Shown here: one piece after another, positions 1 through 11,200 of the stretch
How the letters are laid out: the number at the start of each line of letters is the position of its first letter
Numbering within the stretch: the stretch's first letter is position 1
Virus record (IMG/VR): IMGVR_UViG_2541047728_000018
Reading direction: 5' to 3' (one strand)
Length of the DNA: 11,200 nucleotides
Source: a virus
Taxonomy: Duplodnaviria > Heunggongvirae > Uroviricota > Caudoviricetes
The notes under the pieces: model-generated
What the model was told of the DNA's origin: nothing
Database searches by the model: none
Seen by the model: only the letters and a program-made list of their open reading frames with translations
Made by a program: the position numbers and the translations under genes

Positions 1-1242
1 ATGGCGAGAAAAACACACCCATTAACCACAGTGCAGATCAAAGCAGCCAGACCAGCGCAAAAGGAGTACACCCTGCAGGACGGCGGAGGGCTTTTTCTCC
101 TGGTCAAACCGTCTGGATCAAAACTCTGGAGATTTTCCTACTACCGACCATCGGACAAAAAAAGAATATTGCTGAGTTTTGGATCGCTTGAAGATGTTTC
201 CCTGGCTGATGCCAGAAAACGCCGTAGCGAGTACAGGACGTTAATCAGTGCCGGAACTGACCCGCAGGACCACGAGAGGCAAAAAAGAGAGACAGAGGCC
301 CGAAGACAAGGGAACACGTTCGAAAATGTGGCGGCGGCATGGTACCAGGTGAAAATCAGCCAGAATCTGGCCCCCAACACGATTAAAGACATCTGGCGTT
401 CGCTGGATAAATATGTATTCCCGTTCATCGGCAACACGCCAATAGATACCCTCACCGCCCGAAGGTTCGTTGAAGTGCTTACCCCCATCAAGGAGCGCGG
501 CAACCTGGAAACACTCAAGCGGGTTTTACAGCGCGTTAATGAGGTAATGGATTACGCCGCCAACAGTGGGCTGATTGATGCCAATCCGGCTATGAATGTG
601 CGTAAGGCGTTTCCCTCACCTGTAAAAAAACATATGCCAACAATCCGCCCCGAACAGCTGCCGGAGCTTATGCAGGCTTTATCAGTATCGGCAACAGAAC
701 GGCAGACCAGATTACTGATTGAATGGCAGTTACTGACCGTAACCCGTCCCGCCGAAGCGTCATCAACGCGGTGGGATGAAATCAACCTGGACGCGAAGCA
801 ATGGACGATACCTGCCGGACGCATGAAGATGCGCAGGGATCACGTTATCCCGCTTTCCGGTCAGGCTATGGCGGTGCTGGAGGCCATGAAACCAATCAGC
901 CACCACCGCAATTACGTTTTCCCAAGTCTGAAAGACCCACAGCAGCCGATGAACAGCCAGACAGCTAACGCAGCATTGCGGCGTATGGGATTCGCTGGCG
1001 TGCTGGTGTCTCATGGATTACGCGCCATATTCAGCACAGCAGCGAACGAGGAAGGATTCGAGCCGGACGTAATAGAGGCGGCACTTGCCCACGTCGACAC
1101 CAACGAAGTTAGACGGGCATACAACCGGAGCAACTACATAGAAAAACGCATCGTGCTGATGCGCTGGTGGGGCGAATTTGTCGAGGCTGCGGCGACGGGC
1201 GTAACCCTCGCCAGTGGTAAAAGGGGTATCCGAGCCGTGTAG
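1..1242 (+). CDS. int: Tyrosine-type site-specific integrase, P4-like family
   Basis: 413-aa ORF. N-terminal arm-binding-type motif (GGGLFLLVKPSGSKLWRFSYY) typical of P4-family integrases; C-terminal catalytic signature VTRPAEA (Arg), HGLRAIFST (H-x-x-R) and RRAYNRSNY (Tyr). Sits at the element boundary, as expected for an island integrase. Confidence 0.9.
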   Translation: MARKTHPLTTVQIKAARPAQKEYTLQDGGGLFLLVKPSGSKLWRFSYYRPSDKKRILLSFGSLEDVSLADARKRRSEYRTLISAGTDPQDHERQKRETEARRQGNTFENVAAAWYQVKISQNLAPNTIKDIWRSLDKYVFPFIGNTPIDTLTARRFVEVLTPIKERGNLETLKRVLQRVNEVMDYAANSGLIDANPAMNVRKAFPSPVKKHMPTIRPEQLPELMQALSVSATERQTRLLIEWQLLTVTRPAEASSTRWDEINLDAKQWTIPAGRMKMRRDHVIPLSGQAMAVLEAMKPISHHRNYVFPSLKDPQQPMNSQTANAALRRMGFAGVLVSHGLRAIFSTAANEEGFEPDVIEAALAHVDTNEVRRAYNRSNYIEKRIVLMRWWGEFVEAAATGVTLASGKRGIRAV

Positions 1243-1319
1243 CTGTACAGAAAACCAGTAAAAACTACGAAAACCATGTAAAACCGTCGTATAATTGCAT
1301 CAAATTTAACGACAAGGCC

Positions 1320-1571
1320 GTGAAACATGAAACCGTTAAGATGCAAAAAAATATCAGATGCAATTGCGACGGGCTGCAACTGGCCCTGATGGTTCAGCAT
1401 GAATTTTGGTCAACCTACGATCCGGAGGACAGGACGACGGCCCCATCAAAAAAACAGGTAGTAGATTTTCTGGTATCCCGTGGCGCTTCCAGAAATCTGG
1501 CGGTAAGTATTGATAAGGTCGTACGTCCGGCATCTATGAAGATCGGAGGCAGGCCCAAAAAATGGCGGTAA
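1320..1571 (+). CDS. Small hypothetical protein (83 aa), possibly a truncated AlpA/excisionase-like HTH
   Basis: ORF with GTG (1320) or ATG (1341) start, preceded by a perfect TATAAT at 1290-1295 and followed by a strong intrinsic terminator. The C-terminal motif VRPASMKIGGRPKKW resembles the P-x-P-x-K-(L/I)-G-x-R-x-x-x-W wing motif of AlpA/Xis-type proteins. Confidence 0.4.
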   Translation: MKHETVKMQKNIRCNCDGLQLALMVQHEFWSTYDPEDRTTAPSKKQVVDFLVSRGASRNLAVSIDKVVRPASMKIGGRPKKWR

Positions 1572-1581
1572 CAATCCTGGA

Positions 1582-1606
1582 AGCGGCAGAAATGCCGCTT
1601 TTTTTA
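1582..1606 (+). terminator. Rho-independent terminator
   Basis: Stem AGCGGCA / TGCCGCT with GAAA loop, followed by a run of 7 T, immediately after the stop codon at 1569-1571. Confidence 0.7.
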
Positions 1607-1632
1607 TAATTCCATTTCAAATCATCAATATA

Positions 1633-1718
1633 AAAAACGGTGTATACCGTTTAAAAACGGTGGGAACTGTTTTTACCCATATCCGATGATTTACCGTATT
1701 TGTCACCGGAATACACCG
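1633..1718 (+). promoter_or_regulatory. Cluster of dyad symmetries and direct repeats upstream of alpA (candidate operator region)
   Basis: AAAAACGGTG repeated at 1633-1642 and 1653-1662; palindrome ACCGTTT-AA-AAACGGT at 1646-1661; CACCGG-AATA-CACCGG at 1703-1718. Confidence 0.3.
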
Positions 1719-1738
1719 GATTCACAAGGTAAATCACG

Positions 1739-1945
1739 ATGGAAGCAATCAGAAAAATTATCTTTCGCCAGGAAGTAAAAAAAATTATCCACATCAAGGC
1801 AGACAGCACGCTGCAAAGCATGATCAACGCCGGAGAATTTCCGCAGGGTTTTCGCGTTGGTTTACGCCGTCGCGGATGGTATGAGGATGATGTGTTGGCC
1901 TGGCAGAAAGAACGCGAACAGGAAGCACGCGGAACGGCTGCTTAA
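1739..1945 (+). CDS. alpA: AlpA-family phage transcriptional regulator / excisionase-like HTH protein
   Basis: 68-aa ORF; ...LQSMINAGEFPQGFRVGLRRRGWYEDDVLAWQKER matches the AlpA family pattern (helix, then F-P-x-x-x-x-x-G-x-R-x-x-x-W, then acidic tail). Its position after int is typical of P4-like and PICI-like islands. Confidence 0.8.
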   Translation: MEAIRKIIFRQEVKKIIHIKADSTLQSMINAGEFPQGFRVGLRRRGWYEDDVLAWQKEREQEARGTAA

Positions 1946-2327
1946 CGGGTATCACAGATATGACAAACACGAAAAAAGCGGCCCCGATATGGAGCCGCCT
2001 TTCTGAACAATTAACCCGCTGCGCCTTATGTGTATGTGATCCCAAACATAAGCACGGGGATGATAGCCGCTATCAGGCTGGTGGGCAATGCAATCAGTCT
2101 GGTTCAGTGCGTTGCCATAACTGCGAAGTTCTCTCCTTTGATGAGTATTCTTTAAGGTACTTCTCAAGGGCAAAAGAACACGGCGCGAATCGTTCTGATT
2201 CATGCTCTTTCTTTCTGCGTCGTCTTTTTCGTGCAGGTGATGTTTTTTCGGTTGATTCTTCGTTGGTCATTGTGTGCGCCTGTAAAGCAATGCGCCGTAG
2301 TACCTCACACCACGGCGCTGATAGTTT

Positions 2328-2507
2328 TTATCCTTTGGGTTCTATGCCGCGTTGCTGTAATTCTTTGCGGATTATTCGCTTTATCCAGGCAGCAAGAGAA
2401 TCATCGCCGTCCTGTTGTTGTGCCTTTTCCATCTTTTCCCGTAAGTCAGGATCTAAACGGAACTGGAACGGAGGATTACCACGCCTTTCGTTTTTGTGTG
2501 TTGACAC
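2328..2507 (-). CDS. Ribbon-helix-helix (Arc/CopG-like) DNA-binding protein, 59 aa, GTG start
   Basis: Not in the supplied ORF track (59 aa). Minus-strand translation: VSTHKNERRGNPPFQFRLDPDLREKMEKAQQQDGDDSLAAWIKRIIRKELQQRGIEPKG. Beta strand with alternating hydrophobics (FQFRL), helix A, G/D turn and helix B fit the RHH pattern. Strong SD GAGGTG (complement of 2516-2521) 8 nt upstream of the GTG. Confidence 0.45.
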   Translation of the reverse strand: MSTHKNERRGNPPFQFRLDPDLREKMEKAQQQDGDDSLAAWIKRIIRKELQQRGIEPKG

Positions 2508-2528
2508 GTTAATTACACCTCATGTAAT
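2501..2528 (+). promoter_or_regulatory. Candidate rightward sigma70 promoter
   Basis: Consensus -35 TTGACA at 2501-2506; -10-like TGTAAT at 2523-2528 with 16-bp spacer. The palindromic operator lies just downstream. Confidence 0.3.
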
Positions 2529-2536
2529 GTATTTAT

Positions 2537-2557
2537 GTGTAATGACACATTACACAC
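2537..2557. promoter_or_regulatory. Perfect 21-bp palindrome TGTGTAATG-ACA-CATTACACA (candidate operator)
   Basis: Perfect 9-bp arms with 3-bp spacer, in the divergent interval between the minus-strand RHH gene and the rightward small-ORF/primase operon. Confidence 0.45.
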
Positions 2558-2562
2558 AATCA

Positions 2563-2607
2563 ACACAAAAAGCAAAGCCCCGCACTGTAGGAGCAGTAAC
2601 GGGGCTT
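2563..2607 (-). terminator. GC-rich hairpin; terminator-like on the minus strand, or a 5' UTR stem-loop of the rightward transcript
   Basis: Stem AAGCCCCG(c)ACTG ... CAGT(aa)CGGGGCTT (2575-2607). On the minus strand it is followed by TGCTTTTTGTG; on the plus strand there is no T tract. Confidence 0.35.
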
Positions 2608-2636
2608 CTAACCAACAACGTAAACTAGGAGCCGTT

Positions 2637-2834
2637 ATGGTTGCCGTAAATCATATACCACACCTTGTACACACACAAACGGCCTTTGTGTGGCGTTTTC
2701 TGGCACTGAGTGCCGGAGAATCTCAAATCATCCACGTAACCGCCTGGACGGAACGCGAAGCGCGTAGCCGTTGCCCGTCCGGTTGTGTTGCTGTATTTGC
2801 TGCCCGTATTCGCCAGGGGTCACATCATGCGTAA
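2637..2834 (+). CDS. Small protein (65 aa) with FVWRF...TEREAR...ARIRQG-SHA domain; possibly Icd-like (tentative)
   Basis: ATG at 2637 with AGGAG SD 5 nt upstream. The C-terminus is paralogous to the C-terminus of the next ORF. Family assignment is from memory of typical P4-like island annotations, not verified. Confidence 0.5.
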   Translation: MVAVNHIPHLVHTQTAFVWRFLALSAGESQIIHVTAWTEREARSRCPSGCVAVFAARIRQGSHHA

Positions 2835-3291
2835 AAACCGCTTGCAAAAAATTATCACGGGGCTGTATGCTTCCCCCGTCGCCCACATGGCGACCGGGTT
2901 TAGCAGCCTGAATACATCTGGCGGACAGCCGCCCACATCCGATAAGCGGTTTTTTTGTGTCCGTAAACCTACCCATACCCGCATTATGGCGGGGCGTAAC
3001 GGGGGAGCCTTTGTGCTCGCTGGTTTCCAGATGACCAGTCTGCTAACCCTGTTACGTCTCGCCACCATGTTTAGCAGCGTAGTAGCGAGACTCCTTAAAA
3101 TTCATCTGGGAGCCTTTCACATGGCTGTATTCGCACGCCCTTATTTTGTCTGGCGCTTTATGCAGTGCCTGACAGACAGTATTGCAATATTCACCGTTAC
3201 CGCTGCCACTGAGCGCGAAGCACGTGCACAGCTGCCGCACGCACATCTTATTTTTGTCGCCCGTATTCGCCAGGGGGGGAGTCATGCATAA
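2827..3291 (+). CDS. Protein (154 aa) whose C-terminal ~56 aa are paralogous to the preceding small ORF; alternative internal start at 3121
   Basis: Start overlaps the upstream stop in ATGCGTAA (2827-2834). C-terminus FVWRFMQCLTDSIAIFTVTAATEREARAQLPHAHLIFVARIRQGGSHA. ATG at 3121 has a GGGAG SD and would give a 56-aa paralog instead. Confidence 0.35.
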   Translation: MRKNRLQKIITGLYASPVAHMATGFSSLNTSGGQPPTSDKRFFCVRKPTHTRIMAGRNGGAFVLAGFQMTSLLTLLRLATMFSSVVARLLKIHLGAFHMAVFARPYFVWRFMQCLTDSIAIFTVTAATEREARAQLPHAHLIFVARIRQGGSHA

Positions 3292-3511
3292 AATACCCTT
3301 TGATGTTCTTGTTCATTCTGAAAACGCATTAATCCGCGCAAAGGAAATGGACGCATTACTACTTAAGTTAATTGATGTGCCGGAAAGTGGCGATGAATCT
3401 GATTCAATGATGTTTTCTGCCGTGCGTACGCTATTAACGCCTGTTATTAATGAATTAAATACAGTGATGGCAATTCACGAGAATAATAAAGCGCAGCACA
3501 CCGGAGAATAA
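3284..3511 (+). CDS. Hypothetical protein (75 aa)
   Basis: ATG 3284 overlaps the upstream stop in ATGCATAA (same coupling geometry as at 2827); SD GGGGGAG upstream. Acidic, helical-looking sequence. Confidence 0.5.
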   Translation: MHKIPFDVLVHSENALIRAKEMDALLLKLIDVPESGDESDSMMFSAVRTLLTPVINELNTVMAIHENNKAQHTGE

Positions 3512-3516
3512 AAAAC

Positions 3517-3816
3517 ATGAAAAATAAAAATTCTGGCGTTACTGCCAGCGGCCCCGCTCGTCCTGAATTTATGAACGGCGATATTTACCGCGATAAATAT
3601 GGCGGCATGGTAACGATTAAAGGCGTGGCAGAACGGCGCATCACCTACCGTCGTGAAGGCTACGAATATGATTGCGTGATGCCTGTTTATCAGTTTGATC
3701 GTGATTTTTCTCTGGTGCAGGCAGCGCCCCGTAGTGTGCCCACCAGCAGGGAGAAAGCACGCGCCAATATTCAGGAAATAAAAAAGATGCTTAACGTATT
3801 CAGGGGTAAAAAATGA
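3517..3816 (+). CDS. Hypothetical protein (99 aa), translationally coupled to the primase
   Basis: SD GGAGAA upstream; its stop overlaps the primase start in ATGA (3813-3816). Confidence 0.55.
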   Translation: MKNKNSGVTASGPARPEFMNGDIYRDKYGGMVTIKGVAERRITYRREGYEYDCVMPVYQFDRDFSLVQAAPRSVPTSREKARANIQEIKKMLNVFRGKK

Positions 3817-5561
3817 AACTGGCACCGAACGTAAAAAAACAGCCACGCGGAATAAAACACAAAGACACAGAGGTAATTATTTTCGCGGGTAGTGATGCCT
3901 GGTCGCACGCGAAACAATGGCAGGAGCAGGATGGCCCCGCATCCGGCGATAATGTGCCGCCTGTGTGGCTTGGGCCAAATCAGCTTGCCGAACTTGATGC
4001 ACTGAAAATTGTTCCGGATGGAAAAAAACGCGTAAGGCTGTACCAGGCCGGAGAACTGGATTTGGTGGAGACCAAAAAGATTGGTCAGAAGCTGGCGGCG
4101 GCAGATATTCAGGACGCAAATTTTTACCCCGAAGGAATGCACGTCCAGAAGTGTGAAAACTGGCGGCGCTATCTGAATGCTGAGCGTGAAAATATTGCCG
4201 CAGGGCTTACCATGCCGGAGCAGAAAAATACGCAACTGGCACAAATGGCAGACAGTGAGCGCGCGCAGCTGCTTGCCGAGCGCTTTGATGGCGTTTGTGT
4301 GCATCCTGAAAGTGAAATCGTTCACGTATGGCGCGGCGGGGTATGGTGTCCGGTCAGCACAATGGAGCTGAGCCGCGAAATGGTGGCGATCTATTCAGAG
4401 CACAGGGCCACTTTCAGCAAGCGCGTAATCAATAACGCCGTGGAAGCGTTAAAAGTTATTGCCGAACCAATGGGCGAGCCGTCCGGCTATTTGCTGCCGT
4501 TCGCCAATGGTGCGCTTGACCTGAAAACGGGGGAATTTTCCCCGCACACGCCGGAGAACTGGATCACCACGCACAACGGCATTGAGTACACGCCACCAGC
4601 ACCCGGGGAGAACATCCGCGATAACGCGCCAAACTTTCATAAATGGCTTGAGCACGCAGCCGGAAAAGACCCGAGCAAGATGATGCGTATATGTGCCGCG
4701 CTGTACATGATTATGGCGAACCGGTACGACTGGCAGATGTTTATTGAGGCCACCGGAGACGGCGGGAGCGGTAAAAGTACATTCACACACATAGCCAGCC
4801 TTCTGGCAGGGAAACAGAACACGGTAAGCGCTGAAATGACATCGCTTGATGATGCTGGTGGACGTGCGCAGGTTGTCGGGAGTCGTCTTATCGTCCTGGC
4901 TGACCAGCCGAAATATACAGGCGAAGGAACGGGCATCAAGAAAATCACAGGCGGCGACCCCGTGGAAGTTAACCCGAAATATGAAAAGCGTTTCACGGCG
5001 GTAATCAGGGCGGTGGTGCTGGCGACCAACAACAACCCGATGATATTCACCGAACGGGCCGGAGGTGTGGCACGTCGTCGCGTGATTTTCCGTTTCGACA
5101 ATATCGTCAGTGAGGCCGAAAAAGACAGGGAGCTACCGGAAAAGATCGCGGCTGAAATCCCTGTCATTATCCGCCGATTGCTGGCGAACTTTACCGACCC
5201 TGAGAAGGCACGGGCTTTACTACTGGAACAGCGTGACGGTGATGAAGCTCTGGCAATAAAGCAACAGACGGATCCGGTTATTGAGTTTTGCCAGTTCCTG
5301 AATTTTCTGGAGGAAGCACGCGGCCTGATGATGGGCGGCGGTGGCGATTCAGTGAAGTACACGACCAGAAACAGCCTTTACCGCGTCTATCTGGCGTTTA
5401 TGGCGTACGCAGGCAGGAGCAAACCGCTAAACGTAAATGACTTTGGCAAGGCTATGAAGCCAGCCGCGAAAGTTTACGGACATGAATATATTACGCGGAA
5501 AGTTAAGGGAGTAACGCAGACTAACGCAATAACAACAGACGAGTGCGACGCGTTTTTATAA
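3813..5561 (+). CDS. Phage/plasmid primase-helicase, P4 alpha-like (D5_N / primase C-terminal type)
   Basis: 582-aa ORF with Walker A motif GDGGSGKST; overall layout of P4-family primase/helicase C-terminal region; placed between alpA and an iteron origin as in P4-like and PICI replicons. Confidence 0.85.
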   Translation: MKLAPNVKKQPRGIKHKDTEVIIFAGSDAWSHAKQWQEQDGPASGDNVPPVWLGPNQLAELDALKIVPDGKKRVRLYQAGELDLVETKKIGQKLAAADIQDANFYPEGMHVQKCENWRRYLNAERENIAAGLTMPEQKNTQLAQMADSERAQLLAERFDGVCVHPESEIVHVWRGGVWCPVSTMELSREMVAIYSEHRATFSKRVINNAVEALKVIAEPMGEPSGYLLPFANGALDLKTGEFSPHTPENWITTHNGIEYTPPAPGENIRDNAPNFHKWLEHAAGKDPSKMMRICAALYMIMANRYDWQMFIEATGDGGSGKSTFTHIASLLAGKQNTVSAEMTSLDDAGGRAQVVGSRLIVLADQPKYTGEGTGIKKITGGDPVEVNPKYEKRFTAVIRAVVLATNNNPMIFTERAGGVARRRVIFRFDNIVSEAEKDRELPEKIAAEIPVIIRRLLANFTDPEKARALLLEQRDGDEALAIKQQTDPVIEFCQFLNFLEEARGLMMGGGGDSVKYTTRNSLYRVYLAFMAYAGRSKPLNVNDFGKAMKPAAKVYGHEYITRKVKGVTQTNAITTDECDAFL

Positions 5562-5576
5562 TTTTTTGTAATTGCT

Positions 5577-5800
5577 GTCTACCCTGTCTACCTGAGTAAA
5601 GAAAAATACATTTAATTCAGTGCATTAAGTTAGGTAGATAGCTTTTTTTTACTGTCTACCCACTATCTACCCTCTCTACCTGATTTTACCTGAATCAGAC
5701 AGGGAGGTAGATACGGGGTAGATAGTGGATAAAAGCACTCTACCCCGCTGAAAGCCGCGCCATTACTGGCATGAGGGCCACTAAGGTAGATAAGGTAGAC
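5577..5800. repeat. Iteron-type replication origin (about 11 copies of GGTAGAT(A) / (G)TCTACC in both orientations) with a DnaA-box-like site
   Basis: + orientation copies (xTCTACC) at 5577, 5586, 5654, 5665, 5674, 5738; inverted copies (GGTAGAx) at 5633, 5706, 5717, 5785, 5794. AGTGGATAA (8/9 match to DnaA box TGTGGATAA) at about 5724-5732. AT-rich spacer at 5596-5650. Lies immediately downstream of the primase gene. Confidence 0.6.
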
Positions 5801-5849
5801 AAGGGGAGGCACAACTCAAAACTTTTTAAACGAGGGGGTAAAAATAAAT

Positions 5850-6128
5850 ATGCACACTTCAGGGAAATTTAATAAATCACTCAAAAAACGCAGAGACAGA
5901 ACAGAACCGAAATATCGCGCGTTAGATATGACAGAGCACGCTTTAAAGGTGGCAATCAGAACGATAGACCGCCACGCGGGGGAAGGATACGCGAAAGCAC
6001 ATCCCGAACTGATAAGCGCATTCATGACCACGACGGCGGCAAACTTTGCCACGCTGACAGAACGGGAGATTGCCGAAGCGGAACAGGTAACAACCATCAA
6101 CGTTAAAACCGGAGAGGTGGAATCATGA
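5850..6128 (+). CDS. Hypothetical protein (92 aa)
   Basis: SD GAGGGGG upstream; its stop overlaps the ssb start (ATGA at 6125-6128). Confidence 0.5.
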   Translation: MHTSGKFNKSLKKRRDRTEPKYRALDMTEHALKVAIRTIDRHAGEGYAKAHPELISAFMTTTAANFATLTEREIAEAEQVTTINVKTGEVES

Positions 6129-6547
6129 CAGCACAGATAGCAGCTTACGGGCGGCTGGTGGACGACCCGCAGGTAAAACAGACCAGCAAGGGCACACCGA
6201 TGACGCTGGCGCGTATGGCGGTCCCCCTTCCGTGCAGCCAGGCAGATGACGGAACGGCGACGATGTGGTTATCCGTCCTGGCATTTGGCAGACAGGCCGA
6301 AGCACTGGAAAGGCACCGCAAGGGTGAACTCCTGAGCGTGGCGGGTAACATGCAGATCAGCCAGTGGACTGGGCAGAACGGAGAAACGCGGCAGGGCTGG
6401 CAGGTTATCGCAGACAGTGTAATCAGTGCGCGAACGGCGCGACTGGGCGGCAAAAAAGGTCAACAGGGCCAGGCTACTGACGCGCTGAACAGGGCAAAAC
6501 AACAGGCGGGGAATGATGATCCGTACGGGGATAACATACCGTTTTAA
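6125..6547 (+). CDS. ssb: Single-stranded DNA-binding protein (SSB) homolog
   Basis: 140 aa. OB-fold core alignable from memory to E. coli SSB (IAAYGRLVDDPQV..., WLSVLAFGRQAEALERHRKGELLSVAGNMQISQWT...), glycine/glutamine-rich linker, and C-terminal acidic tip ending DDPYGDNIPF (compare the DDDIPF tail of SSB). Confidence 0.75.
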   Translation: MTAQIAAYGRLVDDPQVKQTSKGTPMTLARMAVPLPCSQADDGTATMWLSVLAFGRQAEALERHRKGELLSVAGNMQISQWTGQNGETRQGWQVIADSVISARTARLGGKKGQQGQATDALNRAKQQAGNDDPYGDNIPF

Positions 6548-6563
6548 GCGACGAGTGACAGAA

Positions 6564-6585
6564 GCCGGAGCAATCCGGCTTTTTT
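6564..6585 (+). terminator. Rho-independent terminator after ssb
   Basis: Stem GCCGGA / TCCGGC with GCAA loop, followed by TTTTTT. Confidence 0.65.
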
Positions 6586-6587
6586 AC

Positions 6588-6760
6588 GGGTCCTCCTGGC
6601 GGGGTGGGCCTGAACACGGGGCGGGAGGCGCGGAAAAAAGCGCATTTTTGTGATTTTATCGTCATCATCATCATGAGCGTAATTTATTGTTTTTAATTGT
6701 TTTGATGCAAAAAAGATGATGGTTGTGGTTAATTTTTGTTCGACATCTTTGCAGGCAGAT
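6588..6760 (+). other. Degenerate cos-like site (cosQ-like GGGTCCTCCTGGC, altered cosN, satellite-type cosB-like tract)
   Basis: Paralogous to 9030-9130. cosQ-like box at 6588-6600; cosN-like ACGGGGCGGGAGGCGCGG at 6616-6633 (2-nt deletion plus substitutions relative to the intact copy); downstream GGTTGTGGTTAATTTTTGTTCGACATCTTT resembles GGTGGTGGTTTTGTTGTTTGCTCTATCTTT at 9109-9138. Confidence 0.4.
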
Positions 6761-6766
6761 AAAAAA

Positions 6767-6804
6767 GCCCGATAAGGTCAGAGGTGGCTTATCGGGCTTT
6801 TGCA
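6767..6804. terminator. Strong hairpin (11-bp stem) flanked by an A run and T-rich tail; bidirectional terminator-like
   Basis: AGCCCGATAAG (6767-6777) / CTTATCGGGCT (6789-6799), 11-nt loop, preceded by AAAAAA and followed by TTTGC. Confidence 0.3.
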
Positions 6805-6877
6805 TATGAGGCTTTTTGGTGCACTGACACACATGATCGGGATCATCATTTCATAATTTGCAACACAACTCAATATC

Positions 6878-6927
6878 ATTGCACAAAATGCAATCATGAT
6901 TATAATCAGAGCTGGATGAACATCCAG
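6878..6927 (+). promoter_or_regulatory. Candidate regulated promoter of the capsid operon
   Basis: Perfect -10 TATAAT at 6901-6906 with a weak -35 (TTGCAC at 6879-6884); inverted repeat ATTGCA-N5-TGCAAT at 6878-6894 over the -35 region; perfect palindrome CTGGATG-AA-CATCCAG at 6912-6927 just downstream of the -10. Confidence 0.35.
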
Positions 6928-6962
6928 TTATGATTTTTTAAGTCGAAGAGGAATTTCTTACT

Positions 6963-7169
6963 ATGGCTGAAGAGAAAAAAGGCGGTGTTTCGGTGTACAT
7001 AAGCCCCGAAATCGTGGAGGTGCTCAAGCAGCGCCACAAAAAAAACTATGAGGCTGGCGTGGCGGCTGGACTGGATCCGCTGATGACGCCGGAGCCGTCG
7101 ATAGGTTCACTTGTACGCTCTTATTTACTTGCGGCGCTTGGGATGCATAAAAATTATGGGGGTGAATAA
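6963..7169 (+). CDS. Hypothetical protein (68 aa), first gene of the head module
   Basis: ORF whose stop (TAA 7167-7169) overlaps the capsid gene ATG (7169-7171); purine-rich SD upstream. Confidence 0.45.
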   Translation: MAEEKKGGVSVYISPEIVEVLKQRHKKNYEAGVAAGLDPLMTPEPSIGSLVRSYLLAALGMHKNYGGE

Positions 7170-8224
7170 TGGCAGGCAAAGCAACGGCACTTAACACTAA
7201 CCAGCTTTTCATGTACCTGAATCGCGGGGATATTGCGGATTTTAAATTCAGCCCTCTGTTTACCACGCTGTTTTTCCCGAACGTGGCGACATTCAGCACG
7301 CAAAACATCATGCTGGATACCCTGGACATTGAAGAAGTCACCATGTCGGCGTTTTGTTCGCCTATGGTGGGTAGCCAGGTTCAGCGCGATAAAGGGTACG
7401 AAACCAGCACAATCAAACCTGGCTACATGAAGCCAAAGCACGAAATCGATCCAACGAAAACCATCATGCGCATGGCTGGAGAAGATCCGGCACAGCTTAA
7501 CGACCCTACCTATCGCCGTATGCGCCTGATTACTGGCAACATGCGCCGCCAGATAAACGCCATTAAGGCACGCGTGGAATGGCTGGCGGTGAATGCGGTA
7601 ACGACCGGAAAAAACATCATTGAGGGCGAAGGCATAGAACGCTATGAAATCGACTGGAAAATACCGGAAAACTGCATCATAGAGCAGGCCAAGGGTAAAA
7701 AATGGTCCGAGCAGGATAAAGACATGCACGACCCAATCTATGACATCGAGCTTTATGCTGATCAGGCTGGTTGCCCCGCAAACGTCATGATTATGGGCGC
7801 TGAGGTATGGCGAACGTTACGCAGCTTTAAAAAATTCCGTGAGCTGTACGATCTTTCCCGTGGTTCAGAGTCCGCCGCAGAGCTGGCCTGTAAAAACCTG
7901 GGCGAAGTGGTGAGCTTTAAAGGCTATCTGGGCGATATTGCCCTTATCGTCTATTCCGGCAAATACACTGACAGCGACGGCACAGAAAAATATTTCCTTG
8001 AGCCTGATTTGCTGGTTCTGGGCAGCACCAACAATAAAGGGCTGGTGGCCTATGGTGCGATTATGGATCAGGACGCAGTAAGAACGGGCGCAACGCAAAA
8101 CATGTTTTACCCGAAAAACTGGATTGAGGACGGCGATCCGGCGATTGAGTACGTGCAGACGCACAGCGCACCGCAGCCGGTTCCGGCAGATATTCGCAAA
8201 TTTGTTACCGTCAAAATTGGTTAA
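7169..8224 (+). CDS. Major capsid protein, lambda gpE family
   Basis: 351 aa. Collinear similarity to lambda gpE recalled from memory: KFSPLFTTLFFPN vs KFDPLFLRLFFRE; PGYMKPKHEIDP vs PGYVKPKHEVNP; DPTYRRMRLITGNMR vs DPAYRRRRIIMQNMR; YPKNWIEDGDPAIEYVQTHSAP vs YPKNWVTTGDPAREFTMIQSAP. Good SD GGGGGTGA. Confidence 0.85.
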   Translation: MAGKATALNTNQLFMYLNRGDIADFKFSPLFTTLFFPNVATFSTQNIMLDTLDIEEVTMSAFCSPMVGSQVQRDKGYETSTIKPGYMKPKHEIDPTKTIMRMAGEDPAQLNDPTYRRMRLITGNMRRQINAIKARVEWLAVNAVTTGKNIIEGEGIERYEIDWKIPENCIIEQAKGKKWSEQDKDMHDPIYDIELYADQAGCPANVMIMGAEVWRTLRSFKKFRELYDLSRGSESAAELACKNLGEVVSFKGYLGDIALIVYSGKYTDSDGTEKYFLEPDLLVLGSTNNKGLVAYGAIMDQDAVRTGATQNMFYPKNWIEDGDPAIEYVQTHSAPQPVPADIRKFVTVKIG

Positions 8225-8235
8225 CGGGGGATTCT

Positions 8236-8571
8236 ATGGACACTCCATACATTGAGTTATTTGCAGGCAGTCAGCAGGTCGCCACGACGCTGGTACATTT
8301 TGCCGCTGATGCTGGCGTTATTCAGGAATTTACCCCGCTGATGCTGGCGGACAATGGCGAGTTTAAGCCGTGGGATGGTAAGGAATCTGGCAAGGCTGTT
8401 TATCTGACCTCGTACCCTGTGGACACGTCAAAGCAGAAATCAGCACAGTGTTACAAGACGGGGATATTCAATATTGCCGCCGTTAACTGGCCTGAGAGCG
8501 TCGACACCGATGCGAAAAAATGCGCCGCCTTTGCGGGTTCTGGCGTATCCGTTCAGCCGCTGGCCCGATAA
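8236..8571 (+). CDS. Head decoration protein, lambda gpD-like
   Basis: 111 aa. TPLMLADNGEFKPWDG vs gpD TPLMLDTSSRKLVAWDG; YKTGIFNIAAVNWPESVDTDAKKCAAFAGSGVSVQ vs [43 protein letters not shown]. Confidence 0.75.
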   Translation: MDTPYIELFAGSQQVATTLVHFAADAGVIQEFTPLMLADNGEFKPWDGKESGKAVYLTSYPVDTSKQKSAQCYKTGIFNIAAVNWPESVDTDAKKCAAFAGSGVSVQPLAR

Positions 8572-8583
8572 GCAGGGGGAACG

Positions 8584-8997
8584 ATGGCAACGAATGAAAG
8601 CATCATGACGCTACCGCTGGCGAGTAAATTTAAAGCCGAAGCGCGGGCAATGGCTGACAGAGGTTTATCAACCTATGAGGCCGTATATCAACTAAACAAA
8701 CTGGAAGAGCAGGACAAGCCGCGCGCTGATGCGATTATGGCGCTTGATGAATCTGGCGACTATCAGCCGCTGTTACGTGCAATGGCAAACGTGCCTTGTA
8801 TCGATGTTGGTACGGCTAAAAGCATCCTTAGCATGACCATAGAGCAGGAACGTCCGAAGGTTGCGCCGGAACTTACTGCAGCCTTTGAAAACTTTATGGA
8901 CATGCACAGCCCGCAAGCCGTATCAGCTGGCATGGCATACGATGGCAGAAACCAGGGCGATGACGGCGACATCGATCGCATACTGAAAACCATCTGA
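8584..8997 (+). CDS. Hypothetical protein (137 aa) in the head module
   Basis: Good SD AGGGGGA, tight spacing after the decoration gene, followed by a terminator. No recognisable family. Confidence 0.5.
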   Translation: MATNESIMTLPLASKFKAEARAMADRGLSTYEAVYQLNKLEEQDKPRADAIMALDESGDYQPLLRAMANVPCIDVGTAKSILSMTIEQERPKVAPELTAAFENFMDMHSPQAVSAGMAYDGRNQGDDGDIDRILKTI

Positions 8998-9003
8998 GAC
9001 AAG

Positions 9004-9027
9004 GCCGGAGAAATCCGGCTTTTTTTT
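9004..9027 (+). terminator. Rho-independent terminator closing the head module
   Basis: Stem GCCGGA / TCCGGC with GAAA loop, followed by 8 T. Confidence 0.65.
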
Positions 9028-9029
9028 AT

Positions 9030-9138
9030 GGGTCCTTTCCGGCATATGGACCCGTTACGGGGCGGCGACCTCGCGGTTTTTCGCTATTTATGAGCTTTTT
9101 CAGGGGGGTGGTGGTGGTTTTGTTGTTTGCTCTATCTT
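9030..9138 (+). other. cos site (cosQ-like, lambda-identical cosN, non-lambda cosB) upstream of the Nu1-like gene
   Basis: GGGTCCTTTCCGG (9030-9042) matches the lambda right-end cosQ-proximal sequence; CGTTACGGGGCGGCGACCTCGCGG carries the lambda 12-nt cohesive end GGGCGGCGACCT (9060-9071). Downstream sequence diverges from lambda cosB (no CGTTTCC-type R sites). Confidence 0.7.
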
Positions 9139-9165
9139 TATGAATGAAAAGGGAAAGATGCAAAC

Positions 9166-9203
9166 AATACACCAACCTGAAGCAGTAATTAAGTTGGTGT
9201 ATT
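9166..9203. promoter_or_regulatory. Perfect 11-bp inverted repeat AATACACCAAC / GTTGGTGTATT just upstream of the Nu1-like start codon
   Basis: Arms at 9166-9176 and 9193-9203 with 16-nt spacer; the right arm ends 2 nt before the ATG at 9205. Could be a cosB-type binding site or an RBS-occluding stem-loop. Confidence 0.3.
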
Positions 9204-9204
9204 A

Positions 9205-9747
9205 ATGAAATCGCACCTGATGAACAAAAAAAACATGGCGAAAAGCTGCCGTGTAAGTGCGACAGCGTTCGACAAGTGGGGAGTGACTCCCGTTGAACGT
9301 AAAGGCCGTGAGGCGTTTTACGATGTTGCCAGCGTGATAGACAATAGGGTTAACAATGCAATTAGCCAGCTTACAAACGACAAAGGCGATATTGATGATG
9401 ATGAACTCTTACGAGTCAGGATCAGATTACTGACAGCACAGGCGGAGGCGCAGGAACTTAAAAACGAGCGCGATCGCGGTGACGTGATTGATACTGAGTT
9501 TTGCCTGTACGCGCTTTCAAAGCTGGCGAGTCAGATTTCATCAATCATGGACAGCCTCCCGCTTACTATGCAAAGGAGCTTCCCACAGATTACCCCCGCC
9601 ATGCTGGATAGGCTTAAAAGGGAAGTGGTTAAAGCCTGTAATGCCAGTGCCAGAGTTGCCGACAACCTCCCACAGATACTGGCTGATTACTTGAAAGAAA
9701 CAACCGGAAACGTACCGGAAAAGTTGCTACAGAAGAAAGGCGAGTAA
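9205..9747 (+). CDS. Terminase small subunit, lambda Nu1-like (possible packaging-redirection TerS)
   Basis: 180 aa. LLTAQAEAQELKNERDRGDVIDTEFCLYALSKLASQISSIMDSLPLTMQRSFPQI vs lambda Nu1 LTRAQADAQELKNARDSAEVVETAFCTFVLSRIAGEIASILDGLPLSVQRRFPEL; N-terminal wHTH region (NKKNMAKSC...FYDVASVI) is related but diverged. Alternative starts at 9220 or 9235; SD is weak. Confidence 0.8.
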   Translation: MKSHLMNKKNMAKSCRVSATAFDKWGVTPVERKGREAFYDVASVIDNRVNNAISQLTNDKGDIDDDELLRVRIRLLTAQAEAQELKNERDRGDVIDTEFCLYALSKLASQISSIMDSLPLTMQRSFPQITPAMLDRLKREVVKACNASARVADNLPQILADYLKETTGNVPEKLLQKKGE

Positions 9748-9775
9748 CAGACGCGCAATTATTGAACAAAACTGA

Positions 9776-9969
9776 GAAACGACATGAAAGCGTCATAAAT
9801 CGCCATTTTAGATGATTACCGTGTCGTTTCTTTTTATTGTGTATCTATTTAAAAACAAATAGTTATGTTCGAGAAGTACCGACATGCTTTTTCCAGAAAA
9901 ATTTTCATAAACAGATAAAAACCGCGAGGTCGCCGCCCCGTAACGGGTCCATAATTCCAGGAAGGACCC
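9776..9969 (-). other. Complete lambda-type cos (cosQ, cosN, cosB with R-site-like repeats) in inverted orientation
   Basis: 9917-9952 is the exact reverse complement of 9046-9081. Read on the minus strand, the flank resembles lambda cosB: TTTATGAAAATTTTTCTGG; AAAAGAAACGACACGG; CATGTCGTTTCTCAGTTTTGTTC (compare lambda TTTATGAAAATTTTCCGG; AAAGGAAACGACAGGTG; CTGTCGTTTCCTTTCTCTGTTTTTGTCC). cosQ-like GGGTCCTTCCTGG is the complement of 9957-9969. Confidence 0.65.
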
Positions 9970-10003
9970 GACGACACCAGACAATCAGAACGATGGGTGC
10001 ACA

Positions 10004-10285
10004 ATGACAGAAGCCGAAATACTGGGATTAATCCGCCGTGCTGGTGGAATCAGCCAGCAGACTGACGAACAGGCCACGCAGCCGGACAGCGTGACAGCCG
10101 AAAATTATGCGCGTGTTGTTGCTGAGGTGATGCGCCGTGATGGTATCCAGCTTAATGATGTGGATATGCGCAACATACGGATCCGCGTTCTTGAAATGCT
10201 GGCCTACAATCGCCGCGTGGCACTGTATCGGGAAACGGAGAAAATTACATACCACTGGAAGAAGCCGGAGCGGTTGCGGCGGTAA
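10004..10285 (+). CDS. Hypothetical protein (93 aa)
   Basis: ORF with weak SD, immediately outside the inverted cos; Arg-rich C-terminus. No recognisable family. Confidence 0.4.
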   Translation: MTEAEILGLIRRAGGISQQTDEQATQPDSVTAENYARVVAEVMRRDGIQLNDVDMRNIRIRVLEMLAYNRRVALYRETEKITYHWKKPERLRR

Positions 10286-10462
10286 CTGGTTGATATTTTC
10301 GAAATTCGCCAGCGGCGAACATCGGGGAAACCAGCCTAACCCGTTGATATTTTCGGGAACCTCAAATTGAGGAGGTCGGAAACATAACCCGTCATATTCT
10401 GGATGCTGATAATTACCACGCAGCCCATTAAGGCCTAACCCGTTGATTCTTTCGGAAACAGC
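10281..10462. repeat. About four imperfect tandem repeats (period about 48-54 bp) with core TAACCCGTTGATATTTTCGG and recurring CGGAAAC
   Basis: GTTGATATTTTCG at 10289-10301 and 10343-10355; TAACCC at 10337, 10385, 10436; variant cores TAACCCGTCATATTCTGG and TAACCCGTTGATTCTTTCGG. Confidence 0.5.
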
Positions 10463-10877
10463 CATTGGCGTAATCCGGCGCGGTAACTTGCTGAACTTAA
10501 AGCAAAGCGCAAAATTGCGCTGGCTGGTGGGCATGATGCCGATATGGTGATCCCCATAACGGAAATATCCACCAGCACGGCAACGGCAGAATAGCCACAA
10601 CACAGAAAAACCACGAATATGGGGTTTTTGTTATGGCATGGGCATGATGACCGCCCCTGCTCTGAATGGTGGAAATCACCACGCAGATCATCCACCAGCT
10701 TCGTTTTTATAAATTAAACATCCGGGAAAATCCGACCCTGAATTGTGCATTTTTTCAGCAAATCATTTTAGTTATACGTTTGGTTATACGGTTTAAAAGT
10801 TGAATCATATACATTATTTTAAATCATGAAGTTACACGCTCAATTAAACTACTCTCGTGGACCAAAAATCCCAAGAA

Positions 10878-10904
10878 AACCAACCTATTGCGGTTGGTTT
10901 TTTT
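10878..10904. terminator. Hairpin terminator, probably bidirectional, near the right junction
   Basis: Stem AACCAACC / GGTTGGTT with 6-nt loop, followed by TTTTTTT on the + strand and preceded by an A-rich tract (T-rich on the minus strand). Confidence 0.4.
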
Positions 10905-11102
10905 ATATCTGCATTTAATTCGATAAACAGACCGCGACACATCACGGCCTGTTTATTTTCTGTTATCAGAACGTCCAGACTACACCCGCCTGAGTTGTGC
11001 TGCTTTCTTCACAGGAGAAACGACTATCGATACCGAGCGTCAGGCCCGTCAATGTTTGCTCAAAGCCAGCTCCCGCATCAGTGTTCACGCTGTTGCGGCT
11101 GT

Positions 11103-11200
11103 TAATTGCCGAACTCCACATCGCCGCCCTTTACGCTACCAAGACGCTCACGCACGGTGTCCAGTTCTGCATCAAATACCAGCGGTTGTGCTGCCGCCAT
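11103..11200 (-). CDS. Short minus-strand ORF at the window edge (31 aa); possibly a small flanking chromosomal gene
   Basis: ATG is the complement of 11198-11200; frame is open to TAA (complement of 11103-11105): MAAAQPLVFDAELDTVRERLGSVKGGDVEFGN. The other two frames are closed. Not assignable by eye. Confidence 0.2.

What the first reader, a model, noticed from the sequence alone, without database searches (positions are those of the whole stretch)
1290..1606. Self-contained small gene cassette between int and alpA
It has a perfect -10 hexamer, an 83-aa ORF and a strong terminator, making it an isolated transcription unit. The C-terminus carries a partial AlpA/Xis wing motif but lacks the usual tail, so it could be a truncated excisionase-like or directionality factor, or an accessory gene.
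Basis: partly seen in the sequence, partly recalled or inferred. Interest (0 to 1): 0.35.

Follow-up and report, generated by a model that had tools for sequence, protein, structure and literature searches.

The report
Unannotated small gene upstream of alpA
The cassette is a real, selected 76-residue gene in an E. coli phage satellite, and it is the stripped-down form of an unannotated protein domain that sits just upstream of the satellite master switch alpA in many Proteobacteria, though its function is still only inferred.

Summary
TATAAT lies at 1290-1295, the ORF ends at 1571, and a strong intrinsic terminator lies at 1579-1606. All three are conserved in diverged E. coli islands at tRNA-Pro. 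The ORF is under purifying selection. Its likely start is ATG 1341 (76 aa), not GTG 1320 (83 aa).

The proposed AlpA/Xis relationship fails every test run: Pfam, PHROGs, profile-profile comparison and predicted fold.

The protein is instead a stand-alone copy of an unannotated C-terminal domain of about 65 aa, made of three helices and a basic tail. In the E. coli protein the tail is AT-hook-like (GGRPKKWR). The domain was found in 452 representative clusters, normally at the end of proteins of about 190-370 aa. In 56 of 62 loci with enough flank, an AlpA-like gene follows within 250 nt. A P4-type integrase often lies directly upstream.

So this is a core part of the int-X-alpA switch, not cargo. 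It occupies the same slot as PICMI iolg, which is essential for excision, but is not homologous to the three IOLG proteins tested. The terminator probably shields alpA from constitutive upstream transcription.

The mechanism, either a DNA-bound cofactor or a regulator of alpA and excision, is inferred and not shown.

The parts
1..1242 (+). P4-type tyrosine integrase (int), the upstream neighbour
   Evidence: Pfam Arm-DNA-bind_3, Phage_int_M and Phage_integrase match at E 5e-23 to 6e-29. PGAP annotates an integrase next to tRNA-Pro and yejM.
1249..1289 (+). Four A-tract repeats phased at about 10 bp (GAAAACCAGT / AAAAACTACG / AAAACCATGT / AAAACCGTCG), running into the -10 and filling the -35 and spacer region
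   Evidence: Seen. The block is 76-91% identical across islands whose coding core is only 67-69% identical. No such cluster was found in the attL or right-end regions.
1290..1295 (+). Conserved -10 hexamer TATAAT of the cassette promoter (no recognisable -35)
1341..1571 (+). Gene X: 76 aa plus stop. It is a stand-alone copy of an unannotated C-terminal domain, with predicted helices at residues 11-23, 37-46 and 51-61 and the basic tail PASMKIGGRPKKWR.
   Evidence: Purifying selection. Conserved ATG start. PGAP CDS WP_001171357.1. AlphaFold2 pLDDT 77-78. 452 representative homologues at E <= 1e-3. Tail charge +5.
1579..1606 (+). Intrinsic terminator: GGAAGCGGCA-GAAA-TGCCGCTT followed by T7
   Evidence: -15 kcal/mol, z -4.4. 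The structure is kept with a different stem sequence in the other clade. Present in 36 of 37 distinct IMG/VR versions.
1633..1675 (+). Second conserved palindrome or hairpin plus T5 (AAAAACGGTG twice, with inverted copies). It could be a tandem terminator or attenuator, or an operator, upstream of alpA.
   Evidence: In the L004 clade the hairpin reaches -23.9 kcal/mol. Sequence conservation is shown.
1704..1720 (+). Two CACCGGA repeats 10 bp apart, just upstream of the alpA ribosome-binding site
   Evidence: The same heptamer occurs four times in the attL arm of the identical island L001. These are candidate AlpA (directionality factor) sites. This is an inference.
1739..1945 (+). alpA-like gene (68 aa), the downstream neighbour and the master activator in Gram-negative PICIs
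   Evidence: Matches phrog_66 and phrog_2790, 'excisionase and transcriptional regulator' (E 5.5e-7 and 3e-6). The Pfam Phage_AlpA match is weak. PGAP names it a helix-turn-helix or AlpA family regulator. The role is taken from PMC6092414.

Best explanation
**Shown**
- The cassette encodes a real 76-aa protein, called X here.
- X is the minimal, N-terminally truncated form of an unannotated protein family. The family's conserved C-terminal domain has three helices and a short basic tail that ends the protein.
- That family is a core component of the int-X-alpA module of P4-integrase/AlpA/primase islands and satellites in Proteobacteria.

**Inferred**
- In the integrated E. coli island, X is made at a low constitutive level. 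Transcription would come from its own -35-less promoter with a perfect -10, and possibly from int read-through.
- The strong terminator at 1579-1606, backed by a second hairpin at 1633-1675, stops this transcription from running into alpA. alpA expression triggers induction, so this would prevent spurious induction.
- X acts as a small adaptor at the int/alpA control region. Its AT-hook-like tail (GGRPKKWR) would contact the A-tract repeats that bracket its gene. Its neutral helical core would contact a conserved partner such as Int, AlpA or itself.
- In this way X would set the threshold for alpA expression and/or assist excision, as the non-homologous iolg gene does in the same slot of PICMI satellites.
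For: - **Real gene.** Codon-position bias is 20/11/44. L005 versus L007 shows 8 synonymous and 0 non-synonymous changes. dN is 0.20 with dS saturated. The ORF is intact in 36 of 37 distinct IMG/VR versions.
- **Frequency.** The region is present in 374 of 5426 complete E. coli genomes. All eight islands examined sit at tRNA-Pro next to yejM.
- **Family.** 452 representative clusters match at E <= 1e-3. In every non-repeat hit examined the domain is at or within a few residues of the C-terminus.
- **Synteny.** 56 of 62 loci with at least 500 nt of downstream flank carry an AlpA-like ORF on the same strand, with a median gap of 146 nt. A P4-type integrase was found upstream in 14 of 25 loci with enough flank, on the same strand in 13 of these. 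The int-X gap is sometimes only -3 to +9 nt. The same order holds in L009-L013 and in 10 of 10 further viral contigs.
- **Regulatory DNA.** The non-coding flanks are more conserved than the coding core: 76-91% and 74-76% against 67-69%. The terminator structure is kept through sequence change.
- **Site assignment.** The attL and right-end regions carry other repeats: CACCGGA, shared with the alpA leader, and TAGTTATACG, present at both ends. The A-tract cluster appears only around X.
- **Charge.** The basic charge sits in the tail (+5), while the core is neutral. Enterobacterial relatives have a GRP core flanked by K/R, for example KKRGRPLKS.
- **Literature.** iolg lies between int and alpA and is essential for PICMI115 excision. 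There, int and iolg are proposed to be constitutive and alpA phage-induced (PMC10803314). alpA is the phage-induced master activator in E. coli PICIs, and no repressor is known (PMC6092414).
Against: - There is no experimental datum for X.
- There is no significant structural match: best Foldseek E is 2.4 against PDB and 0.8 against BFVD. There is no PDB sequence match either. DNA binding is therefore inferred only from the tail and the A-tracts.
- The helical core is neutral to acidic, with a family median charge of -2.2. This is atypical for a DNA-reading helix-turn-helix.
- The window tail is GGRP, not the canonical RGRP of an AT-hook.
- A-tract motif enrichment is modest by shuffling. AAAACC gives 18 matches against 9.9 expected, and AAAACSGT gives 4 against 1.2. 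The repeats could bind AlpA or a host factor, or could simply bend the DNA.
- The three PICMI IOLG proteins tested share no detectable similarity with X, so the excision role rests on position alone.
- Terminator-like structures follow X in only 5 of 50 non-E. coli loci, so the insulation design is specific to this clade.
- The E. coli protein lacks the N-terminal domain that long forms carry, so its activity may differ from theirs.
Confidence: 0.4

Rival explanations
1. X is mainly a transcriptional regulator, the missing repressor or threshold-setter of the Gram-negative PICI switch. It would bind the repeats at its own promoter and at the alpA control region, and would be overcome when the helper phage induces alpA.
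For: - X occupies the slot next to int where stl lies in Gram-positive PICIs (my own knowledge of SaPI maps; Fig. 1 legend of PMC6092414).
- It has a constitutive-looking promoter.
- Conserved repeats lie on both sides of the gene and not at att.
- In most non-E. coli loci, direct repeats (GTTNYCCGCGCCCA, twice, about 54 bp apart) lie between X and alpA.
- No repressor is known for these islands, and the phage inducer of alpA is unknown (PMC6092414).
Against: - The helical core is not basic.
- No fold match to any helix-turn-helix regulator was found.
- The repeats could be AlpA autoregulatory sites, since AlpA activates its own promoter (PMC6092414).
- A separate Arc-like / YlcI-YnfO small gene on the opposite strand at 2328-2507 is an equally good repressor candidate.
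Confidence: 0.25
2. X is a protein-protein cofactor of the integrase, working like IOLG. It would be needed to assemble the excisive complex with Int and AlpA, and would have no regulatory role of its own.
For: - Long forms often abut or overlap int, with gaps of -3 to +9 nt, which suggests co-production with Int.
- PICMI iolg, in the same slot, is essential for excision (PMC10803314).
- The conserved neutral core fits a partner-binding module, while the N-terminal domains vary.
Against: - There is no homology to the three IOLG proteins tested.
- In the window, X is 98 nt from int and has its own promoter.
- In EcCICFT073, over-expressed AlpA alone triggered excision (PMC6092414). Whether that island carries X was not checked.
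Confidence: 0.2
3. The cassette is chiefly a cis-acting device. A promoter followed by one or two terminators upstream of alpA would be read through only when an antiterminator is present, either AlpA itself, as in Pseudomonas aeruginosa, or a helper-phage factor. The ORF would be secondary.
For: - P. aeruginosa AlpA is an antiterminator. [quoted passage not shown]
- Here the conserved repeats fill the -35 and spacer region of a promoter with a perfect -10. Two terminator-like hairpins then precede alpA.
- AlpA boosts its own expression in E. coli PICIs (PMC6092414).
Against: - The ORF is under strong purifying selection and belongs to a large protein family, so the protein itself matters.
- Terminators after X are rare outside E. 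coli, 5 of 50 loci.
- The P. aeruginosa AlpA site motif GGGACG-N5-GGTA is absent.
- Antitermination by an E. coli PICI AlpA has not been reported in the papers read.
Confidence: 0.1
4. X is a degenerate AlpA/Xis-type winged-helix excisionase that has lost its C-terminal helix, or an unrelated moron or cargo gene.
For: - The tail K-I-G-G-R-P-K-K-W-R superficially resembles the 'G-x-R-x-x-x-W' wing of AlpA proteins.
- The promoter-ORF-terminator layout is typical of a moron.
Against: - No HMM, profile or fold support for AlpA/Xis was found.
- PADLOC gave no hit.
- tblastn found no hit among 50,697 phage records, and only one, doubtful, hit among plasmids.
- Deep, conserved linkage to alpA is the opposite of a cargo-like distribution.
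Confidence: 0.05

Closest known systems
IOLG/ICG genes of PICMI satellites (Vibrionaceae; PMC10803314)
   Same: Both are genes of unknown function lying between a P4-type int and alpA, on the same strand. In long-form relatives of X the gene often overlaps or abuts int. PICMI iolg is proposed to be constitutively expressed with int, and it is required for excision.
   Different: The three PICMI IOLG proteins fetched (L158, L161, L162) show no similarity to X. The window gene is 98 nt from int and has its own -10 and terminator. The other 10 of the 13 IOLG/ICG families could not be checked.
AlpA / Vis / Xis-type winged-helix regulators and excisionases (Pfam PF05930, PF12728)
   Same: Both are small proteins in the int-proximal control region of an integrative element, with a basic G-R-containing segment near the C-terminus.
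   Different: X has no HMM or profile similarity to them and its predicted fold has no beta wing. The true AlpA homologue is the next gene, at 1739-1945.
AT-hook DNA-binding motif (GRP core flanked by K/R, as in HMGA proteins and Myxococcus CarD; my own knowledge)
   Same: The tail GGRPKKWR, and KKRGRPLKS or KGRPRK in relatives, has the GRP core flanked by basic residues. A-tract DNA lies on both sides of the gene.
   Different: The window has GGRP rather than RGRP. The large 'WPWG...TGPRK' branch of the family lacks the GRP core. Binding has not been tested.
Stl master repressors of Gram-positive PICIs/SaPIs
   Same: Both lie next to int, ahead of the island's activation genes, and look constitutively expressed.
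   Different: There is no sequence or size similarity. stl is transcribed divergently from the genes it controls, whereas X is co-directional with alpA. Repressor activity of X is purely hypothetical.

Membership tests
AlpA / excisionase winged-helix family (PF05930 Phage_AlpA, PF12728 HTH_17) | Significant match to the family HMMs | tested here: not met
   Pfam gave no AlpA or HTH_17 hit for X at E <= 1. None of 43 diverse family members matched at E <= 10. PHROGs gave no family for X, while the neighbouring alpA hits excisionase PHROGs.
AlpA / excisionase winged-helix family (PF05930 Phage_AlpA, PF12728 HTH_17) | Profile-profile similarity to bona fide AlpA proteins | tested here: not met
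   hhalign of the X-domain profile (43 sequences) against 7 syntenic AlpA proteins gave probability 0.4% and E 0.14 over 10 columns.
AlpA / excisionase winged-helix family (PF05930 Phage_AlpA, PF12728 HTH_17) | Winged-helix fold (helix-turn-helix, beta-hairpin wing, C-terminal helix) | tested here: not met
   Two AlphaFold2 models (pLDDT 78 and 77) show three helices and a disordered tail with no beta hairpin. No Xis, TorI or MerR-like structure appears among the Foldseek matches. Model confidence is only moderate.
PICMI IOLG/ICG (int-alpA intervening gene) | Located between int and alpA on the same strand | tested here: met
   In the window: int 1-1242, X 1341-1571, alpA 1739-1945. The same order holds in relatives.
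PICMI IOLG/ICG (int-alpA intervening gene) | Overlaps int (ATGA) or is contiguous with it | tested here: not met
   The window has a 98-nt gap containing a promoter. Some long-form relatives do overlap or abut int, with gaps of -3, 3, 6 and 9 nt.
PICMI IOLG/ICG (int-alpA intervening gene) | Sequence homology to a described IOLG | tested here: not met
   hmmsearch with the X profile against IOLG proteins from three PICMI loci (L158, L161, L162) gave no hit at E <= 10. Only 3 of the 13 IOLG/ICG families were sampled.
PICMI IOLG/ICG (int-alpA intervening gene) | Required for excision | not testable with these tools
   This needs a deletion mutant and an excision assay.
Unnamed 'X' C-terminal domain family (defined here) | A domain of about 65 aa (FWSTYDP-D--TAP ... 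L-R-P/A ... G-x-R) at the extreme C-terminus, ending in a basic tail | tested here: met
   The window protein seeds the family profile, so its match to that profile is by construction. Independent evidence: 452 representative clusters match at E <= 1e-3, and in every non-repeat hit examined the domain lies at or within a few residues of the C-terminus. W23, D27, T33, P35, L44, A54 and R62 are invariant or nearly so.
Unnamed 'X' C-terminal domain family (defined here) | Gene lies immediately upstream of an AlpA-like gene | tested here: met
   True in 56 of 62 metagenomic loci, in 10 of 10 viral-contig loci and in the window (167-nt gap).
Moron / cargo transcription unit | Own promoter and terminator | tested here: inconclusive
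   The perfect -10 is conserved and the terminator is confirmed, but there is no -35 and no transcript data.
Moron / cargo transcription unit | Sporadic, exchangeable presence unrelated to the element's core modules | tested here: not met
   Linkage to alpA and int is conserved across Proteobacteria. The int-X-alpA block is shared at 100% identity by islands with different replication modules.
AT-hook motif | GRP core flanked by basic residues (canonical R-G-R-P) | tested here: inconclusive
   The window tail is K-I-G-G-R-P-K-K-W-R: the GRP core and basic flank are present but the first R is replaced by G. Canonical RGRP occurs in the Pectobacterium relative (KKRGRPLKS). The core is absent from the TGPRK branch.

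The most novel reading that the evidence does not exclude
X, and the domain family it represents, is the missing control element of Gram-negative PICI-type satellites. It would be a constitutively made factor docked at the repeats around the alpA control region, holding alpA off or setting its threshold. It would also be the point at which the still unidentified helper-phage signal acts, making it the functional counterpart of Stl in Gram-positive PICIs.
Probability: 0.12. Interest if true: 0.8.

Novelty: new variant of a known kind. Interest (0 to 1): 0.5.

Why it matters
- **An open question in the field.** In Gram-negative phage satellites (PICIs, cf-PICIs and P4-like primase islands), alpA is the master switch. 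How it is kept silent, and how helper phages turn it on, is not known (PMC6092414, PMC10803314).
- **What this adds.** The slot just upstream of alpA is widely occupied by one unannotated, strongly conserved protein domain. In E. coli cf-PICI-type islands that domain has been pared down to a 76-aa protein with its own promoter and an insulating terminator.
- **Why it is useful.** This gives a concrete, small and genetically tractable candidate for a third component of the int/alpA switch. It also defines a new domain family that could be added to Pfam-type libraries and to satellite-detection models.
- **If X has no phenotype.** The finding would reduce to a conserved hypothetical gene.

Tried and rejected
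- **Family libraries.** Pfam, NCBIfam, PHROGs and PADLOC gave nothing meaningful for X or for up to 85 long-form relatives.
- **Structure searches.** Foldseek of two AlphaFold2 models against PDB and BFVD found no match below E 0.8. A PDB sequence-profile search gave only chance hits.
- **Spurious hits.** The top hit of the exhaustive search (P0012) and several other multi-stretch hits were set aside as repeat-driven. P0012 was checked and is an ankyrin-repeat protein.
- **Other collections.** tblastn found no match in the phage collection. In plasmids it found one doubtful hit, in a 1.4-Mb E. coli record. Rfam found no RNA family in 1150-1800.
- **Failed or thin scans.** The search for related loci with the broad alignment A2 failed for lack of a conserved stretch. 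The genome-contig scan returned only two loci.
- **IOLG homology.** I recovered three PICMI loci through the PICMI115 AlpA sequence taken from the paper's supplement. Their IOLG proteins do not match the X profile.
- **Longer N-terminus.** An extension overlapping int is ruled out: the X frame has a stop at about 1218-1220 and no start codon before 1320.
- **5' inverted repeat.** The repeat 1293-1301 / 1357-1365 was dismissed as a leader structure because it is not conserved outside the closest clade.
- **Not attempted.** A test of whether the intergenic repeats co-vary with X or with AlpA, because shared ancestry would confound the result.

Full report
**Context.** The window is the left part of an E. 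coli phage satellite of the PICI / capsid-forming PICI kind.
- It carries a P4-type integrase (1-1242), the small ORF, an alpA-like gene (1739-1945), a D5-type primase (3813-5561), an SSB, a major capsid protein and a head decoration protein.
- A segment spanning the int 3' end to the alpA 5' end (window 1200-1760) is 100% identical in E. coli LH50-c. There the island sits at tRNA-Pro between yejM and yejO. PGAP calls the small ORF a 76-aa hypothetical protein.
- The region occurs in 374 of 5426 complete E. coli genomes.
- Many IMG/VR contigs begin at the same int start codon.

- TATAAT lies at 1290-1295.
- The ORF 1320-1571 exists.
- A 10-bp GC-rich hairpin followed by T7 lies at 1579-1606, at -15 kcal/mol with z = -4.4.
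- I aligned the int-alpA intergenic region of eight islands that are only about 68% identical in the ORF.
  - The -10 is exact in seven and TATAGT in the eighth.
  - The terminator has a different stem sequence in the second clade but the same hairpin-plus-T7 design, at -14 kcal/mol.
  - The ORF core shows a clear coding signature. Variable columns by codon position are 20/11/44. L005 versus L007 shows 8 synonymous and 0 non-synonymous differences. dN is 0.20 with saturated synonymous sites between clades.
- Among 37 distinct IMG/VR versions, 36 keep the ORF, the -10 and the terminator. One is truncated.
  - There is no usable -35, and the consensus scan did not call a promoter.
  - The start conserved in four clades, and used by PGAP, is ATG 1341 (76 aa). 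The first 10-20 residues and the start codon vary between clades. The X frame cannot extend into int.

**What the protein is not.**
- Pfam gives no Phage_AlpA or HTH_17 match for X, nor for any of 43 diverse relatives at E <= 10.
- PHROGs finds nothing for X, while it assigns the neighbouring gene to excisionase/regulator families.
- hhalign of the family profile against seven syntenic AlpA proteins gives 0.4% probability.
- Two AlphaFold2 models (pLDDT 78 and 77) show three helices, at residues 11-23, 37-46 and 51-61, and a flexible tail with no beta wing.
- NCBIfam, PADLOC, a PDB sequence profile, Foldseek against PDB and BFVD, and Rfam also give nothing significant.

**What the protein is.**
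- An exhaustive HMMER search with the E. coli alignment found 452 representative clusters at E <= 1e-3. Repeat-driven multi-stretch hits were set aside, including the top hit, an ankyrin-repeat protein.
- In the remaining listed hits the match lies at or within a few residues of the C-terminus. The proteins are mostly 190-280 aa, with some up to about 370-410 aa. Their N-terminal parts vary.
- The domain reads roughly x-FWSTYDP-D--TAP-(K/N)--V--(W/F)L---G-S---A--(I/M)---(I/L)-R-(P/A)-----G-x-R-K. W23, D27, T33, P35, L44, A54 and R62 are invariant or nearly so.
- Neither the domain nor the long proteins match any Pfam, NCBIfam or PHROG family. Every named member seen is a 'hypothetical protein'.
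- The closest long forms come from Pectobacterium, Edwardsiella and Providencia, and from viral contigs that begin at int just as the window does.
- The E. coli protein is therefore a stand-alone copy of the C-terminal domain. The variable, short N-terminus and the differing start codons fit a truncation.

**Genomic context of the family.** The linkage is the strongest result.
- Among 62 loci with at least 500 nt downstream, 56 have an AlpA-like ORF on the same strand. The median gap is 146 nt and the range is -40 to 249 nt. The window's gap is 167 nt.
- A P4-type integrase was found upstream in 14 of 25 loci with enough flank, on the same strand in 13 of these. It sometimes overlaps or abuts X, with gaps of -3, 3, 6 and 9 nt.
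- The same int - X - alpA - primase/replicase order is seen in two gammaproteobacterial MAGs, a Burkholderiaceae genome, several metagenomic contigs and 10 of 10 further viral contigs.
- No tblastn match was found among 50,697 phage records. Only one doubtful match was found among plasmids.
- This is a core component of the int/alpA module, not cargo.

**Relation to published work.**
- In PICMI satellites of Vibrionaceae, a gene of unknown function between int and alpA (iolg, which overlaps int by ATGA) is required for excision. The authors propose that int and iolg are constitutive, that alpA is phage-induced, and that the three proteins form the excision complex. They note 13 unrelated IOLG/ICG families (PMC10803314).
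- I recovered three PICMI loci through the PICMI115 AlpA sequence. Their IOLG proteins do not match the X profile. X is a positional analogue of IOLG, not a demonstrated homologue.
- For E. coli PICIs, AlpA is the activator that the helper phage switches on. It boosts its own promoter. No repressor is known, and the inducer is unidentified (PMC6092414; also PMC11773190).

**Regulatory DNA around the gene.**
- The non-coding flanks are more conserved than the ORF core: 76-91% upstream and 74-76% downstream, against 67-69%.
- Upstream, four A-tract repeats phased at about 10 bp (1249-1289) run into the -10.
- Downstream of the terminator lies a second palindrome or hairpin with a T5 run (1633-1675). 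It contains AAAAACGGTG twice plus inverted copies, and reaches -23.9 kcal/mol in the other clade.
- Two CACCGGA repeats follow at 1704-1720.
- In the identical island L001, CACCGGA also occurs four times in attL. A different repeat, TAGTTATACG, occurs in attL and near the right end.
- By analogy with other integrases, these two are candidate AlpA (directionality factor) sites and Int arm sites respectively. This is an inference. It leaves the A-tract repeats, found only around X, unassigned.
- Their enrichment by shuffling is modest. Conservation is the better argument for function.
- In most non-E. coli loci the X-alpA spacer carries a direct repeat, GTTNYCCGCGCCCA twice about 54 bp apart. 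The first copy overlaps the X stop codon. Terminator-like structures occur in only 5 of 50, so the terminator is a feature of the E. coli clade.

**Mechanism.** This part is inferred.
- The positive charge of X is concentrated in the tail: PASMKIGGRPKKWR carries +5, while the core is about 0. Across the family the core is slightly acidic, with a median of -2.2.
- In Enterobacterales the tail contains a GRP core flanked by K/R (KKRGRPLKS, KGRPRK, GGRPKKW). This is AT-hook-like and a natural fit for A-tract DNA.
- My preferred reading is as follows.
  - X is made constitutively.
  - Its transcript, and any int read-through, is stopped by the terminator or terminators so that alpA stays silent.
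  - X acts as a small adaptor at the int/alpA control region, with its tail on DNA and its core on a conserved partner.
  - It thereby influences alpA expression and/or excision.
- I cannot separate a regulator role from an excision-cofactor role with the tools at hand. Known small proteins in this niche, such as P4 Vis, P2 Cox and 186 Apl, do both (my own knowledge).
- A cis-only antitermination device modelled on P. aeruginosa AlpA (PMC7969949) is possible for the promoter and terminator. It does not explain the selection on the protein.

**Verdict.**
- The AlpA/Xis interpretation is not supported. 'Truncated' and 'possibly involved in excision' remain reasonable.
- The gene is a new, minimal variant of an unannotated but widespread family that occupies the known int-alpA slot.
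- Interest is moderate (0.5). The finding is well supported as a conserved module component and is directly testable. It bears on an open question about how satellites are induced. Its function remains unproven.

Noticed in passing
window 1633-1675: A second conserved palindrome or hairpin followed by T5 lies between the cassette terminator and alpA. It contains AAAAACGGTG twice, 20 bp apart, plus inverted copies. In the L004-type clade the arms pair almost perfectly (-23.9 kcal/mol). It could be a tandem terminator or attenuator in an alpA leader, or a symmetric operator.
   Followed up: partly
window 1704-1710 and 1714-1720; L001 12591-12691: The heptamer CACCGGA occurs twice, 10 bp apart, just upstream of the alpA ribosome-binding site. 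It occurs four times in the attL arm next to tRNA-Pro. These are candidate binding sites for AlpA acting both as directionality factor and as autoregulator.
   Followed up: partly
L001 12717-12768 and 23724-23745: The 10-mer TAGTTATACG occurs four times (two direct, two inverted) just upstream of int. It occurs once exactly, followed by a one-mismatch copy (TGGTTATACG), near the right end of the island. These are candidate integrase arm-type sites. No exact att core repeat of 10 nt or more was found with the tRNA 3' end.
   Followed up: partly
window 1605-1610: A second perfect TATAAT overlaps the end of the terminator T-run, and TATAATTCCAT repeats TATAATTGCAT of 1290-1300. It is present only in the window's clade: L002 has TATAAA, and it is absent in the L004 clade. 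It might be a clade-specific alpA promoter placed upstream of the second hairpin.
   Followed up: no
window 2328-2507 (minus strand): A 59-aa ORF matches the PHROG 'Arc-like repressor' family (phrog_228, E 2e-6). PGAP annotates YlcI/YnfO family proteins at a similar position in related islands. A minus-strand terminator-like site (2318-2292) follows it. It is another candidate for an island repressor, divergent from the replication genes.
   Followed up: no
L001 14926-18457 versus window 1960-5561: L001 matches the window's first 200 bases and is 100% identical over window 1200-1760. It carries a different replication module, with an Icd-like protein and a RepA-family helicase in place of the window's D5-type primase. 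The window's last 200 bases are not found in L001. The int-X-alpA block is therefore exchanged as a unit between islands.
   Followed up: partly
L012, L013, L016, L020, L023, L029, L037 and others (X-alpA spacers): In most non-E. coli loci the spacer between X and alpA carries a direct repeat, GTT-N-Y-CCGCGCCCA, twice and about 54 bp apart. The first copy overlaps the X stop codon (TAGTT...). A CCGC...GCG-CTATT element follows near alpA. This is a conserved, unassigned regulatory architecture.
   Followed up: partly
P0049 (90 aa); P0030, P0182, L151: Some E. coli-type sequences carry decayed versions. One is a deletion that fuses the first 42 residues of X to the C-terminal part of AlpA. It is deposited under the nematode Cooperia oncophora, which probably reflects contamination. 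Others are frameshifted or truncated copies of X.
   Followed up: no
P0012, P0038, P0048, P0089, P0102, P0106, P0136: The X profile gives high-scoring multi-stretch hits to long repeat proteins. P0012, the only one checked, is an ankyrin-repeat protein. The segment L-V-S-R-G-A-S-x-N-L-A resembles the ankyrin repeat consensus. This is a trap for automated annotation of the family.
   Followed up: yes
L009 5540-6222; P0078, P0055, P0036 N-termini: Several long-form proteins begin with a segment that looks like a MerR/excisionase-type helix-turn-helix, for example 'EKEWLTLEEIAQRWGCSVEDLWHYAETGRLRLSV'. No Pfam model detects it. If real, long forms would combine a DNA-binding N-domain with the conserved C-domain. 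The E. coli protein would be the C-domain alone.
   Followed up: no

Follow-up and report, generated by a model that had tools for sequence, protein, structure and literature searches.

[quoted passage not shown] In EcCICFT073 and EcCIMP1, a fragment carrying the alpA promoter (PalpA) is activated by AlpA itself and switched on by helper phages, and the induction by helpers is independent of the SOS response and partly independent of AlpA (PMC6092414, PMC11773190). [quoted passage not shown] The published genetics of these related islands thus imply two inputs at the promoter, an AlpA feedback and a helper-derived signal which acts partly without AlpA. Neither the helper-encoded inducer of Gram-negative PICIs nor its DNA sites have been identified in the available literature, which likewise holds no mapped binding sites for the alpA promoters of EcCICFT073 or EcCIMP1. 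A second informative system is the satellite P4, in which the promoter PLL drives vis, a homologue of alpA; upstream of this promoter, P2 Cox binds boxes that are phased at 10-11 bp and differ in orientation, and so derepresses P4 (PMC3936717). AlpA-family proteins also act as excisionases (PMC9376610).

The DNA analysed here, an 11,200-nt stretch referred to as the window, is a Gram-negative E. coli PICI of the EcCICFT073 type inserted at tRNA-Pro. The genes int and alpA lie co-oriented at its left end, followed by primase and replication functions and then by phage-derived late genes, and integration is site-specific, with a tRNA-Pro gene next to yejM, an attR core repeat and doubled arm motifs in both arms (Table 1). 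Gene order is the same as in the CFT073 prototype island, and the replication and late modules are common to both; several proteins of the downstream or replication zone have the same sequence in the CFT073 island as in the Nissle version of the window's island. The int-alpA module of the CFT073 island differs from that of the window. The int-alpA segment (1240-2000) shows 99.7% identity to the island of E. coli Nissle 1917, and 193 complete genomes of E. coli, Nissle 1917 and ATCC 25922 among them, carry it at 99.7-100% identity; the island there occupies the tRNA-Pro gene adjoining yejM. The window's alpA allele occurs in 277 of 5,426 complete genomes, again with these two strains among them. 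The terminator which ends the transcription unit of int and ORF76 is the upstream boundary of the alpA control region; its position is kept in relatives, and its sequence differs in the cq9-type clade.

Table 1. Features of the island and of the alpA control region, in window coordinates.
Feature	Position	Strand	Description
int	1-1242		P4-like tyrosine integrase
ORF76	1341..1571	+	Small gene, conserved, in the int-alpA interval
Intrinsic terminator	1579..1602	+	10-pair stem, then T run; ends int-ORF76 transcription unit
O1	1635..1652		18-bp palindrome AAACGGT-GTAT-ACCGTTT, inside first 20-bp unit (1633-1652)
Inner palindrome	1646..1661		ACCGTTT-AA-AAACGGT; O1 right arm plus O2 left arm
O2	1655..1672		18-bp palindrome AAACGGT-GGGA-ACTGTTT, inside second 20-bp unit (1653-1672)
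Linker	1676..1689		14 nt, non-conserved
Inverted repeat TGATTTACC / GGTAAATCA	1687-1695, 1728-1736		9 nt; brackets the CACCGGA boxes
Invariant block TTTACCGTATTT	1690..1701	+	Lone TACCGT box (1692-1697); sole conserved -10-like hexamers TACCGT, TATTTN
CACCGGA boxes	1704-1710, 1714-1720	+	Two boxes (class G), 10 bp apart
alpA	1739..1945	+	Regulated gene, 68 aa
Hairpin	1972-2004		3' of alpA
Variable zone			After alpA; Icd-like remnants, RHH gene, C4/CI-type RNA
RHH gene	2328-2507		Reverse-oriented
C4/CI-type antisense RNA	2982-3069		P4-type immunity RNA
Primase	3813-5561		D5-type (P4-type); a DUF4222 gene is also present
SSB, lambda E-like capsid, D-like decoration and Nu1-type small terminase (TerS) genes			Also in the window
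Doubled GTTATACG	10771..10790	+	GTTATACG-N4-GTTATACG, attR arm
attR core	10852..10866	+	Right island end; imperfect repeat of tRNA-Pro 3' end, CTCTCGTGGACCAAA versus tRNA end CTCTCGTGCCGACCAAA in L001

The alpA upstream region opens with two consecutive 20-nt direct repeats of 80% identity, within which AAAAACGGTG recurs at a spacing of 20 bp. Each repeat contains an 18-bp palindrome, O1 and O2, respectively, whose centres lie 20 bp apart (19 in the locus L007). The motif AAACGGT occurs at 1635 (+), 1646 (-) and 1655 (+), and since a degenerate fourth arm, ACTGTTT, is present at 1666-1672, the second unit is likewise an 18-bp palindrome. The inner palindrome and the outer arms together form a nested dyad of ~42 bp, which in the cq9-type clade is a perfect palindrome over the full 42 bp except for the two 4-nt centres. 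Further downstream, the second CACCGGA box ends 19 nt before the ATG of alpA, and the 3' arm of the 9-nt inverted repeat overlaps the Shine-Dalgarno sequence AAGG (1726-1729). All the repeats listed in the original prediction were found in place, its AAACGG-N6-CCGTTT being the same object as O1. The pattern AAACNGT-N4-ACNGTTT has only two matches in the window, both upstream of alpA, and the same region is the peak of CACCG density of the window, with 4 copies in 140 bp. Taken from the single sequence alone, the palindromes are only modestly above chance (p ~0.01-0.03): when the 136-nt intergenic sequence was shuffled 20,000 times with its dinucleotides preserved, 2.7% of the shuffles contained a perfect 7-4-7 palindrome, and 0.8% contained at least three palindromes with at most one mismatch.

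Comparison among relatives was far more informative. Regions upstream of alpA were sampled from complete genomes covering four divergence classes and from 45 + 8 IMG/VR satellite contigs, and one further clade (L113) was reached through its ORF76 homologue. In at least five clades, the ~115 bp preceding alpA are inherited together with the gene as a single unit. In strain 2013C-3033 (L007), which carries another attB, another integrase allele, an unrelated insert of ~400 bp and different upstream DNA, similarity starts ~25 nt before O1. Four clades supplied 13 distinct sequences, in whose alignment 27 of the 30 columns in the palindrome arms are invariant and all six columns of the centres are variable (Fisher p = 4.3e-5); between clades, the arms differ at 1/28 positions, compared with a fraction of 0.37-0.38 at the third-codon positions of alpA. 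No column is invariant in the linker at 1675-1686 across clades. Invariant arms, variable centres and an unconserved linker compose a classic footprint pattern. The block TTTACCGTATTT is identical in every aligned clade, and TTTTACCGTATTT is present in L113 too; matches retrieved with the TTTACCGTATTT block itself as the search pattern are not independent evidence of its conservation. The boxes next to alpA follow the consensus CACCGGAATA(C/A)(A/G)CCGGA across clades. Conservation is the decisive evidence that the repeats are real. The sites of the control region exist, are under purifying selection, travel with alpA and include a box class common to attL; the multi-site control region that had been proposed directly upstream of the island activator is conserved and non-coding across clades.

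The two palindromes do not vary alike. The right arm of O1 is nearly invariant (ACAGTTT in L121/L123), its left arm appears as AAACAGT, AAACTGT, AAATGGT, AAAGGGT, AAACGAT or AAACGTT, and its central 3 nt are different in every clade. The arms of O2 are kept in all sequences except for one C-to-G change in L005, with a variable centre and an invariant right arm, ACTGTTT(TT). Two variants, L118 and L122, have lost one whole 20-bp unit and retain a single O2-like palindrome; L003 and L036 have three CACCGGAATA / CACCGGA box units, i.e. one 10-bp box more. Gains and losses in natural variants therefore come in entire helical-phase units (10 or 20 bp), the behaviour that arrays of protein-binding sites would show, and the one-operator and three-box forms (the latter known from strain 2018-166) constitute ready-made mutants. 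This variation shows that O2, the best-conserved site, is the constrained palindrome, and O1 a dispensable duplicate that is degenerate or deleted in some variants, a distinction missed by the original prediction. In strain 2013C-3033 two extra ACGGTG copies are present, 10 bp apart.

A further aspect that had escaped the earlier description is that the CACCGG repeats near alpA belong to a box family which is also arrayed at attL. Next to the attL core of the Nissle locus (L001), the attL arm contains three CACCGGA boxes at exact 10-bp spacing (10552, 10562 and 10572), the array starting 7 nt past the end of tRNA-Pro; another one or two copies of the box occur in the same arm nearer int (10646). 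Over 24.8 kb of chromosome and island, CACCG is clustered most densely in the attL arm and in the region upstream of alpA. An array of at least three short boxes, about one helical turn apart and adjoining the att core, is the arrangement of a recombination directionality factor (RDF). RDF arrays such as lambda Xis X1-X1.5-X2 or P2 Cox at attP also consist of short boxes at one-helical-turn spacing which adjoin the recombination core and are read by small winged-helix proteins, and the TorI boxes of KplE1 at attL are likewise an RDF array. The present locus differs from these in that the box type is reused at the promoter of the regulator itself and is accompanied by a second, palindromic class of sites. 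In the cq9-type clade the core-proximal attL boxes are ATCGGA/ATCGGT, not CACCGGA, and the alpA-proximal boxes are unchanged. The boxes could alternatively be arm-type sites read by the arm domain of the integrase, in the way of the three tandem lambda P' sites. The doubled GTTATACG motif of the attR arm, with four further copies of GTTATACG in attL, outside the window, is a better candidate for that function than the CACCGGA boxes, from which it is distinct, and probably represents the arm-type sites of the integrase; a comparable doubled motif has been reported for related islands (PMC10111431). That the CACCGGA boxes are common to attL and to the alpA promoter points to a recombination protein as their reader, most likely AlpA.

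The prototype island shows the same layout with unrelated boxes, ACAAC/TTGT and GACACAA in EcCICFT073 versus CACCGGA here, and its AlpA is only 27% identical to that of the window. In EcCICFT073, ACAAC/TTGT boxes in 10-bp phase are located at attL, at attR and, six times, after int, GACACAA is found twice before alpA, and a doubled GTGTAGTTAAT, analogous to GTTATACG, is present in both att arms. Allele-specific boxes common to the att arms and to the alpA promoter thus appear in both island families compared. A 7-mer of one EcCICFT073 box, GACACAAC, is also found in the lambda Xis X1 site when this is read as its reverse complement, a coincidence of which an estimated ~0.3 are expected by chance.

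The protein searches are compatible with such a role. AlpA scored 17.6 bits against Pfam Phage_AlpA (PF05930), below the gathering cut-off of 21 bits, and had no match in an NCBIfam search; the PHROG 'excisionase and transcriptional regulator' matched it with E = 5.5e-7, and its close homologues are annotated as AlpA family in RefSeq. The best PDB match by both sequence and fold was 8c3t, the AlpA-family excisionase of GIsul2, which aligns colinearly over the full length (E = 0.17) and superimposes with a probability of 0.93 and TM-scores of 0.63/0.73 on an AF2 model whose mean pLDDT is only 66. Further fold matches were Pukovnik Xis, BldC and the N-domains of MerR, all fold matches having E > 0.1. 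These weak scores are consistent rather than decisive, and suggest that AlpA may be a winged-helix protein similar to Xis, Cox and Vis. Several of the fold relatives (excisionases, BldC, MerR) bind tandem repeats as head-to-tail monomers. A word-indexed protein search with AlpA returned only E. coli proteins of at least 79% identity, and one scan with one genome per species detected no relatives in other species.

On balance, we think it probable that positions 1633-1738 are the cis-regulatory region of the alpA promoter, with two putative classes of protein boxes arranged in helical-phase units and AlpA as the likeliest reader of CACCGGA. The conserved motifs would most likely correspond to an array of AlpA/RDF boxes together with a pair of palindromes of the activator type. 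The binder of each class, the position of the promoter and the sign of regulation are what we infer from this arrangement. AlpA would read the CACCGGA boxes both in the attL arm and at the promoter of its own gene, combining the roles of an excision directionality factor and an autoregulator, and the upstream palindromes would be the best candidate for an activating input, which might be the positive feedback of AlpA, the inducer of the helper phage, or both; O2 looks essential, and O1 would be a duplicated auxiliary copy. A search of the + strand upstream of alpA yielded no canonical sigma-70 promoter, in keeping with a promoter that needs an activator in order to fire. O1 and O2 might occupy the position from which activators contact RNA polymerase when the promoter has no -35 element that could be used. 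If the -10 element lay within TTTACCGTATTT, with TACCGT as a guessed hexamer, the centres of O2 and O1 would fall at ~-41 and ~-61, typical positions for activators, and the CACCGGA boxes would cover the transcription start. As for the readers, the palindrome arms are always CACCGT/ACTGT and the boxes always CCGGA, with no mixing at the promoter or at attL, and palindromes of the O1/O2 class occur at this promoter only, never at attL. This strict separation argues for two different proteins, whereas the CACCG core common to the arms of O1/O2 and to the boxes suggests that AlpA may read O1 and O2 too.

Among the alternatives, we regard as possible, though not as probable, that a DNA-binding protein of the helper phage, i.e. 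the PICI inducer, reads O1/O2 and activates PalpA, and that AlpA then takes over through CACCGGA. In an alpA mutant of EcCIMP1, alpA is still induced by the helper, at a lower level (PMC11773190), and the inducer of EcCICFT073 is unidentified in published work (PMC6092414). The restriction of CACCGT-arm palindromes to the promoter as a class of their own speaks for such a protein, as do their dimer-type symmetry, unlike the head-to-tail arrays typical of Xis-like proteins, and the precedent of P2 Cox at P4 PLL. On the other hand, BLAST found the operator region in none of 50,697 GenBank phage records, with only chance-level matches (E = 4), and 43 of 45 IMG/VR contigs matching the double palindrome were of satellite size (7-14 kb); in the two longer ones (L023, 55 kb; L027, 21 kb), the int-alpA intergenic sequence is identical to that of the window. 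Matches to a single palindrome in phages were scattered or coding, the recurrent one lying inside a minor-tail gene, and no helper is known for the window's alpA allele. The original prediction had pointed to this region as a place where a helper signal may act, which from the EcCICFT073 and EcCIMP1 publications is fair for the promoter as a whole. It seems rather unlikely that O2/O1 would be the docking site of a helper inducer, for example of the excisionase type like P2 Cox, with AlpA reading the related CACCGGA boxes in the promoter and in attL. Were that true, a single box family would wire together helper sensing, positive feedback and excision.

The resemblance to P4, the closest precedent in terms of mechanism, deserves consideration at this point. 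PLL is likewise a satellite promoter that drives a gene of the AlpA/Vis type, the helper excisionase-regulator which targets it through multiple phased boxes belongs to a protein family that also acts at att, and the window contains an immunity RNA and a primase of P4 type. Vis represses PLL. The window differs from the P4/P2 pair in having, between 1603 and 1745, no cox-box TTAAA(G/C)NC(A/C), even when one mismatch was allowed, and no Ogr/Delta TGT-N12-ACA dyad, and the helpers of its island family are lambdoid, not P2-like. Lambdoid CI/Cro operators (17 bp, with inward half-sites of the TATCACCGC type) were considered and discarded, since only a single half-site with two mismatches (1701) was present, with no partner, arm orientation and spacing differ, and no similarity to any phage record was found.

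A repressor encoded by the island, bound at O1/O2 until the helper displaces it as with SaPI Stl, appears quite improbable; the candidates would be the ORF76 product and the RHH protein. Paired palindromes at 20 bp are classic repressor operators, ORF76 directly precedes the operator in all clades examined (64-96% identity), and EcCICFT073 lacks both ORF76 and the AAACGGT palindromes. Yet ORF76 is linked in cis to the operator, so that their co-occurrence may be mere linkage, and the protein has no recognisable DNA-binding fold or family: searches gave no Pfam, PHROG or NCBIfam match and no solved relative, and its AF2 model, three helices with a pLDDT of 80, has no fold match in the PDB. The protein carries a basic GGRPKKW tail. 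ORF76 is left as a weak candidate for binding the palindromes. The RHH protein, which the original prediction had named as a possible binder, is unlikely to fulfil this function; the RHH genes of the window and of the Nissle island share only 15-25% identity, whereas their alpA regions are 99.7% identical, i.e. the allele has been swapped with no change in the operator, and the RHH gene possesses its own TGTAATG/CATTACA palindromes at 2523-2559. Moreover, no repressor has been found in Gram-negative PICIs, and overexpression of AlpA alone induces the island (PMC6092414). An 'operator' of the repressor type, as the region had been called, is not established, and the geometry fits activator sites equally well.

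Control at the RNA level, in which the leader would form a long hairpin (O1L-O2R, O1R-O2L) and a stem hiding the Shine-Dalgarno sequence, with attenuation or translational control of alpA as the outcome, is quite improbable. The arms can fold into a stable structure, as RNA or as a cruciform, with an MFE of -39.6 kcal/mol (z = -4.3), 99% of cells are paired across 13 sequences as against 44-51% when the partners are slid, the outer stem shows A-U/G-U variation, and downstream of the hairpin there is a U5 tract. However, only one compensatory change, A-U to U-A in the Shine-Dalgarno stem, was recorded among 25 pairs and none in the palindrome helices, and the sequence of the arms is itself conserved beyond what pairing needs. 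The natural variants also disagree with this reading, since clade L113 can no longer form the Shine-Dalgarno stem and yet keeps all the boxes, and the one-unit deletion of L118 and L122 abolishes the long hairpin and leaves a normal palindrome. A strong terminator stands just upstream, no upstream promoter was found, and no Rfam family matched the alpA leader.

Chance repeats in AT-rich DNA, replication iterons or sites of host global regulators (GntR/FadR-type, IHF, CRP) are very improbable explanations, for although the single-sequence p value is only 0.01-0.03 and GGT-N-ACC palindromes resemble the operators of GntR-family proteins, the conservation pattern excludes chance, patterns for IHF, CRP, lambda CII, boxA, cox-box and Ogr/Delta had no match in 1603-1745, and iterons would comprise only two units far from the primase gene, the published PICI ori being downstream of pri (PMC10111431).

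The control region belongs to a kind of switch that is already known, the box arrays of regulator-excisionases at the control promoter of a satellite; it is a so far unmapped member of this kind and not a new system. Its description reduces the control region of a common E. coli alpA allele to four short elements and offers a precise DNA target for PICI induction. The AlpA of Pseudomonas aeruginosa, a member of the same Pfam family, works through Q-like antitermination from a binding element, GGGACG-N5-GGTA, located between -35 and -10, which as one element within the promoter spacer differs from the multiple boxes of the window. A string resembling this element at 1692-1706 was rejected, since it is on the minus strand, which is the wrong one, and has two mismatches, with ~0.1 such matches expected by chance. 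One point of likeness to the P. aeruginosa system is the hairpin that follows alpA in the window.

The copy number of the repeat units in the alpA control region varies between relatives of this island, and this polymorphism runs in helical units. Three CACCGGAATA units are carried by each of two related sequences, L003 (2633-2659) and L036 (7987-8013), while the 20-bp palindrome unit appears as a single copy in contigs L118 and L122. In P0036, a database protein of 90 aa that bears the label 'AlpA family [Cooperia oncophora]', the N-terminus of ORF76, the small conserved gene between int and alpA, is fused to the C-terminus of AlpA. This fusion is the product of a deletion of the entire control region, and the entry is evidently E. 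coli contamination of a nematode assembly. Separately, the spacer before the operator of strain 2013C-3033 (L007) holds four copies of TGAGACAACAT with a period of about 22 bp, as well as two additional ACGGTG half-sites located 10 bp apart (repeats and half-sites together, L007 2270-2360 and 2474-2493).

Boxes of the CACCGGA type also occur in the attL arm, 10-bp phased and beside the core. The island also brings a terminator that replaces that of the tRNA. EcCICFT073, the island of CFT073, carries boxes of its own at its att arms, after int and before alpA. One of them and the lambda Xis X1 site, taken in reverse complement, have a 7-mer in common, a match that we estimate to be at chance level.

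Features of the window's island and of EcCICFT073 (L054)
Feature	Sequence	Coordinates	Details
attL arm	L001 (Nissle 1917)	10545-10760	just left of window; three CACCGGA boxes, four GTTATACG motifs
attR motifs	window	10771-10790	two GTTATACG
attR core repeat	window	10852-10866	imperfect
Hairpin	window	1972-2004	14 pairs; directly 3' of alpA
Icd-like reading frames	window	1960-2628, 2535-3291	overlapping
RHH/YlcI-YnfO-like gene	window	2328-2507	minus strand
Palindromes	window	2523-2559	TGTAATG/CATTACA; spacer upstream of RHH gene
C4 antisense RNA	window	2982-3069	plus strand; Rfam, 72.7 bits, E = 5e-13
Boxes, all classes together	L054	8188-8247, 8456-8472, 6842-6875, about 18060-18095	six ACAAC(G), 10-bp phase, after int; two GACACAA before alpA; TTGT in attL and attR arms

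Downstream of alpA, T runs accompany the hairpin on both strands, the plus-strand run being the weaker. The hairpin may terminate transcription in both directions and set alpA apart from the variable zone, which would matter if AlpA were an antiterminator, as in P. aeruginosa. The reverse-oriented RHH gene is a swappable cassette: the window's allele shares 15-25% identity with the Nissle and CFT073 island alleles and 97% with the allele of another clade. The palindromes upstream presumably constitute its own operator. The Icd-like frames, which end in near-identical tails (...ARIRQG(G)SHA), are a duplicated, partly decayed module. Rfam's C4 class comprises immunity RNAs of the P1/P7 C4 and P4 CI type; since the C4 RNA lies between two Icd-like frames, the island appears to possess P4-type RNA immunity.

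Among the late genes (window 7169-9747; L054 14669-17094), portal, protease and large terminase are absent from both islands. The window encodes a Nu1-type small terminase, whereas the counterpart position in EcCICFT073 is occupied by a 435-nt gene of unknown family; homologues of the lambda E-like capsid and D-like decoration proteins are common to both.

Follow-up and report, generated by a model that had tools for sequence, protein, structure and literature searches.

A predicted RHH repressor gene, conserved repeats over a probable early promoter and a predicted antisense RNA in an E. coli phage-satellite island

The window, the whole stretch of 11,200 nucleotides that was analysed, is DNA of an E. 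coli phage-satellite island of the PICI/P4-like kind. Its gene content includes an integrase, AlpA, Icd-like genes with a C4/CI RNA, a P4-type primase, a capsid gene and TerS. The genes and RNA elements around the RHH gene were located as follows.

1739..1945, plus strand: AlpA-like helix-turn-helix gene (Pfam Phage_AlpA, E=0.0035; RefSeq annotation)
1972..2004, both strands: conserved bidirectional terminator hairpin with a U6 tract on the minus strand
2094..2270, minus strand: orf58, gene for a highly charged 58-aa protein (RefSeq WP_162829750.1; PHROG 21027, E=2.9e-12)
2292..2318, minus strand: conserved hairpin just past the RHH stop codon (fold energy -22.1 kcal/mol, z=-3.0)
2328..2507, minus strand: gene for a 59-aa protein predicted to be RHH (Arc/Mnt-like), GTG start, TAA stop at 2328-2330
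2516..2521, minus strand: Shine-Dalgarno sequence GAGGTG of the RHH gene, 6 nt long and 8 nt upstream of the GTG
2637..2834, plus strand: Icd-like gene, the first of the rightward operon (NCBIfam NF033153, E=5.8e-18; RefSeq annotation)
2982..3069, plus strand: C4/CI-type immunity RNA (Rfam RF01695, 72.7 bits, E=5e-13)

The leftward unit of the RHH gene and orf58 ends at the terminator at 1972..2004 on the minus strand, and the weaker plus-strand side of the same terminator follows alpA. Target-like complements of the C4/CI RNA, resembling seqA/seqC, were present at 2897-2908 and 3066-3077 (inverted repeats I7 and I21). The C4 RNA was not a constant companion of the RHH gene; at the Rfam gathering score it was detected in 2 of the 20 other loci scanned, both from Pasteurellaceae.

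The minus-strand ORF at 2328-2507 is a real gene. The earlier note had described it as a 59-aa ORF with a strong Shine-Dalgarno sequence, and start, stop and GAGGTG were all found as listed, with GGTG kept in the alignment of subfamily A. Here subfamily A denotes the proteins with the beta strand PPFQFRL (42 loci) and subfamily B those with NKQIALRV (25 loci). The gene had also been called unannotated, which holds for the ORF track used at that time; the ORF is not new as a gene and is already in RefSeq, where the identical protein is WP_000103622.1, named 'hypothetical protein' or 'YlcI/YnfO family protein' depending on the assembly. The equivalent gene of E. coli O157:H7 is truly without annotation. 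Homologues fell into 117 protein clusters, nearly all of 55-60 aa, and the gene was found in at least 68 species, with occurrences across Enterobacterales, Orbales and Pasteurellaceae. At least 37 of 68 RHH loci had an integrase on one side and/or Icd, DUF4222 or primase genes on the other. Phage records searched for relatives gave just four distant matches, all uncharacterised, and a literature search on YlcI/YnfO and on RHH proteins in PICIs returned nothing about this gene.

The reading frame past the RHH stop had been reported to stay open for 75 codons. It is open, for 77 codons made up of 19 linker codons and the 58-aa ORF. One of the explanations offered, a longer gene interrupted by a nonsense mutation, failed on the comparison of orthologous loci that had been proposed with it, as the stop position is kept at 59 +/- 2 aa across 68 species while the frame after it is open for anything from 0 to 500 codons; homologues of 59 aa also dominate the relatives. 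The other two explanations both apply, as orf58 is a separate adjacent gene and the frame that it shares with the RHH gene is a coincidence. The open frame itself is without function. The 11 island variants compared all had the orf58 ATG and 10 of them had its stop, their indels came in multiples of three, and dN/dS was 0.17-0.44 in its own frame vs 0.21-0.74 in the opposite frame. The gene is confined to E. coli/Shigella loci and is tied to the alpA-side segment regardless of RHH type, and it was rejected as a functional partner or toxin on these two grounds. The hairpin at 2292..2318, which may be an attenuator or weak terminator, accompanies all RHH cassette types in E. coli and marks the left edge of the swappable cassette.

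Profile and structure comparisons supported the assignment of the 59-aa product as an Arc/Mnt-like RHH DNA-binding protein, as the earlier note had proposed from its sequence pattern. The protein matched PHROG 228 'Arc-like repressor' (E=2e-6; 2.1e-6 unrounded) and aligned with Mnt over 41 columns spanning strand-helix-helix (hhalign, P=0.0022), its strand aligning with the strands of both Mnt and Arc. The AlphaFold monomer model had an extended N-terminus and helices at 20-33 and 38-52, with pLDDT of 90-92 across residues 21-50, giving the strand-helix-helix order in a domain of ~45 residues that characterises the RHH superfamily. The sequence likewise has an N-terminal strand in which hydrophobic residues alternate with polar or basic ones (PPFQFRL) and a Gly turn followed by an S/T/N that opens helix 2 (DGDDS), and G10, N11, R17, G34, D35 and W41 were invariant in the alignment of homologues (A1). 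Fold matches of the model were to RHH proteins, among them CopG and the MazE9 and CopA_SO antitoxin domains. RHH proteins characteristically act as homodimers whose paired strands lie in the major groove of repeated DNA sites, and conserved repeats that may be such sites are described below. A Pfam-A profile search gave no RHH or Arc match at E up to 1, and a sequence search of the PDB gave no significant match. The RefSeq name comes from YlcI/YnfO (NF041551; DUF3950 proteins of the DLP12 and Qin prophages), whose N-terminal domain model scored 20 bits (E=5e-4), below its curated cut-off of 30. To our knowledge this family is without known function, so the name explains nothing.

Upstream of the RHH gene, in the interval that separates it from the rightward operon, promoter elements and inverted repeats were closely interleaved.

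2494..2509, no strand: weak second palindrome TTGTGT-GTTG-ACACGT with 2 mismatches, covering the -35 hexamer and the start of the RHH gene
2501..2506, plus strand: -35 hexamer TTGACA of the predicted rightward promoter P_R, overlapping RHH codons 1-3 on the opposite strand
2511-2518, minus strand, and 2522-2529, plus strand: two further GTGTAAT-like half-sites between the -35 and -10 of P_R
2525..2530, plus strand: -10 hexamer TAATGT of P_R, 18-nt spacer, probable transcription start near 2537
2535..2550, no strand: 16-bp palindromic putative operator core ATGTGT-AATG-ACACAT, conserved in subfamily A, its middle 4 nt variable
2536..2556, no strand: perfect 21-bp palindrome TGTGTAATG-ACA-CATTACACA (9-3-9), perfect only in the window and in one related locus (L013)
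2566..2644, minus strand: putative cis-antisense small RNA of ~79 nt, from fold and covariation
2650..2655, minus strand: probable -10 (TATGAT) of the antisense-RNA promoter, a conserved TAnnnT

The comparison of loci points to P_R as a conserved rightward early promoter. TTGACA was exact at the same place in 59 of 67 loci, covering both protein subfamilies, and a TAnnnT hexamer followed 16-19 nt downstream of the -35 in 62 of 67. The consensus -35 noted beside the palindrome was borne out, and the palindromic region overlaps a promoter conserved in 59-62/67 loci. The P_R -10 agrees with TATAAT at 3/6 bases only, which is why a consensus promoter scan missed it. Other E. coli cassettes had TTGAC(A/G)-17-TAAAxT at the P_R position. 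A leftward promoter for the RHH gene itself was also sought in the window and no site could be placed with confidence.

The palindrome that first drew attention to the locus is a perfect 9-3-9 repeat that lies at 2536-2556, one base off the position first given (2537-2557). It is not significant by itself, as perfect inverted repeats of this class (arms of 9 bp or more, loop no longer than 8 nt) turned up in 35% of dinucleotide-preserving shuffles of the window, and another one lies at 10876 in the window itself. What sets it beyond chance is its position and conservation, judged from the aligned loci. As an operator the 21-bp form is largely specific to the window and is imperfect in relatives other than L013; the part of the proposal that held is an offset, conserved 16-bp palindrome with flanking repeats. 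ATGTGT-N4-ACACAT, located at ~+1 of P_R, occurred with no more than 1 mismatch in 40 of the 42 subfamily-A loci, from many genera, and in none of the 25 subfamily-B loci, 19 of which had (G/T)TGT-N3-ACAC instead (<=1 mismatch). The window contains no other perfect copy of ATGTGT-N4-ACACAT. In the alignment the core arms were invariant, the centre was variable and compensatory changes were absent, a pattern suggesting a protein site and not an RNA stem. Four GTGTAATG-like sites clustered in 2511-2555 and occurred at the chance rate elsewhere in the window, and the half-sites at 2511..2529 fell in the conserved alignment blocks AATTACAC and GTAATGT. The palindrome at 2494..2509, whose centre is 41 bp from that of the core, could speculatively be a second operator and is inseparable from coding constraint. 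A search of the rest of the window, including the surroundings of alpA and int, gave no more operator copies; a site with 2 mismatches at 2034-2049 was dismissed because it is kept whatever the RHH type and hence is not RHH-specific.

At least six RHH/operator cassettes occupy the same slot in E. coli, and each of six cassette types has its own inverted repeats over the same promoter. One occupant, a 101-aa protein in Nissle, matches PHROG 949/6522 and is a clear YlcI/YnfO member. The operator type appears to track both the RHH beta-strand type and the cassette type, as predicted for a cognate repressor-operator pair, an association that reflects few independent events and not 67 because the gene and its upstream DNA are co-inherited. 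In the O157:H7 variant the residues predicted to face the DNA are the same (P, Q, R), yet the repeats differ (ATGGTAATTACCAT), and the half-site is for this reason a candidate only. Geometry was conserved among related loci, with the RHH gene divergent from the replication/packaging operon and the putative sites over P_R (P_R elements in 59-62/67). The RHH gene, repeats and promoters would be swapped between islands as a unit, like a phage immunity region.

The region between these repeats and the Icd-like gene probably encodes a structured, covarying antisense RNA on the minus strand (2566-2644). The loop of stem-loop 1 (2610-2642), which pairs over the start codon AUG of the Icd-like gene, contains the anti-Shine-Dalgarno sequence CUCCUA, and stem-loop 2 (2574-2608) with the U-rich tail at 2566-2573 forms the intrinsic terminator of the predicted RNA, which covers the ribosome-binding site of the first rightward gene. 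Fold energy was -30.5 kcal/mol (z=-4.5). Across 34 loci 95.8% of cells were paired, with compensatory change at 15 of 22 pairs and a covariation score of 0.373 vs 0.171 in shuffles, and 0 of 500 shuffles reached 0.373. The non-Watson-Crick cells in the helices read as G.U 36 times on the minus strand and 7 on the plus strand; this asymmetry and the U-tract place the hairpin on the minus strand, and a plus-strand leader hairpin was rejected. In 42 of the 53 loci that could be anchored, a TAnnnT hexamer stood at a distance of exactly 8 nt upstream of (G/A/T)CCAT, the motif covering the start codon, and it was kept despite differences in the N-terminal codons of the first gene that overlap it. 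A permissive Rfam scan of 2250-2720 matched no family (best sub-threshold match 24 bits, gathering score 55), and the literature searched for antisense RNAs of P4-like elements did not mention this RNA. Two RNA controls adjoin the RHH cassette. The second, the P4 CI / P1 C4 RNA (RF01695), would be another negative control on the same transcript and lies in the same operon, but it is on the sense strand, ~450 nt downstream and separate from the RHH/operator unit.

The best explanation, and one we regard as probable, is that the RHH protein is a small Arc/Mnt-like repressor in a control cassette and acts at the P_R repeats. The cassette sits between the integrase/AlpA side and the early operon (Icd-like gene, C4 RNA, DUF4222, primase). 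RHH dimers would bind the nested inverted repeats at 2511-2556, with the core at 2535-2550, and the bound repeats would overlap the spacer, -10 and start site of P_R. The leftward promoter of the repressor would overlap the same repeats because only ~50 bp lie between the antisense-RNA terminator and the Shine-Dalgarno sequence. Once bound, the repressor would silence the early operon and control its own gene, in the way that Mnt and Arc act at P_ant/P_mnt in phage P22. The antisense RNA of ~79 nt, starting just inside the first gene and ending at the hairpin at 2574-2608, would act as a second lock by base-pairing to any transcript from P_R at its 5' leader and ribosome-binding site. The Icd-like gene at 2637..2834 is presumed to be the target of both repressor and antisense RNA. 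RHH repression must be bypassable because AlpA overexpression alone induces EcCICFT073 (PMC6092414).

The Arc/Mnt-like logic suggested in the earlier note agrees with this geometry of overlapping divergent promoters; its further reading of the locus as the repression switch of the island is a proposal, set against AlpA as the demonstrated activator and the two RNA controls nearby. The strands are alike in the window protein (PPFQFRL), Mnt (PHFNFRM) and Arc (PQFNLRW), and the likeness to the immI region of Salmonella phage P22 extends to a palindromic putative operator over overlapping divergent promoters, with autoregulation likely. Identity to Mnt is 29% only, and P22 has two RHH genes that control an antirepressor, whereas here a single one lies on a phage satellite before an Icd-like/primase operon.

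An alternative, which we consider unlikely, is that the RHH protein does bind the repeats and serves mainly in copy-number or replication control, or activates its own side or excision, with AlpA and the RNAs governing induction. The combination of an RHH gene and a predicted antisense RNA that targets the ribosome-binding site in a replication operon's first gene does resemble plasmid copy control. Plasmid pMV158 combines the small RHH repressor CopG with the antisense RNAII (compare CopB/CopA of plasmid R1), and shares with the window an RHH gene at the replication-operon promoter and, by prediction here, a short two-hairpin antisense RNA at the translation-initiation region. However, copG heads the operon that it represses while the RHH gene is divergent from its operon, and the antisense target here is the Icd-like first gene and not a replication initiator. 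The repeats also lie on the spacer, -10 and +1 of P_R, a repressing position. The C4/CI immunity RNA in the same island and the sufficiency of AlpA alone for induction (PMC6092414) add to the case for this alternative.

That the palindrome instead works as an RNA hairpin, at the start of the rightward transcript, in stability or processing is quite improbable. It begins at ~+1 of the proposed P_R transcript and a 9-bp stem is possible in the window, but the stem is perfect only there and in L013, and the ATGTGT/ACACAT arms never compensate while the neighbouring true RNA helices do. The agreement of repeat type with RHH beta-strand type and the further repeats upstream of the start site, within the promoter spacer, also argue against a hairpin.

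We give very little credence to a type II toxin-antitoxin pair in which the RHH protein is the autoregulating antitoxin, orf58 or a neighbour the toxin and the palindrome the operator of the pair. Such a pair is suggested by a weak match to the NCBIfam VapB antitoxin model (16 bits, E=0.012; cut-off 60), by the JGI label 'HicB family' on some homologues, by the antitoxin domains among the fold matches and by the presence of a small ORF, orf58, downstream on the same strand. Against this, the toxin candidate is limited to E. coli/Shigella and the RHH gene occurs in at least 68 species, orf58 remains with the alpA-side segment for any RHH type, and 57 nt and a hairpin lie between the two genes. 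The RHH domain takes up nearly all of the 59 aa, leaving no room for a toxin-binding tail, and the conserved partner of the RHH gene is the divergent promoter and operon, with no adjacent co-conserved toxin gene.

Finally, it is scarcely credible that the real gene is a plus-strand ORF of 222 codons (1960-2628) with the minus-strand ORFs as its shadows: its frame is open in 11/11 E. coli variants and long in most loci (median 197 codons), reaches 314 codons fused to Icd-like in O157:H7 and is called an 'Icd-like' pseudogene by NCBI PGAP in several genomes, but its third codon positions coincide with those of both minus-strand genes as in a classic shadow frame, neither its start nor its stop is conserved (ends spread over -89 to +1183 nt and 92 to 1148 nt), stops interrupt its intergenic part in half of the loci, it crosses a terminator, a promoter and RNA helices with compensatory changes, the third-position excess is absent outside orf58, the minus frame has the lower dN/dS in 9 of 10 pairs, and conservation of the RHH protein extends across orders, in length as well as in sequence. 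The plus-strand ORF was classed as a shadow and rejected. NCBI PGAP swaps the RHH gene for this spurious plus-strand 'Icd-like pseudogene' in O157:H7 among other strains, and annotation-based comparative studies overlook the RHH gene because the pseudogene is put in its place.

Stl proteins, the master repressors of Gram-positive PICIs, are larger helix-turn-helix proteins. Stl/Rpr of the Gram-positive PICIs (SaPIs) resemble the RHH gene in being transcribed away from the replication/packaging operon, on the integrase side, with sites between divergent promoters (PMC6092414). They have no homology to the window protein, and the documented trigger of Gram-negative PICIs is AlpA activation. In the founding literature on Gram-negative PICIs AlpA is named as the activator, which is experimentally demonstrated, and no repressor is reported; the islands are described as 'transcribed unidirectionally and rightward' and the difference from Gram-positive PICIs 'is a mystery' (PMC6092414). 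A wider reading, which we put forward as speculative and on balance doubtful, is that the RHH cassette is a master repressor, so far overlooked, for Gram-negative PICIs, cf-PICIs and P4-like satellites and the functional counterpart of Stl/Rpr, with the cassette types as helper-specific sensors and the antisense RNA as a second layer. If so, phage proteins would inactivate the cassette types, or read-through driven by AlpA from the left would override them, the cassette and a new antisense RNA family would make a two-layer lock on the early operon, and the published picture of transcription in one direction without a repressor would be overturned. The repressor-operator reading itself is supported by the comparison of loci, which suggests that the RHH gene with its repeats on the early promoter is a candidate for the missing repressor of Gram-negative PICIs and that the adjoining covarying antisense RNA, absent from the literature searched, may be a second control.

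The window is a phage-satellite island of E. coli. Its gene layout is the one shared by Gram-negative PICIs and cf-PICIs (PMC6092414; bioRxiv 10.1101/2022.09.08.507074), and related islands sit at tRNA-Pro flanked by yejM and narP. Two small leftward ORFs, the ribbon-helix-helix (RHH) gene and orf58, lie between alpA and a rightward operon encoding two Icd-like ORFs, DUF4222, a P4-type primase, SSB, major capsid and decoration proteins and TerS. The features of this region are as follows.

1-1242, integrase
1739-1945, AlpA-like helix-turn-helix gene
1972-2004, terminator at the end of the leftward RHH-orf58 unit (U6 tract on the minus strand, plus-strand side weak)
2094-2270, minus strand, orf58 (58 aa)
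2328-2507, minus strand, RHH gene (59 aa, GTG start)
2525-2530, plus strand, -10 element TAATGT of the inferred rightward early promoter P_R, 18-nt spacer after TTGACA
2637-2834, plus strand, first rightward gene, Icd-like
2650-2655, minus strand (reverse complement), putative antisense-RNA -10 hexamer TATGAT
2982-3069, C4/CI-type RNA embedded among the Icd-like ORFs (Rfam RF01695, 72.7 bits)

Chi sites (GCTGGTGG) were abundant, with 11 in the 11.2 kb window (1163, 2077, 3740, 4593, 4854, 6154, 8041, 10040, 10523, 10569 and 10692) vs 0.34 expected from shuffles; the E. coli genome average would predict about 2.5 in such a length. The island of Nissle 1917 carries 13, and the site at 2077-2084 lies within a 14-nt block invariant across 11/11 aligned E. 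coli island variants. This abundance may protect linear satellite DNA against RecBCD.

The 59-aa ORF picked out in the earlier note is present and is preceded, 8 nt ahead of its start, by the strong Shine-Dalgarno sequence described there (GAGGTG, 2516-2521, minus strand), which can pair at every base with the 16S rRNA tail. The gene had been called unannotated, but it is not new: an identical protein is in RefSeq (WP_000103622.1) as 'hypothetical protein' or 'YlcI/YnfO family protein'. Against the curated NCBIfam YlcI/YnfO N-terminal domain the protein scored E=5e-4 and 20 bits, under the 30-bit cut-off for membership; Pfam gave no match and a PDB sequence search no significant match. The RHH pattern was borne out by a match to PHROG 228 'Arc-like repressor' (E=2.1e-6), by an AlphaFold monomer with an extended N-terminus and helices at 20-33 and 38-52 (pLDDT 90-92 across residues 21-50), and by hhalign comparison of the family profile with Mnt (P=0.0022 over strand-helix-helix, 29% identity) and Arc (P=0.0027). 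Its strand PPFQFRL is similar to the corresponding Mnt (PHFNFRM) and Arc (PQFNLRW) strands. These comparisons support assignment to the RHH superfamily and likeness to Arc/Mnt in particular. Searching 5.8 billion proteins yielded 117 clusters from Enterobacterales, Orbales and Pasteurellaceae, with lengths of 55-60 aa in nearly all, and a scan of one genome per species recovered 68 RHH loci. An antitoxin reading finds no support, a co-conserved toxin being missing.

The frame beyond the TAA stop is open as the earlier note observed, for 77 codons rather than 75. Of the explanations offered there, an adjacent in-frame small gene proved correct, as orf58 is a distinct gene, already annotated (WP_162829750.1) and separated from the upstream RHH gene by 57 nt and a conserved hairpin (2292-2318). 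Chance also holds as the cause of the shared open frame, with p about 0.4 for 19 stop-free linker codons and a 1 in 3 chance of the same frame. A longer gene interrupted by a nonsense mutation is refuted because, when conservation of the stop among relatives was checked, the protein ended at 59 +/- 2 aa in 68 loci and the frame after it stayed open for a variable 0-500 codons, usually few. Confined to E. coli/Shigella loci, orf58 travels with the alpA-side segment whatever the RHH type. Among 11 diverged island variants of E. coli, the orf58 ATG was kept in 11/11 and the stop in 10/11, with indels in multiples of three; dN/dS was 0.17-0.44 in its frame vs 0.21-0.74 in the opposite frame, and it matched PHROG 21027 (function unannotated) at E=2.9e-12. 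It is probably a real small gene under weak constraint. Every E. coli cassette type described below keeps the minus-strand hairpin 2292-2318 behind its RHH stop, with invariant ends GCGCC/GGCGC and, in one variant, a pair that is G.U on the minus strand only. Its poor U-tract suggests that this hairpin might attenuate transcription from the RHH gene into orf58. Opposite both genes runs a plus-strand shadow ORF (1960-2628, 222 codons) whose third codon positions coincide with theirs. In the O157:H7 locus (L072) it reaches 314 codons, fused to the Icd-like ORF (1411-2355), and it is also found in the related locus L003 (3459-3938). PGAP calls it an 'Icd-like' pseudogene in several genomes, and as a result O157:H7 lacks an annotation for its real RHH gene (57 aa; L072 1854-2027, minus strand).

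Upstream DNA was aligned for 40 loci from many genera belonging to subfamily A, one of two protein subfamilies of homologues split by beta-strand type. The alignment contained an invariant GTGTTGACAC (2498-2507), then AATTACAC, GTAATGT (2524-2530) and ATGTGT-nATn-ACACATTAC (2535-2553), with a variable stretch after. The TTGACA -35 previously noted is present at 2501-2506 and overlaps the RHH start codon (GTG/ATG TCA AC = M-S-T) in both subfamilies. Exact TTGACA occurred in 59/67 loci, and a TAnnnT hexamer 16-19 nt 3' of the -35 in 62/67. P_R escaped the consensus scan, since its -10 agrees with the consensus at three positions only, although these are the critical T, A and T; transcription would start near 2537. 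The perfect 9-3-9 palindrome proposed as operator is real, at 2536-2556, one base left of where it had been placed. By itself it proves nothing, because a perfect inverted repeat of its size was found in 35% of dinucleotide-preserving window shuffles and the window has one other with arms of at least 9 bp, a terminator at 10876-10901. Apart from the window, a single Citrobacter locus has the 21-mer in perfect form. The conserved palindrome is ATGTGT-N4-ACACAT (2535-2550), 3.5 bp off the centre of the 21-mer; its arms are invariant, its centre is variable and compensatory changes are zero, a conservation pattern typical of a protein site. Two further GTGTAAT-like half-sites lie inside the promoter spacer (2511-2518 and 2522-2529), and a 2-mismatch copy of the palindrome lies over the -35 (2494-2509), 41 bp from the core. 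The terminator near the island's right end (10876-10907 with its T run) is a strong ordinary intrinsic one, AAAACCAACC-tattgc-GGTTGGTTTT followed by a T run.

Repeat type was compared with protein type. The strand is GNPPFQFRL in subfamily A and GNKQIALRV in subfamily B, and helix 2 is nearly identical between them. Allowing one mismatch, ATGTGT-N4-ACACAT was found in 40 of 42 subfamily-A loci and 0 of 25 subfamily-B loci. At the same tolerance (G/T)TGT-N3-ACAC was found in 19 of the 25 subfamily-B loci and was left uncounted in subfamily A, where perfect GTGT-N3-ACAC is absent from all 42. Few independent events lie behind this association because gene and site are co-inherited. In E. coli, at least six different cassettes fill the slot between hairpin 2292-2318 and the conserved leader hairpin, each pairing an RHH-type protein with inverted repeats of its own that lie over a TTGAC(A/G)-17-TAAAxT promoter.

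Cassettes in the E. coli slot and their repeats
Cassette 1: the window's own type
Cassette 2: O157:H7 type, 57 aa, strand SPPYQMRL; two copies of ATGGTAATTACCAT
Cassette 3: GTGTATTTCACC / GGTGAAATACAC
Cassette 4: three copies of GTGTTCAACAC
Cassette 5: GTGTGTTTCATG / CATGAAACACAC
Cassette 6: Nissle 1917 island, 101-aa type; GTAAGAC / GTCTTAC

RHH gene, repeats and promoters behave as a swappable unit with sharp borders (window 2292-2608 compared with related loci L003, L072 and L075-L079), on the left where the RHH stop codon follows hairpin 2292-2318 and on the right at the antisense-RNA terminator. Phage immunity regions have the same mosaic pattern. This mosaic with matching repeats is the strongest argument for a putative cognate repressor-operator pair, subject to the same caveat of co-inheritance, and comparison lends good support to reading the RHH gene and its repeats as a putative Arc/Mnt-like repressor and operator.

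The interval delimited in the earlier note also contains a hairpin (2574-2608) that is kept with every cassette type and has compensatory changes. Among the non-Watson-Crick cells, 36 read as C.A on the plus strand (G.U on the minus) vs 7 of the reverse, and a U-rich run follows on the minus strand. Minus strand 2644-2566 folds as two stem-loops (-30.5 kcal/mol, z=-4.5); the loop of the first carries the anti-Shine-Dalgarno CUCCUA and its closing helix spans the AUG of the first rightward gene, and the second is the terminator. Across 34 aligned loci 95.8% of cells were paired and 15/22 pairs showed compensatory change, with a covariation score of 0.373 vs 0.171 in shuffles (0/500 reach 0.373) and at most 0.093 for slid partners. 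In 42/53 anchorable loci a TAnnnT hexamer precedes the start-codon-covering (G/A/T)CCAT by exactly 8 nt, and the residues encoded under it differ (N-H-I, N-Y-T, Y-D-N, K-C-T). The segment 2566-2644 matched no Rfam family. We infer that it encodes a two-hairpin cis-antisense RNA, about 79 nt in the window and 75-80 nt overall, directed at the early operon's leader and ribosome-binding site and kept, like its terminator hairpin, with all RHH cassette types.

In the C4/CI-type RNA, loop segment 3037-3049 is complementary to 2897-2908 upstream and 3066-3077 downstream, like P4 seqA/seqC; all components of a P4-type RNA immunity unit are therefore present, ~450 nt away from the putative RHH operator. 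The C4 RNA sits between the copies of a tandemly duplicated Icd-like unit (2726-2843 vs 3186-3300; direct repeats 70-77% identical, 457-460 nt apart). Rfam matched int-alpA RNA (RF02996) in all 3 Pasteurellaceae loci (L053, L062 and L069), with C4 and isrK (seqA-like) adjoining the RHH homologue in the latter two; 17 Enterobacterales and Orbales loci gave no Rfam match at gathering score.

Gene, fold class, conserved promoter elements, conserved repeats that vary with protein type and covarying minus-strand RNA structure were all computed, and they suggest a mechanism. RHH dimers would bind 2511-2556, blocking P_R, and would also limit their own promoter, for which only the ~50 bp from the antisense terminator to the Shine-Dalgarno sequence would be available. 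P_R transcripts escaping repression would be caught by the antisense RNA and, further downstream, would meet the C4/CI-type RNA. AlpA is the documented activator, its overexpression alone inducing EcCICFT073 (PMC6092414), and AlpA of Pseudomonas is an antiterminator (PMC7969949, PMC9371919); one may therefore speculate that AlpA-driven read-through from the left, crossing terminator 1972-2004 on its weak plus-strand side and running antisense to the RHH gene, bypasses this lock.

Mechanistically the system comes closest to Arc/Mnt of P22, with the protein type and overlapping divergent promoters in common, and to CopG with RNAII of pMV158, where an RHH repressor and an antisense RNA act on a replication operon. 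In function its nearest analogue is Stl/Rpr of Gram-positive PICIs. The searchable literature on these islands names neither a repressor nor a leftward gene, and for this zone PMC10111431 mentions nothing beyond 'immunity repressor RNAs' and Bro-family proteins. Gram-negative PICIs had been thought to have no repressor; the RHH gene is a candidate for this role, and its interest lies in this context and in the neighbouring, apparently undescribed antisense RNA.

Follow-up and report, generated by a model that had tools for sequence, protein, structure and literature searches.

Two Icd/Kil-family genes and a C4/CI-type antisense RNA in a probable immunity module of a PICI-type phage satellite

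Between alpA and the primase gene of the viral DNA studied here (11,200 nucleotides, hereafter the window), two repeats of about 150 bp each encode the C-terminus of a small protein and each run into the next reading frame. What is such a duplication doing ahead of a replication gene? The region is very probably an immunity and early-operon control module of a PICI-type phage satellite, built like the modules of P4 and P1; the two repeats would therefore be Icd/Kil-family leader genes. The features that enter into this reading are listed here with the evidence for each.

2328..2507, minus strand: small divergent gene, Arc/ribbon-helix-helix-like (YlcI/YnfO-like), candidate repressor of the upstream promoter (phrog_228)
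2501..2559, plus strand: candidate upstream regulated promoter, TTGACA at 2501-2506, 16 nt, TGTAAT at 2523-2528, then a palindrome at 2533-2544/2548-2559 (promoter by eye; palindrome computed)
2578..2610, plus strand: conserved hairpin in the icd-1 5' leader, 8-bp stem and 17-nt loop (comparison of six loci)
2637..2834, plus strand: icd-1, upstream Icd/Kil-family paralog, 65 aa (NF033153, 64.7 bits; ortholog dN/dS; AF2 model)
2827..3291, plus strand: eta-like long open frame, 154 aa (stop-free frame; compensated indels; stop avoidance; P4 eta architecture)
2843..2872, plus strand: internal promoter candidate, TTGCAA, 18 nt, TATGCT, putative counterpart of P1 P1c4/P51b and P4 PLE (homology)
2865..2956, plus strand: upstream target region, a seqA/IsrK-like element with a1, b1 and a weak hairpin with a U7 run (Rfam c4-a1b1 and isrK scores; complementarity)
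2982..3069, plus strand: C4/CI-type antisense immunity RNA (Rfam RF01695; P1/P7 identity; three-way covariation)
3071..3112, plus strand: downstream targets a2 and b2 (inverted-repeat scan, site alignment, complementarity script)
3121..3291, plus strand: icd-2, putatively C4-controlled leader gene, 56 aa (NF033153, 53.7 bits; counterpart of P1 icd and P4 kil by position and sequence)
3284..3511, plus strand: ORF C, 75 aa, its start overlapping the icd-2 stop, at the position of P4 epsilon (phrog_2196, E 4e-10)
3517..3816, plus strand: DUF4222 gene, with an ATGA overlap with the primase gene (PF13973, 84.4 bits)
3813..5561, plus strand: D5_N/P4-type primase-helicase, the replication gene ending the putatively controlled operon (TIGR01613, 109.8 bits; PF08706, PF19263, PF03288)

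The two Icd/Kil-family genes and their surroundings

A preliminary description of this DNA had proposed two paralogous repeats with shared motifs, in reading frames of 65 aa (2637-2834) and 56 aa (3121-3291), and had taken them for real genes rather than noise. Each of these points stands. The two proteins are identical at 26 of 55 aligned positions (47%, E 7e-14) and have the motifs FVWRF, TEREAR and ARIRQG-SHA in common; at the DNA level the repeats (2680-2834 and 3140-3291) share only 64% identity, yet score z = 10.4 against shuffled sequences, and their final 48 nt or so are 77% identical. The dN/dS values are 0.22-0.64 for icd-1 (eight orthologs, with dS up to 1.4) and 0.07-0.6 for icd-2 (ten orthologs), most of them between 0.2 and 0.45, and the frame, start codon and Shine-Dalgarno sequence of icd-1 are intact in all eight orthologs compared. 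Both icd-1 and icd-2 are protein-coding and under purifying selection.

The guess that the family might be Icd-like was also correct. The NCBIfam model NF033153 (phage_ICD_like, Icd-like), whose curated cutoff is 25 bits, gives P1 Icd 52.6 bits and P4 Kil 76.1 bits, to be set beside the scores listed above for the two paralogs, and PGAP labels both copies Icd-like in E. coli genomes. The core motifs are invariant in 50 members of the family, and icd-1 and icd-2 differ chiefly in the N-terminus and in five to eight residues after WRF. Because the protein core is conserved, it seems that the Icd proteins do something besides serving as leaders; P1 Icd and P4 Kil are, to our knowledge, the only members for which such an activity (division inhibition or killing) is known. 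An AF2 model of icd-1 is of moderate confidence (pLDDT 70) and has a beta-beta-alpha-beta order, for which no structural relative was found.

The overlaps between genes are as the preliminary description had them. The icd-1 stop overlaps the start of the long frame in ATGCGTAA (2827-2834), the icd-2 stop overlaps the start of ORF C in ATGCATAA (3284-3291), and the DUF4222 and primase genes overlap in ATGA at 3813-3816. Such stop/start overlaps recur in relatives, and icd-1 keeps its ATGnnTAA junction with the long frame even where the neighbouring bases differ. At the C-terminal end, 104 of 120 family representatives have His or Tyr followed by a residue with a G-initial codon, which implies the embedded ATG.

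The product of 2328..2507 matches the phrog_228 Arc-like repressor (E 2e-6) and, weakly, NF041551 YlcI_YnfO_N (20 bits against a cutoff of 30), and its orthologs are annotated YlcI/YnfO in relatives, while ORF C has no match in Pfam or NCBIfam. The ORFs tested 3' of the primase encode SSB, lambda capsid E, head decoration protein D and Nu1, or belong to no family, and the sid, delta, psu and epsilon set that marks a P4-like satellite sensu stricto was not found among the window ORFs tested. The element fits the GN-PICI layout instead. Matches to miRNA families in Rfam at 5640-5737 were dismissed, as they are inverted iterons.

An antisense RNA and its targets between the two copies

The C4 RNA (C4 in P1, CI in P4) is a stable species of about 77 nt that matures from a longer precursor. 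Directly upstream of icd-2, the window matches the Rfam model of this RNA over its full length (RF01695, model positions 1-87 of 87; 72.7 bits against a cutoff of 45, E 5e-13), and from b1 through C4 to a2 the DNA is 75-79% identical to the c4 region of P1/P7. The b' loop of this RNA lies at 3024-3034, with the core CCAGATG, and a' (CTGCTAA) at 3040-3046. Exact complements of 7-8 nt to a' and b' occur at four places: a1 (TTAGCAG, 2900-2906) and b1 (CATCTGG, 2915-2921), which are followed by the weak hairpin and U7 run at about 2935-2956, and a2 (TTAGCAG, 3071-3077) and b2 (TCATCTGG, 3102-3109), the last of which overlaps the Shine-Dalgarno sequence GGGAG (3108-3112) of icd-2, whose ATG is at 3121. 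The window was aligned site by site with the annotated a1, b1, C4, a2, b2 and icd of P1, and the script used to find complements recovered the annotated P1 a1, b1, a2 and b2 exactly. The upstream target region comes close to the Rfam c4-a1b1 model (RF03163, 45.5 bits, E 5e-9, with a gathering threshold of 46.7) and gives an isrK match at 2878-2956 (RF01394, 36.8 bits) under the gathering threshold of 50, while the equivalents in P4, in the first module of the related locus L001 and in L006 are above it (60.8-61.8 bits). In the minimum-free-energy fold, the upstream target region shows pairing in cis.

Among the modules compared, the RNA and its targets change together. Nineteen modules carry 14 distinct b' loop sequences, each exactly complemented at b1 and b2, and both a1 and a2 fit the accompanying a' variant in every module except that of P4, where the complementarity script found no a1 match. 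Judged from these sequences, 2835-3120 is primarily the place of an RNA gene and its targets, and not merely the N-terminal part of an ORF. The preliminary description was right about a pair of real, conserved Icd-like paralogs, but its suggestion that the duplication diversifies a protein module aimed at the host or a helper is not supported: what diversifies is the specificity loop of the RNA together with its targets, and not the protein core.

The C4/CI RNA, a1/b1, a2/b2 and the internal promoter candidate, all of them between the two copies, had been missed in that description. In genome annotation, the 154-aa product of the long frame goes by the name Icd-like in PGAP, which marks no RNA at the locus; pseudogenes called "ash family protein" are present in related loci, and in PHROGs the family is entered as a "transcriptional repressor". 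These labels arise because the C4/CI RNA gene was translated through, or derive from the old "cI gene product" ORF of P4.

The transcripts that would carry these elements would start at two candidate promoters, both of which passed unflagged in a strict consensus promoter scan. The internal candidate aligns column by column with the annotated promoter TTGACC-17-TATAGT of P1 and TTGCCT...TATAGT of P4, and we infer that it is their counterpart; the upstream candidate was read by eye. Downstream of the latter, the hairpin at 2578-2610 is identical, or has one mismatch, in six loci spanning three different upstream contexts, and its minus-strand sequence looks like an intrinsic terminator. The hairpin loop, CACTGTAGGAG, is the same as the b2 and Shine-Dalgarno sequence that goes with the CTACAG-type C4 in the second module of L001 and in L010. 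The hairpin was rejected as a C4 target in this element, since the loop does not match the element's own b'. An Rfam scan found no C4 RNA upstream of icd-1, and inspection of the icd-1 leader by eye gave no match to the b' of this element.

Copy number, named in the preliminary description as a point of comparison among related islands, does vary. In relatives, icd is present in one, two or three copies and the number of C4 cassettes ranges from none to two, and recombination junctions fall within icd: two tandem C4 cassettes of different specificities are present in L001, L009 and L017, L005 and L016 have single icd hybrids without C4, and icd-1 of the window consists of the N-terminal fragment of L001 icd-0 followed by the body of L001 icd-1. 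E. coli genomes supplied the sample of module diversity; of 5,426 complete genomes, 762 contain the Icd 3' segment, and the two-copy junction of icd-1 with the module is present in 64 complete E. coli genomes. A scan of genome contigs with a four-member alignment of closer Icd sequences gave only two loci. On the reading proposed here, the icd repeats would also be homologous handles by which recombination gains, loses and stacks C4 cassettes. A fuller form of this idea, which we offer only tentatively, is that units of targets, C4 and icd are inserted, deleted or stacked by recombination within icd to give one, two or no RNA immunities, that the rapidly diversifying specificities decide which co-resident or incoming satellites are silenced, and that the RNA gene is kept protein-coding so that the upstream promoter can override all stacked immunities in one pass.

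The long open frame and a proposed switch

The icd-2 frame is nested in an open frame that begins at ATG 2827 on the icd-1 stop and has icd-2 as its last part; the internal promoter candidate, a1/b1, C4 and a2/b2 all lie within it. The same nesting is that of eta and kil in P4, whose sequence was checked likewise. In 15 of 18 modules the icd frame is stop-free, while the other two frames hold 1-11 stops; the exceptions are P1 (two in-frame stops), L006 (three) and L015 (two, upstream), and in L006 and L015 the adjacent frame is still stop-free, the pattern that a recent frameshift would leave in a formerly open frame. All eight type-A modules have exactly 297 nt from ATG to ATG, across three different configurations of +/-1 indels. 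The hypervariable b boxes give one stop triplet in the icd frame out of 28 (binomial P 1.8e-4), although this N is inflated, because b1 and b2 carry the same sequence, and with the two taken as one trial P is roughly 0.007 by hand calculation; nor are the module counts independent, because many modules are close relatives. P1, which lacks eta, has an in-frame TAA within the b box region. PGAP labels the long form "frameshifted" in L007 and L009, and with the frame closed in P1, L006 and L015, it is therefore dispensable in at least some elements. The translation of 2827-3120 matched no protein family, including Pfam Phage_ASH, which P4 Eta matches.

By analogy with P1 and P4, we suppose that in the quiescent island the internal promoter (about 2843-2872) is constitutive and gives a transcript that is processed to C4, and that C4 pairs with a2 and b2 and blocks translation of icd-2. 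Behind icd-2, the stop and start codons of ORF C, DUF4222 and the primase overlap or almost touch, and for this reason transcription and translation of the replication genes would then halt. Switching on is less certain, and we infer an immunity bypass like that of eta. On induction, the candidate regulated promoter upstream (about 2501-2528, beside the Arc-like repressor gene) may give transcripts bearing icd-1, whose ribosome-binding site is not a target of the element's own C4. Ribosomes ending icd-1 could then restart at ATG 2827 within the overlap and read the 154-codon frame, passing a1/b1, the weak terminator, C4 and a2/b2 on the way, and this translation might override immunity, as P4 Eta does, so that the replication genes are expressed. 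The preliminary description had posed 2827 and 3121 as competing starts, which is probably not an either/or choice; going by P4 eta and kil, both are likely used, on different transcripts.

It is possible, though we consider it rather doubtful, that the RNA switch is real and the frame from 2827 to 3120 is never translated and is open simply because the modules descend from a single conserved, G+C-rich RNA sequence, with icd-1 an independent small gene that has its own function and induction achieved only through promoter strength or through titration of C4 by RNA bearing a1/b1. P1 functions without such a frame, frameshifts or stops interrupt it in L006 and L015, PGAP calls two of the long forms frameshifted, the compared modules are mostly close relatives, and in Gifsy-1 the seqA-like IsrK itself activates a downstream ORF in trans on the read-through transcript (PMC4825925). 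The fast-changing b boxes nevertheless avoid stop triplets in the icd frame, that frame is restored in three indel configurations, the open adjacent frame in L006 and L015 looks like the trace of a recent shift, the ATG on the icd-1 stop survives in junctions of divergent sequence, and the equivalent P4 ORF is reportedly translated and prevents termination (PMC10111431, citing Forti 1999).

Two further readings concern the proteins themselves. That icd-1 is a functionless, decaying recombination leftover of tandem C4-icd cassettes would account for its being a hybrid of two L001 segments, for the truncated or partial icd copies annotated in relatives and for the variable copy number; this is nonetheless unlikely given its dN/dS at substantial dS, its intact frame, start and Shine-Dalgarno sequence, the junction held in common by those 64 genomes and the motifs invariant across the family. 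To a purely protein-coding chain with no RNA element, in which a duplicated C-terminal domain diversifies against host or helper proteins, we give almost no credence. P1 Icd and P4 Kil do act on the host cell, and the paralogs differ mainly at the N-terminus and after WRF, but the stretch between the repeats is filled by a full-length C4 with covarying targets, its translation resembles no protein family, and it is the RNA loops that are hypervariable while the protein core is conserved.

Reading the region as an immunity module shows how a capsid-encoding satellite probably silences its primase operon and how it may be switched on, and it yields testable single-base predictions. The b' loop could also be a simple sequence marker for immunity-specificity typing of such E. 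coli islands.

Comparison with known immunity systems

The immunity region of P4 runs PLL, orf88/vis, eta (containing PLE, seqA, cI RNA, seqC and kil), epsilon and, further on, the alpha primase. The window has the same order of internal promoter, a1b1/seqA with an isrK-like hairpin and C4/CI RNA, followed by a target on the ribosome-binding site of an Icd/Kil gene of 56-65 aa, coupled small ORFs and the primase. Kil matches the same NCBIfam model as icd-1 and icd-2, P4 too has a frame that stays open all the way from the stop of orf88/vis, across PLE, seqA and CI, into kil, and the Kil stop and epsilon start overlap by 8 nt, like the icd-2 junction here. The two differ in what precedes the long frame: in P4, eta is coupled to the AlpA-like vis/orf88, and in the window a second Icd/Kil paralog takes that place, alpA lying 700 nt upstream with the divergent Arc-like gene between. 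In place of sid, delta and psu, the island carries genes of lambda type for capsid, decoration and Nu1. Kil is only 24% identical to icd-2; tblastn with the window protein did not detect it, and the kinship is seen only at the profile level.

The immI operon of P1/P7 (c4, icd, ant1/ant2) has the same layout of a1, b1, a', b', a2 and b2, where b2 again falls on the Shine-Dalgarno sequence of icd, a translational overlap (ATGA) between icd and the next gene, and loop and target boxes that account for the specificity differences between elements. The P1 annotation describes icd as "apparently required for expression of ant" and gives b2 as the place of "repression of icd ant translation" (PMC8198154). 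P1 differs in having no upstream icd copy, in the closure of the frame across c4 by two stops, in controlling an antirepressor rather than replication genes, and in having its promoters under the C1 operator. In the isrK - STnc1160 - orf45 - anrP region of Gifsy-1 in Salmonella, a short seqA-like RNA ends at a terminator and is followed by a processed C4-like RNA, after which translation of a small ORF drives the downstream gene (PMC4825925); the Rfam isrK model of that RNA also matches the window, although here below threshold (36.8 against 50).

Among GN-PICIs, the available passages of PMC10111431 report C4 and isrK matches from Rfam in several elements, and give for GN-PICIs and helper-embedded PICIs a "Bro zone" order of integration (int, AlpA), Bro/immunity RNA, replication (primase, SSB) and late genes (capsid E and others), which the window follows. 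The flanking Icd paralogs, the tandem C4 cassettes, the diversity of loop specificities and the avoidance of stops in the through-frame go beyond those passages. The module is an ordinary member of the known C4/CI switch system, with a small twist.

Two Icd-like genes and the RNA between them

The preliminary description proposed two paralogous small ORFs, which we find as icd-1 (2637-2834, 65 aa) and icd-2 (3121-3291, 56 aa); their products have 26 of 55 residues in common (E 7e-14), including the motifs FVWRF, TEREAR and ARIRQG-SHA. The underlying DNA repeats are real though weak (64% overall, 77% in the last 48 nt; z 10.4 against shuffles), and the stop/start overlaps that had been pointed out are present at 2827-2834 (ATGCGTAA), 3284-3291 (ATGCATAA) and 3813-3816 (ATGA). 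The guess that the proteins are Icd-like agrees with a profile search, in which icd-1 (64.7 bits) and icd-2 (53.7 bits) match NCBIfam NF033153, "host cell division inhibitor Icd-like protein" (cutoff 25 bits). This is already the routine name for both ORFs: PGAP assigns it to each in E. coli genomes, to icd-2 as a 465-nt long form, and nearly all of the 791 clusters in our database search are from E. coli and carry the same name. NF033153 is also matched by P1 Icd (52.6 bits) and by Kil of P4 (76.1 bits), so that one family covers the small gene lying after the immunity RNA in each of the classical systems. Within the family, only P1 Icd is known to inhibit division, and only P4 Kil to kill (PMC8198154; PMC10111431, available text). 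Among eight icd-1 and ten icd-2 orthologs dN/dS is mostly 0.2-0.45, with dS up to 1.4, which excludes conservation of the repeats as DNA but not as protein; judged by this substitution pattern, icd-1 and icd-2 are real, constrained proteins, as had been suspected.

Three Rfam matches lie between the two genes, all overlooked in the preliminary description. The target sites listed with them were mapped by alignment to the fully annotated P1 immI operon.

RNA features between icd-1 and icd-2
2982-3069, C4 antisense RNA, full-length Rfam match (72.7 bits, gathering score 45; E 5e-13)
2865-2914, c4-a1b1 target motif (Rfam 45.5 bits, gathering score 46.7)
2878-2956, isrK/seqA-like element (Rfam 36.8, gathering score 50)
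2900-2906, upstream target a1, TTAGCAG
2915-2921, upstream target b1, CATCTGG
within 3024-3034, pairing segment b' in the loop of the second C4 hairpin, CCAGATG
3040-3046, pairing segment a', CTGCTAA
3071-3077, downstream target a2, TTAGCAG
3102-3109, downstream target b2, TCATCTGG

The isrK/seqA-like element ends in a weak hairpin and a U7 run. Over 2890-3079, DNA identity to the P1 and P7 c4 region is 75-79%; the locus belongs to the P1 C4 / P4 CI immunity family. Site b2 enters the Shine-Dalgarno sequence GGGAG (3108-3112), 8 nt ahead of the icd-2 ATG at 3121. When the primary transcript is folded computationally, a1/b1 pair with a'/b' in cis. A candidate internal promoter, TTGCAA (2843-2848), 18 nt, TATGCT (2867-2872), aligns with P1 P1c4 (TTGACC-17-TATAGT) and with its P4 counterpart, downstream of both the icd-1 stop and the ATG at 2827. 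By analogy with P1 and P4, this promoter would feed C4, C4 would mask the icd-2 ribosome-binding site, and the block to icd-2 translation would silence the replication genes, because ORF C (3284-3511, 75 aa) overlaps icd-2, there are 5 nt between ORF C and the DUF4222 gene (3517-3816), and the primase gene overlaps the DUF4222 gene. In P4, silencing occurs via premature termination (PMC4825925).

Covariation and copy number among relatives

We compared 17 further loci (P1, P4, Shigella, E. albertii and 13 E. coli islands), with C4 RNAs located using Rfam. The 19 modules contain 14 distinct b' loop sequences, each with an exact complement at both b1 and b2. Variants of a' include CTGCTAA, CTGTCAA, GGCTAA and GGTAAC, and their complements occur at both a1 and a2 in all modules but P4, where the site script run on the 19 modules found no a' complement at a1; the script recovers the annotated P1 coordinates of all four sites. 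In the modules compared, b2 always abuts GGA(G), 12-18 nt before the icd start. Three-way covariation of this kind (b'/b1/b2 and a'/a1/a2) is the classical hallmark of antisense specificity. We take it as evidence for a functional RNA switch, and it shows that the locus is hypervariable in its RNA, not in its protein.

Copy number, which the preliminary description had proposed to compare across related islands, indeed varies, from one to three for icd and from zero to two for C4, and the junctions lie inside icd, which is the expected product of recombination between repeats. Three loci, L001 (3138-3695), L017 (1076-1633) and L009 (1168-2143), carry two complete tandem C4 cassettes with differing loop specificities. 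Compared with the window, L001 carries 360 bp more inside icd-1, an insertion that amounts to a whole extra cassette, and the window's icd-1 consists of an N-terminal fragment of L001 and the body of L001's next icd. One icd and one C4 are found in L012-L015, L006, P4 and P1. A single icd with no C4 RNA nearby is found in L005 (2971-3171), of icd-1 type, and L016 (1745-1942), an icd-1/icd-2 hybrid; these are mosaics, with either an icd-1-type body and icd-2-type tail or an icd-1-type N-terminus and icd-2 body, and their sequences suggest that the immunity cassette was naturally deleted via repeat recombination. Among 5,426 complete E. coli genomes, the icd-1/module junction (at least 80% coverage) occurs in 64 and the icd-1 3' segment alone in 762.

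The long frame and upstream control

The P4 kil frame is open from an ATG overlapping the orf88/vis stop, through the internal promoter, seqA, the CI RNA and seqC, and this is eta. According to the available text of PMC10111431 (citing Forti et al. 1999), eta contains a constitutive promoter, whose transcript is terminated via CI/seqA interactions and processed to CI, and Kil is a truncated product. The corresponding ORF here is 2827-3291 (154 aa). In the stretch that starts 150 nt upstream of C4 and ends at the icd ATG, 15 of 18 modules have no stop in the icd frame, and every other frame has 1-11 stops; the exceptions are P1 (2 stops), L006 (3) and L015 (2), and the latter two have an adjacent frame without stops, as expected after a recent frameshift. 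The ATG-to-ATG distance is exactly 297 nt in all eight window-type modules despite three different -1/+1 indel pairs, the members of one being 108 nt apart. In the rapidly evolving b', b1 and b2 boxes of the 14 distinct specificities, only 1 of 28 stop triplets falls in the icd frame (binomial P 1.8e-4, or roughly 0.007 by hand calculation with b1 and b2 as a single trial), and that one belongs to the frameshifted L006; P1 b' has an in-frame TAA. The ATGnnTAA junction is kept despite differing neighbour bases (CATCATGCGTAAA, GAGTCATGCTTAAA, CACATGGATAAA), and a C-terminal His/Tyr followed by a residue with a G-initial codon, found in 104 of 120 family representatives, reads as the protein-level trace of the embedded ATG. 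Together, these frame-maintenance tests favour a translated, though not indispensable, through-frame.

A near-consensus -35/-10 pair followed by a palindrome with 12-nt arms, TTATGTGTAATG / CATTACACACAA (2533-2559), occupies 2501-2559, directly upstream of the divergent Arc-like/YlcI-like gene (2328-2507, minus strand), and the two look like an operator-repressor pair for the icd-1 transcript. Less securely, this putative promoter might give transcripts with icd-1 translated free of C4 control, on which ribosomes may restart at 2827, traverse the entire immunity region and override immunity.

Between this region and icd-1 is a hairpin at 2578-2610 (with 2611-2616), AAGCCCCG-17 nt-CGGGGCTT and then CTAACCA. 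It is identical or has one mismatch in six loci, with three unrelated types of upstream promoter sequence. Its loop, CACTGTAGGAG, equals b2 plus the Shine-Dalgarno of another C4 specificity type (CTACAG; L001 module 2, L010), and on the minus strand it resembles an intrinsic terminator.

Element type, annotation and known systems

A small integrative element, the window carries the following genes.

1-1242, integrase
1739-1945, AlpA-like gene
2328-2507, minus strand, divergent Arc/YlcI-like gene
3813-5561, P4/D5-type primase
6125-6547, SSB
7169-8224, lambda E-type major capsid protein
8236-8571, lambda D-type decoration protein
9205-9747, Nu1-like small terminase

No sid, delta or psu was found among the ORFs tested downstream of the primase, and the late genes are lambda-type instead; with SSB, capsid E and D and Nu1, this marks it as a capsid-encoding PICI-type satellite, not a P4-like one. 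Directly downstream of the primase gene, at least 10 copies of an iteron, (C/T)TGTCTACC(C/T)/GGTAGA(T/C)A, lie in both orientations at 5569-5806, probably the island's replication origin; microRNA-family Rfam matches at 5640-5737 are spurious because of these iterons. ORF C, whose start overlaps icd-2 and whose sole match is the uncharacterised PHROG 2196, occupies the slot of P4 epsilon (helper derepression). Relatives have one to three differing small ORFs there, and the position appears variable.

An old P4 CDS, "cI gene product, transcriptional repressor" (NC_001609 8168-8584; L004 4169-4585), spans the CI RNA gene and ends in Kil. PHROG families 1743 and 6196, matched by the window's Icd proteins, are also labelled "transcriptional repressor"; this label probably derives from the old P4 CDS and is no guide to function. 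In L001 and L017 a single frame stays open from the start of the first icd, across the first cassette and on into the following icd, and PGAP splits it into an "ash family protein" pseudogene and an Icd-like gene. The main practical value of this analysis lies in correcting the long "Icd-like", "ash family" and "transcriptional repressor" labels, and in clean testable predictions.

Earlier work has reported C4 and isrK profile matches from Gram-negative PICIs, and the zone order described for those elements (integration, Bro/immunity RNA, replication, late genes) is shared by the window (PMC10111431, available text). The eta design of P4, a long frame passing through promoter and RNA gene and ending as the small gene, is the same in the window. 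The upstream coupling partner, however, is an AlpA-like gene in P4 and a second Icd paralog here, the window's close relatives stack cassettes in tandem, and the late genes are sid, delta and psu in P4 and lambda-type in the window.

Follow-up and report, generated by a model that had tools for sequence, protein, structure and literature searches.

The locus analysed here has three points of reference among described systems. The nearest is the E. coli PICI EcCICFT073, which is located between ycfD and phoQ (Fillol-Salom et al. 2018, ISME J, Table S1; PMC6092414). In the plasmid experiments of that paper, a pri-ori segment of the island maintained a thermosensitive plasmid at the restrictive temperature. 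Deletion of ori in this assay reduced the number of colonies significantly, not to zero, while a mutation in rep gave none. The assay reports on plasmid maintenance, as distinct from mapping of the point of initiation (PMC6092414). The same paper suggested that the organisation of the origin is unique to PICIs. The second point of reference is the SaPIs, whose Rep proteins, SF3 helicases of the self-loading kind, use a C-terminal winged helix to bind iterons. These iterons lie directly downstream of rep, flank an AT-rich region and occur in opposite orientations (PMC9371898). The third is the origin of P4, for which six type-1 repeats are annotated.

Here we examined an 11.2-kb stretch of viral DNA, analysed over its whole length and referred to below as the window. 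An original prediction, made from the letters of the DNA, had proposed an iteron origin downstream of a primase/helicase gene near the middle of this window. The repeat cluster is a real origin and was correctly read as one. It is also an already known one, as a 95%-identical copy was shown in the plasmid experiments of 2018 to be needed for replication (PMC6092414). The discovery value is accordingly small, an origin of the EcCICFT073 type having been described and tested in that work. The points added here are incremental: the dyad symmetry of the array, its homology in register with the P4 origin, a two-base difference in the iteron that co-varies with the C-terminal domain of the initiator, a missing primase domain in this protein and a conserved block at 5749-5773.

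The window carries an allele of EcCICFT073

By its sequence, the window represents an allele of EcCICFT073, the E. coli PICI at the roxA/ycfD-phoQ site. Many E. coli chromosomes have near-identical DNA between roxA (ycfD) and phoQ. The genes of the island all run rightward in the order int, alpA-like HTH, icd-like, DUF4222, initiator, SSB, capsid and Nu1-like, and the gene order at the CFT073 locus is the same. The first of them encodes a tyrosine integrase (1-1242, + strand); the DUF4222 protein, a lambda-E-type major capsid protein and a Nu1-like small terminase are likewise encoded on the + strand. The part of the replication module that lies downstream of the repeats (5850-6547, +) encodes a 92-aa protein, phrog_1231, followed by an SSB-like protein (6125-6547). 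The two islands thus share the att site and the gene order, together with the 11 repeat cores described below and an initiator that is 91% identical. They differ in that EcCICFT073 has a shorter hypothetical gene where the window has the Nu1-like small terminase.

Over 271 bp, the origin regions of the window and CFT073 are 95.2% identical (H33). All 11 cores are kept in CFT073 at identical offsets from the stop codon, and the ~12 substitutions that distinguish the two alleles fall in the spacers and at iteron position 7. Matches to the 271-bp region are present in about a tenth of the complete E. coli genomes (564 of 5426).

The published primers for pJP2027 (pri-ori) and pJP2028 (pri-delta-ori) (PMC6092414) were located in both CFT073 and the window. 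In the CFT073 sequence (L002), the pri-delta-ori insert runs to position 7000, which corresponds to 5565 in the window, and the pri-ori insert ends near L002 7307, or window ~5872. What distinguishes the two inserts is therefore L002 7001-~7307, or window ~5566-5872. This mapping indicates that the deleted "ori" consists of the repeat region and a stretch reaching just past the next start codon. Since the deletion covers this segment, the cloning experiment that had been put forward with the original prediction is already in print for this allele family, and the assignment of the segment as a replication origin is borne out by the 95%-identical CFT073 copy (PMC6092414). The deleted segment (~307 bp) also holds conserved blocks that are not iterons, and the requirement for replication applies to the segment as a whole. 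The proposed resemblance to PICI origins holds as well: the array is 3' of the initiator gene, has the layout of iterons and an AT-rich spacer, and is embedded in an EcCICFT073-type gene order at a PICI att site, ycfD-phoQ.

The iterons form an imperfect dyad

The hexamer GGTAGA was searched on both strands of the 11.2-kb window. Eleven exact cores were found, 5 on the + strand and 6 on the − strand, all within 5578-5799, or 2% of the window. Outside this interval, neither strand of the whole window contained another copy, and there was no second cluster. Dinucleotide-preserving shuffles of the window (n=200) contained the hexamer 2.5 times on average and 8 times at most, so that none of the 200 reached 11. 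The earlier count of about 11 GGTAGAT-type repeats in both orientations was thus accurate. When the repeats are oriented alike, their consensus is R-GGTAGA-(Y/G)-A-G. The first iteron starts 15 bp past the stop codon of a 582-aa gene (3813-5561).

The array begins on the left with an outer pair of iterons on the − strand, both GGTAGACA and 9 bp apart (5576-5583 and 5585-5592), the cores of which are invariant among 8 E. coli origins. A 40-bp spacer follows (5593-5632). Its A+T content is 77.5%, whereas the window averages 50% and the mirror-image counterpart at 5745-5784 has 40%, in keeping with the AT-rich spacer proposed earlier; by analogy, it is the predicted site of DNA unwinding. Next come a single inverted iteron, GGTAGATA (5633-5640, +), and a T8 tract, GCTTTTTTTTAC (5641-5652). 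Three iterons on the − strand with spacings of 11 and 9 bp (5653-5660, 5664-5671 and 5673-5680) complete the left half. The dyad centre (5681-5705) contains a one-mismatch copy, GGTAAA, at 5685-5690 (−), a position that is occupied by GGTAGC or TGTAGACA in relatives. To its right are two iterons 11 bp apart (5706-5713 and 5717-5724, +) and a single inverted iteron, GGTAGAGT (5737-5744, −), with an invariant core. The outer right pair, GGTAGATA and GGTAGACA, 9 bp apart (5785-5792 and 5794-5801, +), mirrors the pair at 5576-5592.

The whole array is an imperfect 226-bp dyad with its centre at ~5688.5, and its right half mirrors the left in diverged form. The two arms (113 bp each) match at 65 of 113 positions, compared with 29.6 +/- 4.6 in shuffles. 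The same centre is common to three nested inverted repeats, I1, I2 and I8; I2, which is 86% complementary, relates the outer pair at 5785-5801 to that at 5576-5592. Because no shuffled window reached 11 cores and the dyad matches far exceed those in shuffles, we consider the iteron cluster real and far above chance. The dyad symmetry had been omitted from the description in the original prediction.

Other kinds of feature were considered for this region. An Rfam scan of 5300-6100 gave sub-threshold matches to eukaryotic miRNA hairpins (22-31 bits, against gathering thresholds of 59-150); we attribute these to the dyad symmetry, and an RNA gene was rejected. The small ORFs in the origin region are all <=49 aa and were not taken as genes.

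The upstream gene encodes an SF3 helicase

The gene at 3813-5561 (+) encodes a protein of 582 aa that is annotated as 'DNA primase family protein'. Pfam identifies D5_N at residues 151-280, DUF5906 (SF3 helicase) at residues 314-415 and Pox_D5 at residues 485-574. Residues 486-577 match PDB 1KA8 (E=7e-7), the C-terminal domain of P4 alpha, a winged-helix origin-binding domain for the type-1 iterons. Given this match, the region that codes for residues 481-582 (5253-5558, +) is predicted to specify an iteron-binding domain. Residues 186-430 (~245 residues) match PDB 7OLA (E=2e-16), which is PriRep5 of SaPI5 (PMC9371898). Over residues 141-578, the initiator has 40% identity with P4 alpha. Its overall identity to the EcCICFT073 protein is 91%, with the last 100 residues almost the same.

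The word 'primase' in the annotation derives from TIGR01613, a model named primase_Cterm. While P4 alpha and a related Morganella protein carry Zn_Ribbon_Prim and Toprim_3, the window protein is without a detectable primase domain. The statement that the array lies directly downstream of a primase/helicase gene therefore stands with regard to the position, 15 bp past the stop codon, and to the SF3 helicase; for the primase part, no domain was detected. Residues 1-~135 had no match in Pfam or NCBIfam, even at E<=5. In hhalign comparisons, residues 1-135 had no match to the N-terminus of P4 alpha; with this and with the Morganella N-terminus, the alignment was confined to the start of D5_N. A Foldseek search of a model of the N-terminal domain against the PDB returned nothing at E<=1e-3. 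This single-sequence AlphaFold model has a pLDDT of 62 and a generic beta-alpha-beta fold. The domain may be a degenerate Toprim or primase; the profile, hhalign and Foldseek searches gave no match that points to one. The absence of a recognisable primase domain from a protein annotated as a primase prompts one to ask which primase serves these islands.

The N-terminal ~135 residues occupy the place of the Zn-ribbon/Toprim domains of P4 alpha. The region (3813-4220) is 57% identical to the N-terminus of an otherwise unrelated helicase of the RepA family in the PICI of strain RM12579 (L003 4809-5210), and the domain matches phrog_2850, a family without assigned function. Within E. coli, it is mosaic, with identities of 44-97% compared with 95-99% for the helicase core. 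To us it looks like a portable module.

The left half of the array is in register with the P4 origin

The left half of the array aligns in register with the six annotated type-1 repeats of P4 ori, with three small gaps and a z of 6.3 against shuffles. The repeats are at offsets 17-, 26-, 72+, 94-, 105- and 114- in the window and 14-, 24-, 67+, 89-, 100- and 110- in P4. Start-to-start spacings are 9/46/22/11/9 and 10/43/22/11/10, respectively, and the orientation patterns are identical. Both origins consist of two repeats, an AT-rich spacer, one inverted repeat and three repeats. The pair at 5576-5592 corresponds to P4 repeats 1 and 2, the spacer at 5593-5632 aligns with the AT-rich spacer of P4 ori, the iteron at 5633-5640 is the counterpart of the single inverted P4 repeat, and the three iterons at 5653-5680 are the counterparts of repeats 4-6. 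The P4-like layout that had been proposed is supported by this register. The helicase and C-terminal domains of the initiator are homologous to those of P4 alpha as well. These observations suggest that the origin, the helicase domain and the C-terminal domain of this initiator class are related to those of P4.

The two systems differ in how these parts are arranged. P4 has a separate crr 4.5 kb from ori, whereas in the window a second, mirror-image unit abuts the first. The six-repeat ori array of P4 lies upstream, apart from crr, whereas the array in the window is directly downstream of the gene. When the right half was aligned with the P4 crr units, the scores (z=1.4 and 0.8) were not above those of shuffles; the CTGAAA and AAAACTTTTT motifs are common to the right half and the crr units. 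Because the alignment between the right half and crr is not significant, homology is claimed for the left half and P4 ori only.

On a common strand, the iteron reads TGTCTACC (or NTCTACC) in the window and TGTTCACC in P4. The sole difference is the central dinucleotide, which is CT in the window and TC in P4. With 6 of 8 bases in common, the window iteron is a close variant of that of P4. The original prediction had set the iteron apart from the P4 type I iteron; the sequences do differ, but only in these central two bases. This two-base change is a candidate specificity switch.

The likeness to SaPI origins lies in the position of the iterons next to rep, the AT-rich region and the SF3 helicase with a C-terminal iteron-binding domain. 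Against this, the origins are without sequence similarity, the SaPI iterons are penta- or hexanucleotides, and the helicases are distant (E=2e-16). An iteron plasmid origin of the RepA/pi/TrfA type, with direct repeats of ~17-22 bp in one orientation and a winged-helix Rep lacking a helicase, was also considered and was rejected, as the repeats here are 8-10 bp and in both orientations and the initiator is of the SF3 type.

Iteron cores are conserved among E. coli origins

The origins of the window and CFT073 were aligned with six further E. coli origins (L007, L008, L009, L010, L011 and L012). With the 271-bp region as query, L007, L008 and L009 match at 72-77%, and L010, L011 and L012 match in parts only. 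All six have 9-11 GGTAGA cores at equivalent positions, with diverged spacers. In the alignment of these 8 origins, 53 of the 66 core columns do not vary, compared with 42 of the 175 non-core columns (Fisher p=1.6e-15, with related sequences treated as independent). Because the 8 origins are related, this p value overstates their independence; the contrast is large nonetheless. The mean pairwise identity is 0.90 in the cores and 0.58 outside them. Iteron positions 7-8 differ by sub-lineage, being TA or CA in the window and GG in L011 and L012.

A non-iteron block, CTGAAAGCCGCGCCATTACTGGCATGA (5749-5773), is located in the G+C-rich right spacer and is nearly invariant in the 8 origins. It is the sole long non-iteron block that is kept, against an average of ~58% for the non-core columns. 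No promoter match was found in this block, and in P4 crr only its CTGAAA motif recurs. An invariant stretch further to the right, AAAACTTTTTAAACGAGGGGGT (5817-5838, +), consists of a motif partly common to P4 crr and a Serratia relative, followed by the ribosome-binding site of the next gene. Upstream of this ribosome-binding site, AAAACTTTTTAAAC (5817-5830) is invariant in all of the E. coli origins. A/T runs like it also occur after the final pair of iterons in the Serratia and Morganella relatives and in each of the two P4 crr units.

Iteron type co-varies with the C-terminal domain

A scan of genome contigs with the initiator returned 3 loci, two of which (Serratia and Morganella) were used. 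Relatives of the initiator with 40-53% identity are present in Serratia aquatilis (L005), the vB_KppS-Ant induced prophage (L014) and Morganella (L006). The repeats of these three and of P4 are TGTTCAC(C) or TGTTCAT. The Serratia and prophage origins have the same fused two-unit layout directly downstream of the gene, and Morganella has a comparable array with a different orientation pattern. The vB_KppS-Ant and Serratia aquatilis systems thus resemble the window in having a ~580-aa initiator, in the position of the origin and in the two-unit layout. Their N-terminal domains are related to that of the window protein (39-46% identical), and Pfam found no primase domain at the N-terminus of the Serratia relative. 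They differ from the window in their iteron, which is TGTTCACC as in P4, and in their C-terminal domain, which is 29-36% identical.

The helicase core of the initiator is 58-62% identical to those of the Serratia and Morganella proteins, compared with 29-33% for the C-terminal domain. For the latter domain, the identity is 34% with P4 alpha and 36% with vB_KppS-Ant. Within the GGTAGA group, C-terminal domains are 80-99% identical to one another, and those of the TGTTCAC group are 45-50% identical to that of P4 alpha. Co-variation of the iteron type with the C-terminal domain is supported in this handful of lineages by sequence comparison, and it lends support to the distinct initiator specificity that the earlier reading had suggested.

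In E. coli strain RM12579, the PICI at this att site has flanking genes homologous to those of the window, but its helicase belongs to the RepA family. Downstream of this helicase (L003 6210-6410), six AAGTGAG repeats in both orientations surround an AT-rich stretch. In the 43-kb Serratia phage Scapp (L016 2440-2760), a third iteron type, AAAAGTGCAA, is present in both orientations directly 3' of an alpha-like gene. No iteron array was found downstream of the primase gene of Pasteurella phage Pmp8. Because initiator-iteron pairs differ among these PICIs and phages, we conclude that the initiator core, the C-terminal domain and the iterons swap as one cassette between PICIs. Such cassette exchange, the two-base iteron difference and the missing primase domain are of modest value for the engineering or classification of phage satellites.

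Proposed mechanism and alternative explanations

We propose, with a probability of roughly 90%, that an EcCICFT073-type PICI uses ~5566-5840 as its vegetative replication origin. The upstream gene (3813-5561) would encode a self-loading SF3 helicase-initiator. By analogy with P4 alpha and SaPI Rep, its P4-alpha-type C-terminal domain would recognise a ~10-bp iteron, RGGTAGAYAG. The 11 iterons would constitute two mirror-image units, each with 2 iterons, a 40-bp spacer, 1 inverted iteron and 2-3 iterons. As modelled on the same two proteins, occupancy of the iterons may assemble helicase rings on both sides, and the duplex may open in the left spacer, which is 77.5% A+T. Replication would then be carried out by the host polymerase after induction of the island by a helper phage.

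A broader reading, for which we see about even odds, is that this PICI origin is a direct relative of the P4 origin with a specificity of its own and a replaced primase module. Two P4-ori-like units would have been fused head to head, and the change of the iteron centre from TC to CT, together with the diverged C-terminal domain, would give a specificity separate from that of P4-type replicons. The primase domain of alpha would have been replaced by the ~135-aa module. Other PICIs carry this module on a RepA-type helicase unrelated to the initiator, which suggests that the host or the helper phage takes over the priming. If this broader reading is true, the organisation of PICI origins is not unique to PICIs.

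It is also possible, though unlikely, that the array or its right half is a crr-like cis enhancer or copy-control site, with the left half alone responsible for initiation. The initiator would bind at such a site and loop or handcuff the DNA. The region directly downstream of the alpha-like gene is where P4 has its crr, the right spacer with its 40% A+T is ill-suited to melting, and the CTGAAA and AAAACTTTTT motifs recur in the crr units. Nevertheless, the alignments of the right half with these units do not rise above shuffles, and both halves of the array form one contiguous dyad. A crr-like role would in any case refine the origin model rather than replace it. An effect on transcription is a more distant prospect. 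Since the array is upstream of the next gene, TAGACA within its iteron agrees with the -35 hexamer at 5/6 positions, and a scan found no terminator after the initiator gene, the repeats might be operators of a transcription factor for the downstream operon (5850 onward), with the replication phenotype being indirect. We consider this very improbable. No sigma-70-like promoter was found on the + strand and the one match on the − strand is at chance frequency; of the downstream operon, the pri-ori plasmid in the published test held no more than the initial ~20 bases of the next gene; the layout has its homologue in that of P4 ori; and the repeats co-vary with the C-terminal domain of the initiator, not with a regulator.

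A DnaA-box-like site had been named as part of the origin, and one with an 8/9 match to the consensus does exist, TTATCCACT (5724-5732, −). An origin that depends on DnaA and uses this site with the AT-rich region is nonetheless highly doubtful. The site is a single one, matches with one mismatch number 13 in the window against 10.1 expected, and it is absent from L007, L008 and L009, which keep the iterons. A search for a cluster of DnaA boxes beside an unwinding element found this one 8/9 match. P4 replication is not known to require DnaA. Because the site is at chance level and is replaced by unrelated sequence in these three relatives, we leave it out of the origin and judge that it is not a functional part. 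No match to the IHF consensus was found in the origin. As for the repeats being a chance or low-complexity feature without function, the shortness of the motif is all that speaks for it, and the idea can be practically dismissed: 0 of 200 shuffles reached 11 copies, all copies fall within 2% of the window, the cores are kept across diverged origins, and 564 of 5426 complete E. coli genomes carry the region.

Other sites in the window

Sites for packaging and integration lie away from the origin, with cosN-like sequences at 9060 and 9927 and probable integrase arm repeats at 10283-10448. The lambda cosN-like 12-mer GGGCGGCGACCT has exact copies at 9060-9071 (+) and 9927-9938 (−), which flank the Nu1-like gene. 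Mutants of EcCICFT073 designated delta-cos.1 and delta-cos.2 were made in the published work (PMC6092414). The region at 10283-10448 contains three direct repeats of ~20 bp (TAACCCGTTGATATTTTCGG and variants), each of which matches the IHF consensus on the − strand (3 matches found, 0.5 expected). They adjoin the sequence of a published int-attP cloning primer, TGGATGCTGATAATTACCACG (PMC6092414), and are probably arm-type sites of the integrase or IHF sites of attP. Between int and the early genes, TTATCCACA at 1785-1793 (+) is a perfect match to the DnaA-box consensus.

Follow-up and report, generated by a model that had tools for sequence, protein, structure and literature searches.

The closest described relative of the locus analysed here is EcCICFT073, a cos-type PICI whose cos1 and cos2 sites, in inverted orientation, enclose rppA (Fillol-Salom et al., 2018, ISME J, PMC6092414; 2019, Mol Cell, PMC6739421; Murialdo and Feiss, 2022, PMC9026076). 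Its cos1 combines lambda-like cosQ and cosN elements with a cosB that is not of phage type, and its cos2, which is inverted, lies beyond the specificity gene. Other satellites carry cos sequences of their helpers. In the helper-embedded PICI 11capE of Gram-negative bacteria, a 258-bp segment at the cos position is 90% identical to the helper prophage (Williams laboratory, PMC10111431). The cos-type SaPIs (SaPIbov5, and SaPIbov4 with two putative cos sites) likewise carry a helper cos together with a capsid-protein homologue, but they are Gram-positive elements relying on HNH-dependent terminases, their sequences are unrelated and heterotypic cos sites are unreported there.

The window, that is the whole stretch of 11,200 nt that was analysed, is a PICI (phage-inducible chromosomal island, a phage satellite) of E. 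coli of the EcCICFT073 family and of the cos type, and this type of island is present in strain IHE3034. According to Pfam and to the comparison with EcCICFT073, it has a terminal integrase, an alpA-type regulator, a primase/replication module, unidirectional genes, a size within the usual ~10-15 kb and a specific att; a near-identical island, L006, is annotated beside tRNA-Pro, between yejM and yejO. Its genes match those of EcCICFT073 one for one, in the order int, alpA-type HTH, icd-like, DUF4222, D5-type primase and SSB, and then a 68-aa ORF, gpE, gpD, a 137-aa ORF, the specificity gene and a 93-aa ORF, with 95% identity to EcCICFT073 over window 6761-9101. As in that island, a site made of lambda-like cosQ/cosN and a non-phage cosB lies beside the specificity gene, and a second cos is present. 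At the position of RppA, the protein that redirects the helper small terminase (TerS), the window has instead a full-length, Nu1-family TerS of 180 aa. It also differs from a capsid-forming PICI (cf-PICI), which has a complete head and packaging set (capsid protein, portal, protease, connectors, TerS and TerL), as portal, protease and TerL are absent from the window according to ORFs, Pfam and PHROG; its only head and packaging genes are gpE-like, gpD-like, Nu3-like and TerS.

The capsid operon, on the + strand, starts with the 68-aa ORF (6963-7169; phrog_3255, of unknown function), which is conserved in islands L006, L008, L013 and L019. It is followed by a major capsid protein of the lambda gpE family (7169-8224; Phage_cap_E, E = 1.9e-50; phrog_29), corresponding to EcCICFT073 c1499, and by a head decoration protein of the lambda gpD family (8236-8571; HDPD, E = 2.5e-17; phrog_49), corresponding to c1500. 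The 137-aa protein (8584-8997; phrog_1999 and phrog_53) is similar to head maturation proteases in their C-terminal part, which is Nu3/scaffold-like: it covers positions 495-567 of the 583 of phrog_53 (E = 1e-8), and a search of solved structures gave no match for it. The operon is ended by a terminator hairpin, term1-prime (9004-9025, + strand), and the left edge of the capsid/packaging block is formed by term2 (6756-6808), a bidirectional hairpin whose inverted repeat folds at -25.6 kcal/mol. Another terminator of the island backbone, term1 (6564-6585, + strand; GCCGGAGCAATCCGGC followed by T6), stands 3' of the SSB gene. No known RNA family was found by an Rfam scan of 6400-10100. The 93-aa ORF was considered as an Rpp/TerS analogue and dropped: it has no BLASTP similarity to the DUF1441 TerS or to the EcCICFT073 rppA-position protein, and no match among solved structures.

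In our reading, which we hold to be probable, the island has three lambda-family cos sites, all of them complete and each with its own type of cosB arm, and each site would be usable by a different terminase. The three sites, hereafter cos-A, cos-B and cos-C, share the cosQ heptamer GGGTCCT and the CG-flanked left half of cosN, GGGCGG. Like lambda cos, all of them have a 12-nt interval closed by a second CG, and a distance of about 30 nt between cosQ and the putative nick (31 nt in cos-A, 30 in cos-B, 31 in cos-C and 30 in lambda). They differ in cosB, the arm of cos that is read by the small terminase. The cosB of cos-A and that of cos-B are unrelated to lambda cosB, whereas R elements resembling those of lambda and 21 are found in cos-C only.

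cos-A stands on the + strand, between term1 and term2. Its cosQ (6588-6594), 31 nt before the putative nick at 6619, is invariant across the five phage and five island copies that were aligned. Its cosN (6616-6632) reads ACG, then the presumed 12-nt cohesive end GGGCGGGAGGCG (6619-6630), then CG, and has the same left half and the same CG flanks as lambda, in which ACG and CG enclose GGGCGGCGACCT. The presumed end departs from that of lambda at positions 7, 8, 9, 10 and 12 only, and from that of phage Stx2_112808, GGGCGGGCGGCG, at one position. In lambda-family cosN, cohesive-end positions 7-12 vary naturally, and this variation is tolerated by lambda TerL (Feiss; PMC4669245). As the differences fall at these variable positions, they lend no support to the idea of an uncleavable site.

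The cosB of cos-A (6633-6750, + strand) matches, both by similarity and by block conservation, the cosB type of lambdoid phages that have a DUF1441 TerS. Out of a maximum local score of 125, it reaches 84 with Stx2_112808 and 80 with an EDL933 prophage, against 9-26 with lambda, CFT073 phi4 and mEp460. Across the aligned island and phage copies there is no change in blocks TTTTATCGTCATCATCATCATG, TTGTTTTTAAT and AAAAAGATGATG, and almost none in the other two. Phage homology extends over window 6581-6750, and the ~170 bp of cos-A (6588-6750) are 88-91% identical to the cos region of Stx1- and Stx2-converting phages and O157 prophages, compared with ~77% for the cos-position region of mEp460. 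The z-score of cos-A is 96 against the Stx2 cos; it falls to 2.2 against lambda cos and to 1.8 against the inverted cos-C, neither of which is significant. A P2/186-type cos had been envisaged for the core GGCGGGAGGCGCGGAAAAAAGCGC, and was dropped in view of the full-length matches to lambdoid cos regions of the Stx/mEp460 type. Judged by these comparisons, cos-A is probably an intact packaging site of a second lambda-like phage family, at which cleavage and packaging would be expected.

In these phages (Stx2_112808, VT1-Sakai/Sp15-type and other Stx phages, EDL933 prophages and, distantly, mEp460 and Fels-1), the counterpart of cos-A has the same cosQ-cosN spacing. In Stx2_112808, VT1-Sakai, other Stx phages and an EDL933 prophage, it sits between the lysis genes and the DUF1441 TerS gene, which follows within ~70 bp. 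In the window, by contrast, a terminator and capsid genes of lambda type come after cos-A, and there is no DUF1441 gene in the island; moreover, in the AT-rich spacer the island copies share substitutions of their own. A search of the literature for DUF1441-type phages with measured cohesive ends found none, the end of mEp213 being given as 'putative' only. Among the phage records examined for their ends, the linear record LR595868 (mEp460_4F5), differing from mEp460 by 3 nt, is the only one that opens inside the core; its end lies 5 nt upstream of the lambda-equivalent nick, a point suggestive of a cohesive end.

cos-B (9030-9204, + strand) is the equivalent of EcCICFT073 cos1, with its cosQ at 9030-9036 and the presumed cohesive end GGGCGGCGACCT at 9060-9071. 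Its phage matches are confined to cosQ, cosN and I2 (window 9023-9104). The GT-rich cosB (9105-9204), which contains R-like inverted repeats (9113-9130/9160-9177 and 9166-9176/9193-9203), differs from that of cos1, has no phage match and matches the islands L008 and L011, so that this arm is common only to islands encoding a Nu1-like TerS. Directly downstream is the gene of that small terminase (9205-9747, + strand; Phage_Nu1, E = 2.3e-23), which occupies the rppA position, where the EcCICFT073 gene gives weak HTH matches only. The island protein has 35% identity with lambda Nu1 and 33% with CFT073 phi4 TerS over near full length, C-terminal part included; a search of solved structures returned nothing useful for it.

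cos-C (9775-9970, - strand), the equivalent of the inverted cos2, went unmentioned in the preliminary description. Its cosQ is at 9969-9963, its presumed cohesive end at 9938-9927, and its core (9898-9953) is, over 56 nt, 89% complementary to 9045-9100. Phages match it throughout cosQ, cosN and cosB (lambda 74%, PhiR5_1 84%). Its cosB, which scores 50 with CFT073 phi4 and 38 with lambda, is of the lambda/21 phage type, with R3-, R2- and R1-like elements at 9886-9875, 9840-9822 and 9786-9775, respectively.

The mechanism that we propose is that helper-induced excision and replication would be followed by opening of the concatemer, by whichever terminase is present, at the cos that matches it. 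cos-A would be opened by the holoenzyme of a DUF1441-type helper, cos-B by the island TerS with a helper TerL, and cos-C by a Nu1/21-type helper holoenzyme. Cleavage, the cohesive-end positions, the terminase assigned to each cos and any selective benefit are inferred from sequence here rather than directly observed. The island may thus be able to use helper phages of more than one kind. Against this reading, no transfer of the IHE3034 island was seen when the resident prophages were induced with mitomycin C (PMC6092414); the marker arm in that experiment corresponds to window 9776-9818, which lies within cosB of cos-C.

The resulting arrangement resembles 11capE in that a near-verbatim phage cos is found inside a satellite; 11capE, however, shares a single segment with a lambda-type helper, whereas the window combines a cos of another lineage with two lambda-type sites. 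Compared with EcCICFT073, cos-A is a third site, from another phage lineage, located 5' of the capsid genes, where EcCICFT073 has 7 nt only between term1 and term2. The recurrence of multiple cos sites in the family supports our main reading: the other seven related islands with mapped cos sites all have a related layout, and six of them have differing cosB types, L007 having a single cos.

A wider reading is that this PICI lineage keeps portable cos modules of 170-200 bp, with differing cosB and cohesive ends, which are shuffled between islands. At least two unrelated lambdoid head/terminase lineages, besides the island's own TerS, could then package the 11-kb satellite: one of Nu1/gpE type, and one of DUF1441 type whose heads are of the Gifsy-2-like, fused protease-capsid kind. 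We put this forward tentatively, as somewhat less probable than not. The same reading holds that the TerS segment can flip: as its two ends would bear the same overhang, a cut by terminase followed by re-ligation could invert it. The segment has the orientation of the window in 495 genomes and is flipped in 6; inversion as a frequent switch was rejected on these numbers.

The main alternative is that cos-A is an intact passenger, the relic of an L007-like ancestor or of recombination with a DUF1441-type prophage, and that packaging proceeds through cos-B and cos-C only. In its favour, EcCICFT073 and the O157:H7 island L008 are without cos-A and otherwise alike, and the layouts of L007 and of EcCICFT073 can both be derived from that of the window by simple deletions. 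EcCICFT073 transfers well without cos-A, and deletion of its cos2 raised transfer (PMC6092414); an additional cos can hence make no difference or carry a cost, which also weighs against our main reading. Furthermore, a resident phage whose cos matches is not seen in most carriers of cos-A: among the 11 cos-A-bearing genomes listed, 8 have no second megablast match to the region and 3 have extra matches, from which the cognate helper would usually not be resident. As a check of helper co-residence, these 11 genomes gave no clear signal.

Against the passenger explanation, and in favour of our main reading, cos-A has been widely kept: the junction of SSB, term1, cos-A and term2 is found in 168 of 5,426 complete E. 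coli genomes, and cos-A stands directly 5' of the conserved 93-aa ORF in 138 genomes. The island copies form a sequence subgroup of their own, yet they keep most of the blocks that are invariant among the five phage copies, and cosQ is intact in all five of them. Their changes are mostly in the AT-rich cosB spacer and the right half of cosN, and in the L019 copy the conserved left half is also altered, at its position 6. cos-A diverges about as fast as the backbone (93% identity vs. 88% in L007; lower in L019), which suggests constraint and, being no proof of it, is counted against our main reading. Besides, a cognate terminase would cut a phage-type cos on a replicating concatemer whatever its 'purpose'. 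We consider the passenger explanation unlikely.

The preliminary description had proposed that the upstream site is a degenerate and probably uncleavable paralogue of the downstream one, the capsid cassette having entered or been duplicated by a cos-associated event at these repeats. It was right that both elements are of cos type, in direct orientation, on either side of the gpE/gpD head genes, and the two sites do have a hairpin, cosQ and the core ACGGGGCGG in common. The proposed paralogy of 6564-6760 and 9004-9140 holds over part of this length only, as seen in global alignments compared with 500 dinucleotide-preserving shuffles. term1 and term1-prime are identical at 21 of 22 positions (0/500 shuffles as good), and the cosQ-cosN segments 6586-6640 and 9026-9080 at 34 of 60 columns (1/500). 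The cosB tracts 6641-6760 and 9081-9200 agree at 66 of 131 columns, a score that 223 of the 500 shuffles equal, and are thus at chance level; similarity along the entire repeats, beyond the family motifs, as expected of a direct-repeat cassette, is therefore not found. The two hairpins are equally stable in folding (each about -15.4 kcal/mol; z = -4 for term1), even though a consensus terminator scan flagged the one at 9001-9022 and missed its equivalent at 6564-6585. term1 is kept in EcCICFT073, L007, L009 and L010, with or without a cos behind it. Read from these alignments, the 'direct repeat' is a duplicated 22-nt terminator hairpin plus the core, conserved throughout the family, that two distinct cos sites have in common.

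The upstream site is moreover nearer to phage cos (z = 96) than to the downstream copy (Smith-Waterman z = 12, with most of the score from the hairpin). The 2-nt deletion ascribed to its cosN is an alignment artefact, for in register it has the 12-nt interval and the CG flanks of lambda; given its identity to extant phage cos and its intact cosQ, left cosN and other known critical positions, there is no support for calling it degenerate. The presumed cohesive ends of cos-A and cos-B differ at 5 of 12 positions, which makes end-joining between them unlikely.

Nor do related islands gain or lose the capsid module at the two repeats. EcCICFT073 is without cos-A alone (about 6586-6758), and L007, in which cos-A is the sole cos site, is without about 6751-9985, that is the capsid genes, TerS and both lambda-type cos sites. 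What is gained or lost among relatives is thus either cos-A, as a unit of 170 bp, or the block 6756-9985, never the interval between the repeats, and when the two repeats were fused into a chimeric query, none of the 5,426 genomes had that junction. In L009 and L010 a capsid gene does lie between two direct cos sites, and the upstream cosQ of L009 is truly mutated (AGGTACT). The cos/capsid architecture may have a cos-associated origin in the deeper past, but for the window a decayed paralogue is very improbable and already largely refuted.

Least credible of all is that cos-A is chiefly an anti-helper decoy on a high-copy replicon, titrating or misdirecting a DUF1441-type terminase rather than serving island transfer: PICIs often interfere with helper packaging, as when Rpp redirects TerS, and cos-A has a complete phage cosB, but no associated inhibitor gene was identified, and a fully functional decoy cos would package the island too, so that this idea is not really separable from our main explanation.

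If cos-A works as our main reading supposes, a small, exchangeable piece of DNA would, together with proteins such as Rpp or TerS, determine the helper range of these widespread satellites, and one island could travel with lambdoid phages of the lambda type and of the Stx type alike. This would bear on the spread of virulence-associated islands upon Stx phage induction, on the reading of past negative transfer results for TerS-encoding PICIs and on the design of cos-based delivery vehicles. Hundreds of complete genomes have the architecture, ST95 and other ExPEC strains among them, and O157:H7 has related islands of the family. Natural islands whose cos sites have differing cosB types also make up a concrete, testable panel.

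The window is the IHE3034-type member of the EcCICFT073 family, because it corresponds gene for gene to EcCICFT073, the prototype Gram-negative cos PICI (NC_004431, 1377930-1388654), because its positions 9776-9818 exactly match the published IHE3034-island primer arm, and because IHE3034 is among its near-identical genome matches. Pfam and PHROG searches identified a tyrosine integrase (1-1242), a D5-type primase (3813-5561), an SSB (6125-6547), a 68-aa ORF between the SSB and major capsid genes, a lambda gpE-type major capsid protein (7169-8224), a gpD-type decoration protein (8236-8571) and a small terminase subunit, TerS, of the Nu1 family (9205-9747). PHROG further gave a 137-aa protein similar to the C-terminal, Nu3-like region of head proteases (8584-8997) and a conserved 93-aa ORF, ORF93 (10004-10285, phrog_1561). 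The same 11-kb element lies beside tRNA-Pro, with yejM on one side and yejO on the other, in 63 complete E. coli genomes.

The preliminary description had presented 6564-6760 and 9004-9140 as paralogous, cos-like direct repeats bracketing the capsid genes. This is partly confirmed: both cos-like elements are present, and they are similar over the terminator hairpin and the cosQ-cosN part, but not beyond chance over the cosB-like tracts. Segments were aligned globally, and the shuffles reaching the observed score were counted among 500 dinucleotide-preserving ones. The hairpins (6564-6585, term1, and 9004-9025, term1'), each with a folding energy of about -15.4 kcal/mol, are identical at 21 of 22 positions (0/500 shuffles) and the cosQ to cosN segments (6586-6640 and 9026-9080) at 34 of 60 (1/500), whereas the 66/131 identity of the tracts (6641-6760 and 9081-9200) is equalled by 223 of the 500 shuffles. 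Under stringent local scoring, the upstream and downstream copies give a z of 12, most of it due to the hairpin, and neither lambda cos (z = 2.2) nor an inverted third copy (z = 1.8) shows significant similarity to the upstream element. This third cos site, missing from the preliminary description, is located at 9898-9953, where 56 nt are 89% complementary to 9045-9100. The three sites are hereafter called cos-A (6588-6750, plus strand), cos-B (9030-9204, plus strand) and cos-C (9970-9775, minus strand).

The relatives of cos-A were found among phages. When 6545-6760 was used as the query against 50,697 phage records in a sensitive search, eight Stx2-converting phages and VT1-Sakai are 88-91% identical to it over about 170 bp, and mEp460, mEp213, mEp043 and others are 70-80% identical over shorter stretches; the Stx2 cos, used as the query, additionally retrieves Fels-1. 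Compared directly, cos-A and the Stx2 cos give a Smith-Waterman z of 96. Classically, a lambdoid phage cos is flanked by the lysis genes and the gene for the small terminase. In Stx2_112808 and in an EDL933 prophage, the segment matching cos-A has lysis genes on one side and a small-terminase gene on the other, the latter encoding a DUF1441 protein and not Nu1. The linear record of mEp460_4F5 opens within a cos-A-type core. A RefSeq minus-strand "hypothetical protein" runs right across the cos-A-type site of an EDL933 prophage (L015, 3434-3706), and similar minus-strand ORFs cover cos-A in the window (6474-6674 and 6671-6832); these are probably spurious gene calls.

Cos-A had been described as degenerate, with a 2-nt deletion in its cosN. 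Read in register, its core is ACG/GGGCGGGAGGCG/CG (6616-6632), the lambda counterpart being ACG/GGGCGGCGACCT/CG. Its cosQ (GGGTCCT, 6588-6594) is unaltered and lies 31 nt from the inferred nick, compared to 30 nt in lambda; the left half of cosN, GGGCGG, and the two flanking CGs are unaltered as well, and every difference from lambda is confined to positions 7-12 of the cohesive end. Feiss and colleagues showed that selection acts on cosQ, on the left half of cosN and on the CGs at its flanks; positions 7-12 vary among natural phages without measurable effect on cutting by the lambda large terminase, TerL (PMC4669245). As the differences sit in these variable positions and the required parts are intact, the deletion is an alignment artefact: the interval from ACG to CGGAAAAA ranges from 12 to 14 nt across the cos-A-type family, its length in the window being equal to that in Stx2_112808. 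When five phage and five island copies were aligned, the island copies were found to keep most phage-invariant blocks (GGGTCCTCCTGG, CACGGGGCGGG, TTTTATCGTCATCATCATCATG, TTGTTTTTAAT, AAAAAGATGATG and TTTTTGTTCGACATCTTT), with changes in CACGGGGCGGG and TTTTATCGTCATCATCATCATG in the divergent cos-A of L019 and one change in TTTTTGTTCGACATCTTT in L006, both related islands; in the AT-rich spacer, they have substitutions of their own in common. The conservation of most of these blocks thus argues that cos-A is maintained within islands, not decaying, and together with the phage match leaves its supposed degeneracy unsupported.

Cos-B matches the published EcCICFT073 cos1 over cosQ-cosN-I2. Its phage matches are confined to 9023-9104; its GT-rich cosB has no phage match, and matches the equivalent site of the related islands L008 and L011, which also have a Nu1-like TerS. 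The TerS of the island shares 35% identity with lambda Nu1 over nearly its full length, including the C-terminal part, which in lambda binds the large terminase subunit (PMC9026076). Cos-C is the counterpart of EcCICFT073 cos2; it contains R3/R2/R1-like repeats, and its phage matches span cosQ, cosN and cosB. The cosBs nearest to its own are those of lambda and of the CFT073 prophage phi4, whose TerS is 21-type (PMC9026076).

The idea of a capsid cassette bounded by the repeats is not borne out by the layouts of relatives. In the window, the order is term1, cos-A, term2 (hairpin 6756-6808), capsid genes, term1', cos-B, TerS, inverted cos-C and ORF93. In EcCICFT073, it is term1, 7 nt, term2, capsid genes, term1', cos1, rppA, inverted cos2 and ORF93, so that only 6586-6758 of the window is absent; in the related island L007, it is term1, cos-A, about 50 nt and ORF93, about 6751-9985 being absent. 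The units gained or lost are therefore cos-A alone (about 170 bp) and the entire capsid-plus-packaging block, and not the interval between the repeats. Furthermore, the expected product of recombination between the repeats, a chimeric query fusing SSB/term1 to cos-B/TerS, was not found in 5,426 complete genomes. In the same genomes, SSB-term1-cos-A-term2 is present in 168, cos-A immediately 5' of ORF93 in 138, and the EcCICFT073-type junction in 32; many O157:H7 islands likewise lack cos-A.

Variants of the window layout occur in six further islands. L006 has the same layout; L008 has a lambda-type cos pair alone; L009 and L010 have a Gifsy-2-type fused protease-capsid gene between two direct DUF1441-type cos with different cosB subtypes; in L011, the TerS gene is flanked by a lambda-type cos (plus) and an mEp460-type cos (minus); L019 has cos-A and a lambda-type pair, but its cos-B/TerS/cos-C segment is inverted. 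Where an island encodes a TerS or Rpp of its own, the cosB is non-phage in the cos immediately 5' of that gene and phage-type in the remaining cos sites. The pair of mixed types in L011 (7506-7557), around its TerS gene, shows that heterotypic pairs also occur in inverted position. In L009, the cosQ of the upstream cos (6505-6565) is mutated to AGGTACT, which shows what real cos decay looks like. The inverted segment of L019 (6464-7403, NZ_AP027156.1) is 87.9% identical over 947 nt to window 9030-9970, with TerS on the minus strand and a phage-type cos after the capsid terminator; 6 genomes have the flipped junction, compared to 495 of the 5,426 for the capsid/cos-B/TerS junction in window orientation. 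Terminase cutting both inverted cosN would leave the same 5' overhang at both ends of the segment, which could therefore re-ligate either way. Alternatively, the flip could result from RecA recombination on the inverted repeat of about 65 bp.

Other elements of the island were also observed. The 137-aa ORF matches positions 495-567 of 583 of phrog_53 (head maturation protease family), the C-terminal, Nu3/scaffold-like part, so the island may encode a capsid protein, a decoration protein and a scaffold, but neither portal nor protease. All the related islands examined for which this region was fetched have ORF93, always just 3' of the last cos; in the 138 genomes where it directly follows cos-A, it occupies the place of the DUF1441 TerS in phage, and by BLASTP it resembles neither DUF1441 TerS nor the protein that EcCICFT073 has at the rppA position. 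Rfam identifies a full-length C4 antisense RNA (2982-3069, plus strand; 72.7 bits), an RNA of the P1/P7 immunity region, which here lies 5' of the icd-like genes and is flanked by a 48-nt direct repeat (2796-2843 and 3253-3300; 77% identical). Direct repeats of 21 nt, CTGTCTACCCTGTCTACCTGA (5575-5595 and 5663-5683; 90% identical), together with an inverted repeat of 16 nt (5657-5731), lie just 3' of the primase gene, the expected place for an iteron-containing PICI replication origin. A 27-nt repeat, GCCTAACCCGTTGATATTTTCGGGAAC, occurs three times between ORF93 and the right end (10280-10459; 67-89% identical); the copies may serve as arm sites for a recombinase or as some other array bound by protein.

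It was already known that EcCICFT073 has two cos sites with unequal roles (PMC6092414, PMC6739421), as were the cos-rpp layout, a PICI whose 258-bp cos segment is 90% identical to that of its helper, and the presence of capsid-gene homologues in most Gram-negative PICIs (PMC10111431). In the literature searched, we found neither a third, heterotypic cos from a DUF1441-TerS lambdoid lineage, nor the idea of a different cosB in each cos of one island, nor cos-A as a discrete presence/absence module.

The cosB-TerS interaction sets specificity in lambda, 21 and N15 (PMC4669245), and specificity of this type is likewise established for Rpp with cos1 (PMC9026076 among other sources). Since specificity comes from this interaction, the three cos sites would each admit a terminase of a different specificity. 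Against this mechanism, the IHE3034 island was not transferred from its native strain and EcCICFT073 transfer rose upon cos2 deletion (PMC6092414); moreover, in most cos-A-bearing genomes, among the matches listed, no resident phage has a cos that matches. The primer arm with the exact match to 9776-9818 is that of IHE3034-adjustchlor-1m (supplement of PMC6092414), so the cat marker of the transfer test was placed within the cos-C cosB, with the R1-like element on one side and the R2-like element on the other, a position that may have contributed to the reported non-transfer. These sequences are best read as a PICI with several cos sites, one of them a complete cos of a second lineage, in which cos-A would be the entry point for a DUF1441-type helper, cos-B for the island TerS together with helper TerL, and cos-C for a Nu1/21-type helper.

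Follow-up and report, generated by a model that had tools for sequence, protein, structure and literature searches.

A candidate SOS-controlled promoter heads the capsid-homolog operon of an EcCICFT073-type phage satellite

In the published EcCICFT073-type island, c1499 is a putative capsid gene and c1500 a decoration gene, and two cos sites bracket the TerS-like Rpp. Induction of alpA in EcCICFT073 requires a helper phage and not the SOS response. The capsid and decoration homologs of this island type have no known phenotype, and we found no description of their regulation in the literature searched. In the SaPIs of Staphylococcus aureus, excision and replication respond to a helper-phage signal, which is paralleled by the alpA induction in EcCICFT073. 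SaPI operon I, which is devoted to packaging and capsid morphogenesis, is reported to be controlled by LexA (Ubeda et al., 2007, as cited by others). The locus analyzed here is predicted to resemble SaPI operon I in that a separate promoter, controlled by the host SOS repressor, serves a capsid- or packaging-related module. It differs from operon I in its Gram-negative host, its unrelated genes (lambda E- and D-like) and its different LexA motif, and in that its LexA control is a prediction; the likeness implies no homology, and the logic would be convergent.

The window, that is, the whole stretch of 11,200 nt under analysis, is by its sequence an EcCICFT073-type phage-inducible chromosomal island (PICI), a satellite of E. 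coli phages. Its gene content (Table 1) agrees with the published description of the classical EcCICFT073 type, for which reason the label 'capsid-forming PICI' was dropped. Over the 441 bases around the leader of the four-gene operon, identity to strains such as Nissle 1917 and ATCC 25922 is 98.9-100%, and their right half (from 6761) was found in 931 of 5426 complete E. coli genomes, including these two strains and O157:H7.

Table 1. Genes and predicted sequence elements of the window (promoter, operator and terminator assignments are predictions)
Feature	Position	Strand	Description
Integrase gene	1-1242		
AlpA-like gene	1739-1945		
C4-type antisense RNA with targets	2865-3069		Rfam
DUF4222 gene			before the primase gene
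D5-type primase gene	3813-5561		
Iterons	between primase gene and ssb		
ssb	6125-6547		
T1	6560-6585	+	intrinsic terminator ending the ssb transcription unit; GCCGGA-GCAA-TCCGGC, then T6; -15.4 kcal/mol, z = -4.0 (RNA fold)
T2	6761-6801	both	two-way intrinsic terminator ('strong hairpin'); GC-rich 10-bp stem with 11-nt loop, flanked by A6 and T4
O1	6848-6864		putative operator, ATTTCA-N5-TGCAAC; centre near -57
O2	6878-6894		perfect dyad, ATTGCA-N5-TGCAAT; centre near -27; overlaps -35 and spacer
-35 hexamer	6879-6884	+	TTGCAC (3/6); 16-bp spacer; read from the sequence
-10 hexamer	6901-6906	+	TATAAT inside the 12-bp palindrome TGATTATAATCA (6897-6908); predicted start near 6913
T3	6904-6939	+ only	extended inverted repeat, terminator-like; 14-15 bp stem, GAAC loop, direct U-run (pattern scan)
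Candidate LexA (SOS) box	6910-6929		AGCTGGATGAACATCCAGTT; CTG 6912-6914, CAG 6925-6927
Shine-Dalgarno and start codon of orf68	6946-6965	+	AAGAGGA (6946-6952), ATG (6963); read from the sequence
orf68	6963-7169	+	PHROG 3255; first gene of the four-gene operon (6963-8997)
Capsid protein homolog, lambda-E-like	7169-8224	+	matches EcCICFT073 putative capsid c1499
Decoration protein homolog, lambda-D-like	8236-8571	+	matches EcCICFT073 decoration gene c1500
orf137	8584-8997	+	last gene of the operon
T4	9001-9030	+	strong intrinsic terminator closing the operon; 9 pairs, then a 9-T run
Nu1-like small-terminase homolog (Rpp-type)	9205-9747		3' of orf137

Several other features of the window were identified in passing. 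An inverted repeat of about 40 bp (9040-9083 and 9916-9970) flanks the Nu1-like gene and contains the lambda cohesive-end sequence GGGCGGCGACCT; the two copies are most likely the cos1 and cos2 sites already described for EcCICFT073. In one relative (L207), the Nu1-like gene and the capsid gene are on opposite strands. The C4 antisense RNA scored 72.7 bits in Rfam, above threshold, with the a1/b1 target module and an isrK-like element just below threshold, and the region, which precedes the replication genes of the island, is predicted to be an RNA immunity system of the P1/P7/P4 style. This system provided the only real Rfam matches; the leader gave none. Many GGTAGA/TCTACC-type iterons follow the primase gene at 5560-5800 and presumably constitute the replication origin. 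In the distant relatives L210 (3902-4246), L212 (3903-4256) and L213 (3875-4312), the decoration homolog is followed by a 114-145 aa Phage_AlpA-domain protein at the place occupied by orf137 in the window; a kinship between the two was considered and rejected, as they are unrelated.

We compared the leader among 80 IMG/VR loci whose capsid proteins are 92-100% identical, which yielded 57 distinct leader sequences, and among E. coli genome loci. Distant lineages were reached through capsid homologs and comprise a second E. coli type (L202, L207 and L208), Salmonella (L204), Edwardsiella (L205), Lelliottia (L209) and the three lineages without orf68 (L210, L212 and L213). Third codon positions, with a nucleotide diversity of 0.14-0.21, served as the neutral reference for diversity by segment. 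Diversity was 0-0.008 in the stems of T2, 0.011 in O1, 0.073 in O2, 0.063 in the -10 palindrome and 0.030 in the core of the start-site palindrome, while it reached 0.285 in the loop of T2 and 0.224 in the spacer at 6819-6847. The named elements are non-random and conserved far beyond the neutral expectation; as their diversity is far below the neutral rate and that of the spacer is not, they are under purifying selection and the intervening sequence is not. The stretch (T-run)AGTCAAAGAGGAAT in front of orf68 is also conserved between lineages. An inverted repeat, ATGATC-GG-GATCAT (6833-6846), was dismissed because the spacer that contains it evolves neutrally and most relatives have an imperfect version of it, and two small leader ORFs (16 aa from 6806; 49 aa at 6784-6933) were ruled out by frame-shifting indels at 6809-6826 in relatives. 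In an E. coli protein of 79 aa (P0082), the N-terminus of a PerC-family regulator is fused to the final 25 residues of orf68, which indicates a deletion variant without the whole leader and promoter.

Wider searches were uninformative or negative within their scope. The capsid protein had no match in the species-representative genomes, where the DNA pattern of O2 plus -10 gave only 7 chance matches in unrelated taxa, and a looser O2/-10 pattern was too unspecific in viral contigs to be informative. The leader had no blastn match in phages and is therefore not a copied phage late promoter.

At the left border of the leader, the original prediction had noted a strong hairpin, and this hairpin (T2, 6767-6797) was borne out: GCCCGATAAG (6767-6776) pairs with CTTATCGGGC (6788-6797) between A6 (6761-6766) and T4 (6798-6801), and the RNA folds with -23.4 kcal/mol on the plus strand (z = -5.5, 0 of 200 shuffles as good) and with -19.5 on the minus strand. 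A stable GC-rich stem-loop is followed by a U-run, as in intrinsic terminators, with 4 U on the plus and 6 U on the minus strand; a simple terminator scan missed it because the loop exceeds 8 nt. T2 is located at the left border of the conserved capsid-module block, which is shared with other islands; in E. coli genomes as well as in IMG/VR loci, the block starts at 6761, where the hairpin has its A-run. Other lineages carry a hairpin at this position with unrelated stems (ATCCCCCGG, CCCGCCAG and GCCCCCC), in which 2-4 T on the plus strand contrast with 6-9 T on the minus strand. Because it stands at a recombination boundary and has the longer U-run on the minus strand in every lineage, T2 is in all appearance a boundary terminator that works better leftward and insulates the modules, not an attenuator of the capsid-operon promoter. 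Since it precedes the -10 by about 100 bp and is not part of any transcript of the promoter, it cannot attenuate this promoter, and the proposed attenuation through the upstream hairpin was abandoned in view of this distance, the position on the module boundary and the better U-run on the opposite strand.

In most relatives, the T1 terminator (AGCCGGAG-AATCCGGC-T6) is located 8 bp upstream of the T2 hairpin, and in the window a 175-bp insert parts T1, right after ssb, from T2. The rightward T1 and the mainly leftward T2 are thus predicted to be a back-to-back pair isolating the operon from the replication module. We found no conserved minus-strand promoter in the leader; one running through the palindromic TGATTATAATCA was rejected for its poor -35 and because relatives with TAAAAT lack the minus-strand -10. 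The 175 bp between T1 and T2 (6588-6762) form a separate mobile block; in Stx1- and Stx2-converting lambdoid phages, the intergenic region that separates the Rz endopeptidase gene from terS is 88-92% identical to it. The block also matches the end of the phage mEp460 record and begins like the cos regions of the island itself (GGGTCCT...ACGGGGCGG). It is probably a third cos site, of the Stx-phage type, which, if real, would allow another helper family to package the island.

The leader contains what we take to be a sigma-70-type promoter with a predicted start near 6913. The perfect TATAAT pointed out earlier is present, and only one of the 57 distinct relatives deviates from it; other lineages have TAAAAT at the same spacing. 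The accompanying statement that there is no good -35 is roughly right: TTGCAC, spaced 16 bp from the -10, matches at three of six positions, and TTGCAA (4/6) stands in most other lineages. A consensus promoter scan did not call this promoter because its -35 fell below the cut-off. On the plus strand of the window, TATAAT occurs four times against 2.7 expected per strand, and all four copies are intergenic: at 1290 after int, at 1605 upstream of alpA, at 5557 at the junction of primase gene and origin, and at 6901 in the leader. A scan-called upstream promoter, TTCATA-18-TATCAT, was rejected because key bases of its -10 are missing in relatives and other lineages lack this -10, and TATGAT (6929-6934) was rejected as a sigma-dependent pause element because many relatives have TGTGAT. 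The leader sequence contains no sigma-54, lambda CII (TTGC-N6-TTGC) or CRP motif.

The inverted repeat described over the -35 position was confirmed as the perfect dyad O2. A single 6-bp repeat of this kind is not significant alone, and its weight comes from the related dyad O1, 30 bp away, and from conservation. Wherever the leader is kept, the order is O1, 13-15 bp, O2, 6 bp ((C/G)ATG(A/C)T) and TA(T/A)AAT, so that O2 always stands 6 bp from the -10 and its left half provides the -35 TTGCA(A/C/T) with a 16-bp spacer. Both dyads are kept in the E. coli, Salmonella, Edwardsiella and Lelliottia lineages, and in some relatives the O2 half-site varies to TGAAAT, which equals the O1 half-site ATTTCA. 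Their common pattern, ATTKCA-N5-TGMAAY, occurs in the window only at these two sites; it is present in all six lineages with orf68 and in none of the three without orf68, compared with about 14 occurrences per 100 kb in unrelated DNA. We found no similar sites or shared motif elsewhere in the island. Two operators 30 bp apart, one of them over the -35, suggest that a cooperative dimeric repressor may act here and only here. To this extent, the original prediction of a conserved, regulated sigma-70-type promoter with operator-like palindromes at the head of the capsid-homolog operon is supported. Farther upstream in the island, a promoter-like TTGACA (2501-2506) has in its spacer the perfect dyad ATTACA-N5-TGTAAT (2512-2528), and TGTAAT/ATTACA repeats continue to 2554; the dyad shares the 6-N5-6 geometry of O1 and O2 but differs in the central half-site base, and 2501-2554 is probably the operator region of the immunity operon.

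The palindrome at the predicted start, CTGGATGAACATCCAG, had been described as a perfect 16-bp palindrome and taken, among other elements, to suggest an activator-dependent promoter. It does cover the predicted start, but it is imperfect, since the 7-bp arms of CTGGATG-AA-CATCCAG (6912-6927) enclose an asymmetric AA (7+2+7). Its core is CTG-N10-CAG, and this core lies in a 20-bp near-palindrome (6910-6929), as in SOS boxes; the gammaproteobacterial LexA box has the consensus TACTG(TA)5CAGTA. The site is best explained not as an activator site but as a repressor site, a LexA (SOS) box. It would cover about -3 to +17 of the predicted promoter, beginning 4 bp after TATAAT. To score it, we used the heterology index, for which proven LexA binders range up to 12.6 and non-binders begin at 15.5, and the low-index class of K-12 peaks at 7.34. 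The index of 6910-6929 was 7.1-8.9 with a matrix rebuilt from 19 validated sites, which reproduced published indices within about 2 units, and 7.6 with a second matrix fitted to 50 published sequence-index pairs with a mean error of 0.31. These values, obtained with reconstructed matrices, are within the range of experimentally bound LexA sites. With the rebuilt matrix, the site was the best-scoring 20-mer of the window, and none of 5000 leader shuffles reached its score.

The box is kept in 82 of the 83 related loci with scores of 4.6-9.4, the exception being a 1-nt insertion that alters the spacing. In keeping with a LexA site, its centre varies among relatives (GAAC, AAAC, GTTC and GAAA), and CTG and CAG are invariant; a recurrent CATACAG variant breaks a hairpin pair and improves the LexA score to 4.6. 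The Salmonella relative retains the LexA-like box, and the Lelliottia relative has a different canonical LexA box, CACTGTTTTTTCATACAGTT, at the same position with a score of 7.1-7.5. Two unrelated palindromes that have only the LexA consensus in common are hard to reconcile with a hairpin or a private repressor. Both a LexA box and a significant hairpin are missing at the start in the L202 lineage and in Edwardsiella, and this layer of control would therefore be lineage-specific.

Among E. coli SOS boxes, that of ruvAB, CGCTGGATATCTATCCAGCA, has the same 6-bp arms (CTGGAT/ATCCAG) in the CTG-N10-CAG arrangement; it is located 50-69 nt upstream of ruvA in K-12 and is listed as an experimentally verified LexA binder with a heterology index of 9.19. 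The box in the window, a prediction from sequence, differs from it in the central four bases and in the flanks. Like those of E. coli SOS promoters, it has an index in the functional range and would overlap the core promoter and the start, whereas, unlike those of SOS repair genes, it is part of a mobile satellite, lies inside a longer hairpin with a U-run and is accompanied by two dyad operators. In the journals covered by our search, no paper connected a LexA box with a Gram-negative island. Another LexA-like box in the window, AGCTGTACAGAAAACCAGTA (1241-1260), has a heterology index of about 10.5-10.8, in the validated-binder range; it comes directly after the stop codon of the integrase gene, and a run of four AAAAC(C) repeats and the TATAAT at 1290 follow about 30 bp downstream.

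Taken together, we consider it probable that the leader is the control region of the four-gene operon, in which a sigma-70 promoter is repressed by LexA and additionally regulated by a second dimeric protein at O1 and O2. We infer the following course, from the start site and LexA binding to the direction of regulation at O1/O2 and the identity of their binder. Isolated by T1 and T2 from the replication module, the operon would be transcribed from the promoter TTGCAC, 16 bp, TATAAT, starting near 6913. In undamaged cells, a LexA dimer on 6910-6929 would lie over the start site and shut the promoter; upon DNA damage, the same signal that induces helper prophages, RecA-stimulated self-cleavage of LexA would open it. 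The second dimeric regulator on O1 and O2 is most likely a further repressor, since O2 overlaps the -35. The leading candidate for this binder is the orf68 product, conceivably a ribbon-helix-helix protein, and the operon would then be autoregulated.

The start palindrome could also act as RNA. According to this explanation, the hairpin of 6904-6935 with its U-run (T3) terminates transcription arriving from upstream, the nested promoter escapes, and the likeness to an SOS box is incidental. Two arms of 15 nt (6904-6918 and 6921-6935), 87% complementary, are followed by T6; a pattern scan classed the structure as terminator-like, and the fold of -13.4 kcal/mol (z = -5.0) has its U-run on the plus strand only. 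The 5' arm holds the end of the -10 and the predicted start. As it reaches upstream of this start, only transcripts from upstream contain the whole structure, and RNA beginning at 6913 has no significant fold. The repeat runs 6 nt past the LexA 20-mer on each side (chance P about 0.007), and compensatory changes are present: 7 further pair types were counted against 4.9 in shuffles, one flanking pair shows UA, GC, CG and UG forms, and G-U cells number 8 on the plus strand against 2 on the minus strand. Salmonella retains an extended stem with a U-run in a different register (-16.5 kcal/mol), and Lelliottia keeps a short outer stem. However, CTG-N10-CAG is not required for a hairpin, and still two lineages whose stems are unrelated match the LexA consensus with scores of about 7, and the recurrent variant breaks a stem pair while bettering the LexA match. 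The arms are invariant instead of covarying, the covariation is modest and could arise from template switching in quasi-palindromes, the upstream unit is already ended by T1, and L202 and L205 have no significant hairpin. An RNA function with an incidental SOS-box likeness is thus improbable in our view, while termination as such is compatible with LexA repression. T3 may either be a backup to T1 and T2 against read-through or be maintained by quasi-palindrome mutation. That a single 32-bp sequence has two jobs, LexA operator as DNA and terminator stem in RNA from upstream, is an unlikely combination.

The original prediction was an activator-dependent late promoter, switched on by AlpA or a late regulator of the helper through the dyads, possibly with antitermination or attenuation in addition. 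AlpA is a known activator of such islands, and alpA overexpression alone was published to drive the cycle. The weak -35 (3/6) would suit an activator, O2 lies between -35 and -10 where the elements of lambda Q and P. aeruginosa AlpA sit, and a -10-like GAACAT/AAACAT/GAAAAT at about +6 to +11 might cause a sigma-dependent pause. The antitermination promoters of the Q/AlpA type (lambda PR'; P. aeruginosa PalpB and PA0807) indeed resemble the leader in having an element between -35 and -10, an early -10-like hexamer and a nearby hairpin with a U-run. They differ in that the 5' arm of the hairpin in the window precedes the predicted start, O2 is unrelated to the AlpA element GGGACG-N5-GGTA, and the island AlpA-like protein has no detectable similarity to the antiterminator: it matches only the unrelated 'AlpA family' structure 8c3t (E 0.48) and no P. 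aeruginosa antiterminator chain at E up to 1. No cognate element, no homologous antiterminator and no leader terminator wholly downstream of the predicted start were found. The upstream hairpin is outside the transcript, and since the 5' arm of the downstream hairpin precedes the start, transcripts of this promoter would meet no terminator; read-through from ssb is in turn predicted to be blocked already by the separate strong terminator T1.

Late promoters dependent on P2 Ogr or P4 Delta, for example P4 Psid, are defined by a TGT-N12-ACA dyad centred near -55. Like Psid, the promoter in the leader belongs to a satellite, serves capsid-related genes, and combines a poor -35 with a dyad upstream, but its dyads near -57 and -27 follow ATTKCA-N5-TGMAAY. 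The TGT-N12-ACA dyad is absent near -55, and 6840-6880 does not contain any TGT. Activation by AlpA or helper was therefore not supported: there is neither an Ogr/Delta-type dyad nor a motif shared between the leader and the alpA upstream region, and the AlpA of the island is unlike the P. aeruginosa antiterminator. An operator over the -35 and a palindrome over +1 are at typical repressor positions. Hence, a late promoter that depends on an activator and has an attenuator upstream is improbable here, and we give activation little credence. It is very improbable that the +1 palindrome is instead the operator of an island- or phage-encoded repressor, such own repressors being frequent in mobile elements, or a 5'-terminal stem-loop (UGGAU-GAAC-AUCCA) stabilizing the mRNA from its very 5' end, because the window has no second copy of the palindrome, the Lelliottia palindrome shares nothing with it except the LexA consensus, and the 5' hairpin from 6913 is weak (centroid -3.4 kcal/mol, RNA z-score near 0).

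If the LexA box is functional, the operon would be inducible by DNA damage without a helper phage, which hints at when to seek the function of the capsid and decoration homologs. If LexA control is true, a widespread accessory member would be added to the E. coli SOS regulon (931 of 5426 genomes). If the start-site sequence in addition had both jobs, LexA operator and terminator stem, the operon could be expressed from its SOS-gated promoter alone, and transcripts running on from the AlpA-driven early genes would never express it. In that case, the island would have two independent inputs, the helper phage via AlpA and DNA damage via LexA, and the logic of the staphylococcal islands would have been reached independently in Gram-negative islands. 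LexA control itself, if true, would mean that Gram-negative and Gram-positive satellites share a design in which excision and replication depend on the helper and the capsid/packaging module depends on the SOS response.

Follow-up and report, generated by a model that had tools for sequence, protein, structure and literature searches.

Why would a satellite-sized island encode a major capsid protein and a decoration protein of its own, if it carries no genes for a portal, a protease or a large terminase? This question arises from positions 6963-8997 of an 11,200-nucleotide stretch of viral DNA (IMG/VR record IMGVR_UViG_2541047728_000018; the whole stretch is called the window in the following). 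A sequence-only reading had recognized both genes as lambda-like and treated the architecture as unusual. It is, however, standard for classical Gram-negative PICIs (PMC6092414), and 21 of the 29 reference Gram-negative PICIs have a capsid gene (PMC10111431). That small Gram-negative PICIs encode capsid and decoration proteins has been known since 2018, when the capsid gene c1499 and the decoration gene c1500 of EcCICFT073 were described (PMC6092414); with this record, and with a crystal structure of one of the proteins at hand, the observation as stated is a re-discovery. What we add is the assignment of a scaffold, the order E before D as a conserved satellite arrangement across Enterobacterales, the existence of a distinct, old satellite clade, purifying selection on the module, a relative with a full gpC and a conserved, apparently dedicated promoter/operator.

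Identity and boundaries of the island

The window starts with the integrase gene and contains the following features outside the capsid and packaging regions:

1-1242, + strand: P4-type tyrosine integrase, left end of the island (Pfam Phage_integrase, Phage_int_M, Arm-DNA-bind_3)
1739-1945, + strand: AlpA-family regulator/excisionase (phrog_66, phrog_2790; homologs in related satellites match Pfam Phage_AlpA)
2982-3069, + strand: C4 antisense RNA in an immunity region with icd-like ORFs (Rfam RF01695, 72.7 bits at a gathering score of 45, E=5e-13)
3517-6547, + strand: replication module (Pfam and PHROG matches), comprising the next four genes
3517-3816, + strand: DUF4222 protein
3813-5561, + strand: D5_N/DUF5906/Pox_D5 primase-helicase
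5850-6128, + strand: 92-aa protein
6125-6547, + strand: SSB
10766-10781, no strand: candidate attR core, right end of the island (16-nt repeat; the chromosomal yejO remnant and narP lie beyond)

The same island is carried by E. coli Nissle 1917, with tRNA-Pro/yejM on one side and the yejO remnant/narP on the other. A direct repeat of 16 nt, TTTTAGTTATACGTTT, has one copy 87 nt ahead of int in the Nissle 1917 island and the other at 10766-10781 of the window. The integrase is identical to that of the Nissle 1917 island beside tRNA-Pro, and attL lies just beyond the window edge. The element had been taken for a satellite-sized island and it is indeed one, complete in the window, with both ends marked by the Nissle 1917 flanks and the repeat.

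From int to the candidate attR the island measures about 10.9 kb, which is within the 10-20 kb of classical Gram-negative PICIs with int at the left. The main ORFs are all on the + strand, alpA is followed by the primase and SSB genes, and icd-like annotations are present in locus L001. Downstream of replication lies a packaging module, in which two exact lambda cosN sequences flank a terS gene of the Nu1 family; sister islands have Rpp in this module. The rest of the window had been assigned to integration, regulation and replication only, which does not hold given the small terminase and the two cos sites. In contrast, the predicted lack of portal, protease and large terminase genes was borne out: none was found among the ORFs of the window or in the flanks (Pfam, PHROG, PGAP annotation of Nissle 1917), and neither Pfam and PHROG searches of the window nor the PGAP annotation of the Nissle 1917 island revealed tail, lysis, portal or large terminase genes. 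On balance, the window is best explained as holding a complete classical Gram-negative PICI of the EcCICFT073 family at the tRNA-Pro/yejM site, with 6963-8997 as its head-shell operon.

The capsid operon

The operon and its surroundings are organized as follows:

6849-6929, + strand: candidate promoter/operator of the capsid operon (read from the sequence; conserved; presumed function)
6849-6863: degenerate palindrome in the candidate operator region
6879-6893: exact TTGCA-N5-TGCAA palindrome
6901-6906, + strand: TATAAT
6910-6929, + strand: leader hairpin
6963-7169, + strand: 68-aa satellite-specific protein, translationally coupled to the major capsid protein (phrog_3255, E=8.5e-46)
7169-8224, + strand: major capsid protein, lambda gpE family, HK97 fold, 351 aa (PF03864, E=1.9e-50)
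8236-8571, + strand: head decoration protein, gpD/SHP family, 111 aa (HDPD, PF02924, E=2.5e-17)
8584-8997, + strand: scaffold homolog of the Nu3/gpC-C-terminal type, 137 aa (tblastn, phrog_53, P0041, Lelliottia gpC)
9001-9032, + strand: intrinsic terminator closing the operon (9-bp stem with 5 GC pairs, then a T-run)

The four ORFs of 68, 351, 111 and 137 aa are all on the + strand. The stop codon of the first overlaps the start codon of the capsid gene (TAATG), the remaining intergenic gaps are 11-12 nt, and terminators flank the operon on both sides. The capsid operon probably forms its own transcription unit of four tightly coupled genes. As the earlier reading had noted, E precedes D, opposite to lambda.

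The candidate promoter/operator, called from consensus and conservation, recurs across satellites of E. coli, Salmonella and Edwardsiella. In each locus the exact palindrome is confined to the promoter position, once in six loci and twice in the Edwardsiella locus L006; its only copy in the window is the one at 6879. Since scans for terminators and promoters gave no enrichment over shuffles, we cite a single site only if its conservation or position speaks for it.

The gpE-like and gpD-like assignments had been made from the sequence alone and are now backed by profile searches. The capsid protein scored 172 bits against Phage_cap_E (PF03864; cut-off 22.9) over profile positions 16-328 of 329, that is over the full length; over 327 aa it shares 43% identity with lambda gpE. 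It is nearly identical to PDB 3BQW (E=2e-230; lambda gpE, 7VI9, E=1e-80) and, judged by this match, 3BQW is essentially its crystal structure. The decoration protein scored 63.5 bits against PF02924 (cut-off 29.1) and is 36% identical to lambda gpD; its best solved relatives are 1TD0 and 1TD3 (1TD0, E=5.6e-13; lambda gpD, E=3.5e-9). Trimer formation and binding to the capsid are predicted for this protein. An NCBIfam scan of the cassette proteins gave no match.

A scaffold homolog downstream of the decoration gene

The 137-aa protein has two repeats of about 40 aa, a FENFMDMHSP motif and an acidic tail. In tblastn searches it matched, over 83 aa and with 36-39% identity, the C terminus of Nu3/gp6/gpC encoded by phages of the phage 21 type (E values between 2e-5 and 4e-4), and it matched the C terminus of phrog_53 with E=1e-8. 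A bridging protein, P0041, connects phrog_1999 to the scaffold families. In addition, the protein is collinear with the C terminus of gpC from a Lelliottia satellite, and in one relative the place of the scaffold gene is taken by a full gpC (protease-scaffold) with 50% identity to lambda gpC. Homology thus extends over the repeat units and the C-terminal motif of Nu3/gpC. The direct comparison with lambda Nu3 gave E=0.14, which is too weak alone; the assignment is based on the phage 21-type matches, the bridging protein and the profile matches. No curated Pfam or NCBIfam model matches the protein or exists for it. From these homologies, we take the 137-aa protein to be a stand-alone Nu3-type scaffold, whose gene apparently arose from the part of a gpC-like protease-scaffold gene that encodes the C terminus. 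The earlier statement that the island lacks a scaffold has to be withdrawn, and of the two small ORFs that had been called unknown only the 68-aa ORF stays without an assigned function.

At NCBI the 137-aa protein is named "phage head-tail connector protein". This name could not be traced to any model and is not evidence for a connector; we judge it to be a legacy of the old term "head-tail preconnector" for Nu3/gpC of lambda. The scaffold gene is absent from several relatives (L005, L006 and L008-L010), so that it does not belong to every version of the module.

The packaging region

Downstream of the terminator follow:

9045-9100, + strand: cos1; cosN at 9060-9071 is exactly the lambda sequence GGGCGGCGACCT; non-lambda cosB; 145 nt upstream of terS
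9205-9747, + strand: small terminase, Nu1 family, full length (PF07471, E=2.3e-23)
9771-9953, - strand: cos2; cosN at 9927-9938, inverted; lambda-like cosB R-site motifs GAAACGACA / TGTCGTTTC at lambda-like spacing
10004-10285, + strand: 93-aa conserved packaging-region protein (phrog_1561)

Both cos sites have the exact cohesive-end sequence of lambda; cos1 and cos2 of EcCICFT073 are functional by experiment (PMC6092414). The small terminase scored 83 bits against PF07471 (cut-off 30) and is 35% identical to lambda Nu1 over 179 aa. The alignment covers residues 3-180 including the C-terminal region that binds gpA, and binding of TerL is predicted on this basis. The best phage match is gp1 of N15 (46%). 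The 93-aa protein is conserved in L001, L002, L003 and L008. Both the TerS-like and the 93-aa protein were considered as Rpp and rejected, as neither matched the solved RppC, unlike the 144-aa protein of a sister island (6HLK, E=8e-31).

Comparison with known satellites and phages

The closest known system is EcCICFT073 (Fillol-Salom et al. 2018 ISME J, 2019 Mol Cell). Both islands have the layout int, alpA, pri, (SSB), small ORF, capsid, decoration, small ORF, cos1, packaging gene, cos2 and 93-aa gene, and the EcCICFT073 type shares with the window's island two inverted cos sites with lambda cosN. They differ in the tRNA-Pro/yejM site and in the integrase (26% identity). Where EcCICFT073 has RppA, the window's island has a full-length Nu1-type TerS, and lambda-like cosB R-site motifs are present in its cos2 but not in the Rpp-type island.

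The capsid-forming PICIs (cf-PICIs, e.g. EcCIEDL933; Alqurainy et al. 2023) likewise combine int-alpA-rep with a small terminase and a major capsid protein of their own. However, cf-PICIs encode capsid, protease, portal, head-tail connectors, HNH, TerS and TerL and steal only tails (PMC10085698), whereas the window's island is devoid of portal, protease, connectors, HNH and TerL, and its capsid protein, unlike theirs, belongs to the lambda gpE family (PF03864). With P4-like satellites it shares a P4-type integrase, an AlpA-like regulator, a D5/P4-type primase, an icd-like region and the C4 RNA, but it has a capsid gene, and no match to Sid, Psu or Delta was found in the scanned ORFs or in the PGAP annotation of Nissle 1917. 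P4 has no gene for a capsid protein and relies on a P2 helper together with an external scaffold. The contrast with both groups that had been drawn from sequence is thus confirmed. Helper-embedded PICIs (11capE; PMC10111431) belong to the same satellite family and have their own capsid gene of the gpE family; the island of the window differs in being chromosomal, at the tRNA-Pro site, and is therefore not linked in cis to a helper.

Coat, decoration and scaffold proteins are homologous to those of lambda and phage 21. Yet the order is E-D-Nu3' in the island and C/Nu3-D-E in the phages, the scaffold stands alone without an S49 protease domain, the island proteins are only 36-46% identical to the nearest phage proteins, and the satellite-specific 68-aa gene is added before E. 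SaPIbov5 with its capsid homolog Ccm and SaPI1 with CpmA/CpmB, of which CpmB is an alternative internal scaffold, offer a parallel: these satellite proteins act on heads derived from the helper, and redirection of capsid size by SaPIs was offered as an analogy for EcCICFT073 (PMC6092414). There is, however, no sequence relationship and no size redirection for EcCICFT073 with lambda, and, in contrast to these SaPIs, the window's island has the coat, decoration and scaffold genes together.

Conservation of the module

Among 5,426 complete E. coli genomes, 598 carry the cassette, 594 of them over at least 80% of its length. dN/dS values were 0.08-0.21 for the capsid gene, 0.17-0.30 for the decoration gene, 0.17-0.47 for the scaffold gene and 0.23-0.38 for the 68-aa gene, compared with 0.11-0.32 for the primase gene, at synonymous divergences from 0.13 up to saturation in the compared sets. 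The capsid module is kept by purifying selection that is as strong as on the replication genes.

In all ten satellite contexts, from E. coli, Salmonella, Edwardsiella, Lelliottia and Serratia, E precedes D, whereas D precedes E in the phages examined; none of the ten has its own portal or TerL. Capsid proteins are at least 49% identical between satellites but 38-45% identical to phage E, and no capsid protein from phage records exceeded 46.5%. Even the capsid protein of an embedded satellite is only about 45% identical to that of its own host prophage. Capsid and decoration proteins diverge in parallel across the relatives. The late-gene content varies. Judged from these sequences, the capsid module is an old, distinct satellite clade that evolves with the satellites and not a recent capture from a helper. 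The set of genes corresponds exactly to the proteins that touch the coat protein directly, i.e. decoration protein and scaffold. The Edwardsiella relative L006 sits inside the portal gene of a lambda-like prophage. Another relative lies in the tail-gene region of a P2-like prophage, with head genes absent from the stretch retrieved. P2-type heads may be of another capsid family; if so, simple co-assembly would fail in this relative.

Possible roles of the module

Published experiments bear on a cassette that is 99.5% identical to that of the window and lies in an island between roxA and phoQ, where the next gene is Rpp (6HLK, E=8e-31). Helper-dependent induction, packaging and high-frequency transfer were demonstrated for EcCICFT073 itself (PMC6092414, PMC6739421), not for the island of the window, and packaging of EcCICFT073 depends on TerS/TerL of the helper. 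Deletion of c1499 or c1500 neither relieved the interference with lambda nor reduced transfer, and the tests were negative for lambda, phi80 and the helper prophage of CFT073; indeed, the construct used as standard for transfer has cat in place of c1499 (PMC6092414). An essential role with these helpers is therefore argued against by the published genetics. Upon single expression of the genes, lambda was blocked by c1503 (RppA) only (PMC6739421). EcCICFT073 DNA packaged in lambda lysates was all phage-sized (PMC6092414), so small capsids are not formed with lambda. Of the functions that had been envisaged, small capsids and interference gained no support from the deletions and the DNA size with the helpers used (PMC6092414), and co-assembly with a helper portal is left as the most plausible one, as yet unproven.

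We infer that the most likely role of the module is to build or co-build shells on a portal supplied by the helper. Once the island has been induced by a lambdoid cos helper, its coat protein and scaffold would assemble on the helper portal, alone or mixed with helper coat protein. As the island has no protease of its own, the scaffold would be removed by the gpC protease of the helper. The island's TerS, or Rpp together with helper TerS in sister islands, would bring helper TerL to the island's cos; the expanded shell would be cemented by the island's decoration protein, and the particle would be finished with head-completion proteins and tails of the helper. Entry of the island's coat protein into virions is thus predicted, and both the dependence of the satellite on helper shells and the competition for them would be reduced. 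The missing deletion phenotype could be due to redundancy of the module with lambda, phi80 and the CFT073 prophage. As a complete chain of steps, this mechanism is put forward tentatively, with somewhat less than even confidence.

Other roles have to be weighed against it. On the portals of some helpers, the island's coat and short scaffold might enforce a smaller T number and exclude the helper genome, as do Ccm of SaPIbov5 and CpmB of SaPI1. The island does combine a coat homolog with a scaffold shorter than lambda Nu3 (137 aa versus an annotated 201 aa), PmCI172, a Gram-negative PICI with a capsid homolog, makes small capsids (PMC6092414), and the strong conservation implies some benefit; but the phage-sized DNA packaged with lambda, the interference that persisted after deletion of c1499 or c1500 (PMC6092414) and the lack of the scaffold gene in many relatives make such a size effect unlikely. 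Slightly less credible still is that the coat, decoration and scaffold proteins of the island poison, by co-assembly, the heads of competing lambdoid phages that are not helpers, as a second layer masked by Rpp/TerS. Stacked, redundant mechanisms are common in satellites (PMC6739421), all three proteins have their nearest phage relatives among phage 21-type heads, which lie outside the published tests, and the published screen expressed genes singly. However, the other genes cloned from the region did not reduce lambda plaques when expressed singly, the deletions restored no plaquing, a PADLOC scan gave no match to a defence family, and at 38-45% identity to phage coats efficient co-assembly is uncertain.

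That the module makes up for interrupted, defective or weakly expressed capsid genes in helpers or cryptic prophages, for instance where late genes are split by helper-embedded PICIs, is suggested by the relative in the portal gene of a lambda-like prophage and by 201 helper-embedded PICIs that lie within the helper capsid gene E and nonetheless have their own (PMC10111431). We consider this improbable, since the window's island is at a chromosomal tRNA-Pro site outside any prophage, redundancy is not essential according to the authors of PMC10111431, and the satellite capsid protein is so distant from that of the surrounding prophage (about 45% identity). The deletions without phenotype and the variable late genes, suggestive of gain and loss, could also point to a non-functional remnant, in the course of being lost, of the head module of an ancestral phage or capsid-forming satellite. 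This is strongly disfavoured and hardly credible in view of the intact ORFs in 594 E. coli genomes, dN/dS values of 0.08-0.3 at synonymous divergences from 0.13 to saturation, and order, coupling and promoter conserved across genera.

The genes of the module are the commonest late genes of Gram-negative PICIs and are conserved across genera, yet their published deletions gave no phenotype. The idea that satellites build shells of their own on helper portals is sharpened by the scaffold homolog, with a full protease-scaffold gene in one relative, and by the separate lineage that the module forms in satellites, distinct in gene order and promoter. It is tempting to speculate, although the odds are rather against it, that PICIs of the EcCICFT073 type are a "shell-forming" class intermediate between classical and capsid-forming PICIs: with natural helpers, the shell of coat, decoration and scaffold proteins would be their own, possibly of a satellite-specific size, and portal, protease, TerL, head-completion proteins and tail would come from the helper. 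If own shells are indeed made, the boundary between classical and capsid-forming PICIs would be blurred, the design of PICI-based delivery particles would be affected, and a natural system for coat assembly on a foreign portal would be at hand.

In the same speculation, the 68-aa protein would be a regulator acting on the operator (TTGCA-N5-TGCAA) or an adapter of the coat to the foreign portal. The protein matched nothing in Pfam, NCBIfam or PADLOC and was not found in 50,697 phage records, and a Foldseek search of the PDB gave nothing better than E=2. Its AF2 model (pLDDT 75) has two helices, and from this predicted topology a ribbon-helix-helix fold might be guessed.

Identity and limits of the island

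The element is almost certainly a classical Gram-negative phage-inducible chromosomal island (PICI) of the EcCICFT073 type, and the whole of it is contained in the window. A direct repeat of 16 nt has one copy 87 nt upstream of int and the other at 10766-10781, and in E. coli Nissle 1917 the same island is found between tRNA-Pro/yejM and the yejO remnant/narP. As the sequence-only reading had claimed, there is no portal, protease or large terminase in the island, and none in the adjoining DNA. The following features were assigned:

Features of the island (window coordinates, strand)
1-1242 (+) P4-type integrase
1739-1945 (+) AlpA-type regulator
2982-3069 (+) C4 antisense RNA in an immunity-like region, annotated icd-like in related islands (Rfam RF01695, 72.7 bits)
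3517-3816 (+) DUF4222 protein
3813-5561 (+) D5/P4-type primase-helicase
5850-6128 (+) 92-aa protein
6125-6547 (+) SSB
6963-7169 (+) 68-aa ORF
7169-8224 (+) major capsid protein (MCP), 351 aa (Pfam Phage_cap_E)
8236-8571 (+) decoration protein (Dec), 111 aa (Pfam HDPD)
8584-8997 (+) 137-aa ORF, Nu3-type scaffold homolog
9045-9100 (+) cos1
9205-9747 (+) small terminase (TerS), Nu1 family (PF07471, E=2.3e-23)
9771-9953 (-) cos2
10004-10285 (+) conserved 93-aa ORF (phrog_1561)

The C4 antisense RNA is a P1/P7/P4-type immunity element inside a PICI. The 93-aa protein, which is without a solved relative, is conserved downstream of cos2 in TerS-type and Rpp-type islands alike (dN/dS 0.19-0.35).

Of 5,426 complete E. 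coli genomes, 598 carry the cassette of four genes (6963-8997), and the islands that contain it occupy at least three attachment sites. Its closest copy (99.5% identity) belongs to the Rpp-type sister island between roxA and phoQ, where the gene after the cassette encodes a 144-aa protein matching RppC (PDB 6HLK, E=8e-31); this is the arrangement of EcCICFT073. The int, SSB, terS and 93-aa genes of the window are protein-identical to those of the Nissle-type island (dS ≤0.01), but its cassette shares only about 94% identity with that of Nissle. Over 90% of its length, the window reaches at most 95.9% identity to any complete E. coli genome of the collection. Judged from these identities, the window is a recombinant mosaic of Nissle-type and Rpp-type islands.

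Capsid, decoration and scaffold proteins

Both the capsid and the decoration protein are securely assigned. The MCP covers the whole Phage_cap_E profile (E=1.9e-50), shares 43% identity with lambda gpE across 327 residues and is almost identical to PDB 3BQW ('Putative capsid protein of prophage', E=2e-230), the CFT073 protein. 3BQW has served as structural representative of its Pfam family and as molecular-replacement model. Dec matches HDPD (E=2.5e-17) and resembles 1TD0/1TD3, the solved SHP of phage 21 (E=6e-13), more closely than lambda gpD (E=3.5e-9). The gpE-like and gpD-like calls of the first reading are thereby upheld, and comparison with lambda confirmed that the order, E then D, is reversed. 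The four genes are packed operon-like, with the start of the capsid gene overlapping the stop of the 68-aa gene (TAATG). A predicted protein of 463 aa, P0073, carries the Phage_cap_E and HDPD domains in one chain. It seems to be a fusion of MCP and Dec or a read-through, in keeping with the conserved adjacency of the pair (E→D).

The two small ORFs of the cassette had been called unknown and a scaffold had been considered absent. For the 137-aa protein neither description holds: by sequence homology it is a relative of the Nu3 scaffold, that is, of the C-terminal part of the gpC protease-scaffold. Its residues 49-131 are 36-39% identical to the Nu3/gp6/gpC C terminus of phage 21-type lambdoid phages (best E=2e-5, tblastn against 2.3 Gb), and a second match of the protein is to the C-terminal end of PHROG 53 (E=1e-8). 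An exhaustive HMMER search retrieved a bridging protein of 195 aa, P0041, that matches both phrog_1999, the family of the 137-aa protein (1e-41), and the C terminus of phrog_53 (4e-44), in addition to phrog_8399 'head scaffolding protein' (1e-34) and phrog_8940 'capsid assembly protein' (2e-30); it also matches the 137-aa protein of the window (E=2e-11) and lambda Nu3 (E=2e-16). In a multiple alignment the repeat units are collinear, with an F-E-x-F-M-x-x-H-S-P motif in common and an acidic tail. A Lelliottia satellite encodes a full-length gpC homolog at the equivalent position, directly after the decoration gene (50% identity to lambda gpC, E=2e-135), and the 137-aa protein aligns to its residues 311-413. 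The scaffold assignment is an addition of the present analysis. The NCBI name 'phage head-tail connector protein' is matched by no NCBIfam model and is, given the Nu3/gpC homology, probably misleading; its likely origin is 'head-tail preconnector', an old lambda term present in phage annotations.

Small terminase and cos sites

The rest of the window had been described as occupied by integration, regulation and replication genes only. This is incorrect, as a Nu1-type TerS and two lambda cosN sequences are present. TerS is a full-length Nu1 homolog (35% identity over 179 aa). The exact lambda cohesive-end sequence occurs at 9060-9071 (+) and 9927-9938 (-), both copies inside a 56-nt inverted repeat bracketing terS, so that cos1 and cos2 are inverted with terS between them. 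At cos2, GAAACGACA lies at +109 and TGTCGTTTC at +155 from cosN, matching the R sites of lambda cosB at +115 and +152. The cosB of cos1 is of another kind and contains an inverted repeat of its own (9113-9130/9160-9177). The Rpp-type sister island has the R-site motifs of cos2 at neither cos. The comparison suggests that the two cos sites of TerS-type islands differ in small-terminase specificity. The two cos sites of EcCICFT073 are published and functional (PMC6092414).

In L007, a related island of E. coli that also occupies the tRNA-Pro site, terS (12138-12722, -) and the capsid operon lie on opposite strands; terS thus varies in orientation from island to island. A search of L007 for the lambda cosN sequence, with one mismatch allowed, found none.

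Probable insulation and candidate promoter/operator of the capsid operon

The capsid operon looks insulated, with terminator-like hairpins read from the sequence upstream (about 6562-6590 and 6757-6802) and a strong terminator downstream (9001-9022). A promoter-like perfect TATAAT (6901-6906) is preceded by the exact palindrome TTGCA-N5-TGCAA (TTGCACAAAATGCAA, 6879-6893), with a degenerate copy 30 bp upstream (region 6849-6929). The leader contains a hairpin plus T-run (6910-6929) that could be an attenuator or antitermination target. Satellites of E. coli, Salmonella and Edwardsiella, with MCPs of only 63-68% identity, keep the promoter/operator-like region, and in each locus the exact palindrome is confined to the position upstream of the capsid operon. 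It was found in 8/8 loci with a gene of the 68-aa family (with one mismatch in one) and in 0/3 without; because palindrome and gene are adjacent, this co-occurrence is only weak evidence that the 68-aa protein might bind the palindrome.

Possible function of the capsid module

The architecture is already known for classical Gram-negative PICIs, and its finding here is a re-discovery of a published feature. Co-assembly with helper proteins, perhaps into smaller capsids, or interference with the helper had been proposed from the sequence, and published tests of both were negative for the helpers used (PMC6092414, PMC6739421). For EcCICFT073, Fillol-Salom et al. found nothing but phage-sized DNA in lambda lysates, and single deletion of c1499 (capsid) or c1500 (decoration) neither restored lambda plaquing nor lowered transfer (PMC6092414). 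When genes of the region were expressed singly in a follow-up of 2019, c1503 (RppA) alone blocked lambda (PMC6739421). In the literature searched, we found no later paper giving the capsid module a function. The remaining interest is in what a strongly conserved module does, together with the small additions made here.

The genes make a coherent set: the island encodes a coat protein, proteins in direct contact with the coat (decoration, scaffold) and the specificity subunit of the terminase; it is without portal, protease, motor and head-completion proteins. The divergence of MCP runs parallel to that of Dec. The best reading, which we hold only tentatively, is that the shells of the island's transducing particles are made, wholly or in part, from its own proteins: the helper portal would nucleate assembly, a gpC-type protease of the helper would remove the scaffold, the island TerS would guide the helper TerL to the island cos and helper proteins would complete the particle. 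With lambda, phi80 and the CFT073 prophage the island coat would be redundant with the abundant helper coat protein, which fits the negative deletion genetics. Rival readings are a redirection of capsid size restricted to particular helpers; a second, masked layer of interference aimed at non-helper lambdoids; and a backup for helpers whose capsid genes are disrupted. A decaying remnant is strongly argued against by the selection data. Over comparisons spanning synonymous divergence from 0.04 to saturation, purifying selection on the capsid module (dN/dS: MCP 0.08-0.21, Dec 0.17-0.30, scaffold 0.17-0.47, 68-aa gene 0.23-0.38) is comparable to that on the replication genes of the island (primase 0.11-0.32, SSB 0.17-0.24).

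Related satellites

The E→D pair is a conserved satellite arrangement, found in 10/10 satellite contexts (E. coli, Salmonella, Edwardsiella, Lelliottia, Serratia), each with integrase, AlpA, primase or helicase and none with a portal or large terminase of its own. Identity among satellites is at least 49% for MCP and at least 43% for Dec, compared to 38-45% and 26-40%, respectively, with the two phage proteins examined; these values set the satellite proteins apart from those of phages. In a collection of 50,697 phage genomes no MCP was more than 46.5% and no TerS more than 46% identical, and the 68-aa protein and the cassette DNA were absent. For MCP, Dec and scaffold alike, the closest relatives in phages are of the phage 21 type rather than lambda itself. 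The late genes vary around the constant pair, with a Nu3-like scaffold in the E. coli clade and AlpA-like genes in others.

In Edwardsiella tarda (L006, 1-21047) a helper-embedded PICI with a 70-aa ORF, MCP and Dec splits the portal gene (765-1625/11908-12681) of a lambda-like prophage. The prophage encodes a protease, D and E of its own, arranged as in lambda (D→E), and its MCP and that of the embedded satellite share only 45% identity. In Salmonella enterica (L010, 4292-13978) the tail-gene region of a P2-like prophage contains a satellite with Dec and an MCP of the gpE family. If the capsid protein of P2-type heads belongs to another family, and if this prophage is the helper, co-assembly would not apply to the pair. 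The Lelliottia satellite (L011, 2660-13337), which has the full gpC protease-scaffold, also encodes an FII-like head-closure protein adjoining alpA, as well as a 142-aa protein whose N terminus is TerS/Rpp-like, and the Serratia locus (L009) has a gpI-like tail assembly protein at 12122-12748.

Follow-up and report, generated by a model that had tools for sequence, protein, structure and literature searches.

The open reading frame at positions 8584-8997 (plus strand) encodes a 137-residue protein that is, judged by its homologies, a free-standing, satellite-borne new member of the known Nu3 family, with a putative scaffold activity. The window, that is the entire 11.2-kb stretch of DNA under analysis (11,200 nucleotides), is a Gram-negative phage-inducible chromosomal island (PICI) of the EcCICFT073/EcCIIHE3034 type, a family of islands reported by Fillol-Salom et al. 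2018 (PMC6092414). The protein shows 100% identity to c1501 (WP_000224596.1) of EcCICFT073, which serves only as a marker or replacement site in the searchable papers and whose scaffold homology is undescribed in them. What is new, at the level of homology, is the recognition of this catalogued but uncharacterised protein as a member of the Nu3 family. The favored interpretation, to which a probability of roughly 0.55 is assigned, is that it would act as the scaffold of an island-encoded shell kit, comprised of a gpE-like major capsid protein (E), a gpD-like head decoration protein (D), and the Nu3-like protein itself.

The gene consists of 137 codons, with an ATG at 8584 and a TGA at 8995-8997, and its product has a molecular mass of 15.0 kDa and a pI of 4.6 (4.58). 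The start codon lies 13 nt past the gpD-like stop (8571) and is served by a ribosome-binding site of its own, the Shine-Dalgarno sequence AGGGGGA at 8574-8580 (plus strand), located 3-4 nt 5' of the ATG. This element is kept in related copies, reading AGGGGG/AGGGGA, or GGTGGAG in locus L005, across a sample of 82 (80 IMG/VR loci, CFT073, and a divergent metagenomic locus). An intrinsic terminator follows at 9001-9030 (plus strand), with a 9-bp GC-rich stem, a GAAA loop, and a T8 run; its hairpin (9001-9022, GGCCGGA-GAAA-TCCGGC, then eight T) is kept in all loci whose sequence continues beyond the stop codon, and both ribosome-binding site and hairpin are present even in the most divergent copy, L005. 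Among the 81 ungapped full-length copies of the gene in the IMG/VR loci, 80 are intact and the sole premature stop, at codon 124, is found in L020, where the capsid gene is truncated too. Mean dN divided by mean dS gives 0.28 for this gene, whereas the gpE-like gene has a value of 0.135, the gpD-like gene one of 0.11, and the first gene of the cassette (orf68) one of 0.23, and because of this low value the open reading frame is regarded as a real gene under purifying selection.

The cassette to which the gene belongs is opened by orf68 (6963-7169, plus strand), which encodes 68 residues and matches phrog_3255 (function unknown), and the last base of which overlaps the start of the gene for the gpE-like major capsid protein (351 aa; 7169-8224, plus strand; Pfam Phage_cap_E, E = 1.9e-50). 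The gpD-like head decoration protein (111 aa; 8236-8571, plus strand; Pfam HDPD, E = 2.5e-17) comes next, directly before the 137-residue protein. The order and spacing of these four genes are identical in 80 of 80 IMG/VR loci, and genes of the HDPD and Phage_cap_E families neighbor the slot of the 137-residue protein not only in the window but also in over 85 related loci, whereas past the terminator the gene content varies by locus. The original prediction, which had placed an open reading frame with a good ribosome-binding site and its own terminator at the end of a head module, is therefore confirmed with regard to the coordinates, to both expression signals, which are conserved in the related loci examined, and to the position, an invariant slot directly after orf68 and the gpE-like and gpD-like genes.

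Upstream of orf68, a sigma-70-like promoter match (TTCATA-18-TATCAT, a match to the consensus only) lies at 6850-6879 and a weak terminator-like hairpin is found at 6910-6929, just before the gene. Together with the terminator at 9001-9030, these elements suggest that orf68, E, D, and the scaffold gene may form a separate transcription unit. Two allele groups of orf68 occur, one of about 100% identity to the copy in the window and the other of about 69%, and these assort independently of the capsid gene. A relationship of orf68 to gpW, which has the same length of 68 residues, was considered and rejected, as no similarity to the phage 21 W homolog was found.

The 137-residue protein had originally been described as having no recognizable family, a statement that is explained by the empty Pfam and NCBIfam scans and that holds for these two collections only; it was overturned by the PHROGs scan, by tblastn against phages, and by hhalign against Nu3 proteins. 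In the PHROGs scan the protein is matched over its full length by phrog_1999 (E = 1e-64), annotated as of unknown function, and more weakly (E = 1e-8) by phrog_53, head maturation protease, at the extreme C-terminal positions 495-567 of 583. The "scaffolding protein" gp6 of phage 21 matches phrog_1999 with E = 1.8e-69 (residues 64-200 onto profile positions 1-135) and lambda Nu3 does so with E = 7e-27; phrog_1999, although labelled unknown, is in effect the Nu3 family. An hhalign comparison of the island family alignment with an alignment of phage 21 gp6, lambda Nu3, the protein of a second CFT073 prophage, and a Nu3-like fragment gave a probability of 96.2% (E = 2.5e-9) over residues 47-122. 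The remote homology search that had been proposed as a check on the prediction thus led to the Nu3 family, through phrog_1999 and hhalign alike.

Pairwise comparisons point in the same direction. By BLASTP, residues 49-131 align with residues 416-493 of a 501-residue gpC-like S49 peptidase of the CFT073 icd prophage (37% identity, E = 2e-10), and a tblastn search of 50,697 phage records returned matches only in gene C/Nu3 of phage 21-type lambdoids (E = 2e-5 to 4e-4), labelled "scaffolding protein", "head-tail preconnector protein Nu3" (PV340551), or "capsid protease/scaffolding protein". The Smith-Waterman score of residues 47-137 against phage 21 gp6 was 113, compared with 29.6 +/- 5.2 for shuffles (z about 16). 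Overall, the homology to Nu3 proteins spans about 75-90 residues at 35-37% identity. In lambdoid annotation, the C-terminal part of the protease gene C is separately translated as Nu3 (gp6 in phage 21); lambda Nu3, read from its internal Met, has 131 residues, 13.4 kDa, and a pI of 4.52, and phage 21 gp6 has 20.5 kDa and a pI of 4.57, so that the size and acidity of the 137-residue protein fall within the Nu3-type range of about 13-20 kDa.

The link to Nu3 surfaces only via phage 21-type proteins and profiles, and the direct BLASTP comparison with lambda gpC, taken alone, was not significant. In a phmmer search covering 1.84 billion representatives and in profile searches covering 5.8 billion proteins, the gpC-like proteins stayed below database-wide significance; apart from island homologs of E. 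coli, only a single Nu3-like fragment (P0041) and, as artefacts, the repeat proteins P0042 and P0043 were returned. A sequence search of the PDB yielded a chance match only (E = 0.37), and a PADLOC scan gave no defence-model match for the 137-residue open reading frame or its five neighbors. Family scans with Pfam, NCBIfam, and PHROG found phrog_1999 and phrog_53 only, with no match to SaPI CpmB/CpmA, P4 Sid, or SaPIbov5 Ccm. Of the roles proposed originally for a gene at this position, a scaffold, a capsid-size factor, or a head-completion factor, it is the scaffold that gains from these results, with residues 47-122 homologous to the C-terminal part of phage 21 gp6/lambda Nu3.

Three regions can be distinguished in the protein. 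The N-terminal region (residues 1-46, 8584-8721, plus strand) is island-specific and has no detectable similarity to Nu3, with neither BLASTP nor Smith-Waterman comparison with shuffles giving significant similarity to phage 21 gp6. It carries the motif IM(T/S)LPLASKF, which is largely conserved across the 137-, 134-, and 115-residue alleles found in this slot and exact in the 137-residue and some 134-residue forms. The Nu3-like region (residues 47-122, 8722-8949, plus strand), supported by hhalign, BLASTP, and tblastn, includes one module of the "Tri-box" type, RADAIMALDESGDYQPLLRAMANVPCIDVGTAKSIL, and the motif FENFMDMHSPQAV, whose counterpart in phage 21 gp6 is FEHFMANHSPAAV. The Tri-box module comprises roughly 37 residues and is found in three copies in phage 21 gp6, where it is annotated (M81255), and in one copy in the 137-residue protein. 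A second, degenerate Tri-box within residues 1-46, which would make the whole protein colinear with gp6 residues 64-200, was considered, but BLASTP and the Smith-Waterman shuffles lend it no support; the match of a Tri-box HMM to these residues is marginal, its score being reached by 36 of 1000 shuffles.

The third region (residues 123-137, 8950-8994, plus strand) consists of an acidic linker and a terminal helix, DIDRILKTI, the ending of which is nearly invariant across the three alleles (ILKTI, but ILKNI in the 115-residue allele). Its similarity to the phage 21 gp6 C terminus, DVKMLMAMP, is marginal (203 of 3000 shuffles reach the score), and the C-terminal tip is a candidate partner-binding site. 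The structure prediction that had likewise been proposed produced an all-helical AF2 model with a mean pLDDT of 73, in which the helices of residues 1-46 have values of 76-92, residues 100-137 are below 60, and helix 128-136 is of low confidence. With this model as the query, Foldseek returned nothing below E = 1 in the PDB and BFVD, extended helical and flexible proteins being poor queries, so that of the structural check the model was obtained and a structural relative was not. Three 93-residue in-frame deletion variants (P0025, P0028, and P0029) are without residues 25-68 (44 residues), and the short repeats ARAMA/LRAMA at the junction suggest that they arose by recombination.

A role as a head-tail connector (neck) protein is very improbable, although several cluster representatives among its homologs are named "phage head-tail connector protein" by NCBI. 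This name traces to the legacy term "head-tail preconnector gp5/gp6", referring to phage 21 genes 5 and 6, which are homologs of lambda C and Nu3 (M81255). Furthermore, no Pfam, NCBIfam, or PHROG match to the W, FII, portal, or adaptor families and no Foldseek match in the PDB or BFVD was found, and the RefSeq genome annotation gives the 137-residue allele as a hypothetical protein throughout. The misleading database name is corrected by the present assignment.

The protein shares with phage 21 gp6 and lambda Nu3 the homologous residues 47-122, possibly the C terminus, and PHROG 1999, as well as size, acidity, an alanine-rich helical/flexible character, and a gene position adjoining D and E homologs. 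It differs from them in several respects. In phage 21 and lambda, Nu3 is phage-borne and nested in-frame in the 3' part of protease gene C, whereas the island gene is satellite-borne and free-standing, with no protease in the window. The order is C/Nu3-D-E in lambda and phage 21 and is inverted in the island, where it is E-D-Nu3-like. Phage 21 gp6 contains three Tri-box modules, whereas the island protein has one clear module behind an unrelated 46-residue N terminus. Finally, Nu3 is required for normal lambda head assembly, whereas c1501 is dispensable in published assays.

The interpretation of the protein as a scaffold for the island's own capsid protein is favored on the strength of the homology, the physical character, the gene context, and the purifying selection described above, and for three further reasons. 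First, the island set corresponds to the shell-forming proteins of lambda, in which capsid protein, scaffold, and decoration protein are the minimal set sufficient for shell assembly in E. coli (PMC9295703). Second, Nu3 has E, B (portal), C (protease), and further Nu3 as its known interaction partners (PMC3224144). Third, island E, D, and the Nu3-like protein are about equally distant from the helper-type proteins of the CFT073 icd prophage, with identities of 44% to its major capsid protein, 43% to its decoration protein, and 37% to the C terminus of its gpC-like protein, as expected for a co-inherited trio.

In such a scheme, the Nu3-like region (residues 47-137) has lost its tie to any protease, been fused to the island-specific 46-residue N terminus, and come to stand behind the genes of the gpE-like and gpD-like proteins, the whole forming a single short unit, orf68-E-D-Nu3-like-terminator. 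The small, acidic, helical, and partly flexible protein would bind the inner face of the island gpE-like capsid protein, its putative partner, and catalyze the assembly of that protein into closed shells; like Nu3, it may also make contact with the portal and the protease, here those of the helper. Subsequently it would exit or undergo degradation, and the shell, once expanded, would be decorated with the gpD-like protein. A lambdoid helper would supply the portal, the protease, the large terminase, the proteins of head completion, and the tail.

The slot at 8584-8997 holds at least three alleles, of 137, 134, and 115 residues, with 39-47% identity overall, the divergent ones being located at L005:1873-2277, L089:9001-9405, and L091:9001-9348. 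Common to the three are the N-terminal IM.L.LA.KF, the central module, and the C-terminal ILK(T/N)I. Between L005 and L091 the capsid proteins are 100% identical and the decoration proteins 99% identical, but the slot products only 44%. Co-variation of the slot gene with the gpE-like gene was rejected on this ground, and because such divergent products stand beside an identical capsid protein, the partner driving the allele diversity should probably be sought elsewhere than in the capsid protein of the island, most obviously among the components of the helper. This finding counts against the favored scaffold reading, being unexpected if E were the sole partner.

With a helper component as the candidate partner, the adaptor proposed in the original prediction, a factor adapting the island-encoded capsid to helper components, stays as a rival, albeit a rather unlikely one. 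As a helper-directed adaptor or competitor scaffold, comparable in principle to SaPI1 CpmB, the protein would mimic the C terminus of helper Nu3/gpC with its Nu3-like region, dock on the helper capsid, portal, or protease, and bias helper heads or insert island E/D instead of building a shell of the island's own, its alleles matching different helpers. The three divergent alleles beside identical or near-identical E and D would fit a partner outside the island, as would a dN/dS of the slot gene above those of E and D. Phage 21-type prophages, the CFT073 icd prophage among them, have a scaffold similar to the Nu3-like region, and the most variable segment of the alleles carries a phage 21-like FENFMDMHSP motif. 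On the other hand, tblastn of the 134- and 115-residue alleles against phages gave no scaffold match. Nor do the helper phages that have been used bear the adaptor out: neither small capsids nor PICI-monomer DNA turned up (PMC6092414), transfer by phi80 or the native helper is undiminished when the region is lost, and among the genes downstream of ori, when cloned singly, only c1503 (RppA) inhibited lambda and reduced its plaques (PMC6739421). The tests with lambda are weak evidence against an effect on a phage 21-type helper, because lambda Nu3 is distant from the 137-residue allele.

Published genetics on EcCICFT073 bear directly on the role of the protein, since the experiment by which the original prediction could be refuted, a deletion without effect on particle formation or transfer, has largely been carried out on the identical c1501. 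In that island, the supplement of PMC6092414 lists c1499 as capsid protein, c1500 as decoration protein, and c1501 as a product of 137 aa. The standard marked island, c1501::tetA, is transferred at about 8e3 transductants per ml (PMC6092414, where the exact tetA position is given only in Fig. S3). Deletion of c1499 (E) or c1500 (D) left transfer and lambda interference unchanged (PMC6092414), and islands in which c1498-c1501 was replaced by cas9 or melA were still packaged and transduced, with a phi80 helper without cos site (PMC10530653, PMC10460865). EcCICFT073 DNA was packaged phage-sized with lambda, and no PICI monomer band was seen with the native helper (PMC6092414; reviewed in PMC6893505); the CFT073 icd prophage has been described as a helper of EcCICFT073 (bioRxiv 10.1101/2022.07.18.500453). 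These data indicate that any Nu3-like activity is dispensable for transfer by the native CFT073 helper or phi80 and for interference with lambda, in tests made on an island of the Rpp type, whereas the window island is of the TerS type. An essential role in particle formation or transfer, as originally predicted, is therefore unsupported with the helpers tested, as c1501::tetA and the c1498-c1501 replacements still transfer.

The absence of a phenotype in the published deletions and replacements (PMC6092414, PMC10530653) would also be explained if the E-D-Nu3-like block were inherited cargo, captured from a lambdoid phage as a back-up copy or relic, in the way suggested for satellites inserting themselves among the late genes of a helper, and persisting by linkage or occasional complementation, with no dedicated role today. 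Degraded copies such as L020, with its premature stop and truncated E, and the 93-residue in-frame deletions would be in keeping with this. It is nevertheless unlikely, given the purifying selection on all four cassette genes (dN/dS 0.11-0.28), the 80 of 81 copies that are intact, and the constant order and spacing across 80 loci that differ in their integrases and replication modules. A search of 5426 complete E. coli genomes moreover found the 137-residue allele, at 90% nucleotide identity or above, in 593 of them, a single genome having as many as five copies, and the old divergence (37-44% identity) and inverted gene order argue against a recent capture. All named homologs of the protein are from E. 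coli, and two scans of one-genome-per-species contigs returned no relative of it.

The rest of the window is occupied by genes for a P4-type integrase (1-1242), an AlpA-like regulator (1739-1945), a DUF4222 protein (3517-3816), a D5_N/primase (3813-5561), and an SSB (6125-6547), with a 93-residue open reading frame at 10004-10285. Two overlapping, mechanically called open reading frames at 2535-2834 and 2785-3291 end in the near-alike peptides ...TEREARSRCPSGCVAVFAARIRQGSHHA and ...TEREARAQLPHAHLIFVARIRQGGSHA, suggesting a tandem duplication at a place where related islands have Icd-like cell-division-inhibitor genes. The best matches among complete E. coli genomes, at 98.4% over positions 6900-10300, include strain IHE3034, in which the island sits between cspD and clpS. 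The gene past the scaffold terminator encodes a Nu1-type small terminase (TerS) homolog of 180 residues (9205-9747, plus strand; Pfam Phage_Nu1, E = 2.3e-23; 33% identical to phage 21 gp1), which is present in about half of the related loci, and the same slot in CFT073 (L004:47659-48093) holds an Rpp-family gene (PDB 6HLK RppC, E = 5e-31). The Nu1-like gene is a separate, exchangeable packaging module.

The Nu1-like terS gene lies between the arms of a 56-nt inverted repeat (9045-9100 and 9898-9953) that are 89% complementary, and each arm holds a terminator-like hairpin, CGGGGCGGCGACCTCG, then a T run. Because the gene past the scaffold terminator differs between loci, the repeat may delimit a packaging cassette that can be exchanged or inverted. 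Direct repeats TAAC..GTTGATATTTTCG are found at 10283-10301 and 10337-10355, 54 nt apart and just past the 93-residue open reading frame. PICI cos/cosB elements are reported in a comparable position, and the repeats are possible terminase-binding repeats. The TerS-type IHE3034 island was reported to be poorly mobilised by its resident prophages (PMC6092414).

Within the island family, EcCICFT073 carries the 100% identical protein in the same place, after c1499 and c1500, but is an Rpp-carrying island, whereas the window is closest to the TerS-carrying EcCIIHE3034 type (best match 98.4%). The resemblance to SaPI1 CpmB is one of principle only, both being small helical satellite-encoded proteins with a region resembling a helper scaffold (Dearborn et al. 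2017, cited in PMC6092414). CpmB is a satellite-encoded alternative internal scaffold that steers the helper's capsid protein into small capsids, whereas EcCICFT073 packages phage-sized DNA and the window island has a capsid gene. The window also resembles the cf-PICIs, of which EcCIEDL933 encodes its own capsid proteins (bioRxiv 10.1101/2022.09.08.507074), in being a PICI with capsid protein genes of its own. The cf-PICIs carry the full set of capsid protein, protease, portal, connectors, HNH, TerS, and TerL, whereas the window island has homologs of E, D, Nu3, and TerS only, with no portal, no S49 or other protease, and no TerL among its open reading frames in the Pfam scan and the open reading frame list.

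The capsid genes of the c1499/c1500 type have been without a known phenotype since 2018, and recognition of a scaffold next to them recasts the question of why PICIs keep capsid genes as one of assembly between E and the Nu3-like protein, and of the helpers with which it would take place. For engineered PICIs, c1498-c1501 already serves as a cargo slot. A more far-reaching proposal, which is speculative and distinctly unlikely, is that orf68, E, D, and the Nu3-like gene form a functional, satellite-owned shell kit in which the scaffold would be an exchangeable specificity element. Its alleles would link the island capsid to the portal/protease initiators found in various lambdoid helpers or poison non-helper phages, and in these common E. 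coli PICIs chimeric heads, with an island shell and a helper portal and tail, would form only with natural helpers outside those tried. Otherwise, the result amounts to an improved annotation for a dispensable accessory gene. If the proposal were true, PICIs having a shell kit with an exchangeable scaffold would represent an intermediate between classical PICIs and cf-PICIs.

Follow-up and report, generated by a model that had tools for sequence, protein, structure and literature searches.

The locus described here raises the question of why a small phage satellite should carry two lambda-type cos sites that face each other across a small terminase gene. The window, as we call the whole 11,200-nt stretch of DNA that was analysed (IMGVR_UViG_2541047728_000018), represents a phage satellite island of approximately 10.5 kb from E. 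coli. Judged by gene order and cos layout, it belongs to the EcCICFT073 family of phage-inducible chromosomal islands (PICIs). The identified genes (integrase, primase, SSB, head genes, terS and a 93-aa ORF) all lie on the plus strand with the integrase at one end. The tyrosine integrase gene (1..1242; Pfam Phage_integrase, Phage_int_M and Arm-DNA-bind_3) marks the left island end, a D5-type primase/helicase (3813..5561; Pfam D5_N, DUF5906 and Pox_D5) is the island replication gene, and a partial lambda-like head module (7169..8997; Pfam Phage_cap_E and HDPD, phrog_1999) comprises genes for an E-like major capsid protein (7169-8224), a D-like decoration protein (8236-8571) and a 137-aa ORF (8584-8997). 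The latter weakly matches the C-terminal end of a family of head maturation proteases and gave chance matches only in a PDB sequence search. Further island genes encode an SSB, a DUF4222 protein and a weakly AlpA-like protein. This 68-aa ORF (1739-1945) matched the whole Pfam Phage_AlpA profile with 17.6 bits, which is below the 21-bit cut-off, and its counterpart in E. coli strain Combat2C1 (L001) is annotated as a helix-turn-helix regulator. In that strain, the cos region is 99.9% identical and the island, again of about 10.5 kb, resides between cspD/yljB and clpS. Genes for portal protein, protease or large terminase were found neither in the window nor in the matching Combat2C1 island, and a capsid-forming PICI was therefore ruled out. 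The conserved 93-aa ORF (10004..10285, plus strand; phrog_1561) begins just beyond the second cos site and directly follows terS in those relatives that have one cos site.

The two cos sites are part of an inverted repeat. As the first-pass annotation of this DNA had stated, 9046-9081 and 9917-9952 are exact 36-bp reverse complements, and we found them to be embedded in a longer, imperfect inverted repeat (9045-9100 and 9898-9953, 56 nt, 89%). A perfect inverted repeat of 36 bp within 11.2 kb is far beyond chance. The annotation had also recognized the lambda 12-nt cohesive end in both copies. The window contains no more than two copies of this 12-mer, GGGCGGCGACCT, one at 9060-9071 on the plus strand (cosN1, in the left arm) and one at 9927-9938 on the minus strand (cosN2, in the right arm). 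It is identical to the lambda sequence and its flanks are the same at both sites, such that a lambda-type cosN is present twice. The cosQ-like boxes that had been placed outside each copy were likewise found. They are of the GGGTCC type, lie on the outer sides of cosN1 and cosN2 (GGGTCCTTTCCGG, 9030-9042, plus strand, and GGGTCCTTCCTGG, 9957-9969, minus strand, respectively) and both align with lambda cosQ. The complete cosQ1 element, TTTATGGGTCCTTTCCGG (9025..9042, plus strand), aligns with lambda cosQ and is 98% conserved among 49 unique relatives, and cosQ2, which reads TCGTCGGGTCCTTCCTGG on the minus strand (9957..9974), aligns with phage cosQ. An intrinsic terminator on the plus strand (9001..9029), consisting of a 9-bp stem and a T run, is located directly upstream of cosQ1. 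A scan of 8900-10100 for sigma-70-like promoters found none. The repeat might have been an artefact of assembly, a possibility the first-pass annotation had raised. Both copies retain cosN when aligned to the lambda cos region, and an assembly artefact can be excluded because the cos1-terS-cos2 block (8900-10100) recurs at a coverage of at least 80% in 484 out of 5426 complete E. coli genomes.

Both sites are equipped with a complete cosB. At the left site, cosB1 (9072..9204, plus strand; motif scan) consists of R3 (GGTGGTGGTGG, 9107-9117, plus strand, offset +48..58), an inverted R2 (GGTTGGTGTATT, 9166-9177, minus strand, offset +107..118) and R1 (GTTGGTGTATT, 9193-9203, plus strand, offset +134..144). 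It is island-specific: it has no match in phages and is conserved together with TerS in relatives. The first-pass annotation correctly described the left site as feeding into terS in the lambda arrangement, but what it took for a non-lambda tract is a canonical cosB whose three R sites have a different R word. At the right site, cosB2 (9748..9926, minus strand) has R3 (CATGTCGGT, 9878-9886, minus strand, offset +53..61), R2 (CGTGTCGTT, 9820-9828, offset +111..119), which is inverted relative to the cosB2 reading, and R1 (CATGTCGTT, 9778-9786, minus strand, offset +153..161). Here the annotation had noted a lambda-like cosB with R-like repeats abutting the 3' end of terS, and this description holds; its repeat words GAAACGACA (9776-9784) and TGTCGTTTC (9822-9830) both fall within the set of three R sites. 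Thus, the two sites share the canonical succession of R3, inverted R2 and R1 at similar offsets and differ in their R words. The same order is the layout of lambda-like phages (PMC9026076). The motif scan detected no strict IHF consensus at cos1 or cos2, while the cos2 spacer aligns with the lambda I1 region. When the locus as a whole is compared with lambda, the 12-nt cohesive end, the cosN flanks, the distance of the cosQ box, the R3, inverted R2, R1 arrangement with similar offsets and the position of a Nu1 homologue after cos1 all agree. In contrast to lambda, the window contains two opposed sites 0.87 kb apart, cos2 is not followed by a downstream terS, the R words differ at both sites and a large terminase gene is absent.

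The gene between the sites had been proposed to encode a Nu1-like small terminase, and profile searches bear this out. The product of terS (9205..9747, plus strand) is a full-length Nu1-family protein of 180 aa that matched Pfam PF07471 (Phage_Nu1) with 83 bits versus a cut-off of 30, and phrog_57 with an E value of 3e-53. With lambda Nu1 it shares 35% identity across 179 aligned positions. Conservation with phage Nu1 proteins is seen in the C-terminal two thirds, whereas the N-terminal, putatively DNA-binding part is divergent, and the alignment with Nu1 spans the N-terminal winged helix-turn-helix region only with gaps. A PDB sequence search with TerS yielded chance matches only and matched neither the lambda Nu1 domain nor RppC, and a single-sequence AlphaFold model (pLDDT 55) was too poor for use. 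We also considered whether terS is an Rpp protein. Members of that group in the EcCICFT073 family comprise about 140-155 aa and pair with phage TerS; here, a 180-aa Phage_Nu1 protein occupies this position. An assignment of terS as Rpp was ruled out on the basis of its full-length Phage_Nu1 match with the conserved C-terminal part, and Pfam and phrog profile matches revealed no Rpp-like ORF elsewhere in the window.

The first-pass annotation had suggested that the two-cos architecture might be new. This is not the case. In EcCICFT073, the prototype of Gram-negative PICIs, rppA takes the position of terS in the window and is surrounded by the same inverted cos pair, and the two sites have already been published as cos1 and cos2 (Fillol-Salom et al. 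2018 ISME J, PMC6092414; 2019 Mol Cell, PMC6739421). The cosN sequences of EcCICFT073 are situated on the plus strand at 7559 and on the minus strand at 8298 (L002 coordinates), and the cos1 and cos2 sequences in Fig S1A of PMC6739421 correspond to this inverted pair, with cos2 printed as the reverse complement. The convergent arrangement is therefore present in a related island as well as in the 484 complete genomes mentioned above, and the inverted two-cos architecture as such is known, published and experimentally tested. The gene order is also shared: int, primase, SSB, E-like capsid, D-like decoration, the 137-aa ORF, a specificity gene and the 93-aa ORF follow each other in both islands. 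The annotated primase-family gene of EcCICFT073 is colinear with the D5-type primase gene of the window (3813-5561), and c1499 and c1500 are the positional counterparts of the E-like capsid and D-like decoration genes (PMC6092414). The flanks of cosQ and cosN are near-identical, the pair faces inward in both, cos2 is phage-type in both and the cassette is found flipped in both. The islands differ in that the 144-aa RppA of EcCICFT073 has to pair with a phage TerS, whereas the 180-aa TerS of the window possesses the TerL-binding part. Furthermore, cosB1 of the window has three R sites, while Murialdo and Feiss proposed a single R3-like site for the Rpp-type cos1 in a review that covers cos1 only (PMC9026076), and cosB2 of the window is of the PhiR5_1 / phage 4 / lambda-like type, while that of EcCICFT073 is PhiR12-like.

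The EcCICFT073 sites have been studied by deletion, cloning on plasmids and cosB swaps (PMC6092414, PMC6739421). These experiments by others established that both homologous sites support transduction, as either cos1 or cos2 on a plasmid led to transduction by lambda and phi80. Deletion of cos1 lowered island transfer and deletion of both sites abolished it, which means that some transfer is still possible with cos2 as the only site. Stimulation by RppA is confined to the cosB of cos1. The authors did not find a phage cosB in the island and did not settle what the second site is for (PMC6092414, PMC6739421). Our literature searches identified no later paper on cos2, on its inverted orientation or on a Nu1-type TerS in the EcCICFT073 family, and nothing further on the PhiR phages. 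Two putative cos sites have been reported for SaPIbov4 (PMC6092414).

What, then, is the second site? By sequence comparison, cos2 is classified as a phage-type lambdoid cos. In the window it is colinear with the cos regions of PhiR5_1, of CFT073 phage 4, which serves EcCICFT073 as its natural helper, and of lambda, from cosQ through R3, the spacer, R2 and R1, and the likeness ends at the position of the Nu1 start codon. The best phage match was PhiR5_1 with 83.6% over 151 nt. For EcCICFT073, cos2 is 93.3% identical to PhiR12 phages over 179 nt, and when its cosB2 was used as the query without cosN, matches of 96-97% were obtained in E. coli prophages, in which the matched sequence lies directly upstream of terS-terL. 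A third cos2 type among the relatives matches phi458 and mEp460 with 86-88%, and the mEp460-related record mEp460_4F5 starts within the cos2 match, as is expected at a cohesive end. The exact cosB2 of the window is present in E. coli Nissle 1917 and ATCC 25922.

An island from O157:H7 proved instructive with regard to the protein that recognizes cos2. Its TerS is 98% identical to that of the window with the same first 50 residues, and its cosB1 is nearly identical. Its cos2 is built on the common scaffold, and all three R sites are exchanged (CAGATCC versus CATGTCG in the window). We had considered the cos2 R sites as targets of the island TerS and rejected this because wholly different cos2 R sites stand beside a 98% identical TerS with unchanged first 50 residues. 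Since the R sites are swapped in concert while TerS and cosB1 stay near-identical, the type of cos2 is uncoupled from the island TerS. Concerted replacement of this kind fits selection on cos2 to be recognized by a different protein, for which a helper-phage TerS is the simplest candidate.

Taken together, we favour, with moderate confidence, a reading in which cos1 is a private site of the island and cos2 a helper-type site. Among the roles that the first-pass annotation had suggested, a dual-specificity packaging signal is the one best supported by sequence comparisons. We infer the binding partners at each site, the argument from polarity and the reason for the orientation as follows. The island TerS would bind the three GGTKGGTGKWTT-like R sites of cosB1 via its divergent N-terminal domain, and its conserved C-terminal part would recruit the helper's large terminase to cosN1, from where packaging would run rightwards. 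The second site would be a copy of a lambdoid phage cos with the R3-R2-R1 set of that phage type, on which the unmodified terminase of the helper could start on island DNA and package leftwards. The orientation of the two sites agrees with the earlier expectation that packaging would proceed from them in opposite directions. Lambda packaging is polar, and work from the Feiss laboratory has established that its termination needs cosQ-cosN in the right orientation. Given polar termination at cos, each packaging series would run past the opposed site and stop at the next like-oriented one, so that complete island units with identical 12-nt ends would result from either route. The inverted orientation may protect terS: direct repeats 0.87 kb apart would permit its loss by recombination or by cos-to-cos packaging, whereas with inverted sites recombination or double cutting would flip the terS cassette instead of deleting it. 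Inversion without loss is what inverted repeats are expected to produce, and it matches the flips seen in nature (see below).

Elements of such a strategy have precedents. In pac SaPIs, as they are summarized in PMC6739421 with reference to Ubeda et al. 2007, a satellite TerS redirects the helper large terminase to the satellite site, which is what we propose for the window. The SaPIs differ in their headful (pac) packaging, in a TerS of an unrelated family and in a separate inhibitor, Ppi, and are not known to have a second helper-type site. P4 and SaPIbov5 carry the cos of their helper, a strategy that cos2 of the window resembles. However, they rely on the helper-type site alone, whereas the window combines it with a private site and its own TerS.

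Some observations speak against a dual-site reading. With lambda and phi80 as helpers, cos2 of EcCICFT073 is a cost and not a benefit, as its deletion raises transfer by both phages (PMC6092414, PMC6739421); the cosB regions of lambda and phi80 do not match that of cos2, which may explain the gain. In addition, cos2 is often missing in relatives, and a resident helper prophage matching cos2 was not detected, nor a second copy of the sequence, in 100 E. coli genomes with the exact cosB2 at the level of megablast.

The distribution of cos2 was surveyed in 80 IMG/VR loci that encode the window-type TerS. Approximately 40 of them have cos2, 24 lack it and nine end at a contig border. In the remaining seven, a remnant consisting of cosQ2 and 8 nt of cosN2 is fused to the terS stop codon. 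Hence, cos2 is dispensable and optional in this island family. The remnant stops 4 nt inside the cohesive-end sequence and not at the nick position, which gives no support to a deletion of cos2 made by terminase. Some relatives have different 12-nt end sequences at cos1 or cos2, implying that cohesive ends can differ between the two sites of a single island.

The frequent absence or shortening of cos2 could be taken to mean that the site is a functionless leftover of cos recombination between an island and a phage or another satellite, kept because it is harmless, with the flips as neutral products of recombination. In line with this, the point at which TerS-type and Rpp-type islands cease to resemble each other lies just within the cosN region on each side, as would be expected for exchange at the conserved cosQ-cosN, cos2 of one Rpp island resembles a TerS-type cosB, and deletion of cos2 was harmless in the laboratory. 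A decaying scar, however, should lose its R sites piecemeal. Instead, in each of at least four types of cos2, cosQ and cosN are complete, all three R sites have the correct orientation and the site ends near the Nu1 start position, and the R sites have been replaced in concert on a conserved scaffold. The strong identity of the EcCICFT073 cosB2 to prophage sequences in front of terS-terL and the function of the cloned EcCICFT073 cos2 are equally difficult to reconcile with a relic. We therefore regard this explanation as unlikely.

A phage-type cosB would also be expected if cos2 served mainly to interfere with the helper, either as a high-copy decoy for its terminase or by cuts that spoil phage packaging, with packaging of the island as a side effect. 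Islands of the EcCICFT073 family do interfere strongly with helper reproduction (PMC6092414, PMC6739421), and removal of cos2 does not diminish island transfer with lambda or phi80. Yet the interference exerted by EcCICFT073 is accounted for by RppA. Moreover, once a terminase had been caught at a complete cos, it would package the replicating island DNA on which this cos lies, which makes a decoy hard to separate from a second packaging route. In our judgement, interference as the main role is quite improbable.

The cassette cosN1-cosB1-terS-cosB2-cosN2 (9046..9952) exists in both orientations in nature. This became apparent when an artificial query, in which 9046-9952 was reverse-complemented, retrieved single-piece, full-length matches among complete genomes. 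The TerS-type cassette is flipped in five of 489 genomes, which form two groups with 95.5% and 89.4% identity. In L010 and L011, two of these genomes, terS is found on the opposite strand between unchanged flanks, with the phage-type cosB now adjoining the left flank and cosB1-terS the right one. Of 83 genomes with the RppA cassette of EcCICFT073, 68 have it in the published orientation and 15 have it flipped. As the repeats are far shorter than sequencing reads and the flipped genomes stem from many isolates of varied source and country, the flips are real rearrangements. They go back to three or more independent events and show that short inverted cos repeats are recombinogenic. It is very hard to believe that the inverted pair acts as a phase-variation switch in which flips alter terS/rpp expression or the direction of packaging, even though both orientations occur naturally at these frequencies in at least three separate lineages, because the island has no invertase gene, the flipped forms look clonal with the same identity values inside each group, the terminator already divides the cassette from the upstream operon such that its orientation may not affect expression, and a flip leaves the pairing of cosB with cosN unchanged.

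One route to the flipped forms is homologous recombination on the 25-36 bp of perfect identity. Alternatively, terminase could cut at both inverted sites. The resulting fragment would bear the same 5'-GGGCGGCGACCT overhang at each end with the flanks complementary to it, and could be religated either way or exchanged between islands and phages. We tentatively suggest that the two cosN cores delimit a 'cos cassette' that is both mobile and reversible. If true, it would account for the flipped forms, for the swaps of TerS, Rpp and phage-type cosB modules among otherwise similar islands, and for the retention of a second, helper-type cos by satellites, which would give them access to a wider range of packaging helpers.

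While the inverted pair itself was known, there appears to be no earlier description of the phage identity and diversity of cos2, of a satellite TerS with a matching three-R cosB1 or of the flipped cassettes. For the EcCICFT073 family, these findings mean that a full Nu1-type TerS can stand precisely where rpp is located, with the same flanks on either side, and that the second site is a faithful copy of a phage cos, the type of which varies between islands. The prediction is that cos2 should work best with helpers that match its cosB, independently of the island TerS or Rpp. The island type is also of relevance to the use of such islands as DNA-delivery vehicles. Together, the identity of cos2, the three-R cosB1 and the flips make the purpose of cos2, a question acknowledged in the earlier work, directly testable.

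In some relatives of the island that have a single cos site (L006 and L057), the terS stop codon is directly joined to the leftover cosQ2 and 8 nt of cosN2 (L006 2216-2292; L057 2041-2117), and cosB2, the cosB of the second site, is cleanly deleted. This remnant at the terS stop codon shows that the loss of cos2 was secondary. Variation among the relatives also extends to the cohesive end. At cos1 of the related loci L059, L070, L087 and L092, the 12-nt sequences in the cosN position differ from that of the window (GGGCGGAAGGCG, GGGCGTCAGGCG, GGGCGGCAGACG and GGGCGGCTGACG), and cos2 of L081-L091, L093 and L095 has another 12-nt sequence in this position, GGGCGGGAGCAT or GGGGTAGCCATA. Judged from these variant sequences at one site or the other, the cohesive end, like cosB, can be unlike between both cos sites within one island.

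Read on the opposite strand, the R3 word of the TerS-type cos1, GGTGGTGGTGG (window 9107-9117), gives the CACCACCACC word contained in the R3-PICI that has been proposed for the Rpp-type cos1 in EcCICFT073 (L002 7611-7622), and the distances from cosN are similar. This match hints that the DNA-binding specificities at TerS-type and Rpp-type cos1 are related. In the Rpp-type island of strain JE86-ST05 (L008), the cosB of cos2 (2201-2430) resembles the window's TerS-type cosB1 rather than a phage cosB and has three GGTTGTTGTATT-like R sites, indicating that the specificity copied at the second site can also be of the satellite type.

A 137-aa ORF (8584-8997; phrog_1999), an E-like capsid gene and a D-like decoration gene make up a partial lambda head module in the island. 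The ORF weakly matches the last ~70 residues of the head maturation protease family phrog_53 (E 1e-8) and may be a scaffold-like fragment. In CFT073, deletion of c1499 and c1500, the capsid and decoration homologues, altered neither transfer nor interference (PMC6092414). Close to the right end of the island, 3' of a 93-aa ORF, a 27-nt sequence is directly repeated at 10280, 10334 and 10433 (region 10280-10459), and a 31-nt repeat has its copies at 10398 and 10661 (region 10398-10691). These repeats are candidate arm sites for an integrase or excisionase.

The window's cosB2 (9748-9926) was found at an identity of at least 99% in 100 complete E. coli genomes, among them ATCC 25922, Nissle 1917 and the engineered Nissle derivative SYNB1934. 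This cosB2 sequence is thus carried by probiotic and reference strains in wide use.
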